The notes below the pieces were generated by a model, which saw only the letters and a program-made list of their open reading frames with translations, had not been told where the DNA came from and searched no databases. This document shows, piece after piece, positions 1 to 64,000 of a stretch of DNA of 64,000 nucleotides. Origin of the DNA: Alphaproteobacteria bacterium (GTDB taxonomy: Bacteria; Pseudomonadota; Alphaproteobacteria; Rs-D84). The position numbers and the translations under genes were made by a program. Position 1 is the first letter of the stretch, and each line of letters opens with the position of its first letter. The stretch lies in contig JAVBPX010000004.1 of assembly GCA_031549365.1 (NCBI GenBank), positions 32,001-96,000 on the forward strand, in the 5' to 3' direction.

Positions 1-1
1 A

Positions 2-436
2 ATAATTTATTTCAGTCCTCGCGGGAAACCATTAAACCAACAAATGGTTCGTGAATTTGCAAAATGCGAAAACATTACATTAATTTGTGGCCGATACGAA
101 GGCTTGGACCAACGCGTAATCGATGAATATAATATGACTGAAATCTCAATTGGCGATTATATTTTATCTGGCGGCGAATTGGCAGCCCAAGTTTTTATTG
201 ACACTATCGTTCGTTTATTGGACAATGTGGTAAACAGCAAAGAAAGTCTTTGCAACGAAAGTTTCGAAATGGGATATTTGGAATACCCTCATTTCACCAG
301 ACCGGAAACATGGCGTGGACGGGGCGTCCCAGAAGTCCTGTTGTCTGGTCATCACAAAAAGATCACGGACTGGCGTCGTGACATGGCGATTGAAATCACC
401 AGGGAACGCAGACCAGATCTTTTGAAAAACAAATAA
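2..436 (+). CDS. trmD: tRNA (guanine37-N1)-methyltransferase, 5'-truncated by the window edge
   Basis: Motifs LICGRYEGLDQRV, SIGDYILSGGE and LEYPHFTRP; directly upstream of rplS. Confidence 0.97.
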   Translation: MIYFSPRGKPLNQQMVREFAKCENITLICGRYEGLDQRVIDEYNMTEISIGDYILSGGELAAQVFIDTIVRLLDNVVNSKESLCNESFEMGYLEYPHFTRPETWRGRGVPEVLLSGHHKKITDWRRDMAIEITRERRPDLLKNK

Positions 437-451
437 AAGGAAAAATAAAAA

Positions 452-856
452 ATGACAAACATCATTAAAAAAATCGAAAACAAACAAATCGAAAAATTGA
501 CTGCGGATCGCGCCATCCCTGACTTCAAGGCTGGGGACACTCTGAAAGTTTACGTTAAAATCAAAGAAGGCGACAAAACACGTACCCAGTTGTTCGAAGG
601 CGTATGCATTTCACGCACTGGTGCTGGATCAAACGCAATGTTCACAGTACGCAAAGAATCACACGGTGTTGGTGTTGAACGCAAATTTCCATTGTATTCA
701 CCAATGATTGAAAAAATCGAAAAAATCCGTATTGGTTCTGTTCGTCGCGCTAAATTATATTTCTTGCGCAAATTGTCCGGCAAGAAAGCACGTATCGTCG
801 AAGATTTGTCTGCGACTGCTGCTGAAAAAGCTGAACGTAACGCCGCAAAAAAATAA
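452..856 (+). CDS. rplS: 50S ribosomal protein L19
   Basis: [34 protein letters not shown]; RBS AAGGA. Confidence 0.98.
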
Positions 857-872
857 CAGCAAAGGTGTAATA

Positions 873-1352
873 ATGAATATCCTGGGCCGTATTTTAAAAT
901 CATTGCGCAAACTGGCAGATTCAGATCGTCCCGTCGAAGCAATCCTGGGATTATTCATTATTGTCATCGCTGTTTACTTTCTTGTTGTTGGAATTACCTC
1001 AAAAACTACAAATGTTGTTGGCGGCTATACGCTGAACACAACTGTTGACAGCGTTGCCAACCTACCTACTGGATCATTTGTTATGATTCACGGCATCCAA
1101 GTTGGAACCGTATCAAACATTCATTTGAACCCAACAAACTATCGCGTTCATATACAAATGAACATCAATTCAAATATTAAAATTCCGAACGATTCAAGTG
1201 TTGAAATCGTGTCTGCTGGATTAATGTCCGATAAATATATTCGTGTCATTCCTGGATCATCCAACGAAACATTTAAACCAAATGACAATGTTCCCGGCAA
1301 ATCTGCCGAAACATTGGAAGAAATGATTGGCAAAATGGTATTTTCATTATGA
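873..1352 (+). CDS. mlaD: MlaD/MCE-family lipid asymmetry maintenance protein
   Basis: N-terminal TM helix, then MCE signature (GSFVMIHGIQVGTVSNI, IPNDSSVEIVSAGLMSDKYIRVIPG); start moved to ATG 873 after AAAGGTG. Confidence 0.85.
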   Translation: MNILGRILKSLRKLADSDRPVEAILGLFIIVIAVYFLVVGITSKTTNVVGGYTLNTTVDSVANLPTGSFVMIHGIQVGTVSNIHLNPTNYRVHIQMNINSNIKIPNDSSVEIVSAGLMSDKYIRVIPGSSNETFKPNDNVPGKSAETLEEMIGKMVFSL

Positions 1353-1738
1353 AGAATTTATTGATCGCACTATTTTTAATTATACCACTAACCGCTTTTT
1401 CGGATGATGTCGATGTTGTTCAAAATGACACATCATTAATCGCAAAAAAATCTGCCACTTTACAAATTTTAGATAAACCATCTGGCAAAACAAAAACAAT
1501 TACTATACCATTAAATCACACGGAAAAATTCGATAAATTATCAATAACCGCCCTGGCCTGTTATCAAACACCAGAATACCGGGCCGAAGAACACACCGTG
1601 TTTTTACAAATAAAAAAACGCACTGGCGCCGATTCTCGCGACCAACAGATATTTTCTGGCTGGATGTATAAAAACGTTCCTGGCCAAAATCCAATCCAAG
1701 ACGACACATACGACGTTTGGCTTATTAATTGCCAATAA
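1349..1738 (+). CDS. DUF2155-family exported protein
   Basis: Signal peptide; ATLQILDK, IFSGWM and YDVWLINC motifs typical of the alphaproteobacterial DUF2155 gene that follows mlaD. Confidence 0.8.
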   Translation: MKNLLIALFLIIPLTAFSDDVDVVQNDTSLIAKKSATLQILDKPSGKTKTITIPLNHTEKFDKLSITALACYQTPEYRAEEHTVFLQIKKRTGADSRDQQIFSGWMYKNVPGQNPIQDDTYDVWLINCQ

Positions 1739-1835
1739 AATTTAATCTTTATTTTTGCGAATAGCACATCCAATCTTTGATTGACAAGCACATCGCCATC
1801 CTTAAATTCCTAGATTTTTCATCAAACAAAAAATT

Positions 1836-1955
1836 ATCAATCAAAATATGATCATTGGATGTATTGCCGACGTTTTTTCAGCGGACGGAGTGTATTCGAC
1901 ATACATGACCCCGCGAAAAAACGAACAATGCGCCTTTGGGCGCATTTTCATTGAT
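1836..1955 (+). repeat. Long-hairpin interspersed element (ERIC/RPE-1-like), copy 1
   Basis: Arms ATCAATCAAAAT / ATTTTCATTGAT; inner stem CGTTTTTTC / GAAAAAACG; apical GGAG-TGTAT-tcgac-ATACA-TGAC. Confidence 0.8.
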
Positions 1956-2809
1956 TAATTACTCATTTTTTGCATCATCAATCCGGTACCCACATTCAAC
2001 AATGGACTCAACCCACTACCCTGTTGGGTAATTGACATAACTGATTGCATGGTGTCGCCCAAATTTCCACCGGCCCCACCAGATCCCGCAGCACCGATAA
2101 CCTGGGTCGCGAATCCCATCCATGCTTCTTGTTTCTTTTTATTCAATTGAACAACCGAACATTTCTCGGTTTTTTCAATCAATTTATTTGCTTGATTAAA
2201 TTCAGATGATAAATAATCCTCTGGTCCAAAATATGAATTGGAAATCACTGCAAATATATCATACACATTGCTGACCGTAATCGCGGTTGATTCCGCATCG
2301 TAATCATTTTTTTTAACCTTGGCTGTTTCTGGTTTTGGGAAACCGTTCCAAACCATGCTTGCATCCGCCGCAGAATCAAAAATCGGAGTACATGGCGAAA
2401 CGCCAGACGCACCACGGTAAATATAATTTGCGTTCACAGAATAATTGCTGGTCGCGTTACCACAAATCATCATCCCCTTGCCCATTGCAGCAATAAATGT
2501 ATTCGCATCCACAGAATTCGTTTTTGCCAATTCTTGGACCATTTTTGTAACAAACGCAACATCTGACGCCGAAGGCGCACATTCAGCACTCATTGATTTA
2601 ATATTTCGATTAATGCTGACAGCTCCCATCCCCAATGCAATGGCTGATTGTAATAAATTATCACCCAACATATTTTTATTCCCAGCCGTCGTACCCGAAG
2701 CCCCGATTGAACTGGCCTTTTTCACAGTATACGAAGACGCAGCCATGGCGTTATTGGCCATAACCACGGATAATATTGTCGGTAAAATAATTGCTCCCTT
2801 CCTGAACAT
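1955..2809 (-). CDS. Hypothetical exported protein with Gly-rich C-terminus
   Basis: 284-aa ORF with signal peptide (ending AMA), 4 Cys, C-terminal GAAGSGGAGG; TGaTATAAT 6 nt before the ATG. Confidence 0.7.
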   Translation of the reverse strand: MFRKGAIILPTILSVVMANNAMAASSYTVKKASSIGASGTTAGNKNMLGDNLLQSAIALGMGAVSINRNIKSMSAECAPSASDVAFVTKMVQELAKTNSVDANTFIAAMGKGMMICGNATSNYSVNANYIYRGASGVSPCTPIFDSAADASMVWNGFPKPETAKVKKNDYDAESTAITVSNVYDIFAVISNSYFGPEDYLSSEFNQANKLIEKTEKCSVVQLNKKKQEAWMGFATQVIGAAGSGGAGGNLGDTMQSVMSITQQGSGLSPLLNVGTGLMMQKMSN

Positions 2810-2896
2810 ACTGATATTATATCACGAAATGAAAAGCTGTGCAAAACATTTTTTATGGTTGTATTTTGGAAAATCTGTTGGTAAAATCAACAAACT

Positions 2897-3412
2897 ATGA
2901 AAAAAAAATCAAACAACAGACAATTGATTGTAACAACGCGACACAAACGGACAAACCGTCGTTTGCGTTATTTTTTTGTTATGTCTGGAATGTTATTATT
3001 GGTTGCATTAATCGTTGCTCCGACACTACGTCGCGAATTATTATTTACACCAATCGAAATTCCGCGCACAAATATCGCCCAACCGGATCAATTTCGCATA
3101 TCCGACGCATCATTTGCAGGACACGACAATAACAACAACCCTTTCACAATGCAGGCAAAAACCGCCCGCCAGGAATTTAACGATTCAGATCGCATATTTG
3201 TTGAACAAATTCATGCAACAATGATCCAAGTTGATGGCATAAAAAACGATATCCGTGCCACACACGGCGTTTATACTAAATCAAAGAATGAAATTAAATT
3301 AACTGGCAATGTAACAGTTAAGTCATCCGATGGCAACACATTGCAAACTCATGAACTGGTCATATTGGTCAAAGGATCAATGGATTTAATGCCAACCACA
3401 CGGGGGAAATAA
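2897..3412 (+). CDS. lptC: LPS export periplasmic protein LptC
   Basis: Single N-terminal TM, beta-jellyroll-like segment (GHDNNNNPFTMQAKTARQ, LTGNVTV); overlaps the lptB start. Confidence 0.75.
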   Translation: MKKKSNNRQLIVTTRHKRTNRRLRYFFVMSGMLLLVALIVAPTLRRELLFTPIEIPRTNIAQPDQFRISDASFAGHDNNNNPFTMQAKTARQEFNDSDRIFVEQIHATMIQVDGIKNDIRATHGVYTKSKNEIKLTGNVTVKSSDGNTLQTHELVILVKGSMDLMPTTRGK

Positions 3413-4149
3413 TGTTCAAGGGAAATTCCGGAATTTTACGGGTCCGCAACCTGTCAAAAAAATACGGCAAGCGCACTGTGTTAAATGGTATTGATTTGGA
3501 AGTAAACCAGGGTGAATCCGTTGGATTATTGGGACCAAACGGCGCCGGCAAGACAACATGCTTTTACTGCATAACCGGTCAGATCAAGGCATCCGGCGGT
3601 CAAATATTTTTAAATTCCCAAGACATTACCCATCTACCTTTCTTTCAACGAGCACGTTTAAAAATTGGATATTTACCACAAGAGGCTTCGGTGTTCCGTT
3701 CTCTGACCGTGGCTGAAAACATCATGGCAATTTTGGAAGTGGTCGAACCAGATTCAAAAAAACGTTTGGAAAAACTGGATAATTTACTAAACGAATTTTC
3801 AATCAAACATTTGGAAAAATCACCAGCCATTGCGTTATCCGGCGGCGAACGTCGCCGTGTAGAAATCGCACGAGCATTGGCATCCGATCCAAAATTTATT
3901 TTATTGGACGAACCATTCGCCGGCATTGATCCAATTGCAGTTAACGACATCCGTGTATTGGTATCGCATTTAAAAAATCGCGGTCTGGGCGTTATCATAA
4001 CGGATCACAATGTTCGCGAAACATTGGGTATTACCGATCGCGCATATGTATTGCATGGTGGAAAAATTTTAAAACACGGAACATCGGCAGAAATCATTGG
4101 CGACAAATCTGTCCGCAAAGTATACCTGGGCGAAGATTTCAAATTATAA
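3412..4149 (+). CDS. lptB: LPS export ABC transporter ATP-binding protein
   Basis: GLLGPNGAGKTT, GYLPQEASVFR, LSGGERRRVEIAR, LLDEPFAGIDP, ITDHNVRETL. Confidence 0.97.
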   Translation: MFKGNSGILRVRNLSKKYGKRTVLNGIDLEVNQGESVGLLGPNGAGKTTCFYCITGQIKASGGQIFLNSQDITHLPFFQRARLKIGYLPQEASVFRSLTVAENIMAILEVVEPDSKKRLEKLDNLLNEFSIKHLEKSPAIALSGGERRRVEIARALASDPKFILLDEPFAGIDPIAVNDIRVLVSHLKNRGLGVIITDHNVRETLGITDRAYVLHGGKILKHGTSAEIIGDKSVRKVYLGEDFKL

Positions 4150-4186
4150 TAAAAATCTCACAAAAATAATTTTATACCCAAAACTA

Positions 4187-4314
4187 TAAAACACATCAAA
4201 ATGGGATGAATGTAAAGAATTTTTTAATTTTTTCGGACCGCGGTGTATATGAACATACATAAGGTTCGAAAAAATTAAAAACTTATTTTCAGTCGCCCGT
4301 TTTCATGTGTTTTA
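4187..4314 (+). repeat. Long-hairpin interspersed element, copy 2
   Basis: TAAAACACATCAAAATGGG / CCCGTTTTCATGTGTTTTA; inner TTTTTAATTTTTTCG / CGAAAAAATTAAAAA; apical CCGCGG-TGTAT-atgaac-ATACA-TAAGG; right end contains the tolA stop codon. Confidence 0.88.
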
Positions 4315-5022
4315 TTGAATACTACCGGTGGCTGGGTAAAAAGTCAACCGCACAGAACTCCACACATCATACATTTCCGTTGGCAACATTGAAAACGGTT
4401 GGCAAACCGAAATTGCCATTTTAACCGTATCCAAAGCATATAAAAATGCAGAATCGTTTCGAGATTCTTCGTCAAACCAAACGCTGTTAACGCGCCCTTC
4501 GCGCGATAACGACATATGCGCAACGATCCGAACATTTTCCAATCCAGGTCGCATTGAATCAATATGCCAACAACGCGTCATAGCAACACGTAATGCATCT
4601 GTAACCGACACGGTCATTGTGCGATTTAACGGCGCAGATGTGCGATTAACCATCATAACTTTATTCGGTTGAATTGGTTTTTTTTCAACCACTTTTTCGT
4701 TTGATTCGCCCTGACCCACTTCTTTGGCGGCGTTCACAGGCGTAACATCACCAGCAACAATTGTTTTATCACGCGTAATTTTAACAGACGACAAATCAAT
4801 ATCAATTATTTTCATACGCTCTGGGGCAACAACAATATCATCCGTCGCAAAAATAAACGACGTTAACAACATTGCGACAACAATTAAATGAACAATCGTG
4901 GACAACCCGATATTTTCCAATAAAAATTCTTTTTTGTGACGCGGAATATTTACAAACCAGTCGGCAAATTGACGCGCCCATAATTGAATTTTTAATAAAA
5001 ACTTTTTGAGTCTATCTTTCAT
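4312..5022 (-). CDS. tolA: Short TolA-like cell envelope protein
   Basis: TM with S-x3-H motif (STIVH); C-terminal TolA/TonB_C-like domain (RCW...CQPFSMLP); follows tolQR. Confidence 0.7.
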   Translation of the reverse strand: MKDRLKKFLLKIQLWARQFADWFVNIPRHKKEFLLENIGLSTIVHLIVVAMLLTSFIFATDDIVVAPERMKIIDIDLSSVKITRDKTIVAGDVTPVNAAKEVGQGESNEKVVEKKPIQPNKVMMVNRTSAPLNRTMTVSVTDALRVAMTRCWHIDSMRPGLENVRIVAHMSLSREGRVNSVWFDEESRNDSAFLYALDTVKMAISVCQPFSMLPTEMYDVWSSVRLTFYPATGSIQ

Positions 5023-5423
5023 TAATCTGGAATCCGTGTACGTAATCCAACGCGAGCAAACCCGGCATCCTTTAATGCACCCATTAATTCAATTACTTGG
5101 CCATACGATGCGGCCTGATCTCCATTAATCATAATTGTTAATTTTTCATTTTCTGTTTTCATGGCCAACATTTTTTTAACAATTGCAGATTTGGTCATTT
5201 CAGCCTTGCCCATATAATAACGGCCACGATTATCAACACTTAATTGAATTGCATGATCATCACCGGATACAGATCCATGACCCGCTTTTGGCAAATCCAA
5301 ATCCAAGCCACTGGTCATCATTGGCGTTGTAACAACAAACACAGCCAATAAAACCGTCATAACATCAATCATAGGCGTTAATGTTAACGTAGCCGAATTA
5401 TCCAAAGAATTTCTGCGTGCCAT
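5022..5423 (-). CDS. tolR: TolR/ExbD biopolymer transport protein
   Basis: LTPMIDVMTVLLAVFVVTTPM, GDQAASYGQVIELMGALKDAG. Confidence 0.9.
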   Translation of the reverse strand: MARRNSLDNSATLTLTPMIDVMTVLLAVFVVTTPMMTSGLDLDLPKAGHGSVSGDDHAIQLSVDNRGRYYMGKAEMTKSAIVKKMLAMKTENEKLTIMINGDQAASYGQVIELMGALKDAGFARVGLRTRIPD

Positions 5424-5427
5424 TTAA

Positions 5428-6045
5428 TTATGCCCCTGGGTTCATAATATCAATTGATGCTTTGACCATTAAATCTTTTTTAACCACATCAATTCTGTTA
5501 TATAAATCGTCATTTCTCTTTACAAAATATTGATAAAACACAGCGGCTGGGATCGCAACAATTAATCCCAATGCAGTTGTCCCCAAAGCCACGGCAATCC
5601 CAGGCGCAACAACAGCCAGAGATGTTGATTGATTTGCCCCAATGGATGCAAATGTCTGCATAACACCCCAAATTGTTCCAAACAATCCAACAAAAGGCGC
5701 AACAACAGATGCCATAGATAAAAAGTACAAACGATTATCAAATGTTGCAATTAATTTATCTTGCAACATATCCAAACGCGTTTGTAATTGCTCCAAAACA
5801 TTCGACGCATTGGAATTTGCAACACGAACACCATTTGGACGCAATAATTCACGAGCGGTTTTTTCAGCTTCTGCACGGAACATACTCATAACCATTCCAG
5901 TTTTCTTTTCTGCGCCAAATAAACGAAATTTTTCAACAATAATCGCCCAAGTAATAATTGATCCTGCAACTAATAATAATGACGCCAACAACACCATTAA
6001 ATCATCGCCACCAAACAACATCAATAATGAAAAATCAGATTTCAT
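5428..6045 (-). CDS. tolQ: TolQ/ExbB proton channel protein
   Basis: APFVGLFGTIWGVMQTF, SLAVVAPGIAVALGTTALGL; ybgC-tolQ-tolR order. Confidence 0.92.
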   Translation of the reverse strand: MKSDFSLLMLFGGDDLMVLLASLLLVAGSIITWAIIVEKFRLFGAEKKTGMVMSMFRAEAEKTARELLRPNGVRVANSNASNVLEQLQTRLDMLQDKLIATFDNRLYFLSMASVVAPFVGLFGTIWGVMQTFASIGANQSTSLAVVAPGIAVALGTTALGLIVAIPAAVFYQYFVKRNDDLYNRIDVVKKDLMVKASIDIMNPGA

Positions 6046-6056
6046 GTTTTCTCCTT

Positions 6057-6461
6057 CTATTCTGAAATTTTAAAATAAGGCAGCCATTCATCCGGAATTC
6101 GTTTCGGACGATGTGTCTTGCCATCAATAAATACAACGTTTATTTTTAATACTGCACATTCTTCGCCATTAAAAACAAATTTCTGTTCAACTGTAACACG
6201 CGCAGATGTCAAATGTATCGTTTTTGATTCAATGACAAATGTCTGTCCCAACATTAATGGTTTTATATATTTTATATCCAATGAATGAATTACCCAAATC
6301 CCATCATCATGATCCATAAATGATGGCGCACCACGACGTTCAGCATCCAAAAACATTTGCGTACGGGCACGTTCTGCAATTTCAATATACCGGGCGTGAT
6401 AAACAATCCCGCCAGCATCCGTATCGGCATACGCAATTGTAAATTCAAATTTATGCATCAT
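6057..6461 (-). CDS. ybgC: Tol-pal-associated acyl-CoA thioesterase
   Basis: [13 protein letters not shown] hot-dog thioesterase motif; lies between ruvB and tolQ. Confidence 0.9.
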
Positions 6462-7470
6462 TTTCCCCGTTTTTTTTCGGACAAATAATTCCCAAATGAT
6501 CATATCCGCCTGCTGTTACCATGCGACCGCGAGGGGTCCTTTGCAAAAATCCCTGTTGTAATAAATATGGTTCAATCATGTCTTCGATTGTATCAATTGA
6601 TTCGGATAACATGGCCGCCAATGTTTCAATACCGACTGGACCACCAGCATAATGTTTAACAATCGCATTTAAATAGTTACGATCCATTTCATCCAAACCG
6701 CGTGCATCCACAGCCAATTGCTTTAAGGCCGCATTAATTATTTCTGCTGAAATTGTATCTGATTTCATTACCTGGGCAAAATCACGAACTCGTTTTAATA
6801 AACGATTTGCAATACGTGGTGTTCCACGGGATGATACAGCCAAACAACGCGCACCATCATCATCAATTTTAATTCCCAGTATCGCTGCGCTGCGCCTAAT
6901 AATCGTTGCCAATGCGTCGACATCATAAAAATTCAACCGCATGCCAATTCCAAAACGATCACGTAATGGGTTTGATAATAGCCCCGTACGGGTTGTCGCG
7001 CCAATCAATGTAAAAGGAGGCAAATCAATTTTAACAGAACGTGCTGTTGGACCCTCGCCAATCATGATATCCAACTGATAATCTTCCATCGCAGAATACA
7101 ATACTTCCTCGATCGATGTGGATAAACGATGAATTTCATCAATGAATAAAACATCCATCGGTTCCAAATTTGTTAATATCGCAGCTAAATCGCCCTGTTT
7201 TGTTAACATCGGCGCAGAAGTTGATCGAAATCCAACGCCCAACTCGGATGAAACAATATGCGCCAACGTGGTTTTTCCCAACCCCGGTGGGCCATAAAAT
7301 AAAACATGGTCCATTGCTTCACGACGATCACGTGCGGCCGATATAAAAACAGACAAATTATTTTTCATATCATCTTGGCCGATAAAATCACACAACGTTT
7401 TTGGGCGAACAGAAGTCATAGCATCGTCCCGAATCGTTGGATCAATAAAACGCTTGTTTGTATCGTTCAT
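6451..7470 (-). CDS. ruvB: Holliday junction branch migration helicase RuvB
   Basis: [50 protein letters not shown]. Confidence 0.98.
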
Positions 7471-8123
7471 TATAACAACTTCATATCGTCTTTTTCTCGG
7501 CCGACATACCCCTTGATATCATCGTACAATTTACGTAATGTTGATGTATATTTTGCATCAGCACCCTTGATTAAAATTGTTTCCAATTTAATTTCAGCCT
7601 GAGTCTTTAAAACCTTGGTCAAATATGAACCAAATGATAACGATGATTGATCTTCGGCGTCACCCTGAATTAATAATCCACGATTTGGACGCGGAGATAA
7701 AAATGAAAAATCCTGGCGCGTGGTATTTGGCGAAACCATTACAAATCCTGAAACTTCTGGGCGACGCATTAAAGTTTGCATCACCAACCAAGCGCCAAAA
7801 TCGTATCCTGCCAACCATAACTTTGGGCTCTCTTCGTTTTTATTCTGAATCCAATCAATCACAACAGCAATATCCATCATATTGTTCAGAGGATCTGATT
7901 GATCGCCAGAAGACAATCCAACACCACGATAGTTAAATCTAACAACGGAAAAACCAATATCCGCAAACGCACGAAACATTCCGTATGACACACGATCATT
8001 CATATGACATCCATGTACGGGATCCCCTGGGAATACTACTGCCAATGGGGCATCATTAACCTCGGCCTTATGATAAACTGCATGAATTTTTCCAGCCTCG
8101 CCCGTAATAATTACATCAACCAT
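7470..8123 (-). CDS. Alpha/beta hydrolase fold protein (COG2945-like) with substituted catalytic residues
   Basis: [33 protein letters not shown]; RBS GGAAAGGA before ATG 8123. Confidence 0.8.
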
Positions 8124-8281
8124 AAAACTTTCCTTTCCATCTATGTTTATAACACCCACAGTCTAGTACAAAATGATAACAAAAAGCAATTGTAAAATTA
8201 CACTTTACAAAAGCGTGAATATTGTGGTATCAATACATGAAACAAACATAAAATTTCGGGGCAAGTTAAGGAGAATACACC

Positions 8282-9193
8282 ATGAACCGCCTAGTGATAG
8301 CATCAGCATTTATCGGATTAACCATACCGTGCGCATACGCCGTTGTTGGCCAAGATTTAAACCAAGTGTACGTTGCAAACACACCTGTGGCATCATATAT
8401 GGCGGTACCAAACGACCCATATTACGTTCCTGAAACTCAATTCATGCAGAGAACAGATTCTGTAAATTACGACGACAACATTGATTATGTTCGCACACAA
8501 ATGCAAACATCAAATCCTGGCGTTAATTTTGCAAAAAAACCCGTCGTTGTTTGCCGTAGTGCTGGTTGCACACGATTAAATGATCGTATTACCCGCACAT
8601 ATTTATTCAACAGCTTATCCAATTTATTTATGTTGAACGCACATTCACGCATGCATATTTGCGAGGCAGAACCCTTTACCCGCGCATGCTTGCAATCGGG
8701 AATTACTTTTCCGGCCCGCGTTGGCGCAGCCGCCGCATTAATCAAGGTTCCATACGCCCAAGTATCCCAGGTTTCACAAACTCCTGGCTTGTCGCGCACA
8801 CAAATTGAATTAACATATTCATTTTTAATCAACGGAATTGAAAACCAATGCAACCAAACCATTGCAGATATCGTAATTCCAAACAACGAACAGGTTTCAT
8901 TATTCAACCGCGATTTCACATGCCGCATGACATCCGACGCCCCCAGCAACGTTTCATTGTTATTAAACATTGATTACATTGATTTGGATTACGGCATTAT
9001 CGGCGGTTATTATTCATTCGGAATGCAGGGCCCAGCCCAAGGCGGCGGCACAGGATACGCATTATTCCGCACCGAATACACTTCAACATCGGGCCAGGTT
9101 AAAAATGCCAAAGGCTTGATATACGACCAAGTATCCGATTACGATAAAACAATTCGCCCTGGCGAATTCCAAGTGGGTCCCCTGGATAAATAA
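8282..9193 (+). CDS. Hypothetical exported Cys-containing protein
   Basis: 303-aa ORF with RBS AAGGAG, signal peptide and 6 mature Cys; stop overlaps the response regulator start. Confidence 0.75.
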   Translation: MNRLVIASAFIGLTIPCAYAVVGQDLNQVYVANTPVASYMAVPNDPYYVPETQFMQRTDSVNYDDNIDYVRTQMQTSNPGVNFAKKPVVVCRSAGCTRLNDRITRTYLFNSLSNLFMLNAHSRMHICEAEPFTRACLQSGITFPARVGAAAALIKVPYAQVSQVSQTPGLSRTQIELTYSFLINGIENQCNQTIADIVIPNNEQVSLFNRDFTCRMTSDAPSNVSLLLNIDYIDLDYGIIGGYYSFGMQGPAQGGGTGYALFRTEYTSTSGQVKNAKGLIYDQVSDYDKTIRPGEFQVGPLDK

Positions 9194-9855
9194 TGACAAG
9201 CACGATTCTGATCATTGACGATGACAACATGTTACGCGACACGTTGGCAGAATTGTTGCGCGAATCTTCATACACCGTATTAACCGCGGATTCTGCTGAA
9301 AATGGCCAAAAAATATTCGATAAATTTGATTGTGATTTAATTGTGCTGGACCGAATGATGCCGGGCATTGACGGATTGACATTATTAAAAAAATGGCGTG
9401 ATTCTGGTATTACAACACCGATTATTTTATTAACGGCATTGGGCGACACCGAAAATGTAATCGCCGGATTGCAAACAGGGGCTAACGATTATCTGGGCAA
9501 ACCATTCCATTCCACAGAATTGGTTCTACGCATCAATAACGCATTACGAACACAACCCGCAAAACCCGCGGAAACACTGGGCAAATATGGAATAAAAAAG
9601 CAAAATAATAATTACTATATTAATTCAAAAATTTGGAATTTAAACGAAACCGAACAAAAAATTTTTGACCTATTGATAAAACCGATTGGCGGCACTATAT
9701 CAAACGACGAAATTGTTAAAAAAACTGGGATGGCCGCAACATCAATTCCTATGGCTATCAAACGCTTGCGTATCAAAATAAAGTGTGCTATACCGTCGTT
9801 AAGCCTGCAAACAGTTTACAAACAAGGCTATAAAATTATACCAACCAAAGGTTAG
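9193..9855 (+). CDS. OmpR-family response regulator
   Basis: ILIIDDD, LDRMMPGIDG, LLTALG, GANDYLGKPF; C-terminal winged helix (QTVYKQGY). Confidence 0.92.
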   Translation: MTSTILIIDDDNMLRDTLAELLRESSYTVLTADSAENGQKIFDKFDCDLIVLDRMMPGIDGLTLLKKWRDSGITTPIILLTALGDTENVIAGLQTGANDYLGKPFHSTELVLRINNALRTQPAKPAETLGKYGIKKQNNNYYINSKIWNLNETEQKIFDLLIKPIGGTISNDEIVKKTGMAATSIPMAIKRLRIKIKCAIPSLSLQTVYKQGYKIIPTKG

Positions 9856-9861
9856 TGTACC

Positions 9862-11163
9862 ATGCGCATAATTCCTCGCAGTTTTTTATGGAGAACTATT
9901 TTATTAATCATGATCCCATTGGTTTTGTGCCAAGTTATAATGGCAAACGTATTTTTTGGCAATCATTGGGACACTGTCCACACATGGATGTCGCGTTCAT
10001 TGTCTGGTGAAATTTCAACAATCGTAACAATCATGGACGATCACCCAGAATCATTCGAAAAGATTCAGGCGATTGTATCCAAAGACATGGGATTAAATGT
10101 AACGCGCAGCGAAAAACTGTATCGCCCAAAACATGATGACAGCAATTCTGTCGAAATCGCAAAATTGGCCACAGATTTAAAGAAAAACGTTAAATATCCA
10201 ACAAAATTATACATCGATCAAAAACAAAAATTGTTATATATTGATATTAAACATGGACAAAATGATTATATAACTGTTGCAACATCTTTGAAGCGCGTTT
10301 ATTCAACATCCACTGAAATTTTTGCTTTATGGCTATTCCTGTCATTGGTAATTGTTGCAGCAATAATAACACCTTTTGTTTGGAATCATAATCGTTCAAT
10401 CCGTAAAATTGCACGAGCAGCAAACTATTTCGGACGCGGTTTGGATATGCCAAACTTTAAACCATCTGGATCAACCGAAATCCGCGAAGCTGCAAACGCA
10501 TTAATCGTTATGAAATCACGTATGAATCGCTATACAAAAACACGTACAGATATGTTGAATGCTGTCAGTCATGATTTAAAAACTCCTCTAACGCGAGTTC
10601 GCCTGGCTGTTGAAACGAATAAAAAATTGGATGAAAAGTCCCGCGAAACAATGCTGTCCGATCTGGATCGCATGAATGATATGATTGGCGGATATTTATC
10701 ATTTGCGCGCGGCGACATTCCCGAATTGGAACAGGAAATAACCCTGCCCCCAATGGTAACTCGTTTAATTCGTGATTACACGGGCCGCGTTAAATTCAAA
10801 ACAAATTTCCCAGATAAACCAATATCATTTTATTCCCGCCCAATGTCATTATCGCGCGCAATTGATAATATCATTCAAAACGCAGAACGTTTCGCGATTA
10901 AAAAAATCGAAATCACCGAAACAGATGATCTTGAATACACAACATTAACTATTGATGACGATGGCATTGGAATCCCATTGGATAAACGCAATGACGCATT
11001 GCAACCATTTGTGCGCCTGGATCCATCGCGCAATGAAAAAACCGGTGGCACAGGATTGGGATTATGTATCGCGCAACAGGCAATCGAAAACCACGGAGGC
11101 CAAATGTTTTTAGAAGATTCCCCATTAGGCGGCCTACGCGTTCGAATTGTGCTGCCAATATAA
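9862..11163 (+). CDS. EnvZ-like sensor histidine kinase
   Basis: Two TMs, HAMP domain, H-box VSHDLKTPLTR, N-box NIIQNA, DDDGIGI, GGTGLGL. Confidence 0.93.
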   Translation: MRIIPRSFLWRTILLIMIPLVLCQVIMANVFFGNHWDTVHTWMSRSLSGEISTIVTIMDDHPESFEKIQAIVSKDMGLNVTRSEKLYRPKHDDSNSVEIAKLATDLKKNVKYPTKLYIDQKQKLLYIDIKHGQNDYITVATSLKRVYSTSTEIFALWLFLSLVIVAAIITPFVWNHNRSIRKIARAANYFGRGLDMPNFKPSGSTEIREAANALIVMKSRMNRYTKTRTDMLNAVSHDLKTPLTRVRLAVETNKKLDEKSRETMLSDLDRMNDMIGGYLSFARGDIPELEQEITLPPMVTRLIRDYTGRVKFKTNFPDKPISFYSRPMSLSRAIDNIIQNAERFAIKKIEITETDDLEYTTLTIDDDGIGIPLDKRNDALQPFVRLDPSRNEKTGGTGLGLCIAQQAIENHGGQMFLEDSPLGGLRVRIVLPI

Positions 11164-11165
11164 TC

Positions 11166-11195
11166 AAAAAAAACCGCCATCCCGGCGGTTTTTTT
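11166..11195. terminator. Bidirectional rho-independent terminator
   Basis: AAAAAAACCGCC-atccc-GGCGGTTTTTTT between the convergent kinase and pth genes. Confidence 0.85.
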
Positions 11196-11742
11196 ATTTC
11201 AAATATATTAACGGATCATCCACTACTTTTTTCACAACTGGCAATAACGATTGAATATCGGTTTCGTTAAATTTACCCAACACCCAATCGGCTGGATCCG
11301 TATTTTTAAATTCAGAATCACGCGGATGCCCAACGCCAATTCGAACACGAGCATATTCTTTGCCCAATTTGGCATCAATATCACGCAAACCATTGTGCCC
11401 GCCGTGCCCACCACCCCGCTTGGTGCGCATATCACCAATTTTTAAATCCAAATCATCATGTATTACCAAAATATTGGATACAGGTATTTTATAAAAAGTT
11501 GATAACGCCAATACAGCTGTTCCCGACAAATTCATAAACGTTGTTGGTTTCGCCAATATAACATCATTTCCATCAATCTTTCCACGCGAAAAATACGCAT
11601 GGTGCTGTTCGCGCCAATCTGGAAATTCGTATTTGTTTTGTATTAAATCCAAAACTTCGAAACCTACATTATGTCGTGTTCCATTATATTTGGATCCAAT
11701 GTTTCCCAATCCAATAATTAAATATGTATGCTTTTCTTTCAT
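11194..11742 (-). CDS. pth: Peptidyl-tRNA hydrolase
   Basis: GLGNIG..Y..TRHNVGF, KPTTFMNLSG, HDDLD, GGHNGLR; probably leaderless. Confidence 0.97.
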   Translation of the reverse strand: MKEKHTYLIIGLGNIGSKYNGTRHNVGFEVLDLIQNKYEFPDWREQHHAYFSRGKIDGNDVILAKPTTFMNLSGTAVLALSTFYKIPVSNILVIHDDLDLKIGDMRTKRGGGHGGHNGLRDIDAKLGKEYARVRIGVGHPRDSEFKNTDPADWVLGKFNETDIQSLLPVVKKVVDDPLIYLK

Positions 11743-11837
11743 AACAGACATTATATCAAAAAAACATCCCATTGACATTAAAATAATAAAACGGCACAAT
11801 AATATGGACTGACAACAAAACCAACAGAGGAGTTATC

Positions 11838-12392
11838 ATGAAAAATTCAATAAAAATCTTGGCTGCATTGGGCATGCTGGCCATTACATCACCCGCATCT
11901 GCTGGCGCAATGGATTTGTATATTGGCGGCGCCGTTGGCATGGGGGCAATGCAAGTAAACGGCAGTGATGATACAACCTTTTCAGGCACGGGATCATTTG
12001 CCGGGGCATTTGGTATTAATTTGCCACTGTTCCGCGTTGAAGCCGAGTACAATTATTTCACAGCATCAAAATCCGGCGCAGATTTGGCGTTACAAATGGC
12101 CATGGTTAACGCATACATCAAACCATTCGCAATTCCTGTTATAAAGCCATATTTTGGCGCAGGTGCCGGCGCAATTATTGCCGGAGATATCGGCCACGAT
12201 GTTGACGCAAACAACACCCCTGCATTCCAAGGTATGCTGGGCGTATCAATTGACATCCCTGCAATGCCAATTGGTTTTGATGTCGAAGGGCGTGTCGTAT
12301 ATTCTCCAAACGCATTCGAATTTAAAACAATGAGTACCGAATACGATATTTTGGGATACGAAGCCCGCGTAAAAATGCGTTATGAATTTTAA
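11838..12392 (+). CDS. Small outer-membrane beta-barrel protein (OmpA/PagL/Omp25-like)
   Basis: Signal peptide, RVEAEYNY, KPYFGAGAG, C-terminal Phe. Confidence 0.8.
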   Translation: MKNSIKILAALGMLAITSPASAGAMDLYIGGAVGMGAMQVNGSDDTTFSGTGSFAGAFGINLPLFRVEAEYNYFTASKSGADLALQMAMVNAYIKPFAIPVIKPYFGAGAGAIIAGDIGHDVDANNTPAFQGMLGVSIDIPAMPIGFDVEGRVVYSPNAFEFKTMSTEYDILGYEARVKMRYEF

Positions 12393-12405
12393 TTAATTTT
12401 ACCAC

Positions 12406-12434
12406 AAAAAACACCCCGACAACGGGGTGTTTTT
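12406..12434 (+). terminator. Rho-independent terminator
   Basis: AAAAACACCCCG-acaa-CGGGGTGTTTTT. Confidence 0.85.
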
Positions 12435-12472
12435 ACTTGCCTGACATACTATATATTTGCTATGATTCAATT

Positions 12473-15223
12473 ATGAAAACACGAATTAATCTTATCGATG
12501 GAAACAGCTTTTTATTCCGCGCATTCTATGGGATCAAGGGCAAATTAACACGATCCGACGGCACCCCAGTAAACGCCGTATATGGATTATGTACAATGTT
12601 GTTAAATTTGTTATCGTCCGCAAATCCGGATGAACAATTTTATATGGTATTCGATGCTGCTCGCAAAAATTTTCGAAACGACATTTACCCAGAGTACAAG
12701 GCCAACCGCACAGAATTACCCGATGATTTAATCCCACAAATCGCATTATCACGATTGGCCGTTACCGCATTCGACATTCCAATTTTGGAAATAAACGGGT
12801 TCGAGGCCGACGACATAATCGCAACAATGGTTAAACACGAATGCTTTATTGATCGTACCGTTCGCGTTGTTACATCGGACAAGGATTTAATGCAATTGGT
12901 TGACCCCTGTTGTTATTTGTATGACAGCATGAAGGAATTGGACATTCACGAAGCCCAAGTTTTGGAAAAATTTGGCGTCCGTCCGGACCAAGTTATTGAT
13001 ATCCAAAGCTTGATTGGCGATTCATCCGACAACGTTCCTGGTGTCCCAGGCATCGGCCCAAAAACAGCAGCCGAATTAATCAATGAATTTGAAACCTTGG
13101 ATAATTTATACAATCATTTGGACGATATTAAAAACGAACGGCGTCGCGAATTGTTGCGCAACAATCATGAAATGGCATTAATGTCGCGACAATTGGTAAC
13201 ATTACGTAATGATGTCCCATTGCCTGAATTTCCAAACAAACCATATATTCCAAACGCCAATAAAATCGCAACTTTTTTCAAAAATGAAATGGAATCGCCC
13301 GCATTAATTTCAAAGCTTGAAAAATGGTTGGGAAAAACAGAATTTGTTGAAACAAACGAAATTAAATTTGAACCAAAATCCGAACCAAAAAAACACAACA
13401 ATTACAAATTAATAACAACAGAAAAACAATTAAACGAATTTATTTCCGAAATTGAAAAACATCCTATAATTGCAATCGACACAGAAACCACAGGATTAAA
13501 TTCAATGGATGATCGTTTGGTTGGGATTTCAATTTCTTGTGCTCCTCATTCTGGTTGCTATATTCCAATCCGACATGGCGGGCAACGTGATTTATTATCA
13601 AACGAAATACATGAACAATTGGATATTGACACAGTTTATAAAAAACTATGGCCCATATTAACCAATCAAAAGATTATCAAGGTCGGCCAAAACATAAAGT
13701 ATGATTTTCACATGTTCGAAAACGAAGGATGGGATACCGACCAAATAACTCCCATTGACGACACTATGTTGTTATCATACGCATTATTCGGCAGCGAACA
13801 TTTGCATAACATGGACACACTTGCCCAGATTTATTTAAAACACCAAAATATTAAATTTTCTGATTTATTTGATGAAAAAACAAAAAATCCACAATTTGGA
13901 CATTTACATCCAGAACGCGCATTACATTACGCGGCCGAAGATGCAGACATAACATTGCGCTTATACCAATTATTCCGTCCAAAATTGGATACGGAAATTC
14001 GATTAAAAAAATTGTATGAAAATTGCGATTTACCGTTGATTCGTGTATTGTTGCACATGGAGAGAAATGGCGTCCATATTGATACAAATAGATTGGCAAT
14101 TTTATCCGAAAAATTACATAAAAAGATGAACGAATTGGAATCTGAAATTTACCAATTGGCTGGATCTGAATTTAATATTGCATCTCCTTCACAAATTGGA
14201 TTTGTTTTGTTTGAAAAATTGGGCATCCCATATGACGGCAAAAAAACCAAAACTGGATCATATTCCACAGACGCCGCCATGCTGGAAGAAATCGCAACAT
14301 TACACCCAATCATCCCATTAATTTTGGAATGGCGCACATTATCAAAATTAACTGGCACATACACCGACGCATTGCCAAACGCGATTAATAAAAAAACAGG
14401 ACGCATCCACACATCATATTTGCAAACATCAACCAATACTGGGCGATTATCTTCACGCGATCCAAATTTACAAAACATTCCAATCCGCGGTGAATTGGGA
14501 CCCGAAATTCGTGCTTGTTTTACAGCAACAGATGGTAACGTTTTAATTGCTGCCGATTATTCGCAAATACAATTGCGATTATTGGCCCAAGTCGCCGACA
14601 TTCCATCATTAAAACAAATTTTCCGCAACGGCAAAGACATTCATACCATGACCGCACATCAAATTTTTAATGTCCCAGAATCCGATGTAACATCCGATCA
14701 ACGACGCGTTGCAAAAACAGTTAATTTTTCAATTGTATATGGTATATCTGCGTTTGGATTGGCTTCGCAATTAAAAATCGAACGCCATGCCGCACAACAG
14801 TTAATAGATTCGTATTTTACCGCATTTCCTGAAATAAAAATATACATGGATAAAATAAAGGATTTCGCACGTGAACACGCATACGTAATGACACCATGGG
14901 GACGAAAAATTGTTTTGAATGACATGAAAAACTCGCGCACACGCGCGTATGGATTACGCGCTGCGATTAACGCCCCGATTCAGGGGTTCGAGGCTGATTT
15001 AATGCGCCTAGCATTATGCAAAACAGAATCTGAATTAAAAAAATCATATCCAAACGCAAAACTTTTAATGCAAGTCCACGACGAAATGGTTTTCGAAGCA
15101 CCGAACCAAGACGCTGAATCTGTTGCAAAAATCATTCGCGACACAATGGAACACATCGCGGAATTATCGATTCCATTGGTTGCCGAAACCGGCATCGGGC
15201 CCGACTGGAATTCAATTAAATAA
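12473..15223 (+). CDS. polA: DNA polymerase I
   Basis: 5'-3' exonuclease (LIDGNSFLFRAFY, GDSSDNVPGV), 3'-5' exonuclease (IDTETTG), polymerase motifs ADYSQIQLR, KTVNFSIVYG, QVHDE. Confidence 0.98.
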   Translation: MKTRINLIDGNSFLFRAFYGIKGKLTRSDGTPVNAVYGLCTMLLNLLSSANPDEQFYMVFDAARKNFRNDIYPEYKANRTELPDDLIPQIALSRLAVTAFDIPILEINGFEADDIIATMVKHECFIDRTVRVVTSDKDLMQLVDPCCYLYDSMKELDIHEAQVLEKFGVRPDQVIDIQSLIGDSSDNVPGVPGIGPKTAAELINEFETLDNLYNHLDDIKNERRRELLRNNHEMALMSRQLVTLRNDVPLPEFPNKPYIPNANKIATFFKNEMESPALISKLEKWLGKTEFVETNEIKFEPKSEPKKHNNYKLITTEKQLNEFISEIEKHPIIAIDTETTGLNSMDDRLVGISISCAPHSGCYIPIRHGGQRDLLSNEIHEQLDIDTVYKKLWPILTNQKIIKVGQNIKYDFHMFENEGWDTDQITPIDDTMLLSYALFGSEHLHNMDTLAQIYLKHQNIKFSDLFDEKTKNPQFGHLHPERALHYAAEDADITLRLYQLFRPKLDTEIRLKKLYENCDLPLIRVLLHMERNGVHIDTNRLAILSEKLHKKMNELESEIYQLAGSEFNIASPSQIGFVLFEKLGIPYDGKKTKTGSYSTDAAMLEEIATLHPIIPLILEWRTLSKLTGTYTDALPNAINKKTGRIHTSYLQTSTNTGRLSSRDPNLQNIPIRGELGPEIRACFTATDGNVLIAADYSQIQLRLLAQVADIPSLKQIFRNGKDIHTMTAHQIFNVPESDVTSDQRRVAKTVNFSIVYGISAFGLASQLKIERHAAQQLIDSYFTAFPEIKIYMDKIKDFAREHAYVMTPWGRKIVLNDMKNSRTRAYGLRAAINAPIQGFEADLMRLALCKTESELKKSYPNAKLLMQVHDEMVFEAPNQDAESVAKIIRDTMEHIAELSIPLVAETGIGPDWNSIK

Positions 15224-15234
15224 AGGAGACAAAA

Positions 15235-15810
15235 ATGGTAAAACCAATTGAACCAAAAAAAATTCCAAATCCTGTAACACACCAGTTTAAACTGGAATAC
15301 GCACGCCAGGCCCCAGGATTATTATTCGAATCTCTGTTATGTATTGTGGCTGCCCTATTCCTATTCTTTTACCCTATGGAAACATTGCAAACCCTGACAT
15401 TAATTTTTGGCATTGGAATTGGATTAATCGGAATTTATACGGCATTGACTGGATTAACCCGCAAATCCATGTGGGGCGTTTTAATGGGCGCAATATATGC
15501 GGCCATCGGATTTATGTTCGTATCAAACCCTGCGACATCATTTATAACGTTAGTATACATTTTCGCAGCATTATTTTTCATACGATCGTTTTTTTCGATT
15601 ATGCTTGCAATTCAAATGATACAAATGCGCGTTGGTCATTATATAATCAGCTTTGTTATGTCGTTAATTTCAATGGCCTTGGCAATATTTTTATTGTTTC
15701 ACCCATCATACGGCGCAATAACATTGGTTTATTATATCGGCATCACATTGCTGTTTAACGCATTTAATAATCTGTATGTATTTTTTCAATTACGAAAGCT
15801 ATCAAAATAA
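15235..15810 (+). CDS. HdeD/DUF308-family membrane protein
   Basis: About six hydrophobic helices in two repeats (FFYP.ETL..L...FG; LFHP.YGA..L..YIG). Confidence 0.7.
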   Translation: MVKPIEPKKIPNPVTHQFKLEYARQAPGLLFESLLCIVAALFLFFYPMETLQTLTLIFGIGIGLIGIYTALTGLTRKSMWGVLMGAIYAAIGFMFVSNPATSFITLVYIFAALFFIRSFFSIMLAIQMIQMRVGHYIISFVMSLISMALAIFLLFHPSYGAITLVYYIGITLLFNAFNNLYVFFQLRKLSK

Positions 15811-15862
15811 AAAATGCCCATTTGGGCATTTTTTAATATTAATTATTATGGTGGGTCGGCAG
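15809..15862 (-). repeat. Duplicated tRNA 3' end plus terminator (att-like scar)
   Basis: ATTATTATGGTGGGTCGGCAG at 15842-15862 is identical to 16025-16045; both copies adjoin related hairpins (ATGCCC-attt-GGGCAT and ATACCCC-aaa-GGGGCAT). Confidence 0.8.
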
Positions 15863-16031
15863 ACGGGGGAATGGGGGCGTCCCCCATTAGTGTTTTGGAA
15901 TAATTTATTGTTTCAAAACATGTACAAACAATTAATAATTGTTTGCCGTAATAATGCACTACGCATTATTACAGTTCATGCCAAGGCCTACCTGATAATA
16001 AAAATACCCCAAAGGGGCATTTTTATTATTA

Positions 16032-16108
16032 TGGTGGGTCGGCAGGGACTCGAACCCCGGACCAAAGCGTTATGAGCGCTCCGCTCTAACCAACTGAGCT
16101 ACCGACCC
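16032..16108 (-). tRNA. tRNA with CAT anticodon, probably tRNA-Ile2 (lysidine-modified)
   Basis: Reverse complement GGGTCGGTAGCTCAGTTGGTTAGAGCGGAGCGCTCATAACGCTTTGGTCCGGGGTTCGAGTCCCTGCCGACCCACCA: full cloverleaf, encoded CCA; GCTCATAAC loop context resembles Ile2. Confidence 0.92.
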
Positions 16109-16188
16109 CGTGGGCAGTATTCTACACATATTTGCCAATATTTCAAGTATAAAATATTGCACCATGCAGAAAACCGCTGGTCTTAGAA

Positions 16189-16228
16189 TTATGAGCGCTC
16201 CGCGACTGACCAACCGAGCCACCAACCC
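16189..16228 (-). pseudogene. Degenerate 5' half of the adjacent tRNA
   Basis: Reverse complement GGGTTGGTGGCTCGGTTGGTCAGTCGCGGAGCGCTCATAA aligns to tRNA positions 1-38, then diverges. Confidence 0.75.
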
Positions 16229-16316
16229 GGATATAAACAACAACGGTGTTATACGGATTAATTATTAAAATTCAATAAAAATATGATATAATGATCATCA
16301 ATCATAGGTCGAGAAA

Positions 16317-16892
16317 ATGAAAAACATTGTAATCATAAATGGACATCCAGATATCATGTCATTTTGCCATGCATTAACTGAATCATATGCAAACGGCGCG
16401 CATCAGGCAAAAAATAACGTTATAACATTTCATTTGCACCAATTAAAATTTGATCCAATATTACACAACGGATATCGAACAATTCAAGAATTGGAACCAG
16501 ATTTGATTTTGGTTCAAAACGCAATCAAATCCGCGGATCATGTTGTATTTGTTTATCCAAATTGGTGGGGAACATACCCTGCTTTGTTAAAGGGATTTTT
16601 TGATCGCGCTTGGTTGTCCGGATTCGGATTTAAATACGTTCCCGGGAAAATGTTACCAAATAAATTATTAACTGGAAAAACAGCCCGTATAATCATGACC
16701 ATGAATACACCAAAGTGGTATTACCGTTGGTTTTATGGCCGACCCGGGATAAAATCGGTTCGTGATACCATATTGGCTTTTTCCGGCATTGGCCCAACCA
16801 AAATAACGCAAATCGGCATGATCAAAGGTTCGGATGACAAAACGCGCGCCGAATGGTTGAAAATGGTTGAAAAATTGGGCTATACGGATTGA
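16317..16892 (+). CDS. NAD(P)H-dependent oxidoreductase, flavodoxin-like fold (Flavodoxin_2)
   Basis: INGHPD..SF, ADHVVFVYPNWWGTYPALLKGFFDR. Confidence 0.9.
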   Translation: MKNIVIINGHPDIMSFCHALTESYANGAHQAKNNVITFHLHQLKFDPILHNGYRTIQELEPDLILVQNAIKSADHVVFVYPNWWGTYPALLKGFFDRAWLSGFGFKYVPGKMLPNKLLTGKTARIIMTMNTPKWYYRWFYGRPGIKSVRDTILAFSGIGPTKITQIGMIKGSDDKTRAEWLKMVEKLGYTD

Positions 16893-17332
16893 CCTTCGAT
16901 TTTTAATAATTTTTTCTTCATGTTTAAACCATATGCGTATCCACCCATATCACCGCCAATTCGAACAACACGATGACATGGAATAAATATAGCAATTGGA
17001 TTTGCACCAATGGCGGAACCCGTTGCACGCACTGCATTTGGACGGCCAACCGCCCGCGCAATGTCTGAATATGTTCGCAATTCTCCGTATGGAATTTCAC
17101 AGAGCGCTTTCCAAACGTCCATTTGAAATTCTGTGCCGTGCGGTTCCAAATTCAAAGTTGAAAAATCAACAACACGCCCTGCAAAATAATTGTTCAATAA
17201 ATCAACGAACGATCCGTGGTCCAAGCAAATTGAATGTTCGATCGAATTTACCATCTTTAACGATCGTATCGCCCCGTTTTCGGTTTGTATCCGACAAATC
17301 CCCACTGGTAATACCACATCTGAAATTTTCAT
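16880..17332 (-). CDS. ogt: Methylated-DNA-protein-cysteine methyltransferase
   Basis: GTEFQMDVW, IPYGELRTY, IPCHRV active site. Confidence 0.95.
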   Translation of the reverse strand: MKISDVVLPVGICRIQTENGAIRSLKMVNSIEHSICLDHGSFVDLLNNYFAGRVVDFSTLNLEPHGTEFQMDVWKALCEIPYGELRTYSDIARAVGRPNAVRATGSAIGANPIAIFIPCHRVVRIGGDMGGYAYGLNMKKKLLKIEGQSV

Positions 17333-17895
17333 TTTTGAACCTCCGCCAATTTATCACGAATTTGTTTTAAATCTTGCCATGCATAACGCTTCATCGAAAC
17401 ATCCCGCAACAAAAAGGATGGGTGAAAAGTCGGCATTGTTGGAATCCCATTTACATCAACCCAATGCCCCCGTAAACGCATAATACCCGTATTGGTCTGT
17501 AAAATCGCCTTGGCCGATGTGCCGCCCAATAAAACCAATACATCTGGTTTAATTATTTTAATGTGTTCCATTACATACGGCAAAAATAAATTCATTTCAT
17601 CACGCGTTGGCGTTCGATTGTTTTCCGGACGCCACGGTAAAATATTTGCAATGTAACAATCGGATTTACGATCCATATTAATCGCAACCAACATTTTGTT
17701 TAACAATTGACCGGCAGGACCAACAAATGGCAATCCCATTATGTCTTCTTGTTCACCTGGTGCTTCGCCCACCAACATTAATCTGGCATCAATATTACCA
17801 TCCGAAAAAACAAAATTTTTAGCATTATATTTTAATGGCGTTTCAACATCACGCATACGTTTTGATAAATCATTTAAACGTTCTTGCTTGGTCAT
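17329..17895 (-). CDS. Uracil-DNA glycosylase, family 4
   Basis: GEAPGEQED..GLPFVGPAG, PWRPENNR, TFHPSFLLR. Confidence 0.93.
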   Translation of the reverse strand: MTKQERLNDLSKRMRDVETPLKYNAKNFVFSDGNIDARLMLVGEAPGEQEDIMGLPFVGPAGQLLNKMLVAINMDRKSDCYIANILPWRPENNRTPTRDEMNLFLPYVMEHIKIIKPDVLVLLGGTSAKAILQTNTGIMRLRGHWVDVNGIPTMPTFHPSFLLRDVSMKRYAWQDLKQIRDKLAEVQK

Positions 17896-17979
17896 ACTTT
17901 CATGCTGACATAAAAAATTTGCAAACGCAACAAAAACCATGTATACTTAAACCCACGGTTGAACCAAAGGAAAAACATC

Positions 17980-18561
17980 ATGATTGAACAATCACCATTA
18001 CCATTTGATATAACATCATTGGAACCATATATGTCCAAACGCACATTGGAATTCCATTATGGTAAACATCACGCTGCATATATTAAAAAAACAAACGAAT
18101 TAATTGCTGGAACAGATTTGGAAAACGCAACATTGGAAACAATTGTTGTATCAGCCTATAAAAATAAAAACACTGCCTTGTTTAACCAATCGGCCCAGGC
18201 TTTGAACCATGAAATTTTCTGGAAATCATTGCGCGCAAACGTAAAAATGTCGAACATAGTTAAAACAAAAATCGAATCCGATTTCGGTTCATATGATAAA
18301 TTTGTCGACGAATTTACAAAATCAGCAATGGGCCAATTTGGATCTGGCTGGACCTGGTTGATATTGGACGGAAATAAAATGAAGATCGTATCCACATCAA
18401 ACGCGGAAACCCCAATCGTAAATGGGTTTAAACCATTGTTGGCATTGGACGTATGGGAACATTCATATTATTTGGATTATCAAAATTTACGTGCGGATTA
18501 TATAAAAAACTTTCTGACCAATATTGCCAACTGGGATTATGTGGAAGAAAACATCAAATAA
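17980..18561 (+). CDS. sodB: Fe/Mn superoxide dismutase (probably Fe type)
   Basis: HYGKHHAAY, AQALNHEIFW, FGSGWTWL, DVWEHSYY. Confidence 0.95.
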   Translation: MIEQSPLPFDITSLEPYMSKRTLEFHYGKHHAAYIKKTNELIAGTDLENATLETIVVSAYKNKNTALFNQSAQALNHEIFWKSLRANVKMSNIVKTKIESDFGSYDKFVDEFTKSAMGQFGSGWTWLILDGNKMKIVSTSNAETPIVNGFKPLLALDVWEHSYYLDYQNLRADYIKNFLTNIANWDYVEENIK

Positions 18562-18582
18562 TAATATAAACCCAATCCCGAT

Positions 18583-18625
18583 CTCGGCGGAGTGTAACGC
18601 AGACAGATGACATTATGTCGCCGAA
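18583..18625 (+). repeat. Possible degenerate core of the long-hairpin element (copy 3)
   Basis: TCGGCG-GAGTGTA...ACA-gaTGAC...CGCCGA resembles the copy 1 apex; outer arms not recognisable. Confidence 0.4.
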
Positions 18626-18659
18626 AATTTGAAGTAATAAAATCAAAATTCGATAAAAC

Positions 18660-18687
18660 AAAAAACCACCCAATCGGGTGGTTTTTA
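18660..18687. terminator. Bidirectional terminator (sodB/tsf)
   Basis: AAAAACCACCC-aatc-GGGTGGTTTTT. Confidence 0.85.
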
Positions 18688-18706
18688 ATAATTAAAAAAG
18701 AATTAG

Positions 18707-19588
18707 TTATTGTGCAGCACTTGCGGAAATTTTCGCAATTTCCTCTGCAAAATCTTCTTCCTTTTTTTCAATTCCATCACCCAATACAAAATATGCAAAG
18801 CTGGACAATGTCGCACCGTTATCGGCCAACAATTGTTTTACTTTCATATCTGGGTTCATAACGAAATCCTGTTCTTCCAGAACAATTTCTTCGTAAAATT
18901 TACGAATACGTCCTTCGATCATTTTTTCAACAATCGATTCTGGTTTGCCGGATTCCAAAGCAGATTGACGAAAGAAATGTTTTTCTTTTTCAACAACTTC
19001 GGATGTAACATCGGCAATGCGTGCGAAATCTGGTTTTGATGCAGCAATGTGCATTGCAATTTTTGAACCGATTTCAGCCAATTTTGCATGATCCGCACCA
19101 TTTAATCCAACAACAACACCGATTTTACCCATACCTGGTGCTTGAACATTGTGAACATATGTGGACACAACATCACCAGACACAACGGCTGTACGACGCA
19201 AATTCATGTTTTCACCGATTGTTGCAATCAATTGAACAACATCTGCTTGCATTTCATTGGATACTTTTTCAAAATCACCCGAATGGTTCAAAGCAGATTC
19301 AGCAGACTTTTGTACCATTGCTTGGAATTTGTCATTTTTTGCAACGAAATCAGTTTCAGCATTAACCTCTACCAATACGCCCATACCTGGTTTTGATGCA
19401 ACAACAACCAACCCAGACGCAGCAACGCGGTCGGATTTTTTTGATGCTTTGACCAAACCTTTTTCACGCAACCAATCGGCTGATGCTTCCATATCTCCGC
19501 CACATGCTTCCAATGCGGCTTTGCAGTCCATCATCCCAGCGGATGTTTTTTCGCGCAAATCTTTAATTTTTGCAGGTGTAACAGTCAT
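18707..19588 (-). CDS. tsf: Translation elongation factor Ts
   Basis: IKDLREKTSAGMMDCKAAL, EVNAETDFVAKN, IAMHIAA; RBS AAGGAG. Confidence 0.98.
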   Translation of the reverse strand: MTVTPAKIKDLREKTSAGMMDCKAALEACGGDMEASADWLREKGLVKASKKSDRVAASGLVVVASKPGMGVLVEVNAETDFVAKNDKFQAMVQKSAESALNHSGDFEKVSNEMQADVVQLIATIGENMNLRRTAVVSGDVVSTYVHNVQAPGMGKIGVVVGLNGADHAKLAEIGSKIAMHIAASKPDFARIADVTSEVVEKEKHFFRQSALESGKPESIVEKMIEGRIRKFYEEIVLEEQDFVMNPDMKVKQLLADNGATLSSFAYFVLGDGIEKKEEDFAEEIAKISASAAQ

Positions 19589-19604
19589 AATACACTCCTT
19601 TGAC

Positions 19605-20486
19605 TTATTTAGTTTCTTCTTCGGCCACTTTTCTTGCTTCTTTTTCAATCAGCTTGTCATGACGTTCGTTTTTTGCTTCGGATTTTTTGGATTTTGTTTT
19701 CAATTCTTTTTCTTTGATTTCATCTTCCAATTCTTCCAATTTGTCGCCAGCAACCAACATATCAGATTCAGCTTTTTTAACATTAGATTGGCCCAAACGT
19801 TTTTCAATTCCGGACAATATAGCACCCGCAGCCAAATCACAATACAATTGAATTGCACGACTGGCGTCGTCATTACCTGGAATTGGGAAATCAATTAATT
19901 CTGGATTTGCATTTGAATCGCAAACAGCAATGATTGGCAAATTCAAAACTTTGGCTTCCTTGATAGCATTGTATTCGCGTGGCACGTCAATAACAACAAC
20001 AGCTTGTGGTGTACCGTGCATTTCCAACACACCGCCAAAAGCATCGCGCAATTTTGCAACTTCGCGCGTCATGTTCAAAACTTCTTTTTTGGTCAAACCC
20101 AGAGATTCTGCATCTTCGATTTGTTTTTCCATTGCTTTTAAACGACGGATTGATTGTGAAATTGTTGACCAGTTTGTCATCATTCCACCCAACCAACGGT
20201 TATTTACATAAAATTGTCCGCAACGTTCCGCAGCATCTTTGACGATTTCACGGGCTTGTGGTTTTGTTGCAACGAACAAAATTTTTCCACCGTTTGCAGC
20301 AACTTCTTCCAATTTTTCCATGGCGCGGTGCATCAAAGGCGCGGTTTTGTTCAAATCCATAATGTGGATTTTATCTTTCACACCAAAAACATATGGTGTC
20401 ATTTGTGGGTTCCAACGACGAGTATGATGTCCAAAATGCACACCTGCTTCGATCAGTTGTTTCATAGTAAATTTTGGTAAAGCCAT
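19605..20486 (-). CDS. rpsB: 30S ribosomal protein S2
   Basis: EAGVHFGH..RWNP, RWLGGMMTN, PGNDDA. Confidence 0.98.
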   Translation of the reverse strand: MALPKFTMKQLIEAGVHFGHHTRRWNPQMTPYVFGVKDKIHIMDLNKTAPLMHRAMEKLEEVAANGGKILFVATKPQAREIVKDAAERCGQFYVNNRWLGGMMTNWSTISQSIRRLKAMEKQIEDAESLGLTKKEVLNMTREVAKLRDAFGGVLEMHGTPQAVVVIDVPREYNAIKEAKVLNLPIIAVCDSNANPELIDFPIPGNDDASRAIQLYCDLAAGAILSGIEKRLGQSNVKKAESDMLVAGDKLEELEDEIKEKELKTKSKKSEAKNERHDKLIEKEARKVAEEETK

Positions 20487-20635
20487 AATAATTCCTTTTT
20501 GTTTACCAGTTAGTTCCTCGGCTACATAAAAACATCGGAAATTCCGACACCGGATGGTCAATTGGGAACACCCCAAAAACCGATATGTAACCTGTGTATT
20601 TGTCGAAAAAATCAAATTTTCACGACAGTGCGCCC
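20487..20635 (-). promoter_or_regulatory. rpsB 5' leader (S2 autoregulatory / t44-like)
   Basis: Structured leader with GGTTACATA / TATGTAGCC stem, central GGGGTG and a hairpin; upstream TTGATT-N18-TATAAT promoter. Confidence 0.6.
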
Positions 20636-20773
20636 ATTATATAACCAAAAACAATGAAAAATCAAGTAAAAACATTAACTTAAAAACATCAACTAATTTG
20701 GAAAAAATTGTTGACAAATCAAATAGAATAGATAACATAATGTACAAACAGCCAAACTAAAAAGGAGCTTAAC

Positions 20774-21091
20774 ATGAAAATAGAAATAAATACATATCAG
20801 GCATATAAAAGTGACAATAGCGGTTTTCCATCAATATCAAAAAGTCATTTTAAAAGACTGAGTACTAATAATGAAACAACCTATGGCTATACCGAAGCAC
20901 TAGAAATTATTGGACCGTGCTATTTGGCCACATCTTGGGATGTTGAACAAGAACTGCCAAAAAACAGCAATTTTCCCATACGATATAACAAAATAAAAGA
21001 TTCAGACTGTTTGGTTTGGATCACAATAAATCCCGTTGAATTAAAACCTAACTTTTACTTCGGATTACTAGCAAAAGCAACAAGTCGATAA
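20774..21091 (+). CDS. Orphan hypothetical protein
   Basis: Own TTGACA promoter, RBS AAGGAG and terminator 21095-21125; codon usage looks atypical (AGA, CTA, AGT). Confidence 0.65.
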   Translation: MKIEINTYQAYKSDNSGFPSISKSHFKRLSTNNETTYGYTEALEIIGPCYLATSWDVEQELPKNSNFPIRYNKIKDSDCLVWITINPVELKPNFYFGLLAKATSR

Positions 21092-21094
21092 TTT

Positions 21095-21125
21095 AAATAA
21101 CCCCGAAATTTTTCGGGGTTATTTT
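21095..21125. terminator. Bidirectional terminator
   Basis: AAATAACCCCGAAA-tt-TTTCGGGGTTATTT. Confidence 0.85.
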
Positions 21126-21128
21126 TTA

Positions 21129-21347
21129 TCACAATTCTTCAATTTCAATCAATTTGTCCCGTCCTGTATCACCACGAATAATTTTAATACGCGATTTCGG
21201 GACCCCATAATGCTTTGCCAGCAATTCGGCAACCGCCCTGTTTGCTCTACCATCTTCTGGAACCGTTGTAACATAAACCCGTATCGGATCACCATCAACA
21301 ATCCGATTTTTCGATGAATTTGGCGTAACACGAATATTTATTTTCAT
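21129..21347 (-). CDS. DUF167/YggU-family protein
   Basis: RVTPNS, PEDGRAN, GDTGRDK motifs. Confidence 0.88.
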   Translation of the reverse strand: MKINIRVTPNSSKNRIVDGDPIRVYVTTVPEDGRANRAVAELLAKHYGVPKSRIKIIRGDTGRDKLIEIEEL

Positions 21348-22969
21348 CTGCGGGCCACTTGTTTTTTGGCAACCGCTTTTTTCGCATTTGCATTTATTTT
21401 TTTAGACATATTTACTGTTTTTTTGTCGTTCACATTTTTTTTAGCACTTTCCAATTTCGCAGCTTCTATTTTTTGATTATTTAATTTTTCCAACTTGGCA
21501 ATCTTGGCGCGATACAAATCATTCGGTGCATATTTTTCAGACAGCGTATAATTTGCCAATGCCATTTTATTATCGTGCATTTTTTCGCACGACAGCCCAG
21601 CATTATAATGGGCCATAGCCAAAGCATTCTTATCCATCTTAAGAGCATCCAATTTGCGCAAATTACGAACTATCTGGCGACTGTCTTCATAACGTCCCAA
21701 ACGATATAAAACAAAGCTTAAATCACTATATGCTTGGGCATTTTTTGGATCAATGGATATAATATGTTTAAAGATTTCAGACGCAGATTCCAAATCACCC
21801 TGATCCACAGCCAACAATGCTTTTTTGGATAAATAACCAATATTTTTTTCATCATCCGATGATTTTACGCGCTCTGCTATCAAAACACCCGACCCATTCA
21901 TCGCATCTATATAATTTATTGTTTCTTTTTCATATTTAGCATCCAACAAAACCCGTCCCGACTGAACGCGAGCCAAAACTTTGTTTGGAATAACCTCTGA
22001 AATTTTGGATTTTTTGTTTGTATATTCATAACATTTTTCCAATTTTTCATAATCAATTTTATAAAAACCATCTTTATCGCGATTATATAAAACTCCGCCA
22101 CCGTTACTCTTCAAAGTTTTATTAAAATCATACATCGCAGCTTGTGGAATATTAACAAATTTTACCCAATCAATTTTACCGATATAACAATATGCTTCAA
22201 ACGCACGGCGAATTTCCAACCCTGATGCACGAACGCCCCCAGCACTTAAAAATCCCGTAAAATGCTTTGCAACTGTTTCCGATTTTGCACCATTCATTAA
22301 ATCTTTTAACACACTGGTTGGGTGTTTAATCGGATATCGTTTTAATAATTTTAACATTTCGGCCTTGGTCGCATTTCCAGACCGGTATAATTTTCGAATA
22401 CGCGCCCAACGTTCATCACGAACGCGATTTGGATCAGGGGATTCAAACATCCCTGCCCCACCATTATAAACGAACGAGGCCAACGCCAATGTTTGTTCAG
22501 CACTTAATTCAAGATTTGCAACACAGCAAACATAAAAATACAATGTTAAATATGTTTCAATTTCCAAATGCCATTGAACAATTTCATAACCTTGGTCTGG
22601 GTTTTTTAACGACTTGGTCGAAGGCCCAATAATCCCATCGGGGGAAACCGTACTACCATAACCAATAGTCCATGTCCCGATCGGATTTCCTTTTTTATCA
22701 TATTTATCGTTATACACATTTGGTTTGAATTCTTCATGCAAACACAAAAAAGCCAACATATACGGATCCAACTGATGGCATTGCGTAACATACTCATTAT
22801 ATGTTTCAACATTTTTCAATTTTACATTTTCGATTGTTTTTTCACGTCTGTTTTCTTTGATATTATCAACTATTTTTTTGGCCCCAATTCCACCCAAAAT
22901 CACAGCAGGAATCCCCAATAACAGAGTTGCACGTTTTAATTTCGATTTGATAATAGATTTTTTTGCCAT
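21344..22969 (-). CDS. GH24 (phage-type) lysozyme domain protein with N-terminal TM and C-terminal TPRs
   Basis: HEEFKPNVYND...WTIGYG, ALASFVYNGG, GLEIRRAFE; TPR repeats (IDPKNAQAYSDLSFVLYRLGRYEDS, AHYNAGL). Confidence 0.75.
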   Translation of the reverse strand: MAKKSIIKSKLKRATLLLGIPAVILGGIGAKKIVDNIKENRREKTIENVKLKNVETYNEYVTQCHQLDPYMLAFLCLHEEFKPNVYNDKYDKKGNPIGTWTIGYGSTVSPDGIIGPSTKSLKNPDQGYEIVQWHLEIETYLTLYFYVCCVANLELSAEQTLALASFVYNGGAGMFESPDPNRVRDERWARIRKLYRSGNATKAEMLKLLKRYPIKHPTSVLKDLMNGAKSETVAKHFTGFLSAGGVRASGLEIRRAFEAYCYIGKIDWVKFVNIPQAAMYDFNKTLKSNGGGVLYNRDKDGFYKIDYEKLEKCYEYTNKKSKISEVIPNKVLARVQSGRVLLDAKYEKETINYIDAMNGSGVLIAERVKSSDDEKNIGYLSKKALLAVDQGDLESASEIFKHIISIDPKNAQAYSDLSFVLYRLGRYEDSRQIVRNLRKLDALKMDKNALAMAHYNAGLSCEKMHDNKMALANYTLSEKYAPNDLYRAKIAKLEKLNNQKIEAAKLESAKKNVNDKKTVNMSKKINANAKKAVAKKQVARR

Positions 22970-23091
22970 TTTTCACCTACGATAATTTTCCTAAATTTTA
23001 CCACAAAGTCAACCATTTGTCAAAAATTTAAATTATATATTTCATTCATACTCTTGATTTTATACCTAAAAAATGCTATAATACTCGTGCT

Positions 23092-24378
23092 ATGGGCATT
23101 AAAAACAAAACACATTATTTGGAAAAACCAATCAAACGCCGAACCGTATTGTTGGCGGGCGGCGGGGTTTGTTTAATGATATCTTTGTCCCCTGGCATTT
23201 CATGGGCTGTATCAAAAAACACTTTGAAAAATGTGCGCACTGGGAAACAGCCTGATGATAAAACGCGCATTGTTTTGGAAACTTCGTCAAAACCCGATTA
23301 TGAAATTTATTATTTACAAAATCCAAACCGTATTATGATTGATTTGCCAAACACAAACGGCATTTCCGCTGACAAAGATTTAATTTCCGGATCACTGGTA
23401 TCAAAATTTTCAATTGTACAAAAGGATGCCAACGGATTACGTTTAATATTCACATTGAAAAATCCAGCCATGCCCGTTGCATCTGAAAATTTATTTGCAT
23501 TAAATCCATCAAATGGGACTGGACATCGATTGGTAATGGACATAAAAAAAACAACCGAAGCAAATTTCAAACGCGCCGTAATAAATAATGCACGCGCGAC
23601 AAATAAAAAAACGGATACCGTCTTTTTCTCGTCTGCAACAACAGCAGGAACCGCAACCCAATCAGTTCCACAATCAAACAATAATTCTACGCCATCAAAT
23701 TCGGACAAACCAATCATCGTCATTGATCCCGGACATGGAGGCAAGGATCCAGGATGTATTGGTCGTGGCGGAACACGCGAAAAAGATGTAGTATTAAACG
23801 TCGGCAAAAAACTGGCCACTCAATTGCGAAATTCCGGTAAATATCGCGTTTATATGACACGCGATACTGATATATTTTTAAATTTGGATACACGTTCTGG
23901 CATTGCTGAAAAAAAACACGCTGACTTATTTATATCATTACACGCAAATGCAAATCCTTCACGCCAAATGCGCGGATTTTCTGTTTATACTCTGTCCAAA
24001 AAAGCTTCGGACGCCGAGGCGGAAAAACTGGCCGAGGCTGAAAACGCATCCGATAAAATCGCATTTGACGGATTTGAAAAATATGAACCAGATATCCGCA
24101 GCGCACTGGGTTCATTACAACAACAAATGGTAGCCCAAACATCTGTATCATTTGCGGAACAGGTTGTAAAATACAATCGGGGCAAAGCAATAATTGCCCA
24201 GGATAAACCCCGTCGTTTCGCAAATTTTGCAGTATTACGTTCATCAATCCCGTCCGTATTATTTGAAATTGGACATTTATCAAACGCAACCGAAGAAAAA
24301 CTGTTAACAAACGCAACCCATCACACAAAAATCATAAATGCATTAATCGCAGCTGTTGATAATTTTGAATTTGTGTAA
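23092..24378 (+). CDS. amiC: N-acetylmuramoyl-L-alanine amidase (AMIN plus Amidase_3)
   Basis: Tat-like signal KRRTVLL, AMIN domain (PNRIMIDL), IDPGHGGKDPG, SLHANA, SVLFEIG. Confidence 0.9.
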   Translation: MGIKNKTHYLEKPIKRRTVLLAGGGVCLMISLSPGISWAVSKNTLKNVRTGKQPDDKTRIVLETSSKPDYEIYYLQNPNRIMIDLPNTNGISADKDLISGSLVSKFSIVQKDANGLRLIFTLKNPAMPVASENLFALNPSNGTGHRLVMDIKKTTEANFKRAVINNARATNKKTDTVFFSSATTAGTATQSVPQSNNNSTPSNSDKPIIVIDPGHGGKDPGCIGRGGTREKDVVLNVGKKLATQLRNSGKYRVYMTRDTDIFLNLDTRSGIAEKKHADLFISLHANANPSRQMRGFSVYTLSKKASDAEAEKLAEAENASDKIAFDGFEKYEPDIRSALGSLQQQMVAQTSVSFAEQVVKYNRGKAIIAQDKPRRFANFAVLRSSIPSVLFEIGHLSNATEEKLLTNATHHTKIINALIAAVDNFEFV

Positions 24379-24447
24379 TAAACACCCTTGAAATCCGCCA
24401 TAATTCAATTATATAGTGCGGACAATTAACAAAAAAACAGGAAAACC

Positions 24448-24948
24448 ATGTCTGAATCATTAAAAAACGAAATTGTTAACGAAAATACATCTGATACATC
24501 CACTGAAAATATGGTTAATATTGAAACGGAATTGCGCTCGGAAATCGCATTATTAAACGATAAATATTTACGCGCAATTGCCGATGCCGAAAACACAAAA
24601 CGACGCGCACGATTGGATGCCGAATCCATGTCAAAAACACGCATGGTTCGCCTGGCAACCGACATATTTCCAGTTTTGGATGCCGTTCGCGCAGCAATCG
24701 CAAACGCCACAGATATTCAATTGGACGGATTGTTGTTAATTGAAAAATCTGCACTTGATGCATTGGGCAATGCTGGGATTAAACCAATCCCAACCGTTAA
24801 TGCAATATTTGATCCAAAACTACACTTTGCTGTAAATACAGAAAAACGCGACGATTTGGCAAAAAACACCATTTTGGCTGAATTGCAATCAGGATTTACC
24901 CTGGATGATATAGTTTTACGCCCTGCAATGGTGATGGTTTCCGCATAA
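24448..24948 (+). CDS. grpE: Nucleotide exchange factor GrpE
   Basis: YLRAIADAENTKRR, FDPKLHFAV, GFTLDDIVLRPAMV. Confidence 0.93.
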   Translation: MSESLKNEIVNENTSDTSTENMVNIETELRSEIALLNDKYLRAIADAENTKRRARLDAESMSKTRMVRLATDIFPVLDAVRAAIANATDIQLDGLLLIEKSALDALGNAGIKPIPTVNAIFDPKLHFAVNTEKRDDLAKNTILAELQSGFTLDDIVLRPAMVMVSA

Positions 24949-24992
24949 ATTCTGAATTTTTCCTTGCATTTAACAAACGAATAAATCATAAT

Positions 24993-25030
24993 GGCCTTCG
25001 CCTGTCCCGACACCCTTGGAGGCAGACAGG
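24993..25030 (+). promoter_or_regulatory. Probable L25 (rplY) leader hairpin
   Basis: CCTGTC...GACAGG stem enclosing GACACCCTTGGAGGCA, just after a TTGCAT-N17-CATAAT promoter; resembles alphaproteobacterial rplY leaders as recalled, not searched. Confidence 0.55.
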
Positions 25031-25059
25031 AAATTAACTAAAATAAAAAGGTCAAAAAC

Positions 25060-25698
25060 ATGTCTAATAAAATTAATCTGACCGTCGGAATTCGTGAACG
25101 TGTTGGCAAGGGGGCCGCACGAGCATCCCGTCGTGATAAAAAAATCCCTGGCGTTATTTATGGTAACAAAAAAGAACCAGTTGCAATTGAAATCAATGCA
25201 CACGAATGGTCGCAATTGATCAAACAACCGGGATTATACACCAAAGAATTCGATATTAAAACACCAAATGGCGCCGAAGTTGCCATGTTGGCAGACATCC
25301 AATATCACCCTGTAACTGATGTACCAACACACGTTGATTTCACACGTATTGATATTAACAAGGAAGTATTGGTCGACATTCCATTGACATTGATTAACGA
25401 AGAAATCGCCCCAGGCGTCAAAGCCGGCGGCGTATTGAATTTCGTTATGCGCGAAGTTACAATTTCCGCAAAAATCGCAAAAGTTCCTGCATCCATTGAA
25501 ATCGATGTTGCAAATATGAACATTGGCGACGTTATTCACGGATCTGACTTGAAATTGCCATCGGGCGTTTCATTGGCCAACAACATGGCTGACGAAGCAT
25601 TCGTTGCAATCACAGGCCAAGCCGAAGAAAAAGAAGAAGCCGCAGTTGCTGCAGACGCAGTCCCAGCAACCAAGGCCAAAGAAGAAGCAAAAAAATAA
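25060..25698 (+). CDS. rplY: 50S ribosomal protein L25/Ctc
   Basis: GKGAARASRR..IPGVIYG, QYHPVTD..HVDF, C-terminal TL5 domain. Confidence 0.96.
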   Translation: MSNKINLTVGIRERVGKGAARASRRDKKIPGVIYGNKKEPVAIEINAHEWSQLIKQPGLYTKEFDIKTPNGAEVAMLADIQYHPVTDVPTHVDFTRIDINKEVLVDIPLTLINEEIAPGVKAGGVLNFVMREVTISAKIAKVPASIEIDVANMNIGDVIHGSDLKLPSGVSLANNMADEAFVAITGQAEEKEEAAVAADAVPATKAKEEAKK

Positions 25699-25720
25699 TT
25701 GCCACTTCGCTTCAATCAAC

Positions 25721-25745
25721 AAGCCCTGCACGTGCAGGGCTTTTT
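25721..25745 (+). terminator. Rho-independent terminator
   Basis: AAGCCCTGCACGTGCAGGGCTTTTT. Confidence 0.85.
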
Positions 25746-25805
25746 AATGTAATAATAAATCCCCCGGCTGGACCGGGGGGATGGCTTTTCGACAACATAT
25801 TTTAA

Positions 25806-26903
25806 TCATGGATTGGTAAGCCTAAATTCAATCCTACGATTTTGCCTTAAAGACATTTCATCATTACCGGATGATATCGGATACATTTCACCAAAACCTG
25901 ATGGGATTAAGCGACTCTTGTCCACGCCCTGACTCTGCAAAAATTTTGTAACAGACATTGCGCGCGCCAATGACAATTCACGATTATTCTTAAATGATTT
26001 TGTGCCGGGTTTGACAGGCTTAATATCGGTATGCCCATCAACACGAATAATCCATGGCGTACCGGCCGGAATTTTGATTTCCATTGTGCGGATAACATTC
26101 GCAATTTTAATCAATTGTGTGCGCCCTACTGGCTCTAATTCCGCAGATCCGGACGCAAACAAAATTTCGGTCGGCAAAACAAATCTATCATCAGATATAT
26201 CAATTCCGTCCATTCCGCCCAATGACATTTTCATAGCTTTGAAAAATTCGGATTGATATTCCATATATTCAGCCATTTTATTTGCCAGCGCACGATTTAA
26301 TCGCGTTGACATTTCAACGAATTGAACTTCTTGTTCGCGGGCGCGTTCATCGGATTCGGCCAACGCAGCATTTAATTTTGCCAATTCATCTGTTAAAATT
26401 CTTTTTTGTTCTTCGCGGTCACGTAATGCCGCATCCGATTCCATAATCTTGCCTTCCAATCCCATAACCAAATTATTTAAATCGGCCTCACTCATTTCCA
26501 AATCCTGGACCTGTTGTTGATAACGAACTATATCAGCACGGGTTTGATCACGTTCCATTTGCATCTGTTCCATCGCCATACGAATTTGTTCCAACTCGGA
26601 CCGCAATTGTTCGCGCTCTAAATCTAATTGTTGGGCTTGATGTTGAACCTGCATGATAACTTGTTGTGATTGCAATTCTCGTTCGGCCAAATTTTTCAAT
26701 TCCAATTCTTGATCCGCACGGACTTGTTCCAATTCGGCAACTTTTGCCTTGGTATTTTCACGGGCCGGGCCAGAAAACACATTAGTCATTGTATACAAAA
26801 AGATAAATACAATTAATAAAAATATTAAAATAATAACCAAATTTGAAAACAGATCAACAAATGCAGGCCATGCGTTTTCACGTTCTTTGCTTCTTTTGAA
26901 CAT
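25806..26903 (-). CDS. MotB/ZorB-like membrane protein with coiled coil and OmpA peptidoglycan-binding domain
   Basis: WPAFVDL TM with the stator Asp, long coiled coil, LFASGSA, VDGHTD, NRELSLARA, NRRIE. Confidence 0.85.
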   Translation of the reverse strand: MFKRSKERENAWPAFVDLFSNLVIILIFLLIVFIFLYTMTNVFSGPARENTKAKVAELEQVRADQELELKNLAERELQSQQVIMQVQHQAQQLDLEREQLRSELEQIRMAMEQMQMERDQTRADIVRYQQQVQDLEMSEADLNNLVMGLEGKIMESDAALRDREEQKRILTDELAKLNAALAESDERAREQEVQFVEMSTRLNRALANKMAEYMEYQSEFFKAMKMSLGGMDGIDISDDRFVLPTEILFASGSAELEPVGRTQLIKIANVIRTMEIKIPAGTPWIIRVDGHTDIKPVKPGTKSFKNNRELSLARAMSVTKFLQSQGVDKSRLIPSGFGEMYPISSGNDEMSLRQNRRIEFRLTNP

Positions 26904-28110
26904 TTCCCCTCTCCTTGTTTAATATAACAACCTTTTTTGGACGTCCCACCTTGCGCACCAATTTTGGTTCAGCTTTCACCAATCTTGGACGCCCAACAGG
27001 ACGAACAGCAACTGGCTCTGATTTAACAGATTTCAAACGAACCGCTGCCGCCGATTTAATCGGCAACGCGGCGGTCATATTATCCATCGATTTTCCCATT
27101 TGCATCATAGCATCCGCCATCATTTTATTCTGTGCCTGGGTTTCATGAATTAACTTTTCCAATACTGGTTTTAATTCAAAATAACCGACAGCCAGTTTTT
27201 GCAAATCTAATGTTTTCTCTTGCGTAGAGGCTGCCAGAGCAGTTACTCCCGACGCCATAGAAGAAACCTTCCTCATAGTATCCATAGATGTTTTTTCAGC
27301 ACCGCCCAGCGATTTTTCTAGCATTTGAACAGATCCCGATAATTCATCCAACACCGATTGAATATATGTTAAAACAGTTTCTTCGCCACGTGCAGCAACG
27401 CCCAAATATCCAAACAATTTTGTTTGATCGGCCAATTGTTCTTCCAGTTCACGATAAACAACATTTTGCGCCAGCGATGCCTGTAATGCCAAAAACCCAA
27501 CTATCAATGATCCAGACAATCCCAAAAACGACGAACTAAACGCAGTACCCATGCCGGACAACGGGGCGAGCAACGTTTCTCGCATTGCATCAAACACAGC
27601 CGACGGATCGGAATCCGCACCCAAAGTCATCGATGCCAAAATATCCGAAAATGATTGAATCGTATGTAACAATCCCCAAAAAGTCCCCAACAATCCCAAA
27701 AAAATTAAAACATTTGTAATGTATCGAACTTGTTCACGCTGATCTTCGAAACGATCCATAATCATACTCAAAAAAGATTGCAAAGTTTGTGATGAAATGT
27801 ACGGTTTGTTTTGCTGACGTACCGACACCAACATTTTTGCCACAGGCTTTAATACATACGGAGGCAATTCCGCATCACGTTTTTTATCCACAAAAAAACG
27901 TTTCATCCAACGATATTCAGGCAATAATTGAAACACATGAACAAAACATAAAATTGTTCCAAACAAAAAGCACCCTAAAATTATTCCATTTAACCATGGG
28001 GCTGTCGCACAAATCCTAATAAATTCATCAAAAAACATAATGATCCCGATTGCAATCAAAGCAATAAAAATAACCATTCTGTTTAATATCCTGTGGAAAC
28101 GGCTGTTCAT
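26878..28110 (-). CDS. MotA/TolQ/ExbB (ZorA-like) proton channel protein with long cytoplasmic tail
   Basis: LIFLGLLGTFWGLL, LSGMGTAFSSSFLGLSGSL, helical tail ending in two VKxEPxxVRxVGRP repeats. Confidence 0.85.
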   Translation of the reverse strand: MNSRFHRILNRMVIFIALIAIGIIMFFDEFIRICATAPWLNGIILGCFLFGTILCFVHVFQLLPEYRWMKRFFVDKKRDAELPPYVLKPVAKMLVSVRQQNKPYISSQTLQSFLSMIMDRFEDQREQVRYITNVLIFLGLLGTFWGLLHTIQSFSDILASMTLGADSDPSAVFDAMRETLLAPLSGMGTAFSSSFLGLSGSLIVGFLALQASLAQNVVYRELEEQLADQTKLFGYLGVAARGEETVLTYIQSVLDELSGSVQMLEKSLGGAEKTSMDTMRKVSSMASGVTALAASTQEKTLDLQKLAVGYFELKPVLEKLIHETQAQNKMMADAMMQMGKSMDNMTAALPIKSAAAVRLKSVKSEPVAVRPVGRPRLVKAEPKLVRKVGRPKKVVILNKERGNVQKKQRT

Positions 28111-28242
28111 GTAAAAATCCCTCTGTTATCAACAAAGGAATTCTAGCAAAATTCATAAAATCCTGTCAACACTGAAATAGCATTAAAAAAATATGATTAT
28201 TTTCCTTGATTTTAAAATACTGTAATCTAGAATTCCATCGCT

Positions 28243-30117
28243 ATGAGAAAAATCCTATATATCATATCCACAATATTCTTTTTCGGCCCCGCATTTGGGG
28301 CACCAACCTTAATCCAAAGCAATTATATTATTTCAGGCGATCAAACATTTACAACTGACCTAGAAAACCAAGGCACAGTAAATGCAATCATCACAATGAA
28401 CGGAAATAATTTAACATTTGAAAATTCCGGAAAATTCACACAAAACGGCTATTTAAACATCGCACAAAATTCAGTCATAAATTTATATAATTATGACACT
28501 ATACTTAATCCTGTTTTAATATCCGAAAACGCTGTGTTAAATTGGTTTACATCAAGCAATCATCAATTAAAAAATGTATTCACTACCCGTCAAACCAATG
28601 CCAAACTAAATATATATGTTGAATCCAATGAATACACCATTATCCCGAACAACATATCAAACCCAGATCAAATCAACATTAAAAACACAACCTTTGAAAA
28701 CCACTTGAACAACACAACTATAAATATTACAGATTCTGTGTTCAATATTTTAAATACAAATATAATCGATAAATTAAACACATCTGGCCAAAATCTTATT
28801 AACTTTTATATCAACAATGATAATGCGTCCAAATTATATGCAAAAAATCTGAATTTTAATGGAATAGTTGCGCTGGCGTTAAATTTTGATAATTCAATTA
28901 CATTAAATGGGCCAACAACACTGACTTTGATTGAATCTGAAAACGAAAGGGTTGACGACATATTAACATTTGCATCAAACATTCCATCCGCCTTTCGCGC
29001 CAATTTTGCCTCCAACACCCATATCATTAACGTTACCATATCCCGCGAAACAGATTATGAAAAAATCATGGGCACAAATAATCCAATTGCAAAATCATTA
29101 AATTTAATCCGATCATATGATCCAAACAATACATCTCTGGGCCAATTGGATAATATTTATAATTTGAACCAACTGTATTCAGAATTAAATTCGTTTTCAA
29201 AGTTCAATCCAAACATTTTTGGAAATATTTTAAACATCTGGGCAACAGGATTAATCAACGAACAAATAACAAAATTAAATACCGAAAAATTAAAACCGAC
29301 TACTGATTCTTTTTATAATGATCACACATCTGGCATATGGTTAACGGCCCATGGAATCATTACAGACGGCGCCTATTTTGATTCAACAATTTACGGAATT
29401 TCAATGGGTTATAACAAATATTTGAATCAAAATAACACCTTGGGATTTTCGGTTTCTTATGGATATACAGACATTAATGGCGCCCTATATAATGCCACTG
29501 GAAATATGTATAACACACAAATTTATTACCAACTTTATTTAAATAAATTCACCATGGATTTAATCTCGGGATACGCATATTCAGAATATGATGCATACAG
29601 GGAAACCCCTCTTGAATATATAAAATCCAAACCAACCGCATCCGAAATTTACGGTGTCGGGCAGATACGATATAACATATTTGATAATAAAAATTGGTCC
29701 GTCGAGCCCCTGGCTCAAATATCCATGTCGCAAATTACAATGAAAAATTTGTCGGAATCAAATTCATTGTTTGGGATAACATCCGACAATATCACACAAT
29801 CTGGAATAATGGCGTCCGGCGGAATTAACATAACAAACAAAAACTATGTCGAATCCATGTATACAGTTTTTAATGCTTTTATTTTGACAGGAACGCCAAT
29901 CATGACATCCGACAATAATCCATCCGCGTCTATTGATACAATGGAAATAGCAATCAATCCAACGAAAACATTTACCACCAACCTACAAATCGGTTTATCC
30001 GGAACATTTACAACATATTTGGAAAACTTGTCATTGGAACCCAGCTATGTATTTTACATCGATGATAATAAAACCACCGCACACATATTCCGAATTTCAT
30101 TTAAAACTTTATTTTGA
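28243..30117 (+). CDS. Autotransporter-like outer membrane protein
   Basis: Signal peptide, Asn-rich passenger, C-terminal alternating beta-strands (YGISMGYN, LGFSVSYG, VEPLAQISM) ending in Phe; very AT-rich. Confidence 0.65.
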   Translation: MRKILYIISTIFFFGPAFGAPTLIQSNYIISGDQTFTTDLENQGTVNAIITMNGNNLTFENSGKFTQNGYLNIAQNSVINLYNYDTILNPVLISENAVLNWFTSSNHQLKNVFTTRQTNAKLNIYVESNEYTIIPNNISNPDQINIKNTTFENHLNNTTINITDSVFNILNTNIIDKLNTSGQNLINFYINNDNASKLYAKNLNFNGIVALALNFDNSITLNGPTTLTLIESENERVDDILTFASNIPSAFRANFASNTHIINVTISRETDYEKIMGTNNPIAKSLNLIRSYDPNNTSLGQLDNIYNLNQLYSELNSFSKFNPNIFGNILNIWATGLINEQITKLNTEKLKPTTDSFYNDHTSGIWLTAHGIITDGAYFDSTIYGISMGYNKYLNQNNTLGFSVSYGYTDINGALYNATGNMYNTQIYYQLYLNKFTMDLISGYAYSEYDAYRETPLEYIKSKPTASEIYGVGQIRYNIFDNKNWSVEPLAQISMSQITMKNLSESNSLFGITSDNITQSGIMASGGINITNKNYVESMYTVFNAFILTGTPIMTSDNNPSASIDTMEIAINPTKTFTTNLQIGLSGTFTTYLENLSLEPSYVFYIDDNKTTAHIFRISFKTLF

Positions 30118-30753
30118 TTCCATAAATTGCGACAACCAAGCATCCGCAGCTTCGCGCATAGCATTCTTTTTAGAAGATCCAATCGCAGTAGCAGATTTAT
30201 CCAATGCCGTAACCGTTACTACAAATTCAGGTTCATGCGCAGGCCCAGAAACCGTATCAACCCTGTACTTTGGCAAATCAACGGTAAAACTCTGAACATA
30301 TTCTTGCAACATTGTTTTTGGGTCTTTTGGCAATTCAATACTTTCAACAACCATATCTTGAAACAAATTAACAATGACTTTGTTCGCAACATCAGCGCCT
30401 GCTTCTATATAAATAGCGGCAAATATTGCCTCCATTGCATCCGCCATCACATTTGTCAAATCCCCAGTTGTCAAATGCGCGCGCTTTAAAACAGATTGCA
30501 TGCCCAATTTATCAGCAACAATCGCCAAGGATTTTGATGACACCAATGCAGCATGTCGTTGGGCCAAAAATCCCTCGTTTTCATCTGGAAATTTTTCATA
30601 CAACAAATATGCAACCGTTAAACCCAAAACGCGATCGCCCAAAAACTCTAATCTTTCATTATTTTTGATTGCGGAATACCCGGATTGGGTCAATGCCTGA
30701 TCCAGCAATGATTTATCCTTAAAAGTATATCCCAATTTTTTTTCAAATGTCAT
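30109..30753 (-). CDS. rnc: Ribonuclease III
   Basis: NERLEFLGDRVLGL, ADAMEAIFAAIY, dsRBD DPKTMLQEY...GSSKKNA. Confidence 0.97.
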   Translation of the reverse strand: MTFEKKLGYTFKDKSLLDQALTQSGYSAIKNNERLEFLGDRVLGLTVAYLLYEKFPDENEGFLAQRHAALVSSKSLAIVADKLGMQSVLKRAHLTTGDLTNVMADAMEAIFAAIYIEAGADVANKVIVNLFQDMVVESIELPKDPKTMLQEYVQSFTVDLPKYRVDTVSGPAHEPEFVVTVTALDKSATAIGSSKKNAMREAADAWLSQFMESK

Positions 30754-31655
30754 TATTTTGCCGCCATAAAAAATCTTTCCCAACGAATTTTGCTAGGCCA
30801 ATTCCAAGGCAATAACAATGACCCATAATAATTATGCGAATAAAATATAAACCATACGCGCCCCAAAACATTATCACGCGACACAAATCCAACATTATCT
30901 ATATCTCGGGAATCGCCTGATAAATCACGATCATCCCCCATAAAGAAATAATGGCCATCCGGAACACGGTACAATGGCGTATTATCATAATAAGCATCAT
31001 CCGCCAATTCTATGATTTCGTGTTTAATTCCATTTGGCAATATTTCGATATATTTTTCAAAATGCAACACACCAAAACAAGCATTCGGAGTATTTACACA
31101 AACAGAATCATCTTTGTATTCAATTGTGTATGGATACTCAACATCCTTATTATTTTCATAAATTTTATTTCCACGAACAATCGTAATCATACCTGTATTT
31201 TTATCGACAATTTGAAAACCAACAGAACGTAATTTTTGTGGAATCGCCGCAACAACATATTTTCCGACATGCTGACGCTCAACCATTTTACCATTAATAT
31301 ACAAACGACCAGATTTCATTTGAATTTCATCATTCGGCATTCCAATCAAACGTTTGACATAATCTTCTTTGGCATTTGGTTTGCGAAACACAATTATATC
31401 GCCTTGTTTTGGCCCATCAATCTCAAAAAAACGACCATCAAATAAATCCCAAGAACCAAACGGAAACGAATATCTGGAATAGCCGTAACTCCATTTTTTA
31501 ACAAATAAATGATCTCCTACTTCCAGAGTTGGAATCATTGATCCGGACGGGATATGAAATGGCTCTAATAAAAAACTACGAAAAATAACTGCAATTATCG
31601 CGGCCCAAAAAAAAGTAGAAATCCAAGATTCTTTTGTTGCGTGTTTTTGTTTCAT
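30753..31655 (-). CDS. lepB: Signal peptidase I
   Basis: PSGSMIPTL..GD, YVKRLIG, GDDRDLSGDSR. Confidence 0.96.
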   Translation of the reverse strand: MKQKHATKESWISTFFWAAIIAVIFRSFLLEPFHIPSGSMIPTLEVGDHLFVKKWSYGYSRYSFPFGSWDLFDGRFFEIDGPKQGDIIVFRKPNAKEDYVKRLIGMPNDEIQMKSGRLYINGKMVERQHVGKYVVAAIPQKLRSVGFQIVDKNTGMITIVRGNKIYENNKDVEYPYTIEYKDDSVCVNTPNACFGVLHFEKYIEILPNGIKHEIIELADDAYYDNTPLYRVPDGHYFFMGDDRDLSGDSRDIDNVGFVSRDNVLGRVWFIFYSHNYYGSLLLPWNWPSKIRWERFFMAAK

Positions 31656-31709
31656 ATTGCCCCCTGGGTTTACCGGGAAAGCATACCAATTATATCCCAA
31701 AAAGCAAGG

Positions 31710-32078
31710 TTATTTTTCGATAATAACAGATGCGATTGCGTATTCGCCTTCGTCCGACAATGATAAATGCAACACCGCATTTGGAACACGTCCGTCCAAT
31801 ATATCCCGAGCCCCCCCAACAACGCGTAAAACCGGCTGGCCAGATTTTAAATGATCGACAGAAACATCGGAAAATTTAATCTTGTCCGAAAACCCGGTTC
31901 CCAACGCTTTCAAAAAAGCCTCACGCGCGGCAAAATATTTGGCCAATCTGGCATCCGGATGCGAGTTTCCCGCAATTGACTTTAATTCATCCGGCGTAAA
32001 AATCCGCGACAATTTAAAATCCGACCAATCGGCAAAACGCGCAATTTCAACCAAATCAATACCAATACCAAATATCAT
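31710..32078 (-). CDS. acpS: Holo-[acyl-carrier-protein] synthase
   Basis: GIGIDLVEIAR, FAAREAFLKALGTG, HLSLSDE. Confidence 0.96.
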   Translation of the reverse strand: MIFGIGIDLVEIARFADWSDFKLSRIFTPDELKSIAGNSHPDARLAKYFAAREAFLKALGTGFSDKIKFSDVSVDHLKSGQPVLRVVGGARDILDGRVPNAVLHLSLSDEGEYAIASVIIEK

Positions 32079-32170
32079 TTTAAACCCCGCTAAAATTTAA
32101 TAACGAAATTATTACAATATATAAATTAAAAATCAATATAAAGAAAACACACTAGCTTTATGCAAAAGGA

Positions 32171-32331
32171 TAAAAACACAGCAAAACGAGTCATATAGAC
32201 GTTTTTTAAAATCCAAAAGGCGAGTATATAGACATACAAAACCGAGGATTTTGAAAAAGAAAACGGCCTACACCGGGTCCCAAACAAATTATTTGTTTGG
32301 GTGGTATTATGGCCGTTTTCATATGTTTTTA
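32171..32331 (+). repeat. Long-hairpin interspersed element, copy 4 (with extra AT hairpin)
   Basis: TAAAAACACAGCAAAACG / CGTTTTCATATGTTTTTA; inner TTTTTAAAATCC / GGATTTTGAAAA; apex GAGTAT-atagac-ATAC; insert CCCAAACAAATTATTTGTTTGGG; contains the dsbA stop. Confidence 0.8.
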
Positions 32332-33180
32332 CATACTACGTAACACTGATTTAATCTGATCATACGATATCGCACCTGGGAAAGATTGTTCCCCAATAAT
32401 CAAATATGGTGTTCCGCTGATGCCAAATGTCTGGGCCAATGAACGAACTTGTTCGAATTCAGCTTGAACTTCTGGCGCTGTATCCATATCACGACCCAAT
32501 TTTTCAGTATCCAAGCCAGCTTTTTTTGCCAATTCCATTACGTTTGCACGAACAGTTTTCGCAACAGCTTGTGGGTCTTGGTTCTTCATATCTTGTGGCC
32601 AGTATGGTTTTTCCATCAACAAACGATCCAATTCAACTGCTTTGTCATTGCTTTGCAATTTCGCAGCAATCGTGGCCCTAGCAGCAGAATCAGACAAAGG
32701 ACCATGGATTGAAAATTGTTTCAAAACAACACGAACGTCTTTGTCTTCGTTTACTACGCGTTCCAATTCATGATGAACTTGTTGGCAGTAATGACAAGAA
32801 TGAGCCGCAAACAAATAAATTGTTTTTTTGCCATTGACGTTACCCATAATTGGAGCATTTTTCATCAATTCTGCTTGTTTATCAACAACGTATTTGCGGA
32901 TTTCTTTGGATTGCATCATTGATTGACGCGCTTTCATGCTTTCAACCATTTCTTGCAACACTTCTGGATTTTGGCTTACCAAATATGAATGGGTCCCAAG
33001 TCCAGTACGATTAACACCCCAAACCAATAATACAATAGAAGTCAGTTTAACAACTTTCTTCAATGAACACATGATTTTGGATGATTTTTCCTTTCTTTTC
33101 GAATCGTTATCGCGAGTCAACATACCGGCAGCGGCATATAAAACAACAGCAGCAACGATTATCAAAATTGTCCATAACAT
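32329..33180 (-). CDS. DsbA/Com1-family thioredoxin-fold protein
   Basis: CHYC motif, GISGTPYLIIG; follows the M48 peptidase as in other alphaproteobacteria. Confidence 0.88.
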   Translation of the reverse strand: MLWTILIIVAAVVLYAAAGMLTRDNDSKRKEKSSKIMCSLKKVVKLTSIVLLVWGVNRTGLGTHSYLVSQNPEVLQEMVESMKARQSMMQSKEIRKYVVDKQAELMKNAPIMGNVNGKKTIYLFAAHSCHYCQQVHHELERVVNEDKDVRVVLKQFSIHGPLSDSAARATIAAKLQSNDKAVELDRLLMEKPYWPQDMKNQDPQAVAKTVRANVMELAKKAGLDTEKLGRDMDTAPEVQAEFEQVRSLAQTFGISGTPYLIIGEQSFPGAISYDQIKSVLRSM

Positions 33181-33259
33181 CAGTTTTCTCCTTTCGTTAA
33201 GTGAACGACGAAATCATAGCGAAATATATACTGATAATCAAGCAAATTTTGTGTGATTT

Positions 33260-34594
33260 TTATCTTGTTTTTATTTCCAAAATATCGCGGGATTTTATTG
33301 CTTCGGCCGAACCCTTGGGTAATTTTTTAACCGCACTTTCTGCATAATCTCGGGCTTTTTTCTTATCCTGTTTTAATGCATAATATTCTGCCATTGCCCA
33401 CGCATAACGTCCTTCGTCACGCTCTAATTGGTATGTTACCCCTAAAACCCAATATGCCAATGGAACATTTTGATTTTGAATTAAAACTTTTTTCGCAGAT
33501 TCTTTGGCCGCAGCAACATCATTCGTATTTCCACGACCCGCCAAAGCCAAGGCCAACGCCAATTCAATCTGATAAGATGAAACAGATTTTGGTAACAATG
33601 CCAAGGATTTTTTATATGTTTTAATAGCACCATCATAATCACCCGTTTGATATAAAATATCACCCAATAATTCATTAAAATAAGGATCATTCGGATATTT
33701 TTCAATTAATGCCTCGGTCATTTTTTTGGCCACGCTCCATTCATTTTGTCGCATTAATAAAATCGCTCGGGCATATTGCGCCGCAACACTGTTGTCATTT
33801 TTTGGATACATATAGGAAACCATATCAGAACCCAACAAGTATCCGGCCAGTTTTGCACGAACCCTGGAATACGCCAACACAGTATTCGCAGACAACGGTT
33901 TTGAATCATATTTATTATGATCAATCCAATCGCGAACATTGCGAATACGTTCGGACGTTGTCGGATGCGACAAAATGTTTGGGTTAACACGATTTTCCAT
34001 AGCCAGCTGATCGTTTCCAGTTTTTGTTAAAACATTTAAAAAACCGGAATACGGCAATCCTGCCTTTTTCAATAATTCCAGCCCCGCATTATCTGCCAAT
34101 CTTTCTTCGTTTCTGGAAAAAGATAATATATTTTGTTGCGTAACACCCATACTGCCTGCAATCATACCAACGCCCGCCTGGGACGACTGACCACCAGCAA
34201 TCATCATCGCAACACCCAATGTTTGCATAATTAATGCCCCAGCCATTTCACGTTGCATACGCGTCATCATTAATGAATAATGACCACCCAACATATGTCC
34301 CATTTCATGGGCAACAACGCCCTGAAATTCATTTGGATCCTTTAAATCAATAACCAACCCTGTATAAACATAAACGTCTTCGCCCGATGCAACAAAAGCA
34401 TTAAATTGATCCGACGACAAAACGTGCAAACGAATTCGTCCGTCGGCCAATTTACCAGCACGCGCCAACGGATCAATCAGAGATGATAATACAGATTCAA
34501 CCTCGGTATCAGAAATTGCTGAAACCCCTGCATACACAGGGGTCCCAATCAAACACATGATTATCGCAATTATGATCCGATAATTTTTTCCCAC
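33260..34594 (-). CDS. M48 metalloprotease with TPRs (BepA/YfgC-like)
   Basis: NAFVASG, HEMGH, EERLAD, SHPTTSERI; C-terminal TPRs. Confidence 0.9.
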   Translation of the reverse strand: MGKNYRIIIAIIMCLIGTPVYAGVSAISDTEVESVLSSLIDPLARAGKLADGRIRLHVLSSDQFNAFVASGEDVYVYTGLVIDLKDPNEFQGVVAHEMGHMLGGHYSLMMTRMQREMAGALIMQTLGVAMMIAGGQSSQAGVGMIAGSMGVTQQNILSFSRNEERLADNAGLELLKKAGLPYSGFLNVLTKTGNDQLAMENRVNPNILSHPTTSERIRNVRDWIDHNKYDSKPLSANTVLAYSRVRAKLAGYLLGSDMVSYMYPKNDNSVAAQYARAILLMRQNEWSVAKKMTEALIEKYPNDPYFNELLGDILYQTGDYDGAIKTYKKSLALLPKSVSSYQIELALALALAGRGNTNDVAAAKESAKKVLIQNQNVPLAYWVLGVTYQLERDEGRYAWAMAEYYALKQDKKKARDYAESAVKKLPKGSAEAIKSRDILEIKTR

Positions 34595-36384
34595 AGGCTT
34601 TCCTTGGGCTTGTTTTGTTTATTATTGCCATTGTGATTATTTCCCCTCTTCACAGGCTTTTCACGACGAGTCGGAGTTTCAGAAACAACCTTTTTGACCT
34701 GTTGATGCTGAGGATCGCGCTTACGAACATTTGTAACCGGCTGATGGGTTTTTAATTGTTCTTCGGCTTTTATCTCGACACCAACACGCTGAATTTGATA
34801 TTGATTAATATGCATTAACGAATCATCTGCCAATATAACAATATCAGTGTTGTATTGATCTTGTAATGATTGCAAATCTGCGCGTTTTTGATTCAATACA
34901 TACATTGCAACGTCGGACGGCACAGAAACAATCATGCGTTCGGCTGGTTTTGCCATTAATTTTTCCTGTAAATGACGCATTAAAATAACGGACGCAGTTT
35001 GAACTGATGGGACAACCCCAGTCCCCGAACAATACGGACATGTTACATACGATGATTCAATAAAGCTGGAACGCAAACGTTGACGCGACAACATCAAAAC
35101 ACCAAAATTATTAATACGCCCTACCTGAATACGGGCGCGATCACGTTTTAATACTTCGCGCATTTTTTGCTCGACCCGATTATTATTTTTTTCTTCGTCC
35201 ATATCGATAAAATCCACGGCAACGATACCTGCCAAGTCACGCAAACGTAATTGGCGGGCAATTTCCTCGGCGGCTTCCAAATTGGTATTTAACGCAGTTT
35301 CTTCAATACCTTTTTCTTTGATTGCGCGGCTGGAATTAACATCAATTGTAACCATGGCTTCGGTTTGATTTAAAACAATCGAACCGCCAGATGGCAATTG
35401 AACTTCGGGTCTGTGCAACCCTTCCAATTGTTGTTCTACATCGGCATGAATAAATAACGGAGTATCCCCCATATATTCAACGATATTTTTCTTGGATATT
35501 TTGCCGTGCATTTGACGATAATAATTCATCGCAACTTCTGCCCCTGTGTGGCCTTGGATCGTTAAAACATCGTCCTTGTCCAACAAAAAATCACGAACAA
35601 CACGACGTAACAACGAATCTTCGGTATGAATTGTCGCAGGCGCCACAGATTCCAACGTTGTTTTGCGAATATCGTTCCATAACGATGTTAAATAATCATA
35701 ATCTTTTTTAATTTCGACCTTTTTCATACCAGCAGATGCAGTGCGCAACACAACCGTCATTCCAACTGGAATTTTTAATTCACGTAAAACTTCGCGCAAT
35801 CTGTCGCGTTCTTCGCGATCGCCAATTTTTTTAGAAACTCCATAACTGTTTCGTTTTCTGGAATTTGGCATTAAAACCGCAAACCGACCGGCCAACGACA
35901 AATAAGTTGTCAAAGACGCGCCCTTTTGCCCGCGTTCTTCCTTGACGCCCTGGACCAATAAAATTTGTTTTGGTTTAATAACGTCTTGGATTTTGAATTC
36001 ACGTAATTTTCTTAAAAATTCTTTGTTGTCTTCACCAGCATCTGTATCGTTGTAATCGGCAACATCGCCATCTTCGTCGTCTGTGTCTTCGGCCATATTA
36101 GCATGCGCCAATTCCATTAATTTTTTGCGAGCATCCACTGGAATTTGGTAATAATCCGGATGAATTTCAGAAAAAGGCAAAAAGCCATTTTTCCCAGTTC
36201 CATAATCCACAAACGCAGCCTGTAATGATGGTTCAACCCTGATTACTTTGGCCAGGTAAATGTTTCCTTTGATTTGTGGTTTTGTAGTTGTTTCAACGTC
36301 AAAGTCTGAAACACGCTTGTTTTCGACCACCACCACCCGTGTTTCTTCGGCATGGACGGCATCGACATATATTTGTTTTGCCAT
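34570..36384 (-). CDS. rne: Ribonuclease E/G
   Basis: KGNIYLAKVIRVEPSLQAAFVDYG, KEERGQKGA, IDVNS, RLRDLAGIVAVDFIDM, CPYC. Confidence 0.96.
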   Translation of the reverse strand: MAKQIYVDAVHAEETRVVVVENKRVSDFDVETTTKPQIKGNIYLAKVIRVEPSLQAAFVDYGTGKNGFLPFSEIHPDYYQIPVDARKKLMELAHANMAEDTDDEDGDVADYNDTDAGEDNKEFLRKLREFKIQDVIKPKQILLVQGVKEERGQKGASLTTYLSLAGRFAVLMPNSRKRNSYGVSKKIGDREERDRLREVLRELKIPVGMTVVLRTASAGMKKVEIKKDYDYLTSLWNDIRKTTLESVAPATIHTEDSLLRRVVRDFLLDKDDVLTIQGHTGAEVAMNYYRQMHGKISKKNIVEYMGDTPLFIHADVEQQLEGLHRPEVQLPSGGSIVLNQTEAMVTIDVNSSRAIKEKGIEETALNTNLEAAEEIARQLRLRDLAGIVAVDFIDMDEEKNNNRVEQKMREVLKRDRARIQVGRINNFGVLMLSRQRLRSSFIESSYVTCPYCSGTGVVPSVQTASVILMRHLQEKLMAKPAERMIVSVPSDVAMYVLNQKRADLQSLQDQYNTDIVILADDSLMHINQYQIQRVGVEIKAEEQLKTHQPVTNVRKRDPQHQQVKKVVSETPTRREKPVKRGNNHNGNNKQNKPKESLWEKIIGS

Positions 36385-36641
36385 TGTAAAATCCTTTTAT
36401 TTCATGACATTCAATTATTTTTTCATCATAAATTAATAAATCAGAGTCCAAATTCAAATAGCGCAGGCAAAAATTCCCACGACGTTTCCGCGCAATTATA
36501 CCAACGGCGGAACAGAACAGTAAAAGAGAAAAGATAGTTATCATCCCCAAAATACTCTGTATTAAATTTACAATCAGAAAAATGTTACCACCATGGAAAC
36601 CAAAATACAAGATTTTTATTATTAAATGTTTTAATAAAAAC

Positions 36642-36670
36642 TTGACAGATAATATTTTTAAACTATAATA
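36642..36670 (+). promoter_or_regulatory. Consensus sigma70 promoter
   Basis: TTGACA-17 bp-TATAAT upstream of the 36703 ORF. Confidence 0.85.
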
Positions 36671-36702
36671 CCCCCAGAAAACAACAATCTCAGGGGAAAA
36701 AC

Positions 36703-37554
36703 ATGTCCAAACAACTAGAAAACTTACGCGCAAACAAAAATCCTGAACAGGCTTATGAAAACTATCGCTCGGGCTTGATTAATGATTACGTTGCTGCTAT
36801 CCGAAAAAATTTAAAAACATACAATGCGGCCCAAACATTGGAATTAATTGATAAACTGAACAACAATATAGAATTGGACGAAACAGCCTGCAAAATGGCA
36901 TTAAACGAATGCAACGCCAAAATATCTAAAATAATTAATGATGAATTATCAAACATATTCCATCAAATGCTGTCCGGGCAAAAATCTGCTCGCGATATTC
37001 GTGAAAACATGCACGAATATGAAAATATTTCCGCAATTCCAGGATTACGCGAAATGGCTTGCAAATATTGCAATGAATGGGAAAGTTTCCCTTTGATTTT
37101 AATGTTGAATTATCCAAAAGTATTATTATCCCAATTAAAATACAATATTGATAAATATTCAGACCGAAACATCATAGATCTGCTTGAATATATGCATAAT
37201 TGTGACCGAATCCCGGCCGATATCCACCAACCAGTAATGGACACGTTAACAGAACTAGTCAAAAACGATCCAGGATTATTCAAAATATCTAATTTAATAA
37301 TCATTGAAAAAACGATGTGTCGCCCACTTTCAATTTCATATAAAAAGCCTGGAATTGGGGCATTAAAACTTATGGAAATTGTTGTATCAAGGCAAAAATT
37401 ATCAAAATCAGAACTATCCCAATTGGAATTAGCCGCCGAACTGGAAAGCAAATACAAAAATATTCTGCACCTTTATAATATCAGTAAAAAGCATTTTGAT
37501 AAAAAAGCAAAAATCCAAACCAAAATTAAACAAATACTGGGCCTGGACAAATAA
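36703..37554 (+). CDS. Orphan alpha-helical hypothetical protein
   Basis: 283-aa ORF with consensus promoter and RBS AGGGG; no recognised motif. Confidence 0.7.
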   Translation: MSKQLENLRANKNPEQAYENYRSGLINDYVAAIRKNLKTYNAAQTLELIDKLNNNIELDETACKMALNECNAKISKIINDELSNIFHQMLSGQKSARDIRENMHEYENISAIPGLREMACKYCNEWESFPLILMLNYPKVLLSQLKYNIDKYSDRNIIDLLEYMHNCDRIPADIHQPVMDTLTELVKNDPGLFKISNLIIIEKTMCRPLSISYKKPGIGALKLMEIVVSRQKLSKSELSQLELAAELESKYKNILHLYNISKKHFDKKAKIQTKIKQILGLDK

Positions 37555-37617
37555 ACACAACAAATCTTGATTAGCCCAAGCGTTGCTTGATACGGCGTGT
37601 GGGATATATATGTTTTT

Positions 37618-37785
37618 TAAATCAATCAAAATGTAGTAGTTGGTTGTGGCTTCGCCGTTTTCTGACGCGGCAGAGCATATATGAACATATGTAACCCGCG
37701 CAAAAAGCCAGAAACGCACCACCCCGGATCCCAAAATAAATCTTATTTATTTTGAGTGGGCTTATGCTGCGTTTTCATTGATTTA
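37618..37785 (+). repeat. Long-hairpin interspersed element, copy 5 (with extra AT hairpin)
   Basis: TAAATCAATCAAAATGTAGTA / TGCTGCGTTTTCATTGATTTA; apex GAG-CATAT-atgaac-ATATG-TAAC; insert CCCAAAATAAATCTTATTTATTTTGAG; abuts the stop at 37786. Confidence 0.83.
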
Positions 37786-39213
37786 TCAAAAGACGGCTTT
37801 GACGCCCAAATGTATCCCAAACGACTGCCACACAGCCGATTTTAAAGCATCTTCAATTTTTTCAGTTTGCTCGGCAACATGAACTGTATCTGGTAAACCA
37901 TCATCATCTTCGTCCAAATATTGACCATTTTCATCAATTACAAAATAATCACCGCCGGCAACATATAATTCACCGCCAATTTTACCAATTTTGTAATAAT
38001 CCATGTTTCCTTTTAATGATAATGACCAATTATCAGATATGCGGTAACTATATTCGGCTTCGAACGCGTAACTTAAACCACCATTTGAACCTTCGTCTAC
38101 AAAACTTGGATCTTGTTGCCAATCGGTACGATTCGGCCAAATACCCTCGGACGAATAATATGGCATACCAATCTGGGCATAAAAACGCAGATGGTCAACA
38201 TATGTTAATTGTTTTTCAACCTCCATCCCGATAAAAAATCCGGACCAAGTCGTATTATATTTATGCGTTGTTCCCGGCACCATAATTTCACCATCGGCAC
38301 CCAAAATCACACATTCACCAAATGGAACGCCCCAAACGCTTGGGTCCCCTGGCAATCCAGTCGGCAAACCAGCCCCTGATATTGTTCCATCACCATTAAC
38401 ATTTATTAATTGCAAATCTTCCGGGCCTAAACAAACCTGATAATATCCAGCCGGAATAGAAGAACCCTGGGGCACAGTAATAAATCCATCCGAATTACCA
38501 TTGCCAAAAATATATTCACCATTTGGCGACAAAGCTGGGATATATGTTGCTGGATTTGGATATCTATGATCAAACATTTCCAAATCATGCTTGAATATTT
38601 CATAACCAAAGGACGGAGAAAACTTCCAACCGCCAGCATTCCAAACATGACGCCCGCCCAATCCCAAACGAAAATAATCTGTTTTACCATCTTGGTCGCC
38701 GATACTGACAGTAAATATCCCCTCATTCGAAGCACTGCTGTAAAAAGCCTCCAAGTCATAGTCCATTGAATAACCACCAGATTCATAAAATCCGTGGCGA
38801 TAATCGGCAAAAACATAAGCATCCGAACCAAATAACGTAAAATCAGCACGCCCAGAAACGCCAATTTCATTAAAAATCATATCGTCCCATTCCAAAATGG
38901 AATTAACACCTGTTTTAAATTCAAAATCTGCAAATTTACGACCAACAGTTAAATTCAATTCAAAATCATCTGATGGCGCATCCACTCCATTCGGGGTCAT
39001 TGTATACGGCTTTACATTTCCTGCCGGGTTTGGTGTCGAAACAGTATTAACACGCTGTCCCACAACAACATCAGACGACCGATTGCCCACATAAACCTGA
39101 TTTGAATTTTCCGGAATCCCATAGCCAGACTGATAATACGAAGGCGTACCCTCACGCGCGGCTGCGGCGAATGGCAACATCAAAACAGACAAAAAAGCAG
39201 CCGTTTTTTTCAA
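37786..39213 (-). CDS. Omptin-fold-like outer membrane beta-barrel protein
   Basis: TTG start after AAGGGAAGGA; signal peptide; SILEWDD, MDYDL, YNTTWSGFFIG; C-terminal LGVKAVF. Confidence 0.6.
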   Translation of the reverse strand: MKKTAAFLSVLMLPFAAAAREGTPSYYQSGYGIPENSNQVYVGNRSSDVVVGQRVNTVSTPNPAGNVKPYTMTPNGVDAPSDDFELNLTVGRKFADFEFKTGVNSILEWDDMIFNEIGVSGRADFTLFGSDAYVFADYRHGFYESGGYSMDYDLEAFYSSASNEGIFTVSIGDQDGKTDYFRLGLGGRHVWNAGGWKFSPSFGYEIFKHDLEMFDHRYPNPATYIPALSPNGEYIFGNGNSDGFITVPQGSSIPAGYYQVCLGPEDLQLINVNGDGTISGAGLPTGLPGDPSVWGVPFGECVILGADGEIMVPGTTHKYNTTWSGFFIGMEVEKQLTYVDHLRFYAQIGMPYYSSEGIWPNRTDWQQDPSFVDEGSNGGLSYAFEAEYSYRISDNWSLSLKGNMDYYKIGKIGGELYVAGGDYFVIDENGQYLDEDDDGLPDTVHVAEQTEKIEDALKSAVWQSFGIHLGVKAVF

Positions 39214-39314
39214 ATTTCCTTCCCTTGATATCGGCATTATATCATAAACGTCGGATTTCACACAAGTACAAAAAACACTTTACATCACGTTATAAATATT
39301 CTACTATCCCGCCT

Positions 39315-40601
39315 ATGCAACATTTTAAAAACCATTCTTCGTGGAAATCCGTATTGGCATCCCCGTTCCATAAAATTTGGCAATTGGTCAAACGCATATG
39401 GCCGGAACGCACCATCACAATTATTCAAAATGGAAACGTTGATTTTTATCAACAGTCGTCTCGCGTTCGTTTTCTCAAGGCCACGACCAAGGCCATATTG
39501 GGAATCTGGGCATTATGGTCAACATACGTATTTGTGTATCACCGTCCAATGCTGGAACAAAAAACGCGCGAACTTGATATGGAACGCACTTTTCACGCAC
39601 AACAAATGGCCGACTTGGTTATTTTTCAAAAGAAATTCGTTGATCTGCACCGTCAATTAACAACATTTGACGAACAAATTTTAAAACAAAACAAGGTTGG
39701 CAACGCAACGATAGATTCAATGTTAAAACAACGTTTGCAATGGTGGGGCGAATTGGACTATTTGCAAACCAAGATTTCAAACATTTATACCGACAATAAT
39801 TATGCCCCAGATTACTTAAAGCAATCTGAATTATCGATGGAGGTTCAATTAACCCGCGAAGAAAACCGCCAATTATCGCAACGCAATTCCGAATTAGAAC
39901 AATCAATGACCACAATTCATGACGCCCAAACTCGATTGATTGACAAGGTATCAAATCTTGCAAAAAACAACATTGATAACCTGGACAAAGATTTGCGCAA
40001 AATTTCTGGGACCCTGACATCATTAGGATTAAACCAAAACGCATTGGCAGAACGTGCACAACGCGCTGATCTGCCGTATTTGGGCGGAACATTCACCCCA
40101 TTGGATTATTCAAAAATGAAAAACATCGATCCTAAATATCTGGAATTGGCAAAACAGATCAATTTGTGGGAGGGGCTATCCCGAACCAAAACTATGTTAC
40201 CTGTTGGGAACCCAGTTAAAAACCCGTACATAACATCACAATTTGGCGGACGCGATGATCCGTTTAATGGAACGCCAACAATGCACCGCGGAATTGATTT
40301 TGCTGGGGAAATTGGAACGCCATTATATGCCGTTGCCCCGGGTCGCGTAACTCAATCTGGCTGGCGCTCCGGTTACGGGAACTCTGTCGAAATTGAACAC
40401 GGAATGGGCTTTACCACCCTATACGCTCACTTACAAGAAATTCGCGTCAAAAAAGGGGACTTCATAGAACCCAAGGACGTAATCGGACTGGGCGGCAGCT
40501 CCGGACGCTCAACAGGGCCACATTTACACTATGAAATTCGTTATAATGGGCAACCATTTAACCCATACACCTTTATCAAAGCAAAACAAATTGATTTCTA
40601 A
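39315..40601 (+). CDS. Membrane-anchored M23 peptidase with coiled coil (LmdC-like)
   Basis: TM, coiled coil, HRGIDFA, YGNSVEIEH, YAHL, STGPHLHYE. Confidence 0.92.
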   Translation: MQHFKNHSSWKSVLASPFHKIWQLVKRIWPERTITIIQNGNVDFYQQSSRVRFLKATTKAILGIWALWSTYVFVYHRPMLEQKTRELDMERTFHAQQMADLVIFQKKFVDLHRQLTTFDEQILKQNKVGNATIDSMLKQRLQWWGELDYLQTKISNIYTDNNYAPDYLKQSELSMEVQLTREENRQLSQRNSELEQSMTTIHDAQTRLIDKVSNLAKNNIDNLDKDLRKISGTLTSLGLNQNALAERAQRADLPYLGGTFTPLDYSKMKNIDPKYLELAKQINLWEGLSRTKTMLPVGNPVKNPYITSQFGGRDDPFNGTPTMHRGIDFAGEIGTPLYAVAPGRVTQSGWRSGYGNSVEIEHGMGFTTLYAHLQEIRVKKGDFIEPKDVIGLGGSSGRSTGPHLHYEIRYNGQPFNPYTFIKAKQIDF

Positions 40602-40615
40602 ACAGGGGCACGATT

Positions 40616-41008
40616 ATGATTTCTTTCTTTAAAAAGCCAACAGAAAAATCAACACCAACTATTTTGGGCGCTGGCACACGTATGATCGGGGAAATCCACA
40701 ACCAACACATATTACAGGTTCACGGCATAGTTGATGGCAATATCGTGGCCGACACTGTAATTATTGGAAAAACTGGATTGGTTCACGGCAAAATCATTGC
40801 GAAACACTTATTTTTACACGGAACCGTTGATGGTCCTGCAACTGTCGAAGAAGCAACAATTTTCCCAGGCGCATCAATTTCTGGTGACCTGCACTATTTC
40901 AAATTGAATATCATCAATAACGAAAATTTGGAATGTCGCTTAATTAAACGCACAACCAAAACGCCAAAAGATTTAACACAAACAAAACAACCAGCCAAAA
41001 GGAAATAA
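40616..41008 (+). CDS. Bactofilin (polymer-forming cytoskeletal protein)
   Basis: TILGAGTRMIGEI...VHGIVDGNI...IGKTGLVHGKI beta-helix repeats. Confidence 0.88.
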   Translation: MISFFKKPTEKSTPTILGAGTRMIGEIHNQHILQVHGIVDGNIVADTVIIGKTGLVHGKIIAKHLFLHGTVDGPATVEEATIFPGASISGDLHYFKLNIINNENLECRLIKRTTKTPKDLTQTKQPAKRK

Positions 41009-41010
41009 AC

Positions 41011-41535
41011 ATGACACACCAATGCAAACACGACCATTGTTGCGGAAACCATGAATGCGGCTGTAAAAATAATTCCGAATATTCTGTATCGAACAACAAT
41101 ATTTCAAAATTGTATATTGCATCTGACCACCGAGGCGTTGGATTAAAACACTATTTGCGTGAAATGTTGGATCAACGCGGTGTATCCCCAATAGATTTAG
41201 GAACCGACAACCCAAACGAAATGGTTGATTATTCAGACATTGCAAACATATTGGCAAACGCAATGCTGGGCGATACAAACGCACGTGGAATTTTAATCTG
41301 CGGCACCGGTGCCGGCATGTTAATTGCAGCCAACCGTTATCGCCACATTCGTGCATCTCGTTGCGACACCCCGGACCAGGCTCACAACGACAGATATCAT
41401 GACGACATCAACGTTATTGTATTCGGAGCAGATGACATAGACCCTGAAAACGCATTAATTTGCACCCAAGAATTTTTAACATCTGAATTTGACGCAATTG
41501 AACGCCGCATCCGCCGAATTGAAAAAATGTCCTAA
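41011..41535 (+). CDS. rpiB: Ribose-5-phosphate isomerase B family
   Basis: IASDHRG, VDYSD, GILICGTGAGM..ANR; His/Cys-rich N-terminal extension. Confidence 0.88.
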   Translation: MTHQCKHDHCCGNHECGCKNNSEYSVSNNNISKLYIASDHRGVGLKHYLREMLDQRGVSPIDLGTDNPNEMVDYSDIANILANAMLGDTNARGILICGTGAGMLIAANRYRHIRASRCDTPDQAHNDRYHDDINVIVFGADDIDPENALICTQEFLTSEFDAIERRIRRIEKMS

Positions 41536-41653
41536 TAGAATCAAAACCTCACTGAATTTTAAACGACTCGCCGACGGGCGAGTTTTTATTACAAGAATTG
41601 CTTGACAAATATAAATAAACAGATAACCTTGTCCATAAACCCAGGCTTATCAA

Positions 41654-42178
41654 ATGAAAACCAAAAAATTATTCTTTTTAATATTATTGGCATCTGCACT
41701 TACAGCTGGCAATTTTGCAAATGCGCAAACGTCATCCAAACGCGAAATTAAAAAAACAGCAAAAATCAAGCGCAAAATGACGGACGCATATTATACCATC
41801 CTGTATAAAAATTACGACATATCTGATTATAGAAATCTAGGCATGGAATACGATGCAAATGACACAACTGAAATAAATCAACTGTATGAAATAATTCACA
41901 AATCTTACCCTTTCCGTTTTGTAACATATTTTGGCAAAAACACATCCGATGAACGAATTGCAATTTTTTACCGCGATTTATTGATATTTTCAAATTTAAT
42001 CGAGTATGAATTTATTGATTTCAAACCATTTACTGATAAAAAAATTCGCAATAATAGCTTCAGCTATACAATGAAAATTTATAATGAAACCGGTGAAATG
42101 GTTGTCGATTTGTATGAAGTGTTAAAATACTATGAACGACTTGATAAATATTTGTCCAAACACAAAAAAAACCGATAA
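41654..42178 (+). CDS. Orphan exported hypothetical protein
   Basis: Signal peptide (ending ANA); own TTGACA promoter; hairpin terminators on both sides. Confidence 0.7.
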   Translation: MKTKKLFFLILLASALTAGNFANAQTSSKREIKKTAKIKRKMTDAYYTILYKNYDISDYRNLGMEYDANDTTEINQLYEIIHKSYPFRFVTYFGKNTSDERIAIFYRDLLIFSNLIEYEFIDFKPFTDKKIRNNSFSYTMKIYNETGEMVVDLYEVLKYYERLDKYLSKHKKNR

Positions 42179-42204
42179 AAAAACCCGGATAATTCCGGGT
42201 TTTT
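42177..42204. terminator. Bidirectional terminator
   Basis: AAAAACCCGGA-taat-TCCGGGTTTTT. Confidence 0.85.
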
Positions 42205-42207
42205 AAT

Positions 42208-42927
42208 TTATTTTACTGCATCTATTATCGGTACAAAATCATCAATCCTCAACGAAGCTCCGCCAACCAACACTCCTTGAACATTTTCTGTTTCCAAAAT
42301 CTCACTCGCGTTTGATCCCTTGACCGAACCACCATATAAAATTTTGGTATCCGACAATCCCATTGAACCCAACACGGTCGCAATATGTGCATGAACTGTT
42401 TTCACGTCATCAACCGTCGCGACCAATCCCGTACCAATCGCCCAAATCGGTTCATATGCGACAACAACGCCCGGCGCGACAAATACAGATTCACGAACTT
42501 GTTTTTCAATAACTGATAACGTTTGCCCGGACTCTTTTTCGGATTGCGTTTCTCCAACACAAATAATCGGTGTCATGCCAGATGCAAATACCAACATAGC
42601 CTTTTGTTTTACCATTTCATTTGTTTCATTATGATATTGGCGACGTTCTGAATGCCCAACAATCACATATTTGGCGCCACAATCGCGCAACATTTCAACC
42701 GACACTTCGCCAGTATATGCACCAGATTCATGAATTGAACAATCCTGGGCCCCAACTGAAATTTTATCCGCACACATCATCGCCGCAGCCATTGTAATAT
42801 ACGGATATGGCGGACAAATAACTACATCCACATTTTTTACATTAAAATCCACCAATCCCATAATCATATCGTGCAACAAAGCCGCGCTTCCATTCATTTT
42901 CCAATTACCAACTATTAATTTTTTCAT
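42208..42927 (-). CDS. tpiA: Triosephosphate isomerase
   Basis: GNWKMNG, VGHSERR, AYEPIWAIGTG, LYGGSV, LVGGASL. Confidence 0.98.
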   Translation of the reverse strand: MKKLIVGNWKMNGSAALLHDMIMGLVDFNVKNVDVVICPPYPYITMAAAMMCADKISVGAQDCSIHESGAYTGEVSVEMLRDCGAKYVIVGHSERRQYHNETNEMVKQKAMLVFASGMTPIICVGETQSEKESGQTLSVIEKQVRESVFVAPGVVVAYEPIWAIGTGLVATVDDVKTVHAHIATVLGSMGLSDTKILYGGSVKGSNASEILETENVQGVLVGGASLRIDDFVPIIDAVK

Positions 42928-43031
42928 ATTTTCATCCCTTGGTTTTAACCAACAAATCATTGCATTTTTTGCTTGTTTACGCAACTGATTTTTGCTATAA
43001 CAAACATACTTGAAAACCAAAAGGATTTGAA

Positions 43032-44513
43032 ATGTTGGAAACACTACGTAATGCTTCGGATAAACTGTGGGCCAAAATATTAATGGGCGTATTAATTTTT
43101 TCATTTGTTGGCTGGGGTGTTGCATCTTGGATTTTTGGTGAAAACCGCATGGACGATTCTGTTGTAACGGTCGGTGACCAATCGGTTAAAATTACTGAAT
43201 TTGACCGTGAAATGAACCGTCAATTGGCCCAAATGTCCAAAGCGATGAGCAAAGAAATTTACACAGATCCAACCGCCCGTCTTTACTTTGCGGAACAAGT
43301 ATTATCAAATTTGGTATCACGCCTATTACTGGAACAACGCGCAATTGATTTGAAATTAACCGTATCGAATCAATATATCGCATCCATCATTAAAAATGCC
43401 CCAGAATTCCAGGAAAACGGATTTTTCAGCACTGAAAAATTCGACGCAATTTTATATTCAAATCAAATGACCGAAGACCAATTTGCAAACACACTCCGTC
43501 GCCAATATTTGCGGGAATTGGTACTGGTTGGATTGGTTGAATCATCAATTGTTCCAAACTTTTTCTCGGCCGGGGTTTACAATAATCGTTACCACGAACG
43601 CCGTATTGATTACAGCGTAATTAAATATGATGATTTCAAAATATCTGAAACTCCAACTGAATCAGATTTAAAAAAATTATATGCAATCGAAAAACCAATG
43701 ATGCCCGAATATCGCAAAATTTCATACATCTTGGTTCCTGTCAAAGATATGAAAAATCCGGACTCATACGACAACGGTTACGCCCGCGCACAAAAGGTCG
43801 AAGACGCAATCATCAGTGGCGAACCAATGAAATCAGTTGCTGAGAAATTCAAAGCAACATATGTTTCGCGCGAACCAATGACAATTCAACACAAAGACAT
43901 CAATGGGAAAACTATCAATGATCCCATTTTAAACGACACCATGATTAATTCCATATTTACAATGGAGAGCGGTATCGAAAGCCCATTAATGGAAATAAAT
44001 TCTGGTTTTTTAATTGTACGCGTTGATCAAATCGATACTGCCCGCGCAACTCCATTTGAAAAGGTAAAAGAAAGTTTAAAAACAACATGGATTGAAAAAC
44101 AAAAAGAAAAATTGGCATACGCCCGCGCAAACGATATGTTGTCCAATATCAAACAGGGCAAATCTTTCAAAGAAGCCGCTGGCGCTTCCAGCGTATCATC
44201 ATACCAAATGGGCAGCCGCGTTACACGCACATCCACATCAATTTTCCCATCCGAAGTGGTTACAACAACATTCGCAACCAAACCCGGAAAAACCGTATTG
44301 GCCCAGGGCAACCGTGCATTCCACCTTGTTCATGTAATAGAACAAGTCAAACCAACCATTGATACGGAAAAAATGAAAAGCATTAAATCCGAATCATCCA
44401 ACATGATTTCAAAAATGTTGATTGATGATTATACTGGATTCTTGGCCCGCCAATATCCAGTACACACAAACGAACGTTTATTTAATAAAATGTTCACACC
44501 GCAACAACCATAA
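43032..44513 (+). CDS. ppiD: SurA_N / PpiD-like periplasmic chaperone
   Basis: MLETLR..., FSFVGWGV TM, SurA_N3-like region; divergent from tpiA as in other alphaproteobacteria. Confidence 0.8.
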   Translation: MLETLRNASDKLWAKILMGVLIFSFVGWGVASWIFGENRMDDSVVTVGDQSVKITEFDREMNRQLAQMSKAMSKEIYTDPTARLYFAEQVLSNLVSRLLLEQRAIDLKLTVSNQYIASIIKNAPEFQENGFFSTEKFDAILYSNQMTEDQFANTLRRQYLRELVLVGLVESSIVPNFFSAGVYNNRYHERRIDYSVIKYDDFKISETPTESDLKKLYAIEKPMMPEYRKISYILVPVKDMKNPDSYDNGYARAQKVEDAIISGEPMKSVAEKFKATYVSREPMTIQHKDINGKTINDPILNDTMINSIFTMESGIESPLMEINSGFLIVRVDQIDTARATPFEKVKESLKTTWIEKQKEKLAYARANDMLSNIKQGKSFKEAAGASSVSSYQMGSRVTRTSTSIFPSEVVTTTFATKPGKTVLAQGNRAFHLVHVIEQVKPTIDTEKMKSIKSESSNMISKMLIDDYTGFLARQYPVHTNERLFNKMFTPQQP

Positions 44514-44529
44514 TTTAATAATGCTGAAT

Positions 44530-44558
44530 AAAAAATCCTGTCTTTCGACAGGATTTTT
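44530..44558. terminator. Bidirectional terminator
   Basis: AAAAATCCTGTC-tttc-GACAGGATTTTT. Confidence 0.85.
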
Positions 44559-45679
44559 TATTCAGCGGTATAACGCTTTATAAAGCCATCCTTGAACTTT
44601 TCAAATTCATCATTTTCAATCGCATTACGAATGTCGTTCATTAAATCCTGATAAAATTGAATATTATGATTGGTCAATAACATCGCACCCAATATTTCAT
44701 CTGCCTTGATTAAATGATGAATGTACGCACGCGACAATCCCCGTGAACACGCAATACATTTACAATTTGAATCAATTGGCGCATCATCCAATTTATGTTT
44801 TGCATTTCGCATATTTAACGTGCCGTCCCAAATAAATGCCTGGGCTGTGCGACCTGCGCGCGTTGGCATAACACAATCAAACATATCAATTCCGCGTTCA
44901 ACCGCACCCAATATATCCAGAGGCGTTCCAACGCCCATTAAATAACGCGGTTTATCAAATGGCAACAACGGCGTTGTATGCGATAATACATTAAACATAA
45001 CGTTTTGGGGTTCTCCAACGGCCAAACCACCAACAGCATACCCATCAAAATTTAATTCAACCAATTCATTTGCAGATTTTGTGCGCAGGTCCAAAAAATC
45101 AGCCCCCTGAACAATTCCAAAAATTCCATAACCATCACGATCAATAAATGCATCGCGTGAACGTTTTGCCCAACGAGTTACCATATCAACATTTTTTTCA
45201 ACACGATCACGCGGCGCGGGCAAATGTAAACATTCATCCAACACCATGGTAATATTTGAATCCAATTGATGTTGAATTTGAACTGATTTTTCTGGCGTTA
45301 AAAAATGTTTAACCCCGCCATCAATATGTGATGTGAAATGTACACCCTCTTCCGTCATTTTGGTTAATGTGGACAAAGACATTACCTGGAATCCGCCACT
45401 ATCTGTTAAAATTGGTCCATCCCATCCGCTAAATTTATGCAATCCTCCCATCTGTTCAACCAAATCGCCACCAGGTCGCAACATCAAATGATATGTGTTG
45501 CCCAAAATTACTTGGCATCCAGTATTACGAACCATATCCGTTGTTTGCGCCTTGACCGTACCGGCAGTCCCAACCACCATAAATGTTGGTGTCTGAACAT
45601 CCCCGTGCGCGGTTGACAACACCCCACGCCGCGCCATGGAATTTTTCGATGCTTTTAATAATTTATATTTCAATGCCAC
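44558..45679 (-). CDS. tgt: Queuine tRNA-ribosyltransferase
   Basis: TPTFMVVGT, NTYHLMLRPG, TDSGGFQV, DMFDCVMPTR, CKCIAC; GTG start. Confidence 0.97.
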   Translation of the reverse strand: MALKYKLLKASKNSMARRGVLSTAHGDVQTPTFMVVGTAGTVKAQTTDMVRNTGCQVILGNTYHLMLRPGGDLVEQMGGLHKFSGWDGPILTDSGGFQVMSLSTLTKMTEEGVHFTSHIDGGVKHFLTPEKSVQIQHQLDSNITMVLDECLHLPAPRDRVEKNVDMVTRWAKRSRDAFIDRDGYGIFGIVQGADFLDLRTKSANELVELNFDGYAVGGLAVGEPQNVMFNVLSHTTPLLPFDKPRYLMGVGTPLDILGAVERGIDMFDCVMPTRAGRTAQAFIWDGTLNMRNAKHKLDDAPIDSNCKCIACSRGLSRAYIHHLIKADEILGAMLLTNHNIQFYQDLMNDIRNAIENDEFEKFKDGFIKRYTAE

Positions 45680-45690
45680 AAAGTTTTCCT

Positions 45691-46971
45691 TTATTTAAAA
45701 TTTTCTTGCCACACAGATTTTAAATCCACCTCAAAATCGGCACCCTGGGTTATTATTGAAATATCTCCATCAAAATAACCACGGGAATTTTCAATAACTT
45801 CATCCCGACGTATGGATTTAGACATTTCGACAACGTTATAAAAATCATACAACAAACCATAATTTCTATGAAACCCTGTTAACCTGTCGCATCTGCTGGT
45901 TGCAGACTCTAGCCAATCTGCATTGCCCAGCCTGTTTTTACGAAAAAAACGATCCAGATCTTCATCTGTTATTTCGTTTTCATTATAAATTTTAAAAGCA
46001 TTTTTTGCAATCAACGAAACCGCTTTCTCTATATTTTTAACCGACGTTTCTGTTGCAAATCCATTCAAACAAAATTTTTCATTTCCAACGTCGGTCAAGC
46101 CAAACCCGTAAACCAATCCGTTTTCATGGCGCAGAACTTCATACATTTTTTTACCCATAAATCTTTCAAATTTTGAAACCGACATTCTTTTATATCTGTT
46201 TTCAAATTTTTGATCCCAAATTTCAGGAAATAAAATCCTTAATTTAATATTGTTTTTATCAGGCTTTGAATTATGAGCAATTGCTGGAATATAATTTATA
46301 TCTGAATTTTCTGACACTTCTATCGATGGCAACCATCCAAACGTTTTTTCCAAACATTTCAAGAGTTCCGTCTCGTCATGGATTTTTCCAGATATCCCAA
46401 TTATGCAATTTTTAGCAGACAAACGCAGTGACAAAAATTCCAACATCTGGTCTCTGGTAAAACTTTCAATGTTCTCAAAATTACCCAATGTCCCGCCCAA
46501 AGATGAACCCAATGCTCCATTAAACAAGGTTTCCGACATAAAATTTGATAATTGCCTGCCCTCGTTATCCAAACTACGCCTTAATTCATCTGAAATTACA
46601 CCTCGTTCAATTTCTATTTTTTCTTGCAAAAATAATGAATTTTGTATCTGATCTCCCAAAAAATCCACCAATATATTCACGTTTTCGGCTAAAATTCTAC
46701 CATAAAAACTCAAACCAGAATTCCCTGTGCTTGCATTTGTGGAACCTGAATGATATTCGAAATAATCATCTATTATTTTTTTTGTTGGGAACCTGGTGGT
46801 TCCTTTGCACAACATATGTTCGCAAAAATGGGTTAAACCTTTCTCATTTATTTTTTCATCCCTGGATCCTGTAAAAAAGCTAACCTTGACACTGGTTGTT
46901 TCCAAATCCATCGAATCAAGTATAATCGTAACCCCATTTGATAATTTATGTAATGTTGGCACAAACTTCAT
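45691..46971 (-). CDS. M16 (insulinase/pitrilysin) peptidase
   Basis: GSRDE...GLTHFCEHM (HxxEH), NAST, ERGVISDE, LRHENGLVY. Confidence 0.88.
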   Translation of the reverse strand: MKFVPTLHKLSNGVTIILDSMDLETTSVKVSFFTGSRDEKINEKGLTHFCEHMLCKGTTRFPTKKIIDDYFEYHSGSTNASTGNSGLSFYGRILAENVNILVDFLGDQIQNSLFLQEKIEIERGVISDELRRSLDNEGRQLSNFMSETLFNGALGSSLGGTLGNFENIESFTRDQMLEFLSLRLSAKNCIIGISGKIHDETELLKCLEKTFGWLPSIEVSENSDINYIPAIAHNSKPDKNNIKLRILFPEIWDQKFENRYKRMSVSKFERFMGKKMYEVLRHENGLVYGFGLTDVGNEKFCLNGFATETSVKNIEKAVSLIAKNAFKIYNENEITDEDLDRFFRKNRLGNADWLESATSRCDRLTGFHRNYGLLYDFYNVVEMSKSIRRDEVIENSRGYFDGDISIITQGADFEVDLKSVWQENFK

Positions 46972-46983
46972 TTTAAACCTCTT

Positions 46984-48003
46984 TTAATTTCTAAATAACA
47001 AACAGCAATCGCCGTACGAATAAAAACGATATTTTTCGTCAATTGCATGTTGATACGCGGCCTTCATATTTTCCAATCCAGCAAACGCAGATACCAACAT
47101 GAATAACGTAGAACACGGCAAATGAAAATTGGTTAACAAAATATCAACCGCTTGAAATTTATAACCCGGCGTAATAAAAATCGATGTTTTATCAAAAAAT
47201 TCATGAACACGACCATCACGCGATGCGCTTTCCAGCAACCGCAACGATGTTGTGCCAATCGCAATCACGCGGCCTCCATTTGCACGTGCATTATTAATTT
47301 CCGCGGCTTGATTCGTCGTTATTTCACCATATTCCGAATGCATTTTATGATCATTTGTATCATCAACCTTGACCGGCAAAAATGTTCCGGCACCAACATG
47401 CAATGTTATTTCAACAATTTTAACTCCGCGCGATTTAATCGCATCCAATAATTTGTTTGTAATATGCAACCCCGCAGTGGGCGCAGCCATCGATCCAACG
47501 GGTTTTGAATATACGGTTTGATAGCGTTCATTGTCGGATTTATCGGCACGACGTTTCATATATGGAGGCAACGGCATTTCGCCAACACGATTTAAGACAT
47601 CAACGATGGAATTATCGTCCACCAAAAATTGTAATTTTAATCCGCTTTCATCCGATTTATCCAAAACCAAAATTTTCGTACCATCAATCAATGTTAATTC
47701 GTCACCAATTTTAATGCGACGACTCTTTAAACACATTCCGAACCAAATATTGCCCGCATCCATCGTATGCAACGTCATTTCATAATCGCGACCCATCACA
47801 TCCGTTACAATAAATCGGGACGGCAATACGCGTGAATTATTCAAAACCATAATATCACCAGGCTTTAAATATTCCAAAATGTCCCAAACGTGGCGGTTAT
47901 TCATTTCCGGCACAACCAACATACGCGACGCATCGCGTTTTTCCAACGGTTGCGATGCAATTAATTCTTCGGGTAATTTAAAATCAAACTCACAAACTTT
48001 CAT
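46984..48003 (-). CDS. queA: S-adenosylmethionine:tRNA ribosyltransferase-isomerase
   Basis: FDFKLPEELIA, PLPPYMKR, AAPTAGLH, TLHVGAGTF, TNFHLP, YRFYSYGD. Confidence 0.98.
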   Translation of the reverse strand: MKVCEFDFKLPEELIASQPLEKRDASRMLVVPEMNNRHVWDILEYLKPGDIMVLNNSRVLPSRFIVTDVMGRDYEMTLHTMDAGNIWFGMCLKSRRIKIGDELTLIDGTKILVLDKSDESGLKLQFLVDDNSIVDVLNRVGEMPLPPYMKRRADKSDNERYQTVYSKPVGSMAAPTAGLHITNKLLDAIKSRGVKIVEITLHVGAGTFLPVKVDDTNDHKMHSEYGEITTNQAAEINNARANGGRVIAIGTTSLRLLESASRDGRVHEFFDKTSIFITPGYKFQAVDILLTNFHLPCSTLFMLVSAFAGLENMKAAYQHAIDEKYRFYSYGDCCLLFRN

Positions 48004-48030
48004 ATATTTTCCAGACTTTTGTTTTTCCTA

Positions 48031-48157
48031 AATTTGCATCAAAATGCGATGATTGTAAAGAATTTATTGTTTTTCAAGACCCGCGGTGTATACAAACATA
48101 CATAAGGGTTTTGAAAAACAATAAACTTGTTTAGAGGCGCGCATTTTCATGTAAATT
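48031..48157 (+). repeat. Long-hairpin interspersed element, copy 6
   Basis: AATTTGCATCAAAATGCG / CGCATTTTCATGTAAATT; inner TTTATTGTTTTTCAA / TTGAAAAACAATAAA; apex CCCGCGG-TGTAT-acaaac-ATACA-TAAGGG; 7 bp from the era stop. Confidence 0.88.
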
Positions 48158-48164
48158 ATATAAA

Positions 48165-49055
48165 TTATGCGAATTTAAGGCCACTATCTTCATAAAATTC
48201 CGCCCTCTCTTCCCACTTCGGGTCAACTTTTACAAACAGTTTCAGTCGAACGCCCTGGCCCCATTCTTTTTGCAATTCTAAACGGGCGGCCATTCCAATA
48301 CGCTTCAAACTCTCGCCTCGTGTTCCAACAACAATTTTTTTATACGAATCTTTCGGGACAAAAATTGTTTGATCAATCTCAACAACACCTTCTTCTGTGT
48401 CTTTGATTTGATCCGTCATAACGTGAATATGATATGGCAATTCTTGGTGAATAAATTTATAAATTTTTTCGCGAGTAATTTCCGCAGCATATAATTTTTC
48501 AGGCACATCAACCGCAGTTTCCGGGTCAAATAAATATGGGGATTCAGGCATAACATCGGCCAACTTTTTTAATACAGCATCAACCCCTGTTTTCTTTAAT
48601 GCAGAAATCATAAACACTTCTTTAAAATTTGCCATTTCCATCAACGATTGGGCCAGAGGCAACAAATCCGCCTTGTTCACAGCATCCACCTTGTTTAATG
48701 CAACAAACAAATTCGGATGATCTGAAATACGTTTTAAAATATTTTTAATTGTCTGGGTAATTCCGTGCGTTGCATCAACCATTAACAACACAGCATCAGC
48801 CTGTAATATTGATCCATACGCCGCATCAACCATCGCACGATCCAAGCGTCGTTCCGGTTTAAAAATACCAGGCGTATCAATAAACACCAGCTGTTTATCA
48901 CCAACCATTTTCACAGCACGAATTTGCGTACGTGTTGTTTGAACTTTGTGCGAAACGATCGCAGCCTTTTGTCCAATAACCAAATTCAAAAACGTAGATT
49001 TACCAGCATTCGTCGGGCCAATAATAGCAACGAAACCAGAATAAGTTTTAATCAT
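48165..49055 (-). CDS. era: GTPase Era
   Basis: GPTNAGKST, QTTR, DTPG, NKVD, KH domain (QELPY, VGTRGESLKRIG). Confidence 0.96.
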   Translation of the reverse strand: MIKTYSGFVAIIGPTNAGKSTFLNLVIGQKAAIVSHKVQTTRTQIRAVKMVGDKQLVFIDTPGIFKPERRLDRAMVDAAYGSILQADAVLLMVDATHGITQTIKNILKRISDHPNLFVALNKVDAVNKADLLPLAQSLMEMANFKEVFMISALKKTGVDAVLKKLADVMPESPYLFDPETAVDVPEKLYAAEITREKIYKFIHQELPYHIHVMTDQIKDTEEGVVEIDQTIFVPKDSYKKIVVGTRGESLKRIGMAARLELQKEWGQGVRLKLFVKVDPKWEERAEFYEDSGLKFA

Positions 49056-50227
49056 TCATAATCCTTTAATATTTTATCAATTTCTTCGACTGTATACAGT
49101 GTATCAGATTGTAACCAAATTTGCAAAATTTGATCTATTTTTGTCCCAAATGTTGAAACATCGCGGCCCATATCATACCATTTTTGAATATAATACGAAC
49201 GAATTGGTGTAAAATCTGGATCCTCCATCGAAAAATCCATTTTGCGTCCACGCAAAATTGCCCAATCCATGCAAACATCACGTCCATATAAAAATAAACG
49301 CGCACGATTTGTTGATGTTACATCGTATAAACATTTGCGCAAATTGTTGTAATACTTTTTTTCATCCCGCGTTAAAACAAATCTTATTAAATTTGGAATA
49401 CGCCCTGCACAGCAAACGTACAAACGTAATAATACGCTGGCTCCACTGTGGACAACGCGTGAAAATAAAACTGGGTCAACATTCCCGCCAAACAAAATCC
49501 GTGACAATCCATCACGATTCAAAATTGAAATAACGTCCGTTGCTCGTTTTGTCATTAATATTTTAAACATTTCAGCACGAATTCTTTCGTTCGATACAGT
49601 CTTTAATTTATTTTTAAACAATCGACAACATAACCGTGAAAATCCAGTCAAACCAACACGACCATACCTACCCCAAAAACGATACATGCGCAAAATTCGC
49701 AAATAATCTTCGCGAATTCTAAAAAATGGCAAACCAATAAACTTAATTCGCCCAGTCCACAAATCATCCAATCCACGAACATCATCATGTAATGTTCCAT
49801 TCAAATCAACATACAACGCATTAATTGTAAAATCCCGACGACGAGCATCCAATTTCCAATCATGTGTCAATTTAATATCCGCATGACGCCCATAATTTTT
49901 AACATCGCGACGGAACGGAGCAATCTGAACATAAATTTTATCAAACCCATGATAAAAAATAAATGACACAACACCATAACGTTTATCCTGCTGCACGCCT
50001 GCAAACGGAGATCCCGGATATCCAGAACGACGCCGTAATGCATCATACACAACATCCATCGGTGCATCAGTTGAAATATCAACATCCTGGGTATCCAAAC
50101 CCAATAATGCATCCCTAACAACCCCGCCAACAAAATATACTGAATACCCTCGCCTCTGCATTAATGTTAAAAACACCATCAAAGGTTCCATCTGTAATAC
50201 GGCAAAGCGTTGCGGGCTTAATCTCAT
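49052..50227 (-). CDS. CCA tRNA nucleotidyltransferase (PolyA_pol family)
   Basis: VGGVVRDALLG...DVD, DARRRDFTINAL, EDYLRILR, VSNERIRAE. Confidence 0.9.
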   Translation of the reverse strand: MRLSPQRFAVLQMEPLMVFLTLMQRRGYSVYFVGGVVRDALLGLDTQDVDISTDAPMDVVYDALRRRSGYPGSPFAGVQQDKRYGVVSFIFYHGFDKIYVQIAPFRRDVKNYGRHADIKLTHDWKLDARRRDFTINALYVDLNGTLHDDVRGLDDLWTGRIKFIGLPFFRIREDYLRILRMYRFWGRYGRVGLTGFSRLCCRLFKNKLKTVSNERIRAEMFKILMTKRATDVISILNRDGLSRILFGGNVDPVLFSRVVHSGASVLLRLYVCCAGRIPNLIRFVLTRDEKKYYNNLRKCLYDVTSTNRARLFLYGRDVCMDWAILRGRKMDFSMEDPDFTPIRSYYIQKWYDMGRDVSTFGTKIDQILQIWLQSDTLYTVEEIDKILKDYE

Positions 50228-50312
50228 ACCGCTATTTAACCATAATAATTTGGGATGTAAAGCACTTTATACACCACTTGCGCGATAAAAAAATATGTGC
50301 TATAAATCACGC

Positions 50313-51410
50313 ATGAAAAAAATAATTTACCTATTTTTAATAATGATTTCATTGCCACTGTATGCAGCAAGCGATTCAGAATTGGGAAAAATCCAATCGG
50401 ACATACGGACTGCGGAATCCCGCCAACGTGCTTTGGAAAAACAATCTTCTGAATTGGCAAAATCCATGAATAAAACCAAATCAGAATTGGTAACTTCGGC
50501 AAAAAAAATGAAGGGCTTGGAATCAGAAAAGAGTCAATTGGACACAAAACTATCAAAATTAACCAACGAACGTGATCGATTACGTGCAAAATTGGGCGCA
50601 CATCAATCCGAAATGTCTTTTGCTGTGGCGTCATTATTGCACATGTCGCATACTCCTGGGTCCATTGCATTAACAGCACACGCATCCGAAATGGACGACA
50701 CGGTACATGCATCCGAATTATTGCGCACAATGTCTGAACAATTTTCCAATCAAATAACAGAATATGAAAAACAACTGGCTGAATTAAATTCCGTTCAAAA
50801 ACAAATCGGAACTGAACGAGAAAAATTGGGCAAAACCATGGTTAAATACAAATCTCAACAATCGGATTTGGAAAAATTAATGTCCGATCGACGCAAACAA
50901 AATAAGAGCCTGCTGTCCGAACAGCAAGAATTACAAAAAAAACTGCGCGCCCTGGCGGAACGGGCAAAATCATTGACGGACCTGGTCGAAGCAACGCCCA
51001 AAGCAAAAACATACCGCCCTCCATCCGGCGGTGGCGCCACAATGGATTCGCCAGTACTTGGAATGTTGTTACGTGGCTGGCGCGATAAATCCGCACTGGG
51101 ATTAATATCAGACGGCTGGTACATCCGAACACCAAATAACGCAACTGTAACGGCACCTGCGGATGCAACAGTTGCATTTGCGGACCATTTCAAAGGCTAT
51201 AATAAAATCTTGATTTTGGATCATCATAACGGCTATTATAGCGTATTGACAGGATTGGAAATTTTGGACGTTATGGTTGGTCAATCGGTATTGGGCGGGG
51301 AACCCATTGCGCGGATGGGTCCAACAAACCCAGAGTTATATTTGGAATTACGATACAAGAATCAGGCAATTGATCCTGCCACCAGATACAGACAACCCAG
51401 AGGAAGGTAA
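50313..51410 (+). CDS. envC: Murein hydrolase activator EnvC
   Basis: Signal peptide, long coiled coil, degenerate M23 domain (LYLELR); precedes the S41 peptidase. Confidence 0.85.
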   Translation: MKKIIYLFLIMISLPLYAASDSELGKIQSDIRTAESRQRALEKQSSELAKSMNKTKSELVTSAKKMKGLESEKSQLDTKLSKLTNERDRLRAKLGAHQSEMSFAVASLLHMSHTPGSIALTAHASEMDDTVHASELLRTMSEQFSNQITEYEKQLAELNSVQKQIGTEREKLGKTMVKYKSQQSDLEKLMSDRRKQNKSLLSEQQELQKKLRALAERAKSLTDLVEATPKAKTYRPPSGGGATMDSPVLGMLLRGWRDKSALGLISDGWYIRTPNNATVTAPADATVAFADHFKGYNKILILDHHNGYYSVLTGLEILDVMVGQSVLGGEPIARMGPTNPELYLELRYKNQAIDPATRYRQPRGR

Positions 51411-51411
51411 A

Positions 51412-52836
51412 ATGTTTAAAAAATTTATACTATGTCTATTTTTATTAATGTCCCCGGCCATCGCCGCGGAAAAACCGGAACCGATTAAACATCTGTCAGA
51501 CGAACAAATATACGAAATGATGAAAAAATTCGCCATGGCATTCGAAGTGGCCCGCACTGATTACGTCGAAGAAATTGATGAAAAAAAGGCCATCGAAGCC
51601 GCAATTAACGGCATGTTGGAATCATTGGATCCACATTCCAGTTATTTAAATGCAGATGACTATCATGATTTCACAGACCGCACATCCGGTCAATTTGGGG
51701 GATTGGGAATACAAATTACGGCCGATCGTGGCGTAATCAAAGTTATATCGCCAATGGACGATTCTCCTGCGCAACGTGCTGGGATAAACGCAGGCGATTA
51801 TATTACACACATCGACAACGAACAGGTCCAAGGCTTAACATTAACCCAAGCCGTAAAAAAAATGAAAGGCAAACCCGGGACCAAAGTCAAATTAACAATC
51901 ATCGGGAAAAGCATGGCCGAACCAAAAACAATTACCCTGACCCGCGCAATGATCAAGGTTAATTCCGTTAAATTCGAATTAAAAGATGACAATGTTGGTT
52001 ATATTAGAATCTCTGATTTTGGTGCAACAACTGTCCGTGAATTACACAATGCTATCAAAGACTTAAATGCCCGCGCCAAAAAGAACAAAAAAGAAATCAT
52101 CGGATATGTAATTGATGTCCGTAACAATCCAGGCGGATTTTTGGAAGCAGCAATCGGCGTTTCCGATACTTTCCTGGAATCTGGGGAAATTGTATCAACC
52201 CGCGGACGTAAAAAAACCGATGTTGATCGCAGTTACGCAAAATCCGGCGATATGGCCAACGGCAAACCAATTGTAGTTTTGATCAATCACGGATCTGCAT
52301 CTGCATCTGAAATTGTTGCCGGCGCAATCCAAGACAACAAACGCGGATTGGTAATGGGAACCCAAAGTTTTGGCAAAGGTTCGGTTCAACAACAAAAAGT
52401 TTTGGGCGATAACACAGCAATTCATTTAACAATTGCACGTTATTATACACCAAACGGCACATCAATCCAAGGCAAAGGGATTACACCTGATGTCGAAATA
52501 ATGCAGTCCAAAGTTGAAACTCTGGAAAAGAAAACCGACATTTTTTCCGAAGCAACCTTAATCAATGCATTAAAAAACGAGGATGATAAATCAGACAAAA
52601 ACAACGAAAAATCTGACGAAAAAAAAGATGATAAATCCGATTATCAATTGGAACGTGCGGTTGATATGGTTCGTGCATTGTCTGTAATGCAACCAAAACC
52701 AACTGCTGAAAAATCTGATGATAAATCGGGCGATAAAAAATCAGAATCAAAATCTGAAAAAAAAGATTCCGATAAAAAAATCGTACCATCCGATCAACGC
52801 GCCAACGAATCCGACAAAAGCGCAGACAAAAAATAA
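51412..52836 (+). CDS. ctpA: Carboxy-terminal processing protease (S41A)
   Basis: LDPHSSY, PDZ domain, DVRNNPGG, SASASEIVAG, SFGKGSVQ; Lys/Asp/Ser-rich tail. Confidence 0.93.
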   Translation: MFKKFILCLFLLMSPAIAAEKPEPIKHLSDEQIYEMMKKFAMAFEVARTDYVEEIDEKKAIEAAINGMLESLDPHSSYLNADDYHDFTDRTSGQFGGLGIQITADRGVIKVISPMDDSPAQRAGINAGDYITHIDNEQVQGLTLTQAVKKMKGKPGTKVKLTIIGKSMAEPKTITLTRAMIKVNSVKFELKDDNVGYIRISDFGATTVRELHNAIKDLNARAKKNKKEIIGYVIDVRNNPGGFLEAAIGVSDTFLESGEIVSTRGRKKTDVDRSYAKSGDMANGKPIVVLINHGSASASEIVAGAIQDNKRGLVMGTQSFGKGSVQQQKVLGDNTAIHLTIARYYTPNGTSIQGKGITPDVEIMQSKVETLEKKTDIFSEATLINALKNEDDKSDKNNEKSDEKKDDKSDYQLERAVDMVRALSVMQPKPTAEKSDDKSGDKKSESKSEKKDSDKKIVPSDQRANESDKSADKK

Positions 52837-52859
52837 CAACAAACAAAAAGACAGAAACT

Positions 52860-55800
52860 ATGACAAAAAAAACATTAATTGTTGATGGAAATTTTGCTGC
52901 TGCCGAAGTTGCATATCGTTGTTCCGAATTCTCGGCAATTTATCCTATTACACCTTCGTCCACGATGGGCGAATTGGCCGACGAATGGGCATTCCAGCAT
53001 AAAAAAAATATCTGGGGAAACATTCCATCCATTCTGGAAATGCAGTCCGAAGCAGGTGCCGCAGGCACATTGCACGGCGCATTGCAAATGGGAAATTTAT
53101 GCACGACTTTTACAGCGTCCCAGGGGCTATTATTAATGATTCCAAACATGTATAAAATCGCGGGCGAATTATCACCATTTGTTATGCATGTTGCAGCCCG
53201 CACCGTTGCCACACACGCATTATCCATTTTCGGCGACCATTCTGACGTTATGGCATGTCGCGGAACTGGATTCGCAATGTTGTGTTCCAATACGGTCCAA
53301 GAGGCCCACGACATGGCCGCAATCGCACACGCATCCACATTGGAATCTCGCGTACCTTTTCTGCACTTTTTTGATGGGTTCCGCACATCACATGAAATCG
53401 CAAAAATTGATTATATTGAAAATTCTGTTTTGGAAAAAATGTTACCTCTGGAACGTATTATTTCATTGCGTTCCCGTGCCATGAAACCGGAAAACCCATA
53501 TATCAAAGGGACAGCACAAAATCCTGACGTTTATTTCCAAGCCCGCGAAGCATCAAATCCATATTACAACAACATCACTGAAATTGTAAAAAACAACATG
53601 AAAAAATTCGCTGAATTAACAGGACGCGAATATAATTTAGTTGAATATATCGGCGATGAACATGCCGAAAATGTATTGGTTATCATGGGTTCTGGCGCAT
53701 CCACAGTCCAAGAAACATTACCAGAATTACCATCAAAAACCGGATTGGTAAAAATCCATTTGTATCGTCCATTTCCATCCACTGATTTTGTAAATGTATT
53801 ACCAAAATCTGTTAAAAAAATTGCTGTACTGGATCGGACCAAGGAACCAGGGGCCACTGGCGAACCATTATACTTGGATGTAATCACAGCATTACACGAA
53901 GCCGGAATTAATAACATCAACGTATATGGCGGACGCTATGGTTTATCATCCAAAGAATTCCGTCCCAAAGACGTCAAAGCTGTATTTGACATGTTGATGT
54001 CGAACAACTCAAAACGCGAATTCACAGTTGGAATCACGGACGACGTTACAAAATTATCATTGGATACCGATGATTTTTTCACATTAAAACATGATGATGT
54101 AAAATCTGCATTAATGTGGGGATTGGGATCCGACGGGACAGTTGGCGCATCCAAAAACGTAATTAAAATCGTTGGCGAAGAATCCGATTTATACCCCCAA
54201 GGATACGCCGTATACGATTCAAAAAAATCAGGGTCCGTCACAGCATCACATTTGCGTTTTTCCAAAAATCCAATTTTATCGCAATACTTGGTTGAATCTG
54301 CCGACTTTATTTCATGTTCACAATTTCCAATCGCACAACGTTTGGATATCTTCAAAACATTAAAACCATTGGGAATTGTTTTAATAAACACATCAATGGA
54401 TCCAAAGGTTGCATTTAAAAACCTGCCCCGCGAAACCCAGGAATTTTTATTACGCCAACGCGCAAAAATATATTTCATTGATGCAAACCGCGCGGCCGCA
54501 GAATTGGGATTGGGAAAACGTATTAATACATTTATTTTGGCAAATTTCTTTTACCTGTCGAAAATTATTGATCCAAAAATTGCATTCGAATCAATGAAAA
54601 CAGCTATTGAAAAAACCTATCGCAAAAAAGGCGATGAAATCGTTCAAATGAATTTGGCTGCGATTGATCGTGCCCCTGAATTTTTGGTTGAATTTACATT
54701 ACCAACCAGCGTTACACCATTCGCATCCGATTTCATTCCTCCAATGGTCGGCAATGTGCCAGATTTTGTTAAAAACGTATTGGGCGAAATTTCTGCCGGT
54801 CGTGGTGATGAATTACCAACATCTGCATTTAACCCTGATGGATCATTCCCATCAGCAACATCACAATACGAAAAACGCTATATCGCAGACCGCATTCCAA
54901 CATGGGACAACGAAACATGTATCCAATGCGGTAAATGTGCATTTGTTTGCCCGCACAGCGCAATCCGTTTGCACGTCAACAAAACTTCCGATTTCAAAAA
55001 TGCACCGGATGGCTTTGTACATGTTCCATATAAAACACCTGAACTGGGACCAGATTTGGAATTTGCATTAACTGTATCCGCGGCCGATTGTACTGGATGT
55101 GGTGTATGTGTTAAAAATTGTCCCGCCGCGACCAAGGCAAACCCACATGTCAAAGCAATTAAAATGACGGACATTGCTGATGTTTCTGAAAAATCACAAC
55201 GCGATTTTGATTACGCAGAAACTCTGCCACCATTTGATAAAACAAAATTAAATTTGAACATTCCAAAACACACACAATTATTGGAGACAATGTTTGAATT
55301 TCCCGGGGCCTGTGGTGGATGTGGGGAAACACCATATTTACGATTGGTAACACAATTATTCGGGGATCGTATGGTAATCGCAAACGCAACCGGCTGTTCA
55401 TCGATTTACGGCGCAAATTTGCCAACAACACCATATTCAAAAAATTCCAATGGTATGGGGCCTGCCTGGTCAAATTCATTATTCGAAGACAATGCAGAAT
55501 ACGGGCTGGGCATGCGCATGGCAATGAATCAAAATATGCATATTGCTCAATCATTGTTGCACGAATTGAAAAACGAAATTGGCAATGATCTGGTTAATGC
55601 GATTTTAAACAACGAAATGAAAACCGAATCTGAAATCATTGATCAACGTCAAAATATTGCGACATTGAAATCTGTTTTAACAACAATTAAAAATGATCGC
55701 GCAACAATGTTGGATTCGCTGGCTGATTCATTGGTTAAAAAATCATTGTGGATTATCGGTGGCGACGGTTGGGCGTACGATATCGGCTACGGAGGTTTGG

Positions 55801-56417
55801 ATCACGTATTACATTCTGGTCAAAATGTTAATATACTTGTAATGGATACCGAGGGATATTCCAACACCGGCGGTCAACAGTCCAAAGCAACACCATTCGG
55901 CGCATCCATGAAGTTCGCGGTGGGCGGCAAGGATCAACACAAAAAAGATTTGGGCATGATTGCAATGATGTCGGGCGCATACGTTGCACAAATTGCACTG
56001 GGCGCTGATCAAGCCCAAGCAATCCGTGCAATCCGCGAGGCCGAAGCCTTCAACGGCCCATCCCTGATCTTGGCATACAGCCCATGTATCGCACACGGAT
56101 TCGAATTATCCAACGGTGCCGAACATCAACAAAAATTGGTTAAAACTGGTGCATGGCCATTATATCGCTTTAACCCAGATTTGATTGAATCAAATACTGC
56201 ACCATTAATCATGGATTCGGGCGAAGCGTCATTACCATTATCGGATTTCGTATCGACCGAGGGTCGTTTCAACATCGTCCGTTCAACAAACGCAACACGA
56301 TTTGAAAAATTGATGACACGTGCGGAAACAGATAATGAATATCGTCGCGAATTAAAAAAACACATTTCAAATTTCGCATTAATGCGTAAAACTCCAAAAG
56401 AAGGCGGGGAAGGATAA
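52860..56417 (+). CDS. nifJ: Pyruvate:ferredoxin (flavodoxin) oxidoreductase
   Basis: YPITPSS, FTASQGLLLM, GLGSDGTVGA, two CxxCxxCxxxCP ferredoxin motifs, GACGGCGE, GGDGWAYDIG. Confidence 0.97.
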   Translation: MTKKTLIVDGNFAAAEVAYRCSEFSAIYPITPSSTMGELADEWAFQHKKNIWGNIPSILEMQSEAGAAGTLHGALQMGNLCTTFTASQGLLLMIPNMYKIAGELSPFVMHVAARTVATHALSIFGDHSDVMACRGTGFAMLCSNTVQEAHDMAAIAHASTLESRVPFLHFFDGFRTSHEIAKIDYIENSVLEKMLPLERIISLRSRAMKPENPYIKGTAQNPDVYFQAREASNPYYNNITEIVKNNMKKFAELTGREYNLVEYIGDEHAENVLVIMGSGASTVQETLPELPSKTGLVKIHLYRPFPSTDFVNVLPKSVKKIAVLDRTKEPGATGEPLYLDVITALHEAGINNINVYGGRYGLSSKEFRPKDVKAVFDMLMSNNSKREFTVGITDDVTKLSLDTDDFFTLKHDDVKSALMWGLGSDGTVGASKNVIKIVGEESDLYPQGYAVYDSKKSGSVTASHLRFSKNPILSQYLVESADFISCSQFPIAQRLDIFKTLKPLGIVLINTSMDPKVAFKNLPRETQEFLLRQRAKIYFIDANRAAAELGLGKRINTFILANFFYLSKIIDPKIAFESMKTAIEKTYRKKGDEIVQMNLAAIDRAPEFLVEFTLPTSVTPFASDFIPPMVGNVPDFVKNVLGEISAGRGDELPTSAFNPDGSFPSATSQYEKRYIADRIPTWDNETCIQCGKCAFVCPHSAIRLHVNKTSDFKNAPDGFVHVPYKTPELGPDLEFALTVSAADCTGCGVCVKNCPAATKANPHVKAIKMTDIADVSEKSQRDFDYAETLPPFDKTKLNLNIPKHTQLLETMFEFPGACGGCGETPYLRLVTQLFGDRMVIANATGCSSIYGANLPTTPYSKNSNGMGPAWSNSLFEDNAEYGLGMRMAMNQNMHIAQSLLHELKNEIGNDLVNAILNNEMKTESEIIDQRQNIATLKSVLTTIKNDRATMLDSLADSLVKKSLWIIGGDGWAYDIGYGGLDHVLHSGQNVNILVMDTEGYSNTGGQQSKATPFGASMKFAVGGKDQHKKDLGMIAMMSGAYVAQIALGADQAQAIRAIREAEAFNGPSLILAYSPCIAHGFELSNGAEHQQKLVKTGAWPLYRFNPDLIESNTAPLIMDSGEASLPLSDFVSTEGRFNIVRSTNATRFEKLMTRAETDNEYRRELKKHISNFALMRKTPKEGGEG

Positions 56418-56848
56418 TGAAAAAATTTCTGTTAATAACATTGGCATTAATTTCGGTTTGCGGTTGCACAACAAATACAAAACACCGTGGATATATATTC
56501 CCCTCAGATATTGATAATGTTGTTGAAACCTTGAAAACTCGTGATGATGTTCAACAGAAATTGGGAAATCCATCTGCACAAACAATATATGGAAAACCGT
56601 TGTGGATTTATTATGGATACGATGAAAATTATCGTGGCCCACTACCATTAAAATACGATAACAAACAGGTTTTATTAATCCAATTCAATGGTGAAATAGT
56701 TACTAGCAAAAAAATCCTAACCGATACGGATCTGCCTGATGATTTTTGTATGGATTCAGATGAAACTGCCGTACCTGGCGCAGTTGATTTGAACATGTTC
56801 GAAGAATTATTTAATAACATTGGACGATTCAGTCCATCCGGTATATAA
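56417..56848 (+). CDS. bamE: Outer membrane assembly lipoprotein BamE-like
   Basis: Lipobox (VCGC), HRGY, VQQKLGNPS, WIYYG, ELFNNIGRF. Confidence 0.75.
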   Translation: MKKFLLITLALISVCGCTTNTKHRGYIFPSDIDNVVETLKTRDDVQQKLGNPSAQTIYGKPLWIYYGYDENYRGPLPLKYDNKQVLLIQFNGEIVTSKKILTDTDLPDDFCMDSDETAVPGAVDLNMFEELFNNIGRFSPSGI

Positions 56849-56864
56849 CGAGAGGGAGAAAATC

Positions 56865-57359
56865 ATGAAAAAATTATTGATAGCCGCTGCAACATTGTTA
56901 ACAATACCATCGTACGCAAATGTTGATTGCGGTGATGGATGGGTTGTCGCATCCAGCAAGAGCGGGAGTCAAACACACCAATGCGAAAAATTATGGTGCA
57001 TTGATTTAGAAACCGGGAAATCCATGGGATCTGGAAATTCTGCAAATTCTGGATACATTATGGGTTCAAATCCAAATTCAATATCAGCATACGGAAAATC
57101 CGTAACATGTTGGGGCGAACGCAAATGGTGTTCCGGGGCGGGGAATGGCGATTGGAGCGATGAAATGGGCGCATATATCCGCAACGGCGGCACAGCATAC
57201 GAAACACAATTATCTGGCGGTTGCTGGAAATGGGATTTAACCAAACCCAAATGCCCATCTGGCACAGTTGCGATATTACAGGATAACGAATGGGCTTGCG
57301 GCCGCGAAAGCGCCACAGTTACAACAAAAACACCACCGCGCGCTGTAACAAAACGTTAA
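56865..57359 (+). CDS. Exported Cys/Trp/Gly-rich small protein
   Basis: RBS GAGGGAG, signal peptide, 8 Cys. Confidence 0.75.
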   Translation: MKKLLIAAATLLTIPSYANVDCGDGWVVASSKSGSQTHQCEKLWCIDLETGKSMGSGNSANSGYIMGSNPNSISAYGKSVTCWGERKWCSGAGNGDWSDEMGAYIRNGGTAYETQLSGGCWKWDLTKPKCPSGTVAILQDNEWACGRESATVTTKTPPRAVTKR

Positions 57360-57360
57360 C

Positions 57361-57390
57361 TAAAAATCCCGGATTAATCCGGGATTTTTA
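57361..57390 (+). terminator. Perfect 30-bp palindrome terminator
   Basis: TAAAAATCCCGGATTAATCCGGGATTTTTA. Confidence 0.85.
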
Positions 57391-57427
57391 ATTTGAATTT
57401 TATGTGTTTTCGTGCTACATTCTATTT

Positions 57428-58471
57428 ATGAAAAATAAAAACATATTATGCTTGGGAATCGAATCATCATGCGACGAAACAGCCGCAGCGATCGTCGATT
57501 CAAACAAAAACATTTTGGGTCATATAATTTATTCACAAATTCCTGAACACCAACCATACGGTGGTGTTGTCCCTGAATTGGCTGCACGTTCGCACATATT
57601 GGCAATCGATCATGTAATAAATGAAACTTTGCGCGCCGCAAATAAAACTATTGACGACATTGACATCGTGGCTGCAACATCTGGCCCAGGATTAATTGGC
57701 GGCGTACTGGTTGGATTAATGACGGCCCAGGGGATTGCAAAATCCACAAACAAACCATTTGTATCGATTAATCATCTCGAGGGTCATGCCCTGACCCCAC
57801 GCCTAACATCCGAAATTCCATTTCCATATTTATTAATGTTGGCCAGTGGCGGACACTGTCAAATTTTATTGGTACACGGCGTTGGTAATTATGAATTATT
57901 GGGGCAAACATTGGATGACGCCGCGGGCGAGGCATTCGACAAAGTTGCAAAAATGCTGGGATTGGGTTATCCCGGCGGTCCAATCGTGGAACAACGCGCA
58001 ACATTGGGTGATTCAACAAAATTTAATTTTCCACGTCCATTGGTTGGACAACCAAATTGCGACTTTTCATTCAGCGGAATAAAAACATCCGCCCGAAATT
58101 TATTAAACAAACACGGACCAATGTCTGATATTGATATTAATGATTTTTGCGCATCATTCCAATTGGCTGTATGTGATTGCATAATTGACCGTTTATCAAT
58201 GGCTCTAAAAATGCCAACAACAATTAACGCAAAACCAAAAACAATGGTTGTCGCAGGTGGCGTTGCAAAAAACATGGCAATCCGCTCTCGCATGGAAGAA
58301 TTGGCAACAAAAAATAATATGATTTTTTCCGCCCCACCCTTGTCATTATGCACCGATAACGGCGCAATGATTGCATGGGCAGGCATTGAAAATTATTTGG
58401 TTGGAAATTACACACACGAACCTGTCGCTGCGCGTCCACGTTGGCCATTAACGGAATTAAAAAATGATTAA
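57428..58471 (+). CDS. tsaD: tRNA threonylcarbamoyltransferase TsaD
   Basis: GIESSCDET, GGVVPELAARSH, NHLEGH, SGGH, DDAAGEAFDK, TDNGAMIA. Confidence 0.98.
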   Translation: MKNKNILCLGIESSCDETAAAIVDSNKNILGHIIYSQIPEHQPYGGVVPELAARSHILAIDHVINETLRAANKTIDDIDIVAATSGPGLIGGVLVGLMTAQGIAKSTNKPFVSINHLEGHALTPRLTSEIPFPYLLMLASGGHCQILLVHGVGNYELLGQTLDDAAGEAFDKVAKMLGLGYPGGPIVEQRATLGDSTKFNFPRPLVGQPNCDFSFSGIKTSARNLLNKHGPMSDIDINDFCASFQLAVCDCIIDRLSMALKMPTTINAKPKTMVVAGGVAKNMAIRSRMEELATKNNMIFSAPPLSLCTDNGAMIAWAGIENYLVGNYTHEPVAARPRWPLTELKND

Positions 58472-59714
58472 ACCGGAACCAATTACAAACGATACGATTT
58501 TATCTGTTTCCGACGCATCACAATTAATCCGTGGTGTTATGGAAACCGCATTCGCCCGCATAAAAATTCGCGGTGAATTATCCCAAATTACATGTGCAAC
58601 ATCCGGCCATACATACATGACGGTCAAGGACTCGGGCGCATCAATTTCCGGAATCATTTGGCGCGGGACTCCGATACCATTTAAACTGTCGGACGGATTG
58701 GAAGTGGTAATAACCGGTAAAATCACAACATACCCGGCCCGTTCAAATTACCAAATTATTGTATCATCAATTGAAATGGCTGGCGTTGGCGCGATACTTA
58801 AAATGCTGGAAGAACGCAAACAAAAATTATCCGCGATTGGTTACTTTGATCAATCACGAAAAAAACCAATTCCAAAATATCCCGCAACAATTGGCGTTGT
58901 AACATCACCAACTGGCGCAGCCATCCATGACATATTAAATCGTTTGCGCGAACGTTTCCCAACACGTGTTTTAATCTGGCCCGCCGTGGTCCAGGGCGAA
59001 ACCGCATCACGCGAAGTGGTTGCTGGAATTAACGGTTTTAATAAATTAATCGGAAAAAATCGTCCTGACGTTATAATCGTTGCACGTGGCGGCGGATCAA
59101 TCGAAGATCTGCTTCCCTTTTCCGATGAATCGGTTGTAATCGCAACCGCCGAATCAAAAATTCCAATTATATCCGGCGTCGGCCATGATCCCGATTGGAC
59201 ATTAATTGATTTTGCATCCGATATGCGTGCGCCCACTCCAACCGGAGCAGCCGAAATGGTTGTCCCAGATCGCATGTCAATAATCGAAATCGTAAACACA
59301 TTGCATCATCGTATAACAACCGCCGTAACAACAATTTGGAAAACATCACTACAAAAATTAAATGGCATTGTTTTAAAAAGTCCCAAACAATTAATAATGG
59401 AACGCGCACAACGCATTGACGACATCACAAAACAATTATCGCAATTAATGACAATTAAAATTCAATCCTCTGCCGCACGTGTTCCAGATATAAAAAATCT
59501 TACATTCCGAATCACACAAAAAATATCAACTTTTGCACAACGAATTGAACATTTTGGTAAATTATTGGACAGCTATTCATACCACAAAACATTGATGCGC
59601 GGATTTGCAATTGTGCGCGATAACACAGGGAAAATTATAACAACCGCAACCCAATATCGCGACAACACACCTGATTCAATTACCTTTGCCGACGGCGAAG
59701 TCAAAATATCCTAG
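58464..59714 (+). CDS. xseA: Exodeoxyribonuclease VII large subunit
   Basis: SGHTY, TSPTGAAIHD, ARGGGSIEDL, SGVGH, APTPTGAAE, LMRGFAIV. Confidence 0.96.
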   Translation: MIKPEPITNDTILSVSDASQLIRGVMETAFARIKIRGELSQITCATSGHTYMTVKDSGASISGIIWRGTPIPFKLSDGLEVVITGKITTYPARSNYQIIVSSIEMAGVGAILKMLEERKQKLSAIGYFDQSRKKPIPKYPATIGVVTSPTGAAIHDILNRLRERFPTRVLIWPAVVQGETASREVVAGINGFNKLIGKNRPDVIIVARGGGSIEDLLPFSDESVVIATAESKIPIISGVGHDPDWTLIDFASDMRAPTPTGAAEMVVPDRMSIIEIVNTLHHRITTAVTTIWKTSLQKLNGIVLKSPKQLIMERAQRIDDITKQLSQLMTIKIQSSAARVPDIKNLTFRITQKISTFAQRIEHFGKLLDSYSYHKTLMRGFAIVRDNTGKIITTATQYRDNTPDSITFADGEVKIS

Positions 59715-59792
59715 GAATAAGCCCCTATACCAATCCAACTGAAAAATCTGATACAATCCTTATACCCTATCATGGGGACAGAGGAGATAAAA

Positions 59793-60017
59793 ATGCATAA
59801 CATTAAACACACATTAAAACATTATGTAATTAAACCATTATTGATTATTGGCGGATTAAATTGGGGATTGGTCGGATTATTAAATTTTGATCTGGTTGCC
59901 GCAATTTTCGGATCGGGAACAATGTTGTCTCGTTTAATCTATATCTTGGTCGGTTTGTCGGCTGTTGCAATGGCAACATTCATGGCAATGCCCCACGACC
60001 AAAAACGCATGAAATAA
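59793..60017 (+). CDS. DUF378 small membrane protein
   Basis: IIGGLNWGLVGL..FDLVAAIFG...RLIYILVGLSA; RBS GAGGAG. Confidence 0.9.
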   Translation: MHNIKHTLKHYVIKPLLIIGGLNWGLVGLLNFDLVAAIFGSGTMLSRLIYILVGLSAVAMATFMAMPHDQKRMK

Positions 60018-60020
60018 AAT

Positions 60021-60050
60021 ATAAAAACCCCGATTACTCGGGGTTTTTAT
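60021..60050. terminator. Bidirectional terminator (DUF378 / tRNA-Met)
   Basis: ATAAAAACCCCGA-ttac-TCGGGGTTTTTAT. Confidence 0.85.
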
Positions 60051-60052
60051 TT

Positions 60053-60129
60053 TGGTAGCGGCTCCCAGATTCGAACTGGGGACCTGCGGATTATGATTCC
60101 GTCGCTCTAACCGACTGAGCTAAGCCGCC
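60053..60129 (-). tRNA. tRNA-Met (elongator, CAT)
   Basis: Reverse complement GGCGGCTTAGCTCAGTCGGTTAGAGCGACGGAATCATAATCCGCAGGTCCCCAGTTCGAATCTGGGAGCCGCTACCA. Confidence 0.93.
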
Positions 60130-60168
60130 GCTATGAACACATTATCATTCCTGACAACACGGCCTATT

Positions 60169-60200
60169 ATATTGTTTTTGATTTCAAAATCAAGCAAAAA
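60169..60200. repeat. 32-bp direct repeat, left copy (tRNA-Met promoter)
   Basis: ATATTGTTTTTGATTTCAAAATCAAGCAAAAA, identical to 62623-62654; minus strand reads TTGATT-N16-TATAAT. Confidence 0.92.
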
Positions 60201-60202
60201 AT

Positions 60203-60763
60203 CTAAACTTTGGCCAATTTTCTCAGCATCAGCTCTGGTTTTCCCGCATTCAGCTCATCGGACACAGATAACCCCAGAGAATCTATAAAACTTTGTATTT
60301 CTCGTTTCACTCCTTGGACATCAACATCATCCGAAGTAGAATATTCTACTTCTAAGAACAGACCTAAATTATCAACCCGTTCAAATTCAATAACATAATT
60401 TTTGTACTGATATGTTCTCTTCAAATTATTTATAACCAGCAACTCTTCCAAACCCAAAGCATCTATTATGCAAACAACCTCTTTTTCTGACCCAACATCT
60501 GTTTCATATTCATCTGAATACAACCATGTATCTCCATCAAAATGATCATTTTTAAATGTGATTTGCGTTTTTCCTGCTTTTTTCCTCAATCGAAAGCAAG
60601 CATTCAATCTGCCATTTTCACCCGGTTTCAGCCCATCTCTCAATGGGTCAAAATAGTAAACATCCCTTGTCTCTTTGTCCCCAACAAACTCAAAATCCGC
60701 CAATGCTTTTAAAACCCTGTCTTCATCATCAAAAACTTGAACCAAAATTTCAATTTCTTTCAT
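60203..60763 (-). CDS. CYTH-domain protein (class IV adenylate cyclase, CyaB-like)
   Basis: N-terminal EIEIL (ExExK variant), DVYY, FRLRK, ITFK, EYET, KRTY, LGLFLEVE. Confidence 0.85.
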   Translation of the reverse strand: MKEIEILVQVFDDEDRVLKALADFEFVGDKETRDVYYFDPLRDGLKPGENGRLNACFRLRKKAGKTQITFKNDHFDGDTWLYSDEYETDVGSEKEVVCIIDALGLEELLVINNLKRTYQYKNYVIEFERVDNLGLFLEVEYSTSDDVDVQGVKREIQSFIDSLGLSVSDELNAGKPELMLRKLAKV

Positions 60764-60767
60764 TTTC

Positions 60768-62573
60768 TCACCTCATTTTTTGCAAAGCTTTCAAAACGCT
60801 TTCCTTTGTGTCCCACGTAATTCCCATAGACATCCACCAACAAGTTTGATGTTTTTTCAAAACCTCATTCGCCGCGTCTCTCCCAAAAAGATGCCCCATA
60901 ACGTGTACAGCCTCTTCCAGGTTAGAAAACAACAAAGGCACCTTGATGTTGTTTTTATACCAACTAAGATGACTGTTCCTTGGGCTCTTAATTGATTCGG
61001 AGCGCTTTGATGCCCATTCATTAAAACTATCCGAAATTATATCATCCGGAATATACTTATGCCACATTCTATTTAGTTCATCATTAAATCTTTCACTCCA
61101 TCCAATCGTAACAAAAATACCATCTTCAGACAAATTATTATAGACTGCCTCCAATTCTTCTTTACAAGTAACATCATCCGAAATTCTTGAAGGAAATCCA
61201 AACGAGCTAATAATAAACGAAGACTTTTCATCATCCGGCAATTTAAAATTCTTAATCGCCCCCTGAACTAGTTTAATATCATTTATGTATGATTTTTGCC
61301 TATTAATAGTTCTATCTAAAAAGCCCAGCATATCTGGACTATAATCGACGCCATAAAGAGTTCCTGAATAAGAAACTGTATTCATAATTTTTCTAAATGT
61401 TTTTCCAGTACCCGTAGCCAAATCTACTGGATTTACAATTTTAATCCCTTCTTTTTTTATTTTTCTAAAAACAGAATCAAAACAAACATTTTCTACATCT
61501 TCTGCTTCAGAAAAAATATTATAAACACTTGGATCTGCATACCATTTATCACTATTATCTGCAATCAAGCCATTCTCATTAACTCTGCATTTGCTTAAAA
61601 TTTTTCTTTCCGACCTTAAGTGCTCATTTTTAATTTTACTAATAGCTATTGAAGCCTCCGCTATAACGCCCAAATTATCTTCACAGTCTAATAACGACTC
61701 AATTCTATCCAAATTCTTTCTGGAATTTATTCTCGTCAACCCGCGCAAAGACATTTTTCTAATCGTTTTGTTTGCGTCGTCTAGGCCGGACAAAAAAACA
61801 TCCTCGAAAACCCCTTTCGGTTCTTTTGAAATAGCAACATAAATAGCATTTATAATTTCATAATCTTTTGATTCTTTAAGCATTTCGTTAATTCTTTTAA
61901 TAATATCATTATCAAATAATCTCAAATGAGCCAAAAGCCATAACGTATTTAATATAATTTTTTTATCAGAACTAGACATAAATTCTCTTTTTAAAGACGG
62001 ATATATTTTATCCTTAATATCAGCGTTATTCGCACATAACAAAATCGATATCAAATTTCTTTTATTAGATAAATTAGATAATGCAAAGTCCAACTCCATC
62101 GCAGGAAACCTCTTTAGACTTCGTTTTAAATTATTTATAGAACTAGAACCAGTAACTTTTTCCAAAGCAAATGAAGCCAACCACCAAGATTCCGAATTTT
62201 TTGCATAATTTAAAACTTCATACAAAAAATCTGAAATATATACACTCTTAGTATTTAATTCACCAAGCGACCACACCAAGCCAATAGATTCGTACAAATA
62301 TGTACGTTTTTTATCTGGAACTCTTTTAAGCTCTGATATTATATTTTCAGGATTAAAGTGTTGCAAAATGCTACCAATATTCCAATCTGCCGCTTCCGAA
62401 AATTGATAGTTAGTCAAATAGTTAAAAAATAATTCAATATATCTAAGCTCATTTTCTTGCAACCTTCTTGCAATATAAGCCAAAGACTTTTCCGAAAACT
62501 GTCTTTCGGACAATAAAGATAAATCAGATTTCTCAATTGCACTTAAAATTCTATCCAGATGATCATTTTTCAT
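60768..62573 (-). CDS. HEAT/ARM-repeat protein fused to a C-terminal class I SAM-dependent methyltransferase
   Basis: Helical repeats (LVWSLGEL, ASFALEK, TLWLLAHL, LDDANKTIRKMSLRGL); motif I VDLATGTG, GVDYSPDML, FIISSFGF, NLSEDGIFV; start at MKNDH. Confidence 0.8.
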   Translation of the reverse strand: MKNDHLDRILSAIEKSDLSLLSERQFSEKSLAYIARRLQENELRYIELFFNYLTNYQFSEAADWNIGSILQHFNPENIISELKRVPDKKRTYLYESIGLVWSLGELNTKSVYISDFLYEVLNYAKNSESWWLASFALEKVTGSSSINNLKRSLKRFPAMELDFALSNLSNKRNLISILLCANNADIKDKIYPSLKREFMSSSDKKIILNTLWLLAHLRLFDNDIIKRINEMLKESKDYEIINAIYVAISKEPKGVFEDVFLSGLDDANKTIRKMSLRGLTRINSRKNLDRIESLLDCEDNLGVIAEASIAISKIKNEHLRSERKILSKCRVNENGLIADNSDKWYADPSVYNIFSEAEDVENVCFDSVFRKIKKEGIKIVNPVDLATGTGKTFRKIMNTVSYSGTLYGVDYSPDMLGFLDRTINRQKSYINDIKLVQGAIKNFKLPDDEKSSFIISSFGFPSRISDDVTCKEELEAVYNNLSEDGIFVTIGWSERFNDELNRMWHKYIPDDIISDSFNEWASKRSESIKSPRNSHLSWYKNNIKVPLLFSNLEEAVHVMGHLFGRDAANEVLKKHQTCWWMSMGITWDTKESVLKALQKMR

Positions 62574-62622
62574 ATTTTTCTCGCTTAAATAGAACTCTCT
62601 CAACCTCACACGCACAAGTATA

Positions 62623-62654
62623 ATATTGTTTTTGATTTCAAAATCAAGCAAAAA
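62623..62654. repeat. 32-bp direct repeat, right copy (probable island promoter)
   Basis: Identical to 60169-60200; the -10 reads TATTAT here; about 50 bp upstream of the island ATG. Confidence 0.92.
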
Positions 62655-62656
62655 TA

Positions 62657-63352
62657 TCAATATATTAACGATATAATTATTGGAGCAACGATCGCCGTTA
62701 ATATTCCGGACAACACAATGGCCAGGCTGGACATCGCCCCTTCTACCTGTCCCATCTCCATTGCTTTGACTGTCCCAGCCGCATGCGATGCGTTTCCAAT
62801 GGCCAAACCACGTGCTATTGGATTTTTAATCAAAAACACACGACAAACTATATCGCCAATTGATGCACCCAACACACCTGTTATCACAACAGCAGCAACG
62901 GTTAAAGCAACTACTCCTCCCAATCCATTCGTTATTCCAATTGCAATCGCTGTGGTAACTGAAATTGCAGCCAAAGAGCGTACAAAAATATCACCTAGTC
63001 CAAATAACGCACAAACCAACACAACCGAACATACGGACCCAACAACACCGAACAATATTGATATTAAAATCTCTGGCCCATGCTTTCTTAATAACGGCAA
63101 TTGTTTATACATTGGTACCGCAAAACAAACCGTTACCGGCACCAAAAACCAAGTCAAATATTTTGCAGAACTATTATAAACAGAATATGGAATATTAAAC
63201 ATAACCAAAATCGCAATAACTAAAATTGTACCAATAAACAATGGGGTTGTTAAAGGTCCCGGAAATTTTTTATTTAAATAAAGACCGAATAAAAACACCA
63301 TCAGAGTCAACAAAGTCCCAAAATATCCTGAAATCCCCCAGAAAGCCTGCAT
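62657..63352 (-). CDS. lrgB: LrgB/CidB family membrane protein
   Basis: LVPVTVCFAVPMY, SVTTAIAIGI, ARGLAIGNASHAAGT. Confidence 0.92.
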   Translation of the reverse strand: MQAFWGISGYFGTLLTLMVFLFGLYLNKKFPGPLTTPLFIGTILVIAILVMFNIPYSVYNSSAKYLTWFLVPVTVCFAVPMYKQLPLLRKHGPEILISILFGVVGSVCSVVLVCALFGLGDIFVRSLAAISVTTAIAIGITNGLGGVVALTVAAVVITGVLGASIGDIVCRVFLIKNPIARGLAIGNASHAAGTVKAMEMGQVEGAMSSLAIVLSGILTAIVAPIIISLIY

Positions 63353-63363
63353 AAAATCCCCTT

Positions 63364-63720
63364 TTATTTCTTGTTATGTCGAAGATTAATTAATAATTGC
63401 GCTGCAGCCCCCGTAAACAACATGGACACAAAATACGCAATAACCAATAAAACCAACAACCACATCCAAACCAATTTAATTTCAGGCCAAATTTCAATAA
63501 TCGCAACCGCTGGCGCAATAAATAACAACGCCATTGTACTGTGAAAAAAATTTGCAATATCTTCGACCCAATGCAATGGAACAATTTTAAAACACAACGC
63601 CAAAAATAATAAAATTAAACCATAAATACTGCCAGCAATTGGCAATGGAATTAAATATCCCAACAATTCTCCCAATAATATAAATACCAATATAATAAAA
63701 AATTGATTTAAATATTTCAT
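63364..63720 (-). CDS. lrgA: CidA/LrgA family holin-like protein
   Basis: QFFIIL..LGELL..IPLPIAGSIYGL, MALLFIAPAV. Confidence 0.9.
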   Translation of the reverse strand: MKYLNQFFIILVFILLGELLGYLIPLPIAGSIYGLILLFLALCFKIVPLHWVEDIANFFHSTMALLFIAPAVAIIEIWPEIKLVWMWLLVLLVIAYFVSMLFTGAAAQLLINLRHNKK

Positions 63721-63856
63721 TTTGCATCCCGCTAGTTACAAAACAATTTTATCATAAATCAAACCTATAACCAACTGCAAAAAATAATAAAAATATGTAA
63801 AACCAATCAAAACACGGCCGACGAATTGGTTCATCAATTTTTTTAAAAATGCTGGG

Positions 63857-64000
63857 AACATTCAAAATGTGCCAGATGGACGGGTTCTTTTATTTTCGGG
63901 CAGCAAAAACGTTCAGAATTATGTAATTGTAAAGAATTTCCCTGTTTTTCAGACCCGCGGTGTATATAAACATACATAAGGGTTTGAAAAACAGGGGAAC
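63857..64000 (+). repeat. Long-hairpin interspersed element, copy 7 (cut by the window end)
   Basis: ATTCAAAATG left motif; TGTAAAGAA; inner TTCCCTGTTTTTCA / TGAAAAACAGGGGA; apex CCCGCGG-TGTAT-ataaac-ATACA-TAAGGG. Confidence 0.82.

Follow-up and report, generated by a model that had tools for sequence, protein, structure and literature searches.

The 64,000-nt window analysed here (positions 32,001 to 96,000 of contig JAVBPX010000004.1, from the genome of a gut alphaproteobacterium) contains a 2.42-kb, self-contained, horizontally acquired two-gene unit, which encodes a helical-repeat/SAM-methyltransferase fusion and a CYTH protein. The reading that we rate slightly above even is that this cassette is a mobile nucleotide-processing module, combining NTP hydrolysis with methylation. 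A full-text literature search found no published description of the methyltransferase−CYTH pair. New here are the promoter-bearing flanking repeat, the failed cyclase signatures of the CYTH protein, the fusions and CYTH substitutions in related loci, and a form of the pair without the helical repeats.

A two-gene cassette inserted at a tRNA promoter

The cassette and its surroundings are laid out as follows.

60768..62573, minus strand: gene 1 (P0001), 601-aa helical-repeat/SAM-methyltransferase fusion; ATG at 62573, stop at 60770-60768 (ORF list, translation)
61569..62573, minus strand: solenoid part of gene 1, aa 1-335; predicted HEAT/PBS-type repeats, family-specific
60771..61583, minus strand: class I SAM methyltransferase part of gene 1, aa 331-601; aromatic N-terminal extension, C-terminal lid
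60203..60763, minus strand: gene 2 (P0002), 186-aa CYTH / triphosphate tunnel metalloenzyme; ATG at 60763, stop at 60205-60203
62619..62654, no strand: distal direct repeat copy, 2 nt past the lrgB stop; promoter-like TTGATT-16-TATTAT (62647-62620, minus strand)
60165..60200, no strand: proximal direct repeat copy, 2 nt past the CYTH stop; TTGATT-16-TATAAT (60193-60166, minus strand)
60053..60129, minus strand: tRNA-Met(CAT), directly downstream of the cassette
60021..60050, minus strand: intrinsic-terminator-like hairpin (13 pairs and a T run) after the tRNA, closing the unit
62657..63352, minus strand: lrgB-like membrane protein gene, upstream of the insertion

The ORF list and translations agree with the first-pass annotation in gene positions, sizes and the 4-nt gap between the gene 1 stop and the gene 2 ATG, and the motifs quoted there (VDLATGTG, GVDYSPDML and EIEIL) are all present in the translations. 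Both genes lie on the minus strand, and a GAGGTGA Shine-Dalgarno sequence sits within the 3′ end of gene 1; gene 2 is predicted to be translationally coupled to gene 1. Homologues share the ATG start of gene 1, as against a TTG alternative that would give 630 aa.

A 36-nt direct repeat, identical at 35 of 36 positions, brackets the two genes exactly, and its 29-nt core occurs only at these two sites in the 911-kb host genome. The repeat carries the tRNA-Met promoter: the −35 and −10 boxes of the proximal copy are presumed to be the original promoter, and the promoter-like boxes of the distal copy would drive the cassette. The cassette landed between tRNA-Met and the promoter region of tRNA-Met, and the lrgB-like gene is resident flanking DNA outside it. 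We propose that the insertion took place just downstream of the −10 box and duplicated 36 bp, after which one promoter copy would serve the cassette and the other the tRNA. This is a clean natural case of a gene cassette landing on a tRNA promoter and duplicating it.

The two genes and a 45-nt leader are all that the 2,418 nt between the repeats contain, and inspection of this interval found no recombinase belonging to the unit. A search for riboswitches and other known RNAs around the cassette found the tRNA alone. Flanking repeats were also found at four other loci (L003, L004, L017 and L026, the last with an exact 50-nt repeat). The L026 unit was considered as a circular 2.4-kb molecule and rejected, since both 50-nt copies are internal, with abrupt sequence divergence to either side of them. 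Likewise, a genome with lrgA-lrgB beside a small membrane-protein gene and no cassette (G010) was rejected as an empty site, as it lacks the tRNA and has the other orientation. A tRNA gene lies within about 800 bp in 5 of the 31 genome loci, besides this window, and in three Alphaproteobacteria the pair is enclosed by an element with a serine recombinase, DUF2924 and a ParB-methylase.

Against the 54 window ORFs of at least 150 aa (mean GC 0.394), the methyltransferase gene is low in GC (0.319, z −2.3) and GC3 (0.286, z −1.8), the CYTH gene has a GC of 0.360 (z −1.05), and the codon-usage distance of the two genes is 1.1-1.6 sd over the mean. The foreign codon usage noted initially holds only in part. 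The direct repeat, which was absent from that annotation, is the stronger sign of acquisition.

The CYTH protein is probably a triphosphate hydrolase

The gene 2 product matches Pfam CYTH over aa 1-167 (60.5 bits vs 23.2) and NCBIfam TIGR00318, 'class IV adenylate cyclase' (80.7 bits vs a cut-off of 57.95). Its CYTH signature residues are K2-E3-x-E5-x-L7, R58-x-R60 and E138-x-E140; R58, R60, E138 and E140 are invariant across 27 sequences, and the acidic motif reads LEVEY. Within the ExExK hallmark, E3 and E5 are conserved, L7 (conserved to at least 90%) stands in the Lys position, and there is a conserved Lys at position 2 (KEIEIL). Further invariants peculiar to the subfamily are D34, Y36, W80, S83 and a C-terminal GKPE. 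The nearest solved relatives are SaTTM (7ns8, E 4e-9), PH1819 (2een, E 1e-6) and 2dc4 (E 2e-3).

Section 10 of PMC8233210 characterises true class IV cyclases by HFxxxxExExK, by a small neutral residue in place of the first Arg of xRxR and by Ala in place of the second Glu of ExE. By these three signatures the protein is not a class IV adenylate cyclase. Only two residues precede the first Glu (M-K-E-I-E) in 26 of 27 aligned sequences, so that the MKEIEIL start leaves no room for the HF motif; the first Arg is retained as R58, aligned with the RLR of SaTTM, and the second Glu as E140. The W/YxRxR aromatic of the thiamine triphosphatase branch is also absent, its place being taken by Cys here, which aligns with the small residue of SaTTM, and by Cys, Leu, Phe or Val across the family. 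SaTTM itself is described in PMC8233210 as a triphosphatase that forms no cyclic nucleotide; TIGR00318 also captures archaeal hydrolases, so that its score alone is no proof of cyclase function. A cAMP signalling pair, with a CyaB-type cyclase regulated by or acting on the methyltransferase, would account for the TIGR00318 score, but we regard it as extremely improbable in view of the three missing cyclase features and the product spectrum of the closest solved relative. On these signatures gene 2 probably encodes a triphosphate hydrolase, and the 'cyclase-like' description in the first-pass annotation had to be dropped, since the hydrolase signatures are the ones kept. The automatic label 'class IV adenylate cyclase' is accordingly misleading.

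With SaTTM (Saci_0718) and the Pyrococcus proteins PH1819 and 2dc4, the protein shares a small single domain, the xRxR basic motif and the ExE acidic motif; it differs from them in the Lys-to-Leu change in ExExK with the conserved Lys shifted to position 2, in its own subfamily invariants and in being always coupled to a methyltransferase gene. The CyaB-type cyclases of Yersinia pestis and Aeromonas hydrophila share with it the CYTH superfamily and a TIGR00318 score above cut-off, whereas the HF motif is missing here and the gate-keeper Arg and the second ExE Glu are kept. The host genome carries another, canonical CYTH (EIERKF) elsewhere.

Gene 1 joins a predicted solenoid to a class I methyltransferase

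The helical repeats and class I methyltransferase first noted in gene 1 both reappear in its AlphaFold2 model (pLDDT 91.7), which consists of an all-helical solenoid (aa 1-330) and a Rossmann methyltransferase domain (aa 348-601). The C-terminal part is a class I SAM-dependent methyltransferase according to motif I, Pfam and fold: motif I (D384-L-A-T-G388-T-G390) is invariant in the family, and Methyltransf_25 matches aa 383-462 (35.3 bits vs a cut-off of 27); there is also a Pfam match to Ubie_methyltran. Further family motifs are NENGxIxDxSDKWY in the N-terminal extension, NPxDxAxGTG, FGFPS, GWxExF, PRNxxLxW and MGHLFG.

The top structural matches, all tied, are lid-bearing small-molecule enzymes (TmtA/GtmA, Tmt1, OxaG, HvrF, DhpI and FPP-MT; VIA-align Z 15-17.2 over 170-233 residues, rmsd 3.0-4.3 Å, identity 11-20%), and bacterial Hen1 and the rRNA methyltransferases RlmA and Bud23 are among the tied matches. 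Since the ties extend over S-, O-, N- and C-methyltransferases, they give no pointer to a nucleotide substrate. Arsenite methyltransferase matches are weak, and TehB appears in the precomputed Pfam domains of some family members. The Rossmann core and cap domain are common to gene 1 and the lid-bearing group (TmtA/GtmA, yeast Tmt1, OxaG/RoqN, HvrF, DhpI and Coq5/UbiE), from which gene 1 is set apart by its own invariant motifs (NENGxIxDxSDKWY, FGFPS, PRNC and MGHLFGRDAA) and by the additional N-terminal 330-aa solenoid.

From its repeat profile and predicted fold, the N-terminal part (aa 1-335) is modelled as a HEAT/PBS-lyase-type alpha-solenoid. Pfam HEAT_2 scores 26.6, slightly below its cut-off of 27.7; the family profile matches alphaRep repeat proteins (E 1.7e-19), and aa 1-335 modelled alone give a pLDDT of 91.4. 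The solenoid model aligns with YibA (Z 12.6) and CpcE/F (Z 10.4), both within the usual range for repeat proteins. Even between domains of life the solenoid is highly conserved: 14 columns are invariant in 24 sequences (invariant residues include D63-W64-N65, S96, G98, W101, W131, K150 and W212). It is confined to 53 clusters of 1.84 billion. Three metagenome loci (L109-L111) have a repeat-less form, in which a methyltransferase of 245-258 aa that keeps the domain invariants stands with a CYTH gene; the existence of such a pair makes the solenoid accessory.

Over 71 sequences, the median pI is 6.9 for the solenoid, near neutral, and 5.7 for the methyltransferase domain, which is acidic; a nucleic-acid-binding solenoid is unlikely at this median pI. 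An AlkD-like glycosylase role, prompted by D63-W64-N65 and W130-W131, finds no support here. The structural matches listed are generic ARM/HEAT ones: no AlkD-family chain appears among the best 50 of 48,161 chains or in the Foldseek list, and Pfam DNA_alkylation does not match gene 1 at E up to 1.

A search of shorter proteins for stand-alone relatives of the methyltransferase domain returned 31 matches, all of which are family members of 42-326 aa. Most of them lie on short contigs and resemble fragments or truncated genes. The ESM Atlas yielded nothing beyond the family's own unnamed cluster.

The pair travels together across phyla and domains

An alignment-based contig scan yielded 31 genome loci, where a single-protein scan of genome contigs had found none. 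The CYTH gene adjoins the methyltransferase gene in 27 of these and in 55 of 67 metagenome loci, and the identities of the two proteins covary (r = 0.825 over 48 pairs; Mantel, 0 of 999). The pair, which spans Alphaproteobacteria, Bacilli, Patescibacteria and DPANN archaea, therefore proves to be the coupled, horizontally acquired operon co-occurring across phyla that the sequence had initially suggested. The tree places gut Alphaproteobacteria and gut Bacilli as sister groups and interleaves the Patescibacteria phyla. Few gene units besides this pair are common to gut Alphaproteobacteria, Bacilli, Patescibacteria and DPANN archaea at 40-65% identity. Within lineages the pair is rare: 4 of 151 genomes from the host order carry it, as do 2 of 151 from one Bacilli order.

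Fusions and substitutions fit a role in nucleotide processing

Family members are fused to NADAR (P0161) or to nucleoside 2-deoxyribosyltransferase (NDT; P0182 and P0190). A CYTH-DUF4406 fusion occurs in L019, and a separate DUF4406 gene lies upstream in L016, where the ORF had been taken for a second CYTH. Qng1/Q_salvage occupies the CYTH position in L013, and in two CYTH-less loci Maf lies directly upstream (L093) or NUDIX abuts (L101). NDK is adjacent in L016, L025, L070, L071, L073 and L112, adjacencies that may derive from just two or three ancestral arrangements. NUDIX genes lie nearby in L002, L027 and L077, kinases follow in L002 and L049, a LOG gene lies upstream in L008, HD domains occur in L007 and L027, and a VTC domain gene is near L007. 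No third gene is universally conserved; the neighbours are mostly housekeeping genes (aaRS, ribosomal proteins, Mur ligase, FTHFS and PBP) and include tRNA, MiaA, MiaB-like, SpoU and RimM genes. The link to nucleotide processing or modification raised in the first-pass annotation fits these fusions and neighbours.

From the gene structure, pairing, mobility, family signatures and fusions, we infer a substrate, a reaction order and a role as follows. Gene 2 would be a metal-dependent triphosphate tunnel hydrolase of the archaeal SaTTM/PH1819 type, and gene 1 a lid-bearing, small-molecule-type SAM methyltransferase on a family-specific helical-repeat arm. The two enzymes would most likely act in sequence on one nucleotide: the CYTH protein would strip the triphosphate of an NTP or dNTP, giving NMP and PPi or NDP and Pi, and the methyltransferase would then methylate that nucleotide or its base. 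Elsewhere, the fused or adjacent N-glycosidase-type enzyme (NDT, DUF4406, LOG, NADAR or Qng1) would release the base. The solenoid would serve as an accessory docking or regulatory arm, and the biological role would be nucleotide-pool editing. Weighing against this reading are the Leu in place of the ExExK Lys, the lack of a constant third gene among mostly housekeeping neighbours, the possibly few origins of the NDK adjacencies and the structural ties across methyltransferase types. If this chemistry is true, the pair represents an unstudied route of nucleotide methylation or disposal and a methyltransferase family new to study.

House-cleaning and pre-replicative nucleotide pathways offer a parallel, as in the T4 dCTPase gp56 with the dCMP hydroxymethylase gp42, and in the NTP pyrophosphatases Maf and MazG. 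There, too, a base-modifying enzyme works alongside one that hydrolyses NTPs as a pyrophosphatase or triphosphatase, and NDK or kinase genes are close by; Maf or NUDIX replaces CYTH in two cassette loci. Here, in contrast, the modifier is a SAM methyltransferase with a helical-repeat arm, there is no constant kinase, and the pair is absent from the searched phage collections.

The RNA-related neighbours bear on another reading, which we consider improbable: the CYTH protein would be an RNA 5′-triphosphatase, like the Cet1 branch of its superfamily, and the methyltransferase would then methylate the 5′ phosphate or first nucleotide, altering RNA stability or recognition. The CYTH/TTM superfamily as treated in PMC8233210 includes RNA triphosphatases, and the tied matches to Hen1, RlmA and Bud23, together with NUDIX neighbours that could be RppH-like, point the same way. 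However, the CYTH protein belongs with the small SaTTM enzymes and not with the Cet1 type, the pI values of solenoid and methyltransferase domain are not typical of RNA binders, and the enzymes brought in by fusion or substitution (NDT, LOG, Qng1, Maf, NDK and kinases) act on free nucleotides. Six different kinds of tRNA lie next to the pair, as would be expected of an insertion site more than of a substrate.

Very improbable, in our estimate, is a non-nucleotide detoxification in which a thiol, metalloid, carboxylate or phosphonate would be S- or O-methylated and the CYTH protein would act as an inorganic tri- or polyphosphatase. It would accord with the top structural matches, namely the thiol methyltransferases TmtA and GtmA, trans-aconitate methyltransferase and the phosphonate O-methyltransferases HvrF and DhpI, as well as with the arsenite methyltransferase and TehB matches and the VTC domain gene. 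These structural matches, however, are tied at Z 15-17 and have the fold alone in common, and the NADAR/NDT fusions and the loci where Maf, NUDIX or Qng1 takes the place of CYTH would be left unexplained.

Defence and the retention of the pair in small genomes

Neither protein had been recognised as part of a named defence system, and PADLOC-DB 2.0 indeed gives 0 families for either at E up to 1. The anti-phage signalling suggested for the pair is not borne out by its surroundings: among 140 neighbour proteins scanned, convincing defence genes are near only 4 loci, namely L013 (AbiLi and AbiLii; E 1e-94 and 1e-27), L060 (TIR-NDT), L070 (PDC-M05A and PemK) and L104 (PDC-M14A). The pair is absent from IMG/VR viral contigs, GenBank phages and PLSDB plasmids, and PHROGs gives a generic methyltransferase match only; CYTH and MazG proteins as such are recorded in phages in PMC7824862.

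An anti-phage or conflict system, in which the solenoid would sense an invader protein and switch on the methyltransferase and CYTH protein, so that nucleotides are depleted or altered and replication stops, is a reading that we consider unlikely on this analysis. Its design would resemble that of enzyme-plus-HEAT sensors and of NDT-type effectors that degrade nucleotides. The four defence neighbourhoods would suit it, as would the patchy occurrence, the transfer across phyla and domains, the discrete cassette with its flanking repeats, the nearby tRNA genes, the enclosing serine recombinase element, and the NADAR and NDT fusions, domain types given in PMC7824862 as common in conflict systems. 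Against it stand the lack of a PADLOC match, the small number of defence neighbourhoods, the mostly housekeeping contexts, the lack of a nuclease, membrane or NADase effector, the absence of the solenoid from a functional-looking variant, and the high conservation of the solenoid, which is unusual for a module tracking fast-evolving phage proteins.

The defence protein DSR2 combines a SIR2 enzyme and a HEAT-repeat sensor in one chain, and gene 1 similarly joins an enzyme to a HEAT-type solenoid in a single polypeptide. It differs from DSR2 in having a methyltransferase and not SIR2, and in the high conservation of its solenoid, which one variant of the pair does without; no defence-island enrichment was found.

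The scarcity of the pair within lineages and its transfer between domains suit a conflict or selfish element no less well than they suit metabolism. Rather unlikely is a reading in which a recombinase-less, promoter-capturing cassette of ultra-small bacteria and archaea would make a methylated nucleotide or base as an antiviral or inter-organism effector or signal, with the solenoid as trigger or docking arm and insertion duplicating 36-200 bp of target promoter DNA; if true, this would amount to a new class of conflict system based on nucleotide methylation, with a mode of insertion not described so far. Within the favoured reading, nucleotide-pool editing, we lean modestly towards a pair that cleans up or tailors scavenged nucleotides in very small genomes, and away from a conflict function. 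Organisms with such genomes are generally assumed to rely on nucleotide scavenging. The five carrier genomes checked are all small (0.6-1.2 Mb, the host genome being 0.9 Mb), and selection therefore keeps the pair where nearly everything dispensable is discarded.

The pair forms a conserved operon

The two genes lie on the minus strand of the window, are followed by a tRNA gene and are flanked by a direct repeat, as follows.

ATG 62573 to stop 60770-60768, minus strand: gene 1, 601 aa (ORF list and translation)
ATG 60763 to stop 60205-60203, minus strand: gene 2 (CYTH), 186 aa (ORF list and translation)
60129-60053: tRNA-Met(CAT), downstream of gene 2
60050-60021: strong terminator-like hairpin, after tRNA-Met
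62654-62619 (distal) and 60200-60165 (tRNA-proximal): 36-nt direct repeat, 35/36 identical, flanking both genes

The stop codon of gene 1 and the ATG of gene 2 are 4 nt apart, the ribosome-binding site for gene 2 (GAGGTGA) is located within the final codons of gene 1, and lrgB and lrgA lie upstream of the pair. Every motif cited in the first-pass annotation was found in the two translations. In Pfam searches, gene 1 contained a class I methyltransferase domain (Methyltransf_25; 35.3 bits against a cut-off of 27) and a HEAT_2 repeat near the threshold, and gene 2 contained a clear CYTH domain (60.5 bits against 23.2). Gene 1 is AT-rich relative to this genome (GC 0.319, z -2.3), which is 0.91 Mb and 97.6% complete; gene 2 is less AT-rich than gene 1 (GC 0.360, z -1.05).

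Among 8,000 candidates scored, 212 relatives of gene 1 were obtained at E <= 1e-3, and nearly all of the 120 matches listed were ~600 aa long and 39-62% identical. An alignment-based scan identified 31 loci in species-representative genomes, whose hosts are gut Alphaproteobacteria, Bacilli, Saccharibacteria, other Patescibacteria, Chitinophagales, Thermoanaerobaculia, two DPANN archaea and MAGs labelled Gammaproteobacteria. Co-occurrence as an operon across phyla, on which the first-pass annotation had made its proposal of a system depend, was found: CYTH directly adjoins gene 1 in 27 of the 31 genome loci and follows it in 55 of 67 metagenome loci. Two of the CYTH-less genome loci (L022 and L030) reach a contig end within 100 nt; at L013 a Qng1/Q_salvage gene occupies the CYTH position, which is empty at L029. 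The 12 CYTH-less metagenome loci include four at a contig edge (L089, L103, L105 and L113), two fragments or weak matches (L114 and L115), two with a convergent NUDIX gene (L101 and L102), one with Maf directly upstream (L093) and one with no substitute gene (L104). The metagenome set partly repeats the genome loci; both genes are nearly complete in 64 loci, which contain 47 distinct gene-1 sequences. The pairwise identities of gene 1 and CYTH are correlated (r = 0.825, 1,128 comparisons of 48 pairs, Mantel 0/999). The two genes go together in related sequences, so the correlation shows that they are inherited or transferred jointly, not that the proteins touch each other.

Gene 2 is probably a hydrolase-type CYTH protein

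The NCBIfam label for gene 2 is class IV adenylate cyclase (80.7 bits against 57.95), and the first-pass annotation had called it cyclase-like. According to the paper on SaTTM (PMC8233210), true cyclases are marked by three features: HF placed four residues ahead of ExExK, an xRxR motif that lacks its first Arg, and an ExE motif whose second Glu is replaced by Ala. Gene 2 has none of these features (0/3): its N-terminus is MKEIEIL, and R58, R60, E138 and E140, invariant in 27 aligned sequences, are kept. We therefore rejected both the cyclase assignment and the cyclase-like description. The nearest solved relatives are two archaeal triphosphate tunnel metalloenzymes, SaTTM (E 4e-9) and PH1819. 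Judged by its residues, gene 2 is probably of the hydrolase type and not a cyclase, and the automatic annotation is probably wrong. Unlike hydrolases, the cassette CYTH proteins have a conserved Leu where ExExK has its Lys, and a conserved Lys is present at position 2. The aromatic residue marking thiamine triphosphatases was absent from gene 2.

The host encodes a second, canonical CYTH protein of 174 aa with an intact EIERKF, on another contig (L116, 1391-1915 of contig C10), where infB and a lipoprotein-like gene lie upstream of it. This protein is distinct from the cassette CYTH, which would thus be an extra, specialised copy. A related genome (G005; L037, 1486-2055) carries a lone CYTH gene without an adjacent methyltransferase, between the ribosomal protein L25 gene and tRNA-Ser(GGA). 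Its product is 67% identical to the cassette CYTH, and the gene may be either a leftover copy or one that is used independently.

Gene 1 combines a family-specific solenoid with a small-molecule-type methyltransferase

The AlphaFold2 model of gene 1, built from a 71-sequence alignment, is confident (pLDDT 91.7, pTM 0.83) and has three parts.

aa 1-330: helical solenoid
between the two domains: short linker of low confidence
aa 348-601: methyltransferase

Compared with solved structures, the methyltransferase domain matched lid-bearing small-molecule methyltransferases, all tied at Z 15-17.2 (TmtA/GtmA, 1y8c, OxaG, Tmt1, HvrF, DhpI, FPP methyltransferases and Coq5), and such matches indicate the enzyme class, not the substrate. 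The solenoid, which folded alone with a pLDDT of 91.4 and has a near-neutral median pI of 6.9, matched only generic repeat proteins (YibA, alphaRep, importin-alpha and CpcE/F), with Z values usual for such folds. When 1.84 billion cluster representatives were searched with the solenoid, 53 matches were obtained at E <= 1e-3, nearly all of the same architecture or its fragments, and the solenoid is specific to the gene 1 family.

Three metagenome loci (L109-L111) encode a 245-258-aa methyltransferase without the solenoid, followed by CYTH. This shorter protein starts at a conserved stretch ahead of the Rossmann core and keeps the methyltransferase invariants; the stretch reads NENGxIxDxSDKWY in the fused family, and only its W-Y is retained in L109-L111. 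The existence of this repeat-less form indicates that the catalytic core consists of the methyltransferase and CYTH, with the solenoid as an accessory. The contigs of these loci contain many small co-directional ORFs, and one carries a NinB/Orf-like phage recombination gene.

Fusions and neighbours point to nucleotides

Fusions of the family include NADAR-solenoid-methyltransferase (P0161), nucleoside 2-deoxyribosyltransferase-solenoid-methyltransferase (P0182 and P0190) and CYTH-DUF4406 (L019); at L016 a DUF4406 gene is located directly upstream. The enzymes found in place of CYTH are Qng1 (L013), Maf (L093) and NUDIX (L101). Neighbouring genes encode NDK in six loci, NUDIX in three further loci, an adenylate-kinase-like or P-loop kinase immediately after CYTH (L049 and L002), LOG (L008), HD (L007 and L027) and additional CYTH copies (L009, L051 and L077). 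Maf and NUDIX are pyrophosphatases that act on nucleotides, and nucleoside 2-deoxyribosyltransferase, LOG, Qng1 and NADAR enzymes cut N-glycosidic bonds, either in nucleotides or in ADP-ribose adducts. No third gene was constant across the loci, and the surrounding genes are for the most part housekeeping genes.

The fusions, CYTH substitutions and neighbours support a sequence of reactions in which a nucleoside triphosphate would be stripped of phosphate, the stripped nucleotide would be methylated and, in loci that have a glycosidase, the methylated nucleotide would be cleaved to the base and a sugar phosphate; both the substrate and the order of reactions are proposed. The two genes form a genuine, conserved and mobile enzyme pair that most likely acts on nucleotides. 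The pair is a variant of a known theme, in which an NTP hydrolase is combined with an enzyme that modifies bases, and a full-text literature search found no published description of the methyltransferase-CYTH combination.

The pair is inserted as a repeat-bounded cassette

In the window, the distal repeat copy starts 2 nt past the lrgB stop and the tRNA-proximal copy 2 nt past the CYTH stop, and the 29-nt core of the repeat occurs at these two sites only in the whole 911-kb genome. Each copy contains a sigma-70-like promoter (TTGATT-16-TATAAT, tRNA-proximal; TTGATT-16-TATTAT, distal). On the simplest reading, 2,418 nt would have been inserted into the tRNA-Met promoter region, directly 3' of the -10 box, with duplication of the promoter on insertion. 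The insert consists of the two genes and a 45-nt leader only.

Comparable structures occur at other loci. In L026, a locus of a DPANN archaeon, an exact 50-nt repeat with sharp edges is present on both sides of the pair (204-253 and 2606-2655). In L003, L004 and L017, from gut Alphaproteobacteria, a junction of ~200 nt between DUF2924 and a large serine recombinase is duplicated on either side (about 5658-5803 and 8352-8551; blocks 80-90% identical), and the repeats split the DUF2924/serine-recombinase operon. Since the flanking repeats differ in sequence and length, they are target-derived, and no recombinase was found inside the repeat-bounded units of the window, L026, L003, L004 and L017. 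L002, L003, L004 and L017 share an upstream region of ~100 nt with its own consensus promoter (TTGACA-17-TATAAT); this region is absent from the window, where the cassette is predicted to rely on the captured tRNA promoter. Within ~800 bp of the pair, tRNA genes are found in 5 of the 31 genome loci and in the window, and their six different kinds fit an insertion hot spot.

A palindromic element of ~60-90 nt, which is REP- or MITE-like and had no match in Rfam, is located at 63905-63998 of the window (hairpin core about 63938-63998); its folding energy is -42 kcal/mol (z -6.7), and eight additional partial copies are spread over other contigs and the remainder of the same contig.

A defence role is unlikely, and the pair is rare, with several decaying copies

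The first-pass annotation did not recognise the pair as any named system, and indeed neither protein matched a PADLOC model. A role in conflict or defence would be in keeping with the cassette behaviour of the pair, its rarity within lineages and its transfer across domains. Against such a role, in addition to the PADLOC result, the pair was not found in IMG/VR, GenBank phages or PLSDB plasmids, and a scan of 140 neighbour proteins gave convincing defence genes in four loci only, the remaining matches being generic ATPase or helicase cross-matches. We consider a conflict or defence role unlikely. The four loci are as follows.

L013: AbiLi and AbiLii
L060, 5960-6988, minus strand: TIR-nucleoside 2-deoxyribosyltransferase fusion, convergent with the pair (Pfam; PADLOC TIR-TM-like, E 6e-23)
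L070: PDC-M05A, adjoining a PemK toxin
L104: PDC-M14A

In a maximum-likelihood tree, the window sequence clusters with gut Alphaproteobacteria (100/99), gut Bacilli form the sister group of this clade (100/99), and the phyla are intermixed in a separate Patescibacteria clade. The methyltransferase genes of two loci labelled Gammaproteobacteria (L020 and L021) are nested in the Patescibacteria clade, reflecting either gene transfer or mislabelled bins.

Of 151 genomes sampled from the host's order, 4 carry the pair, and in one of these copies (G134; L003/L045) the methyltransferase gene contains an in-frame TGA. In a Bacilli order the pair was present in 2 of 151 genomes, one copy (G256) being truncated with two stops. 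At L014 a truncated gene of 321 aa adjoins an IstB-like gene, and at L053 the CYTH gene is split across two frames. Several copies (G134, L014, L053 and G256) are thus decaying. Genome size was checked for five carriers and ranges over 0.6-1.2 Mb.
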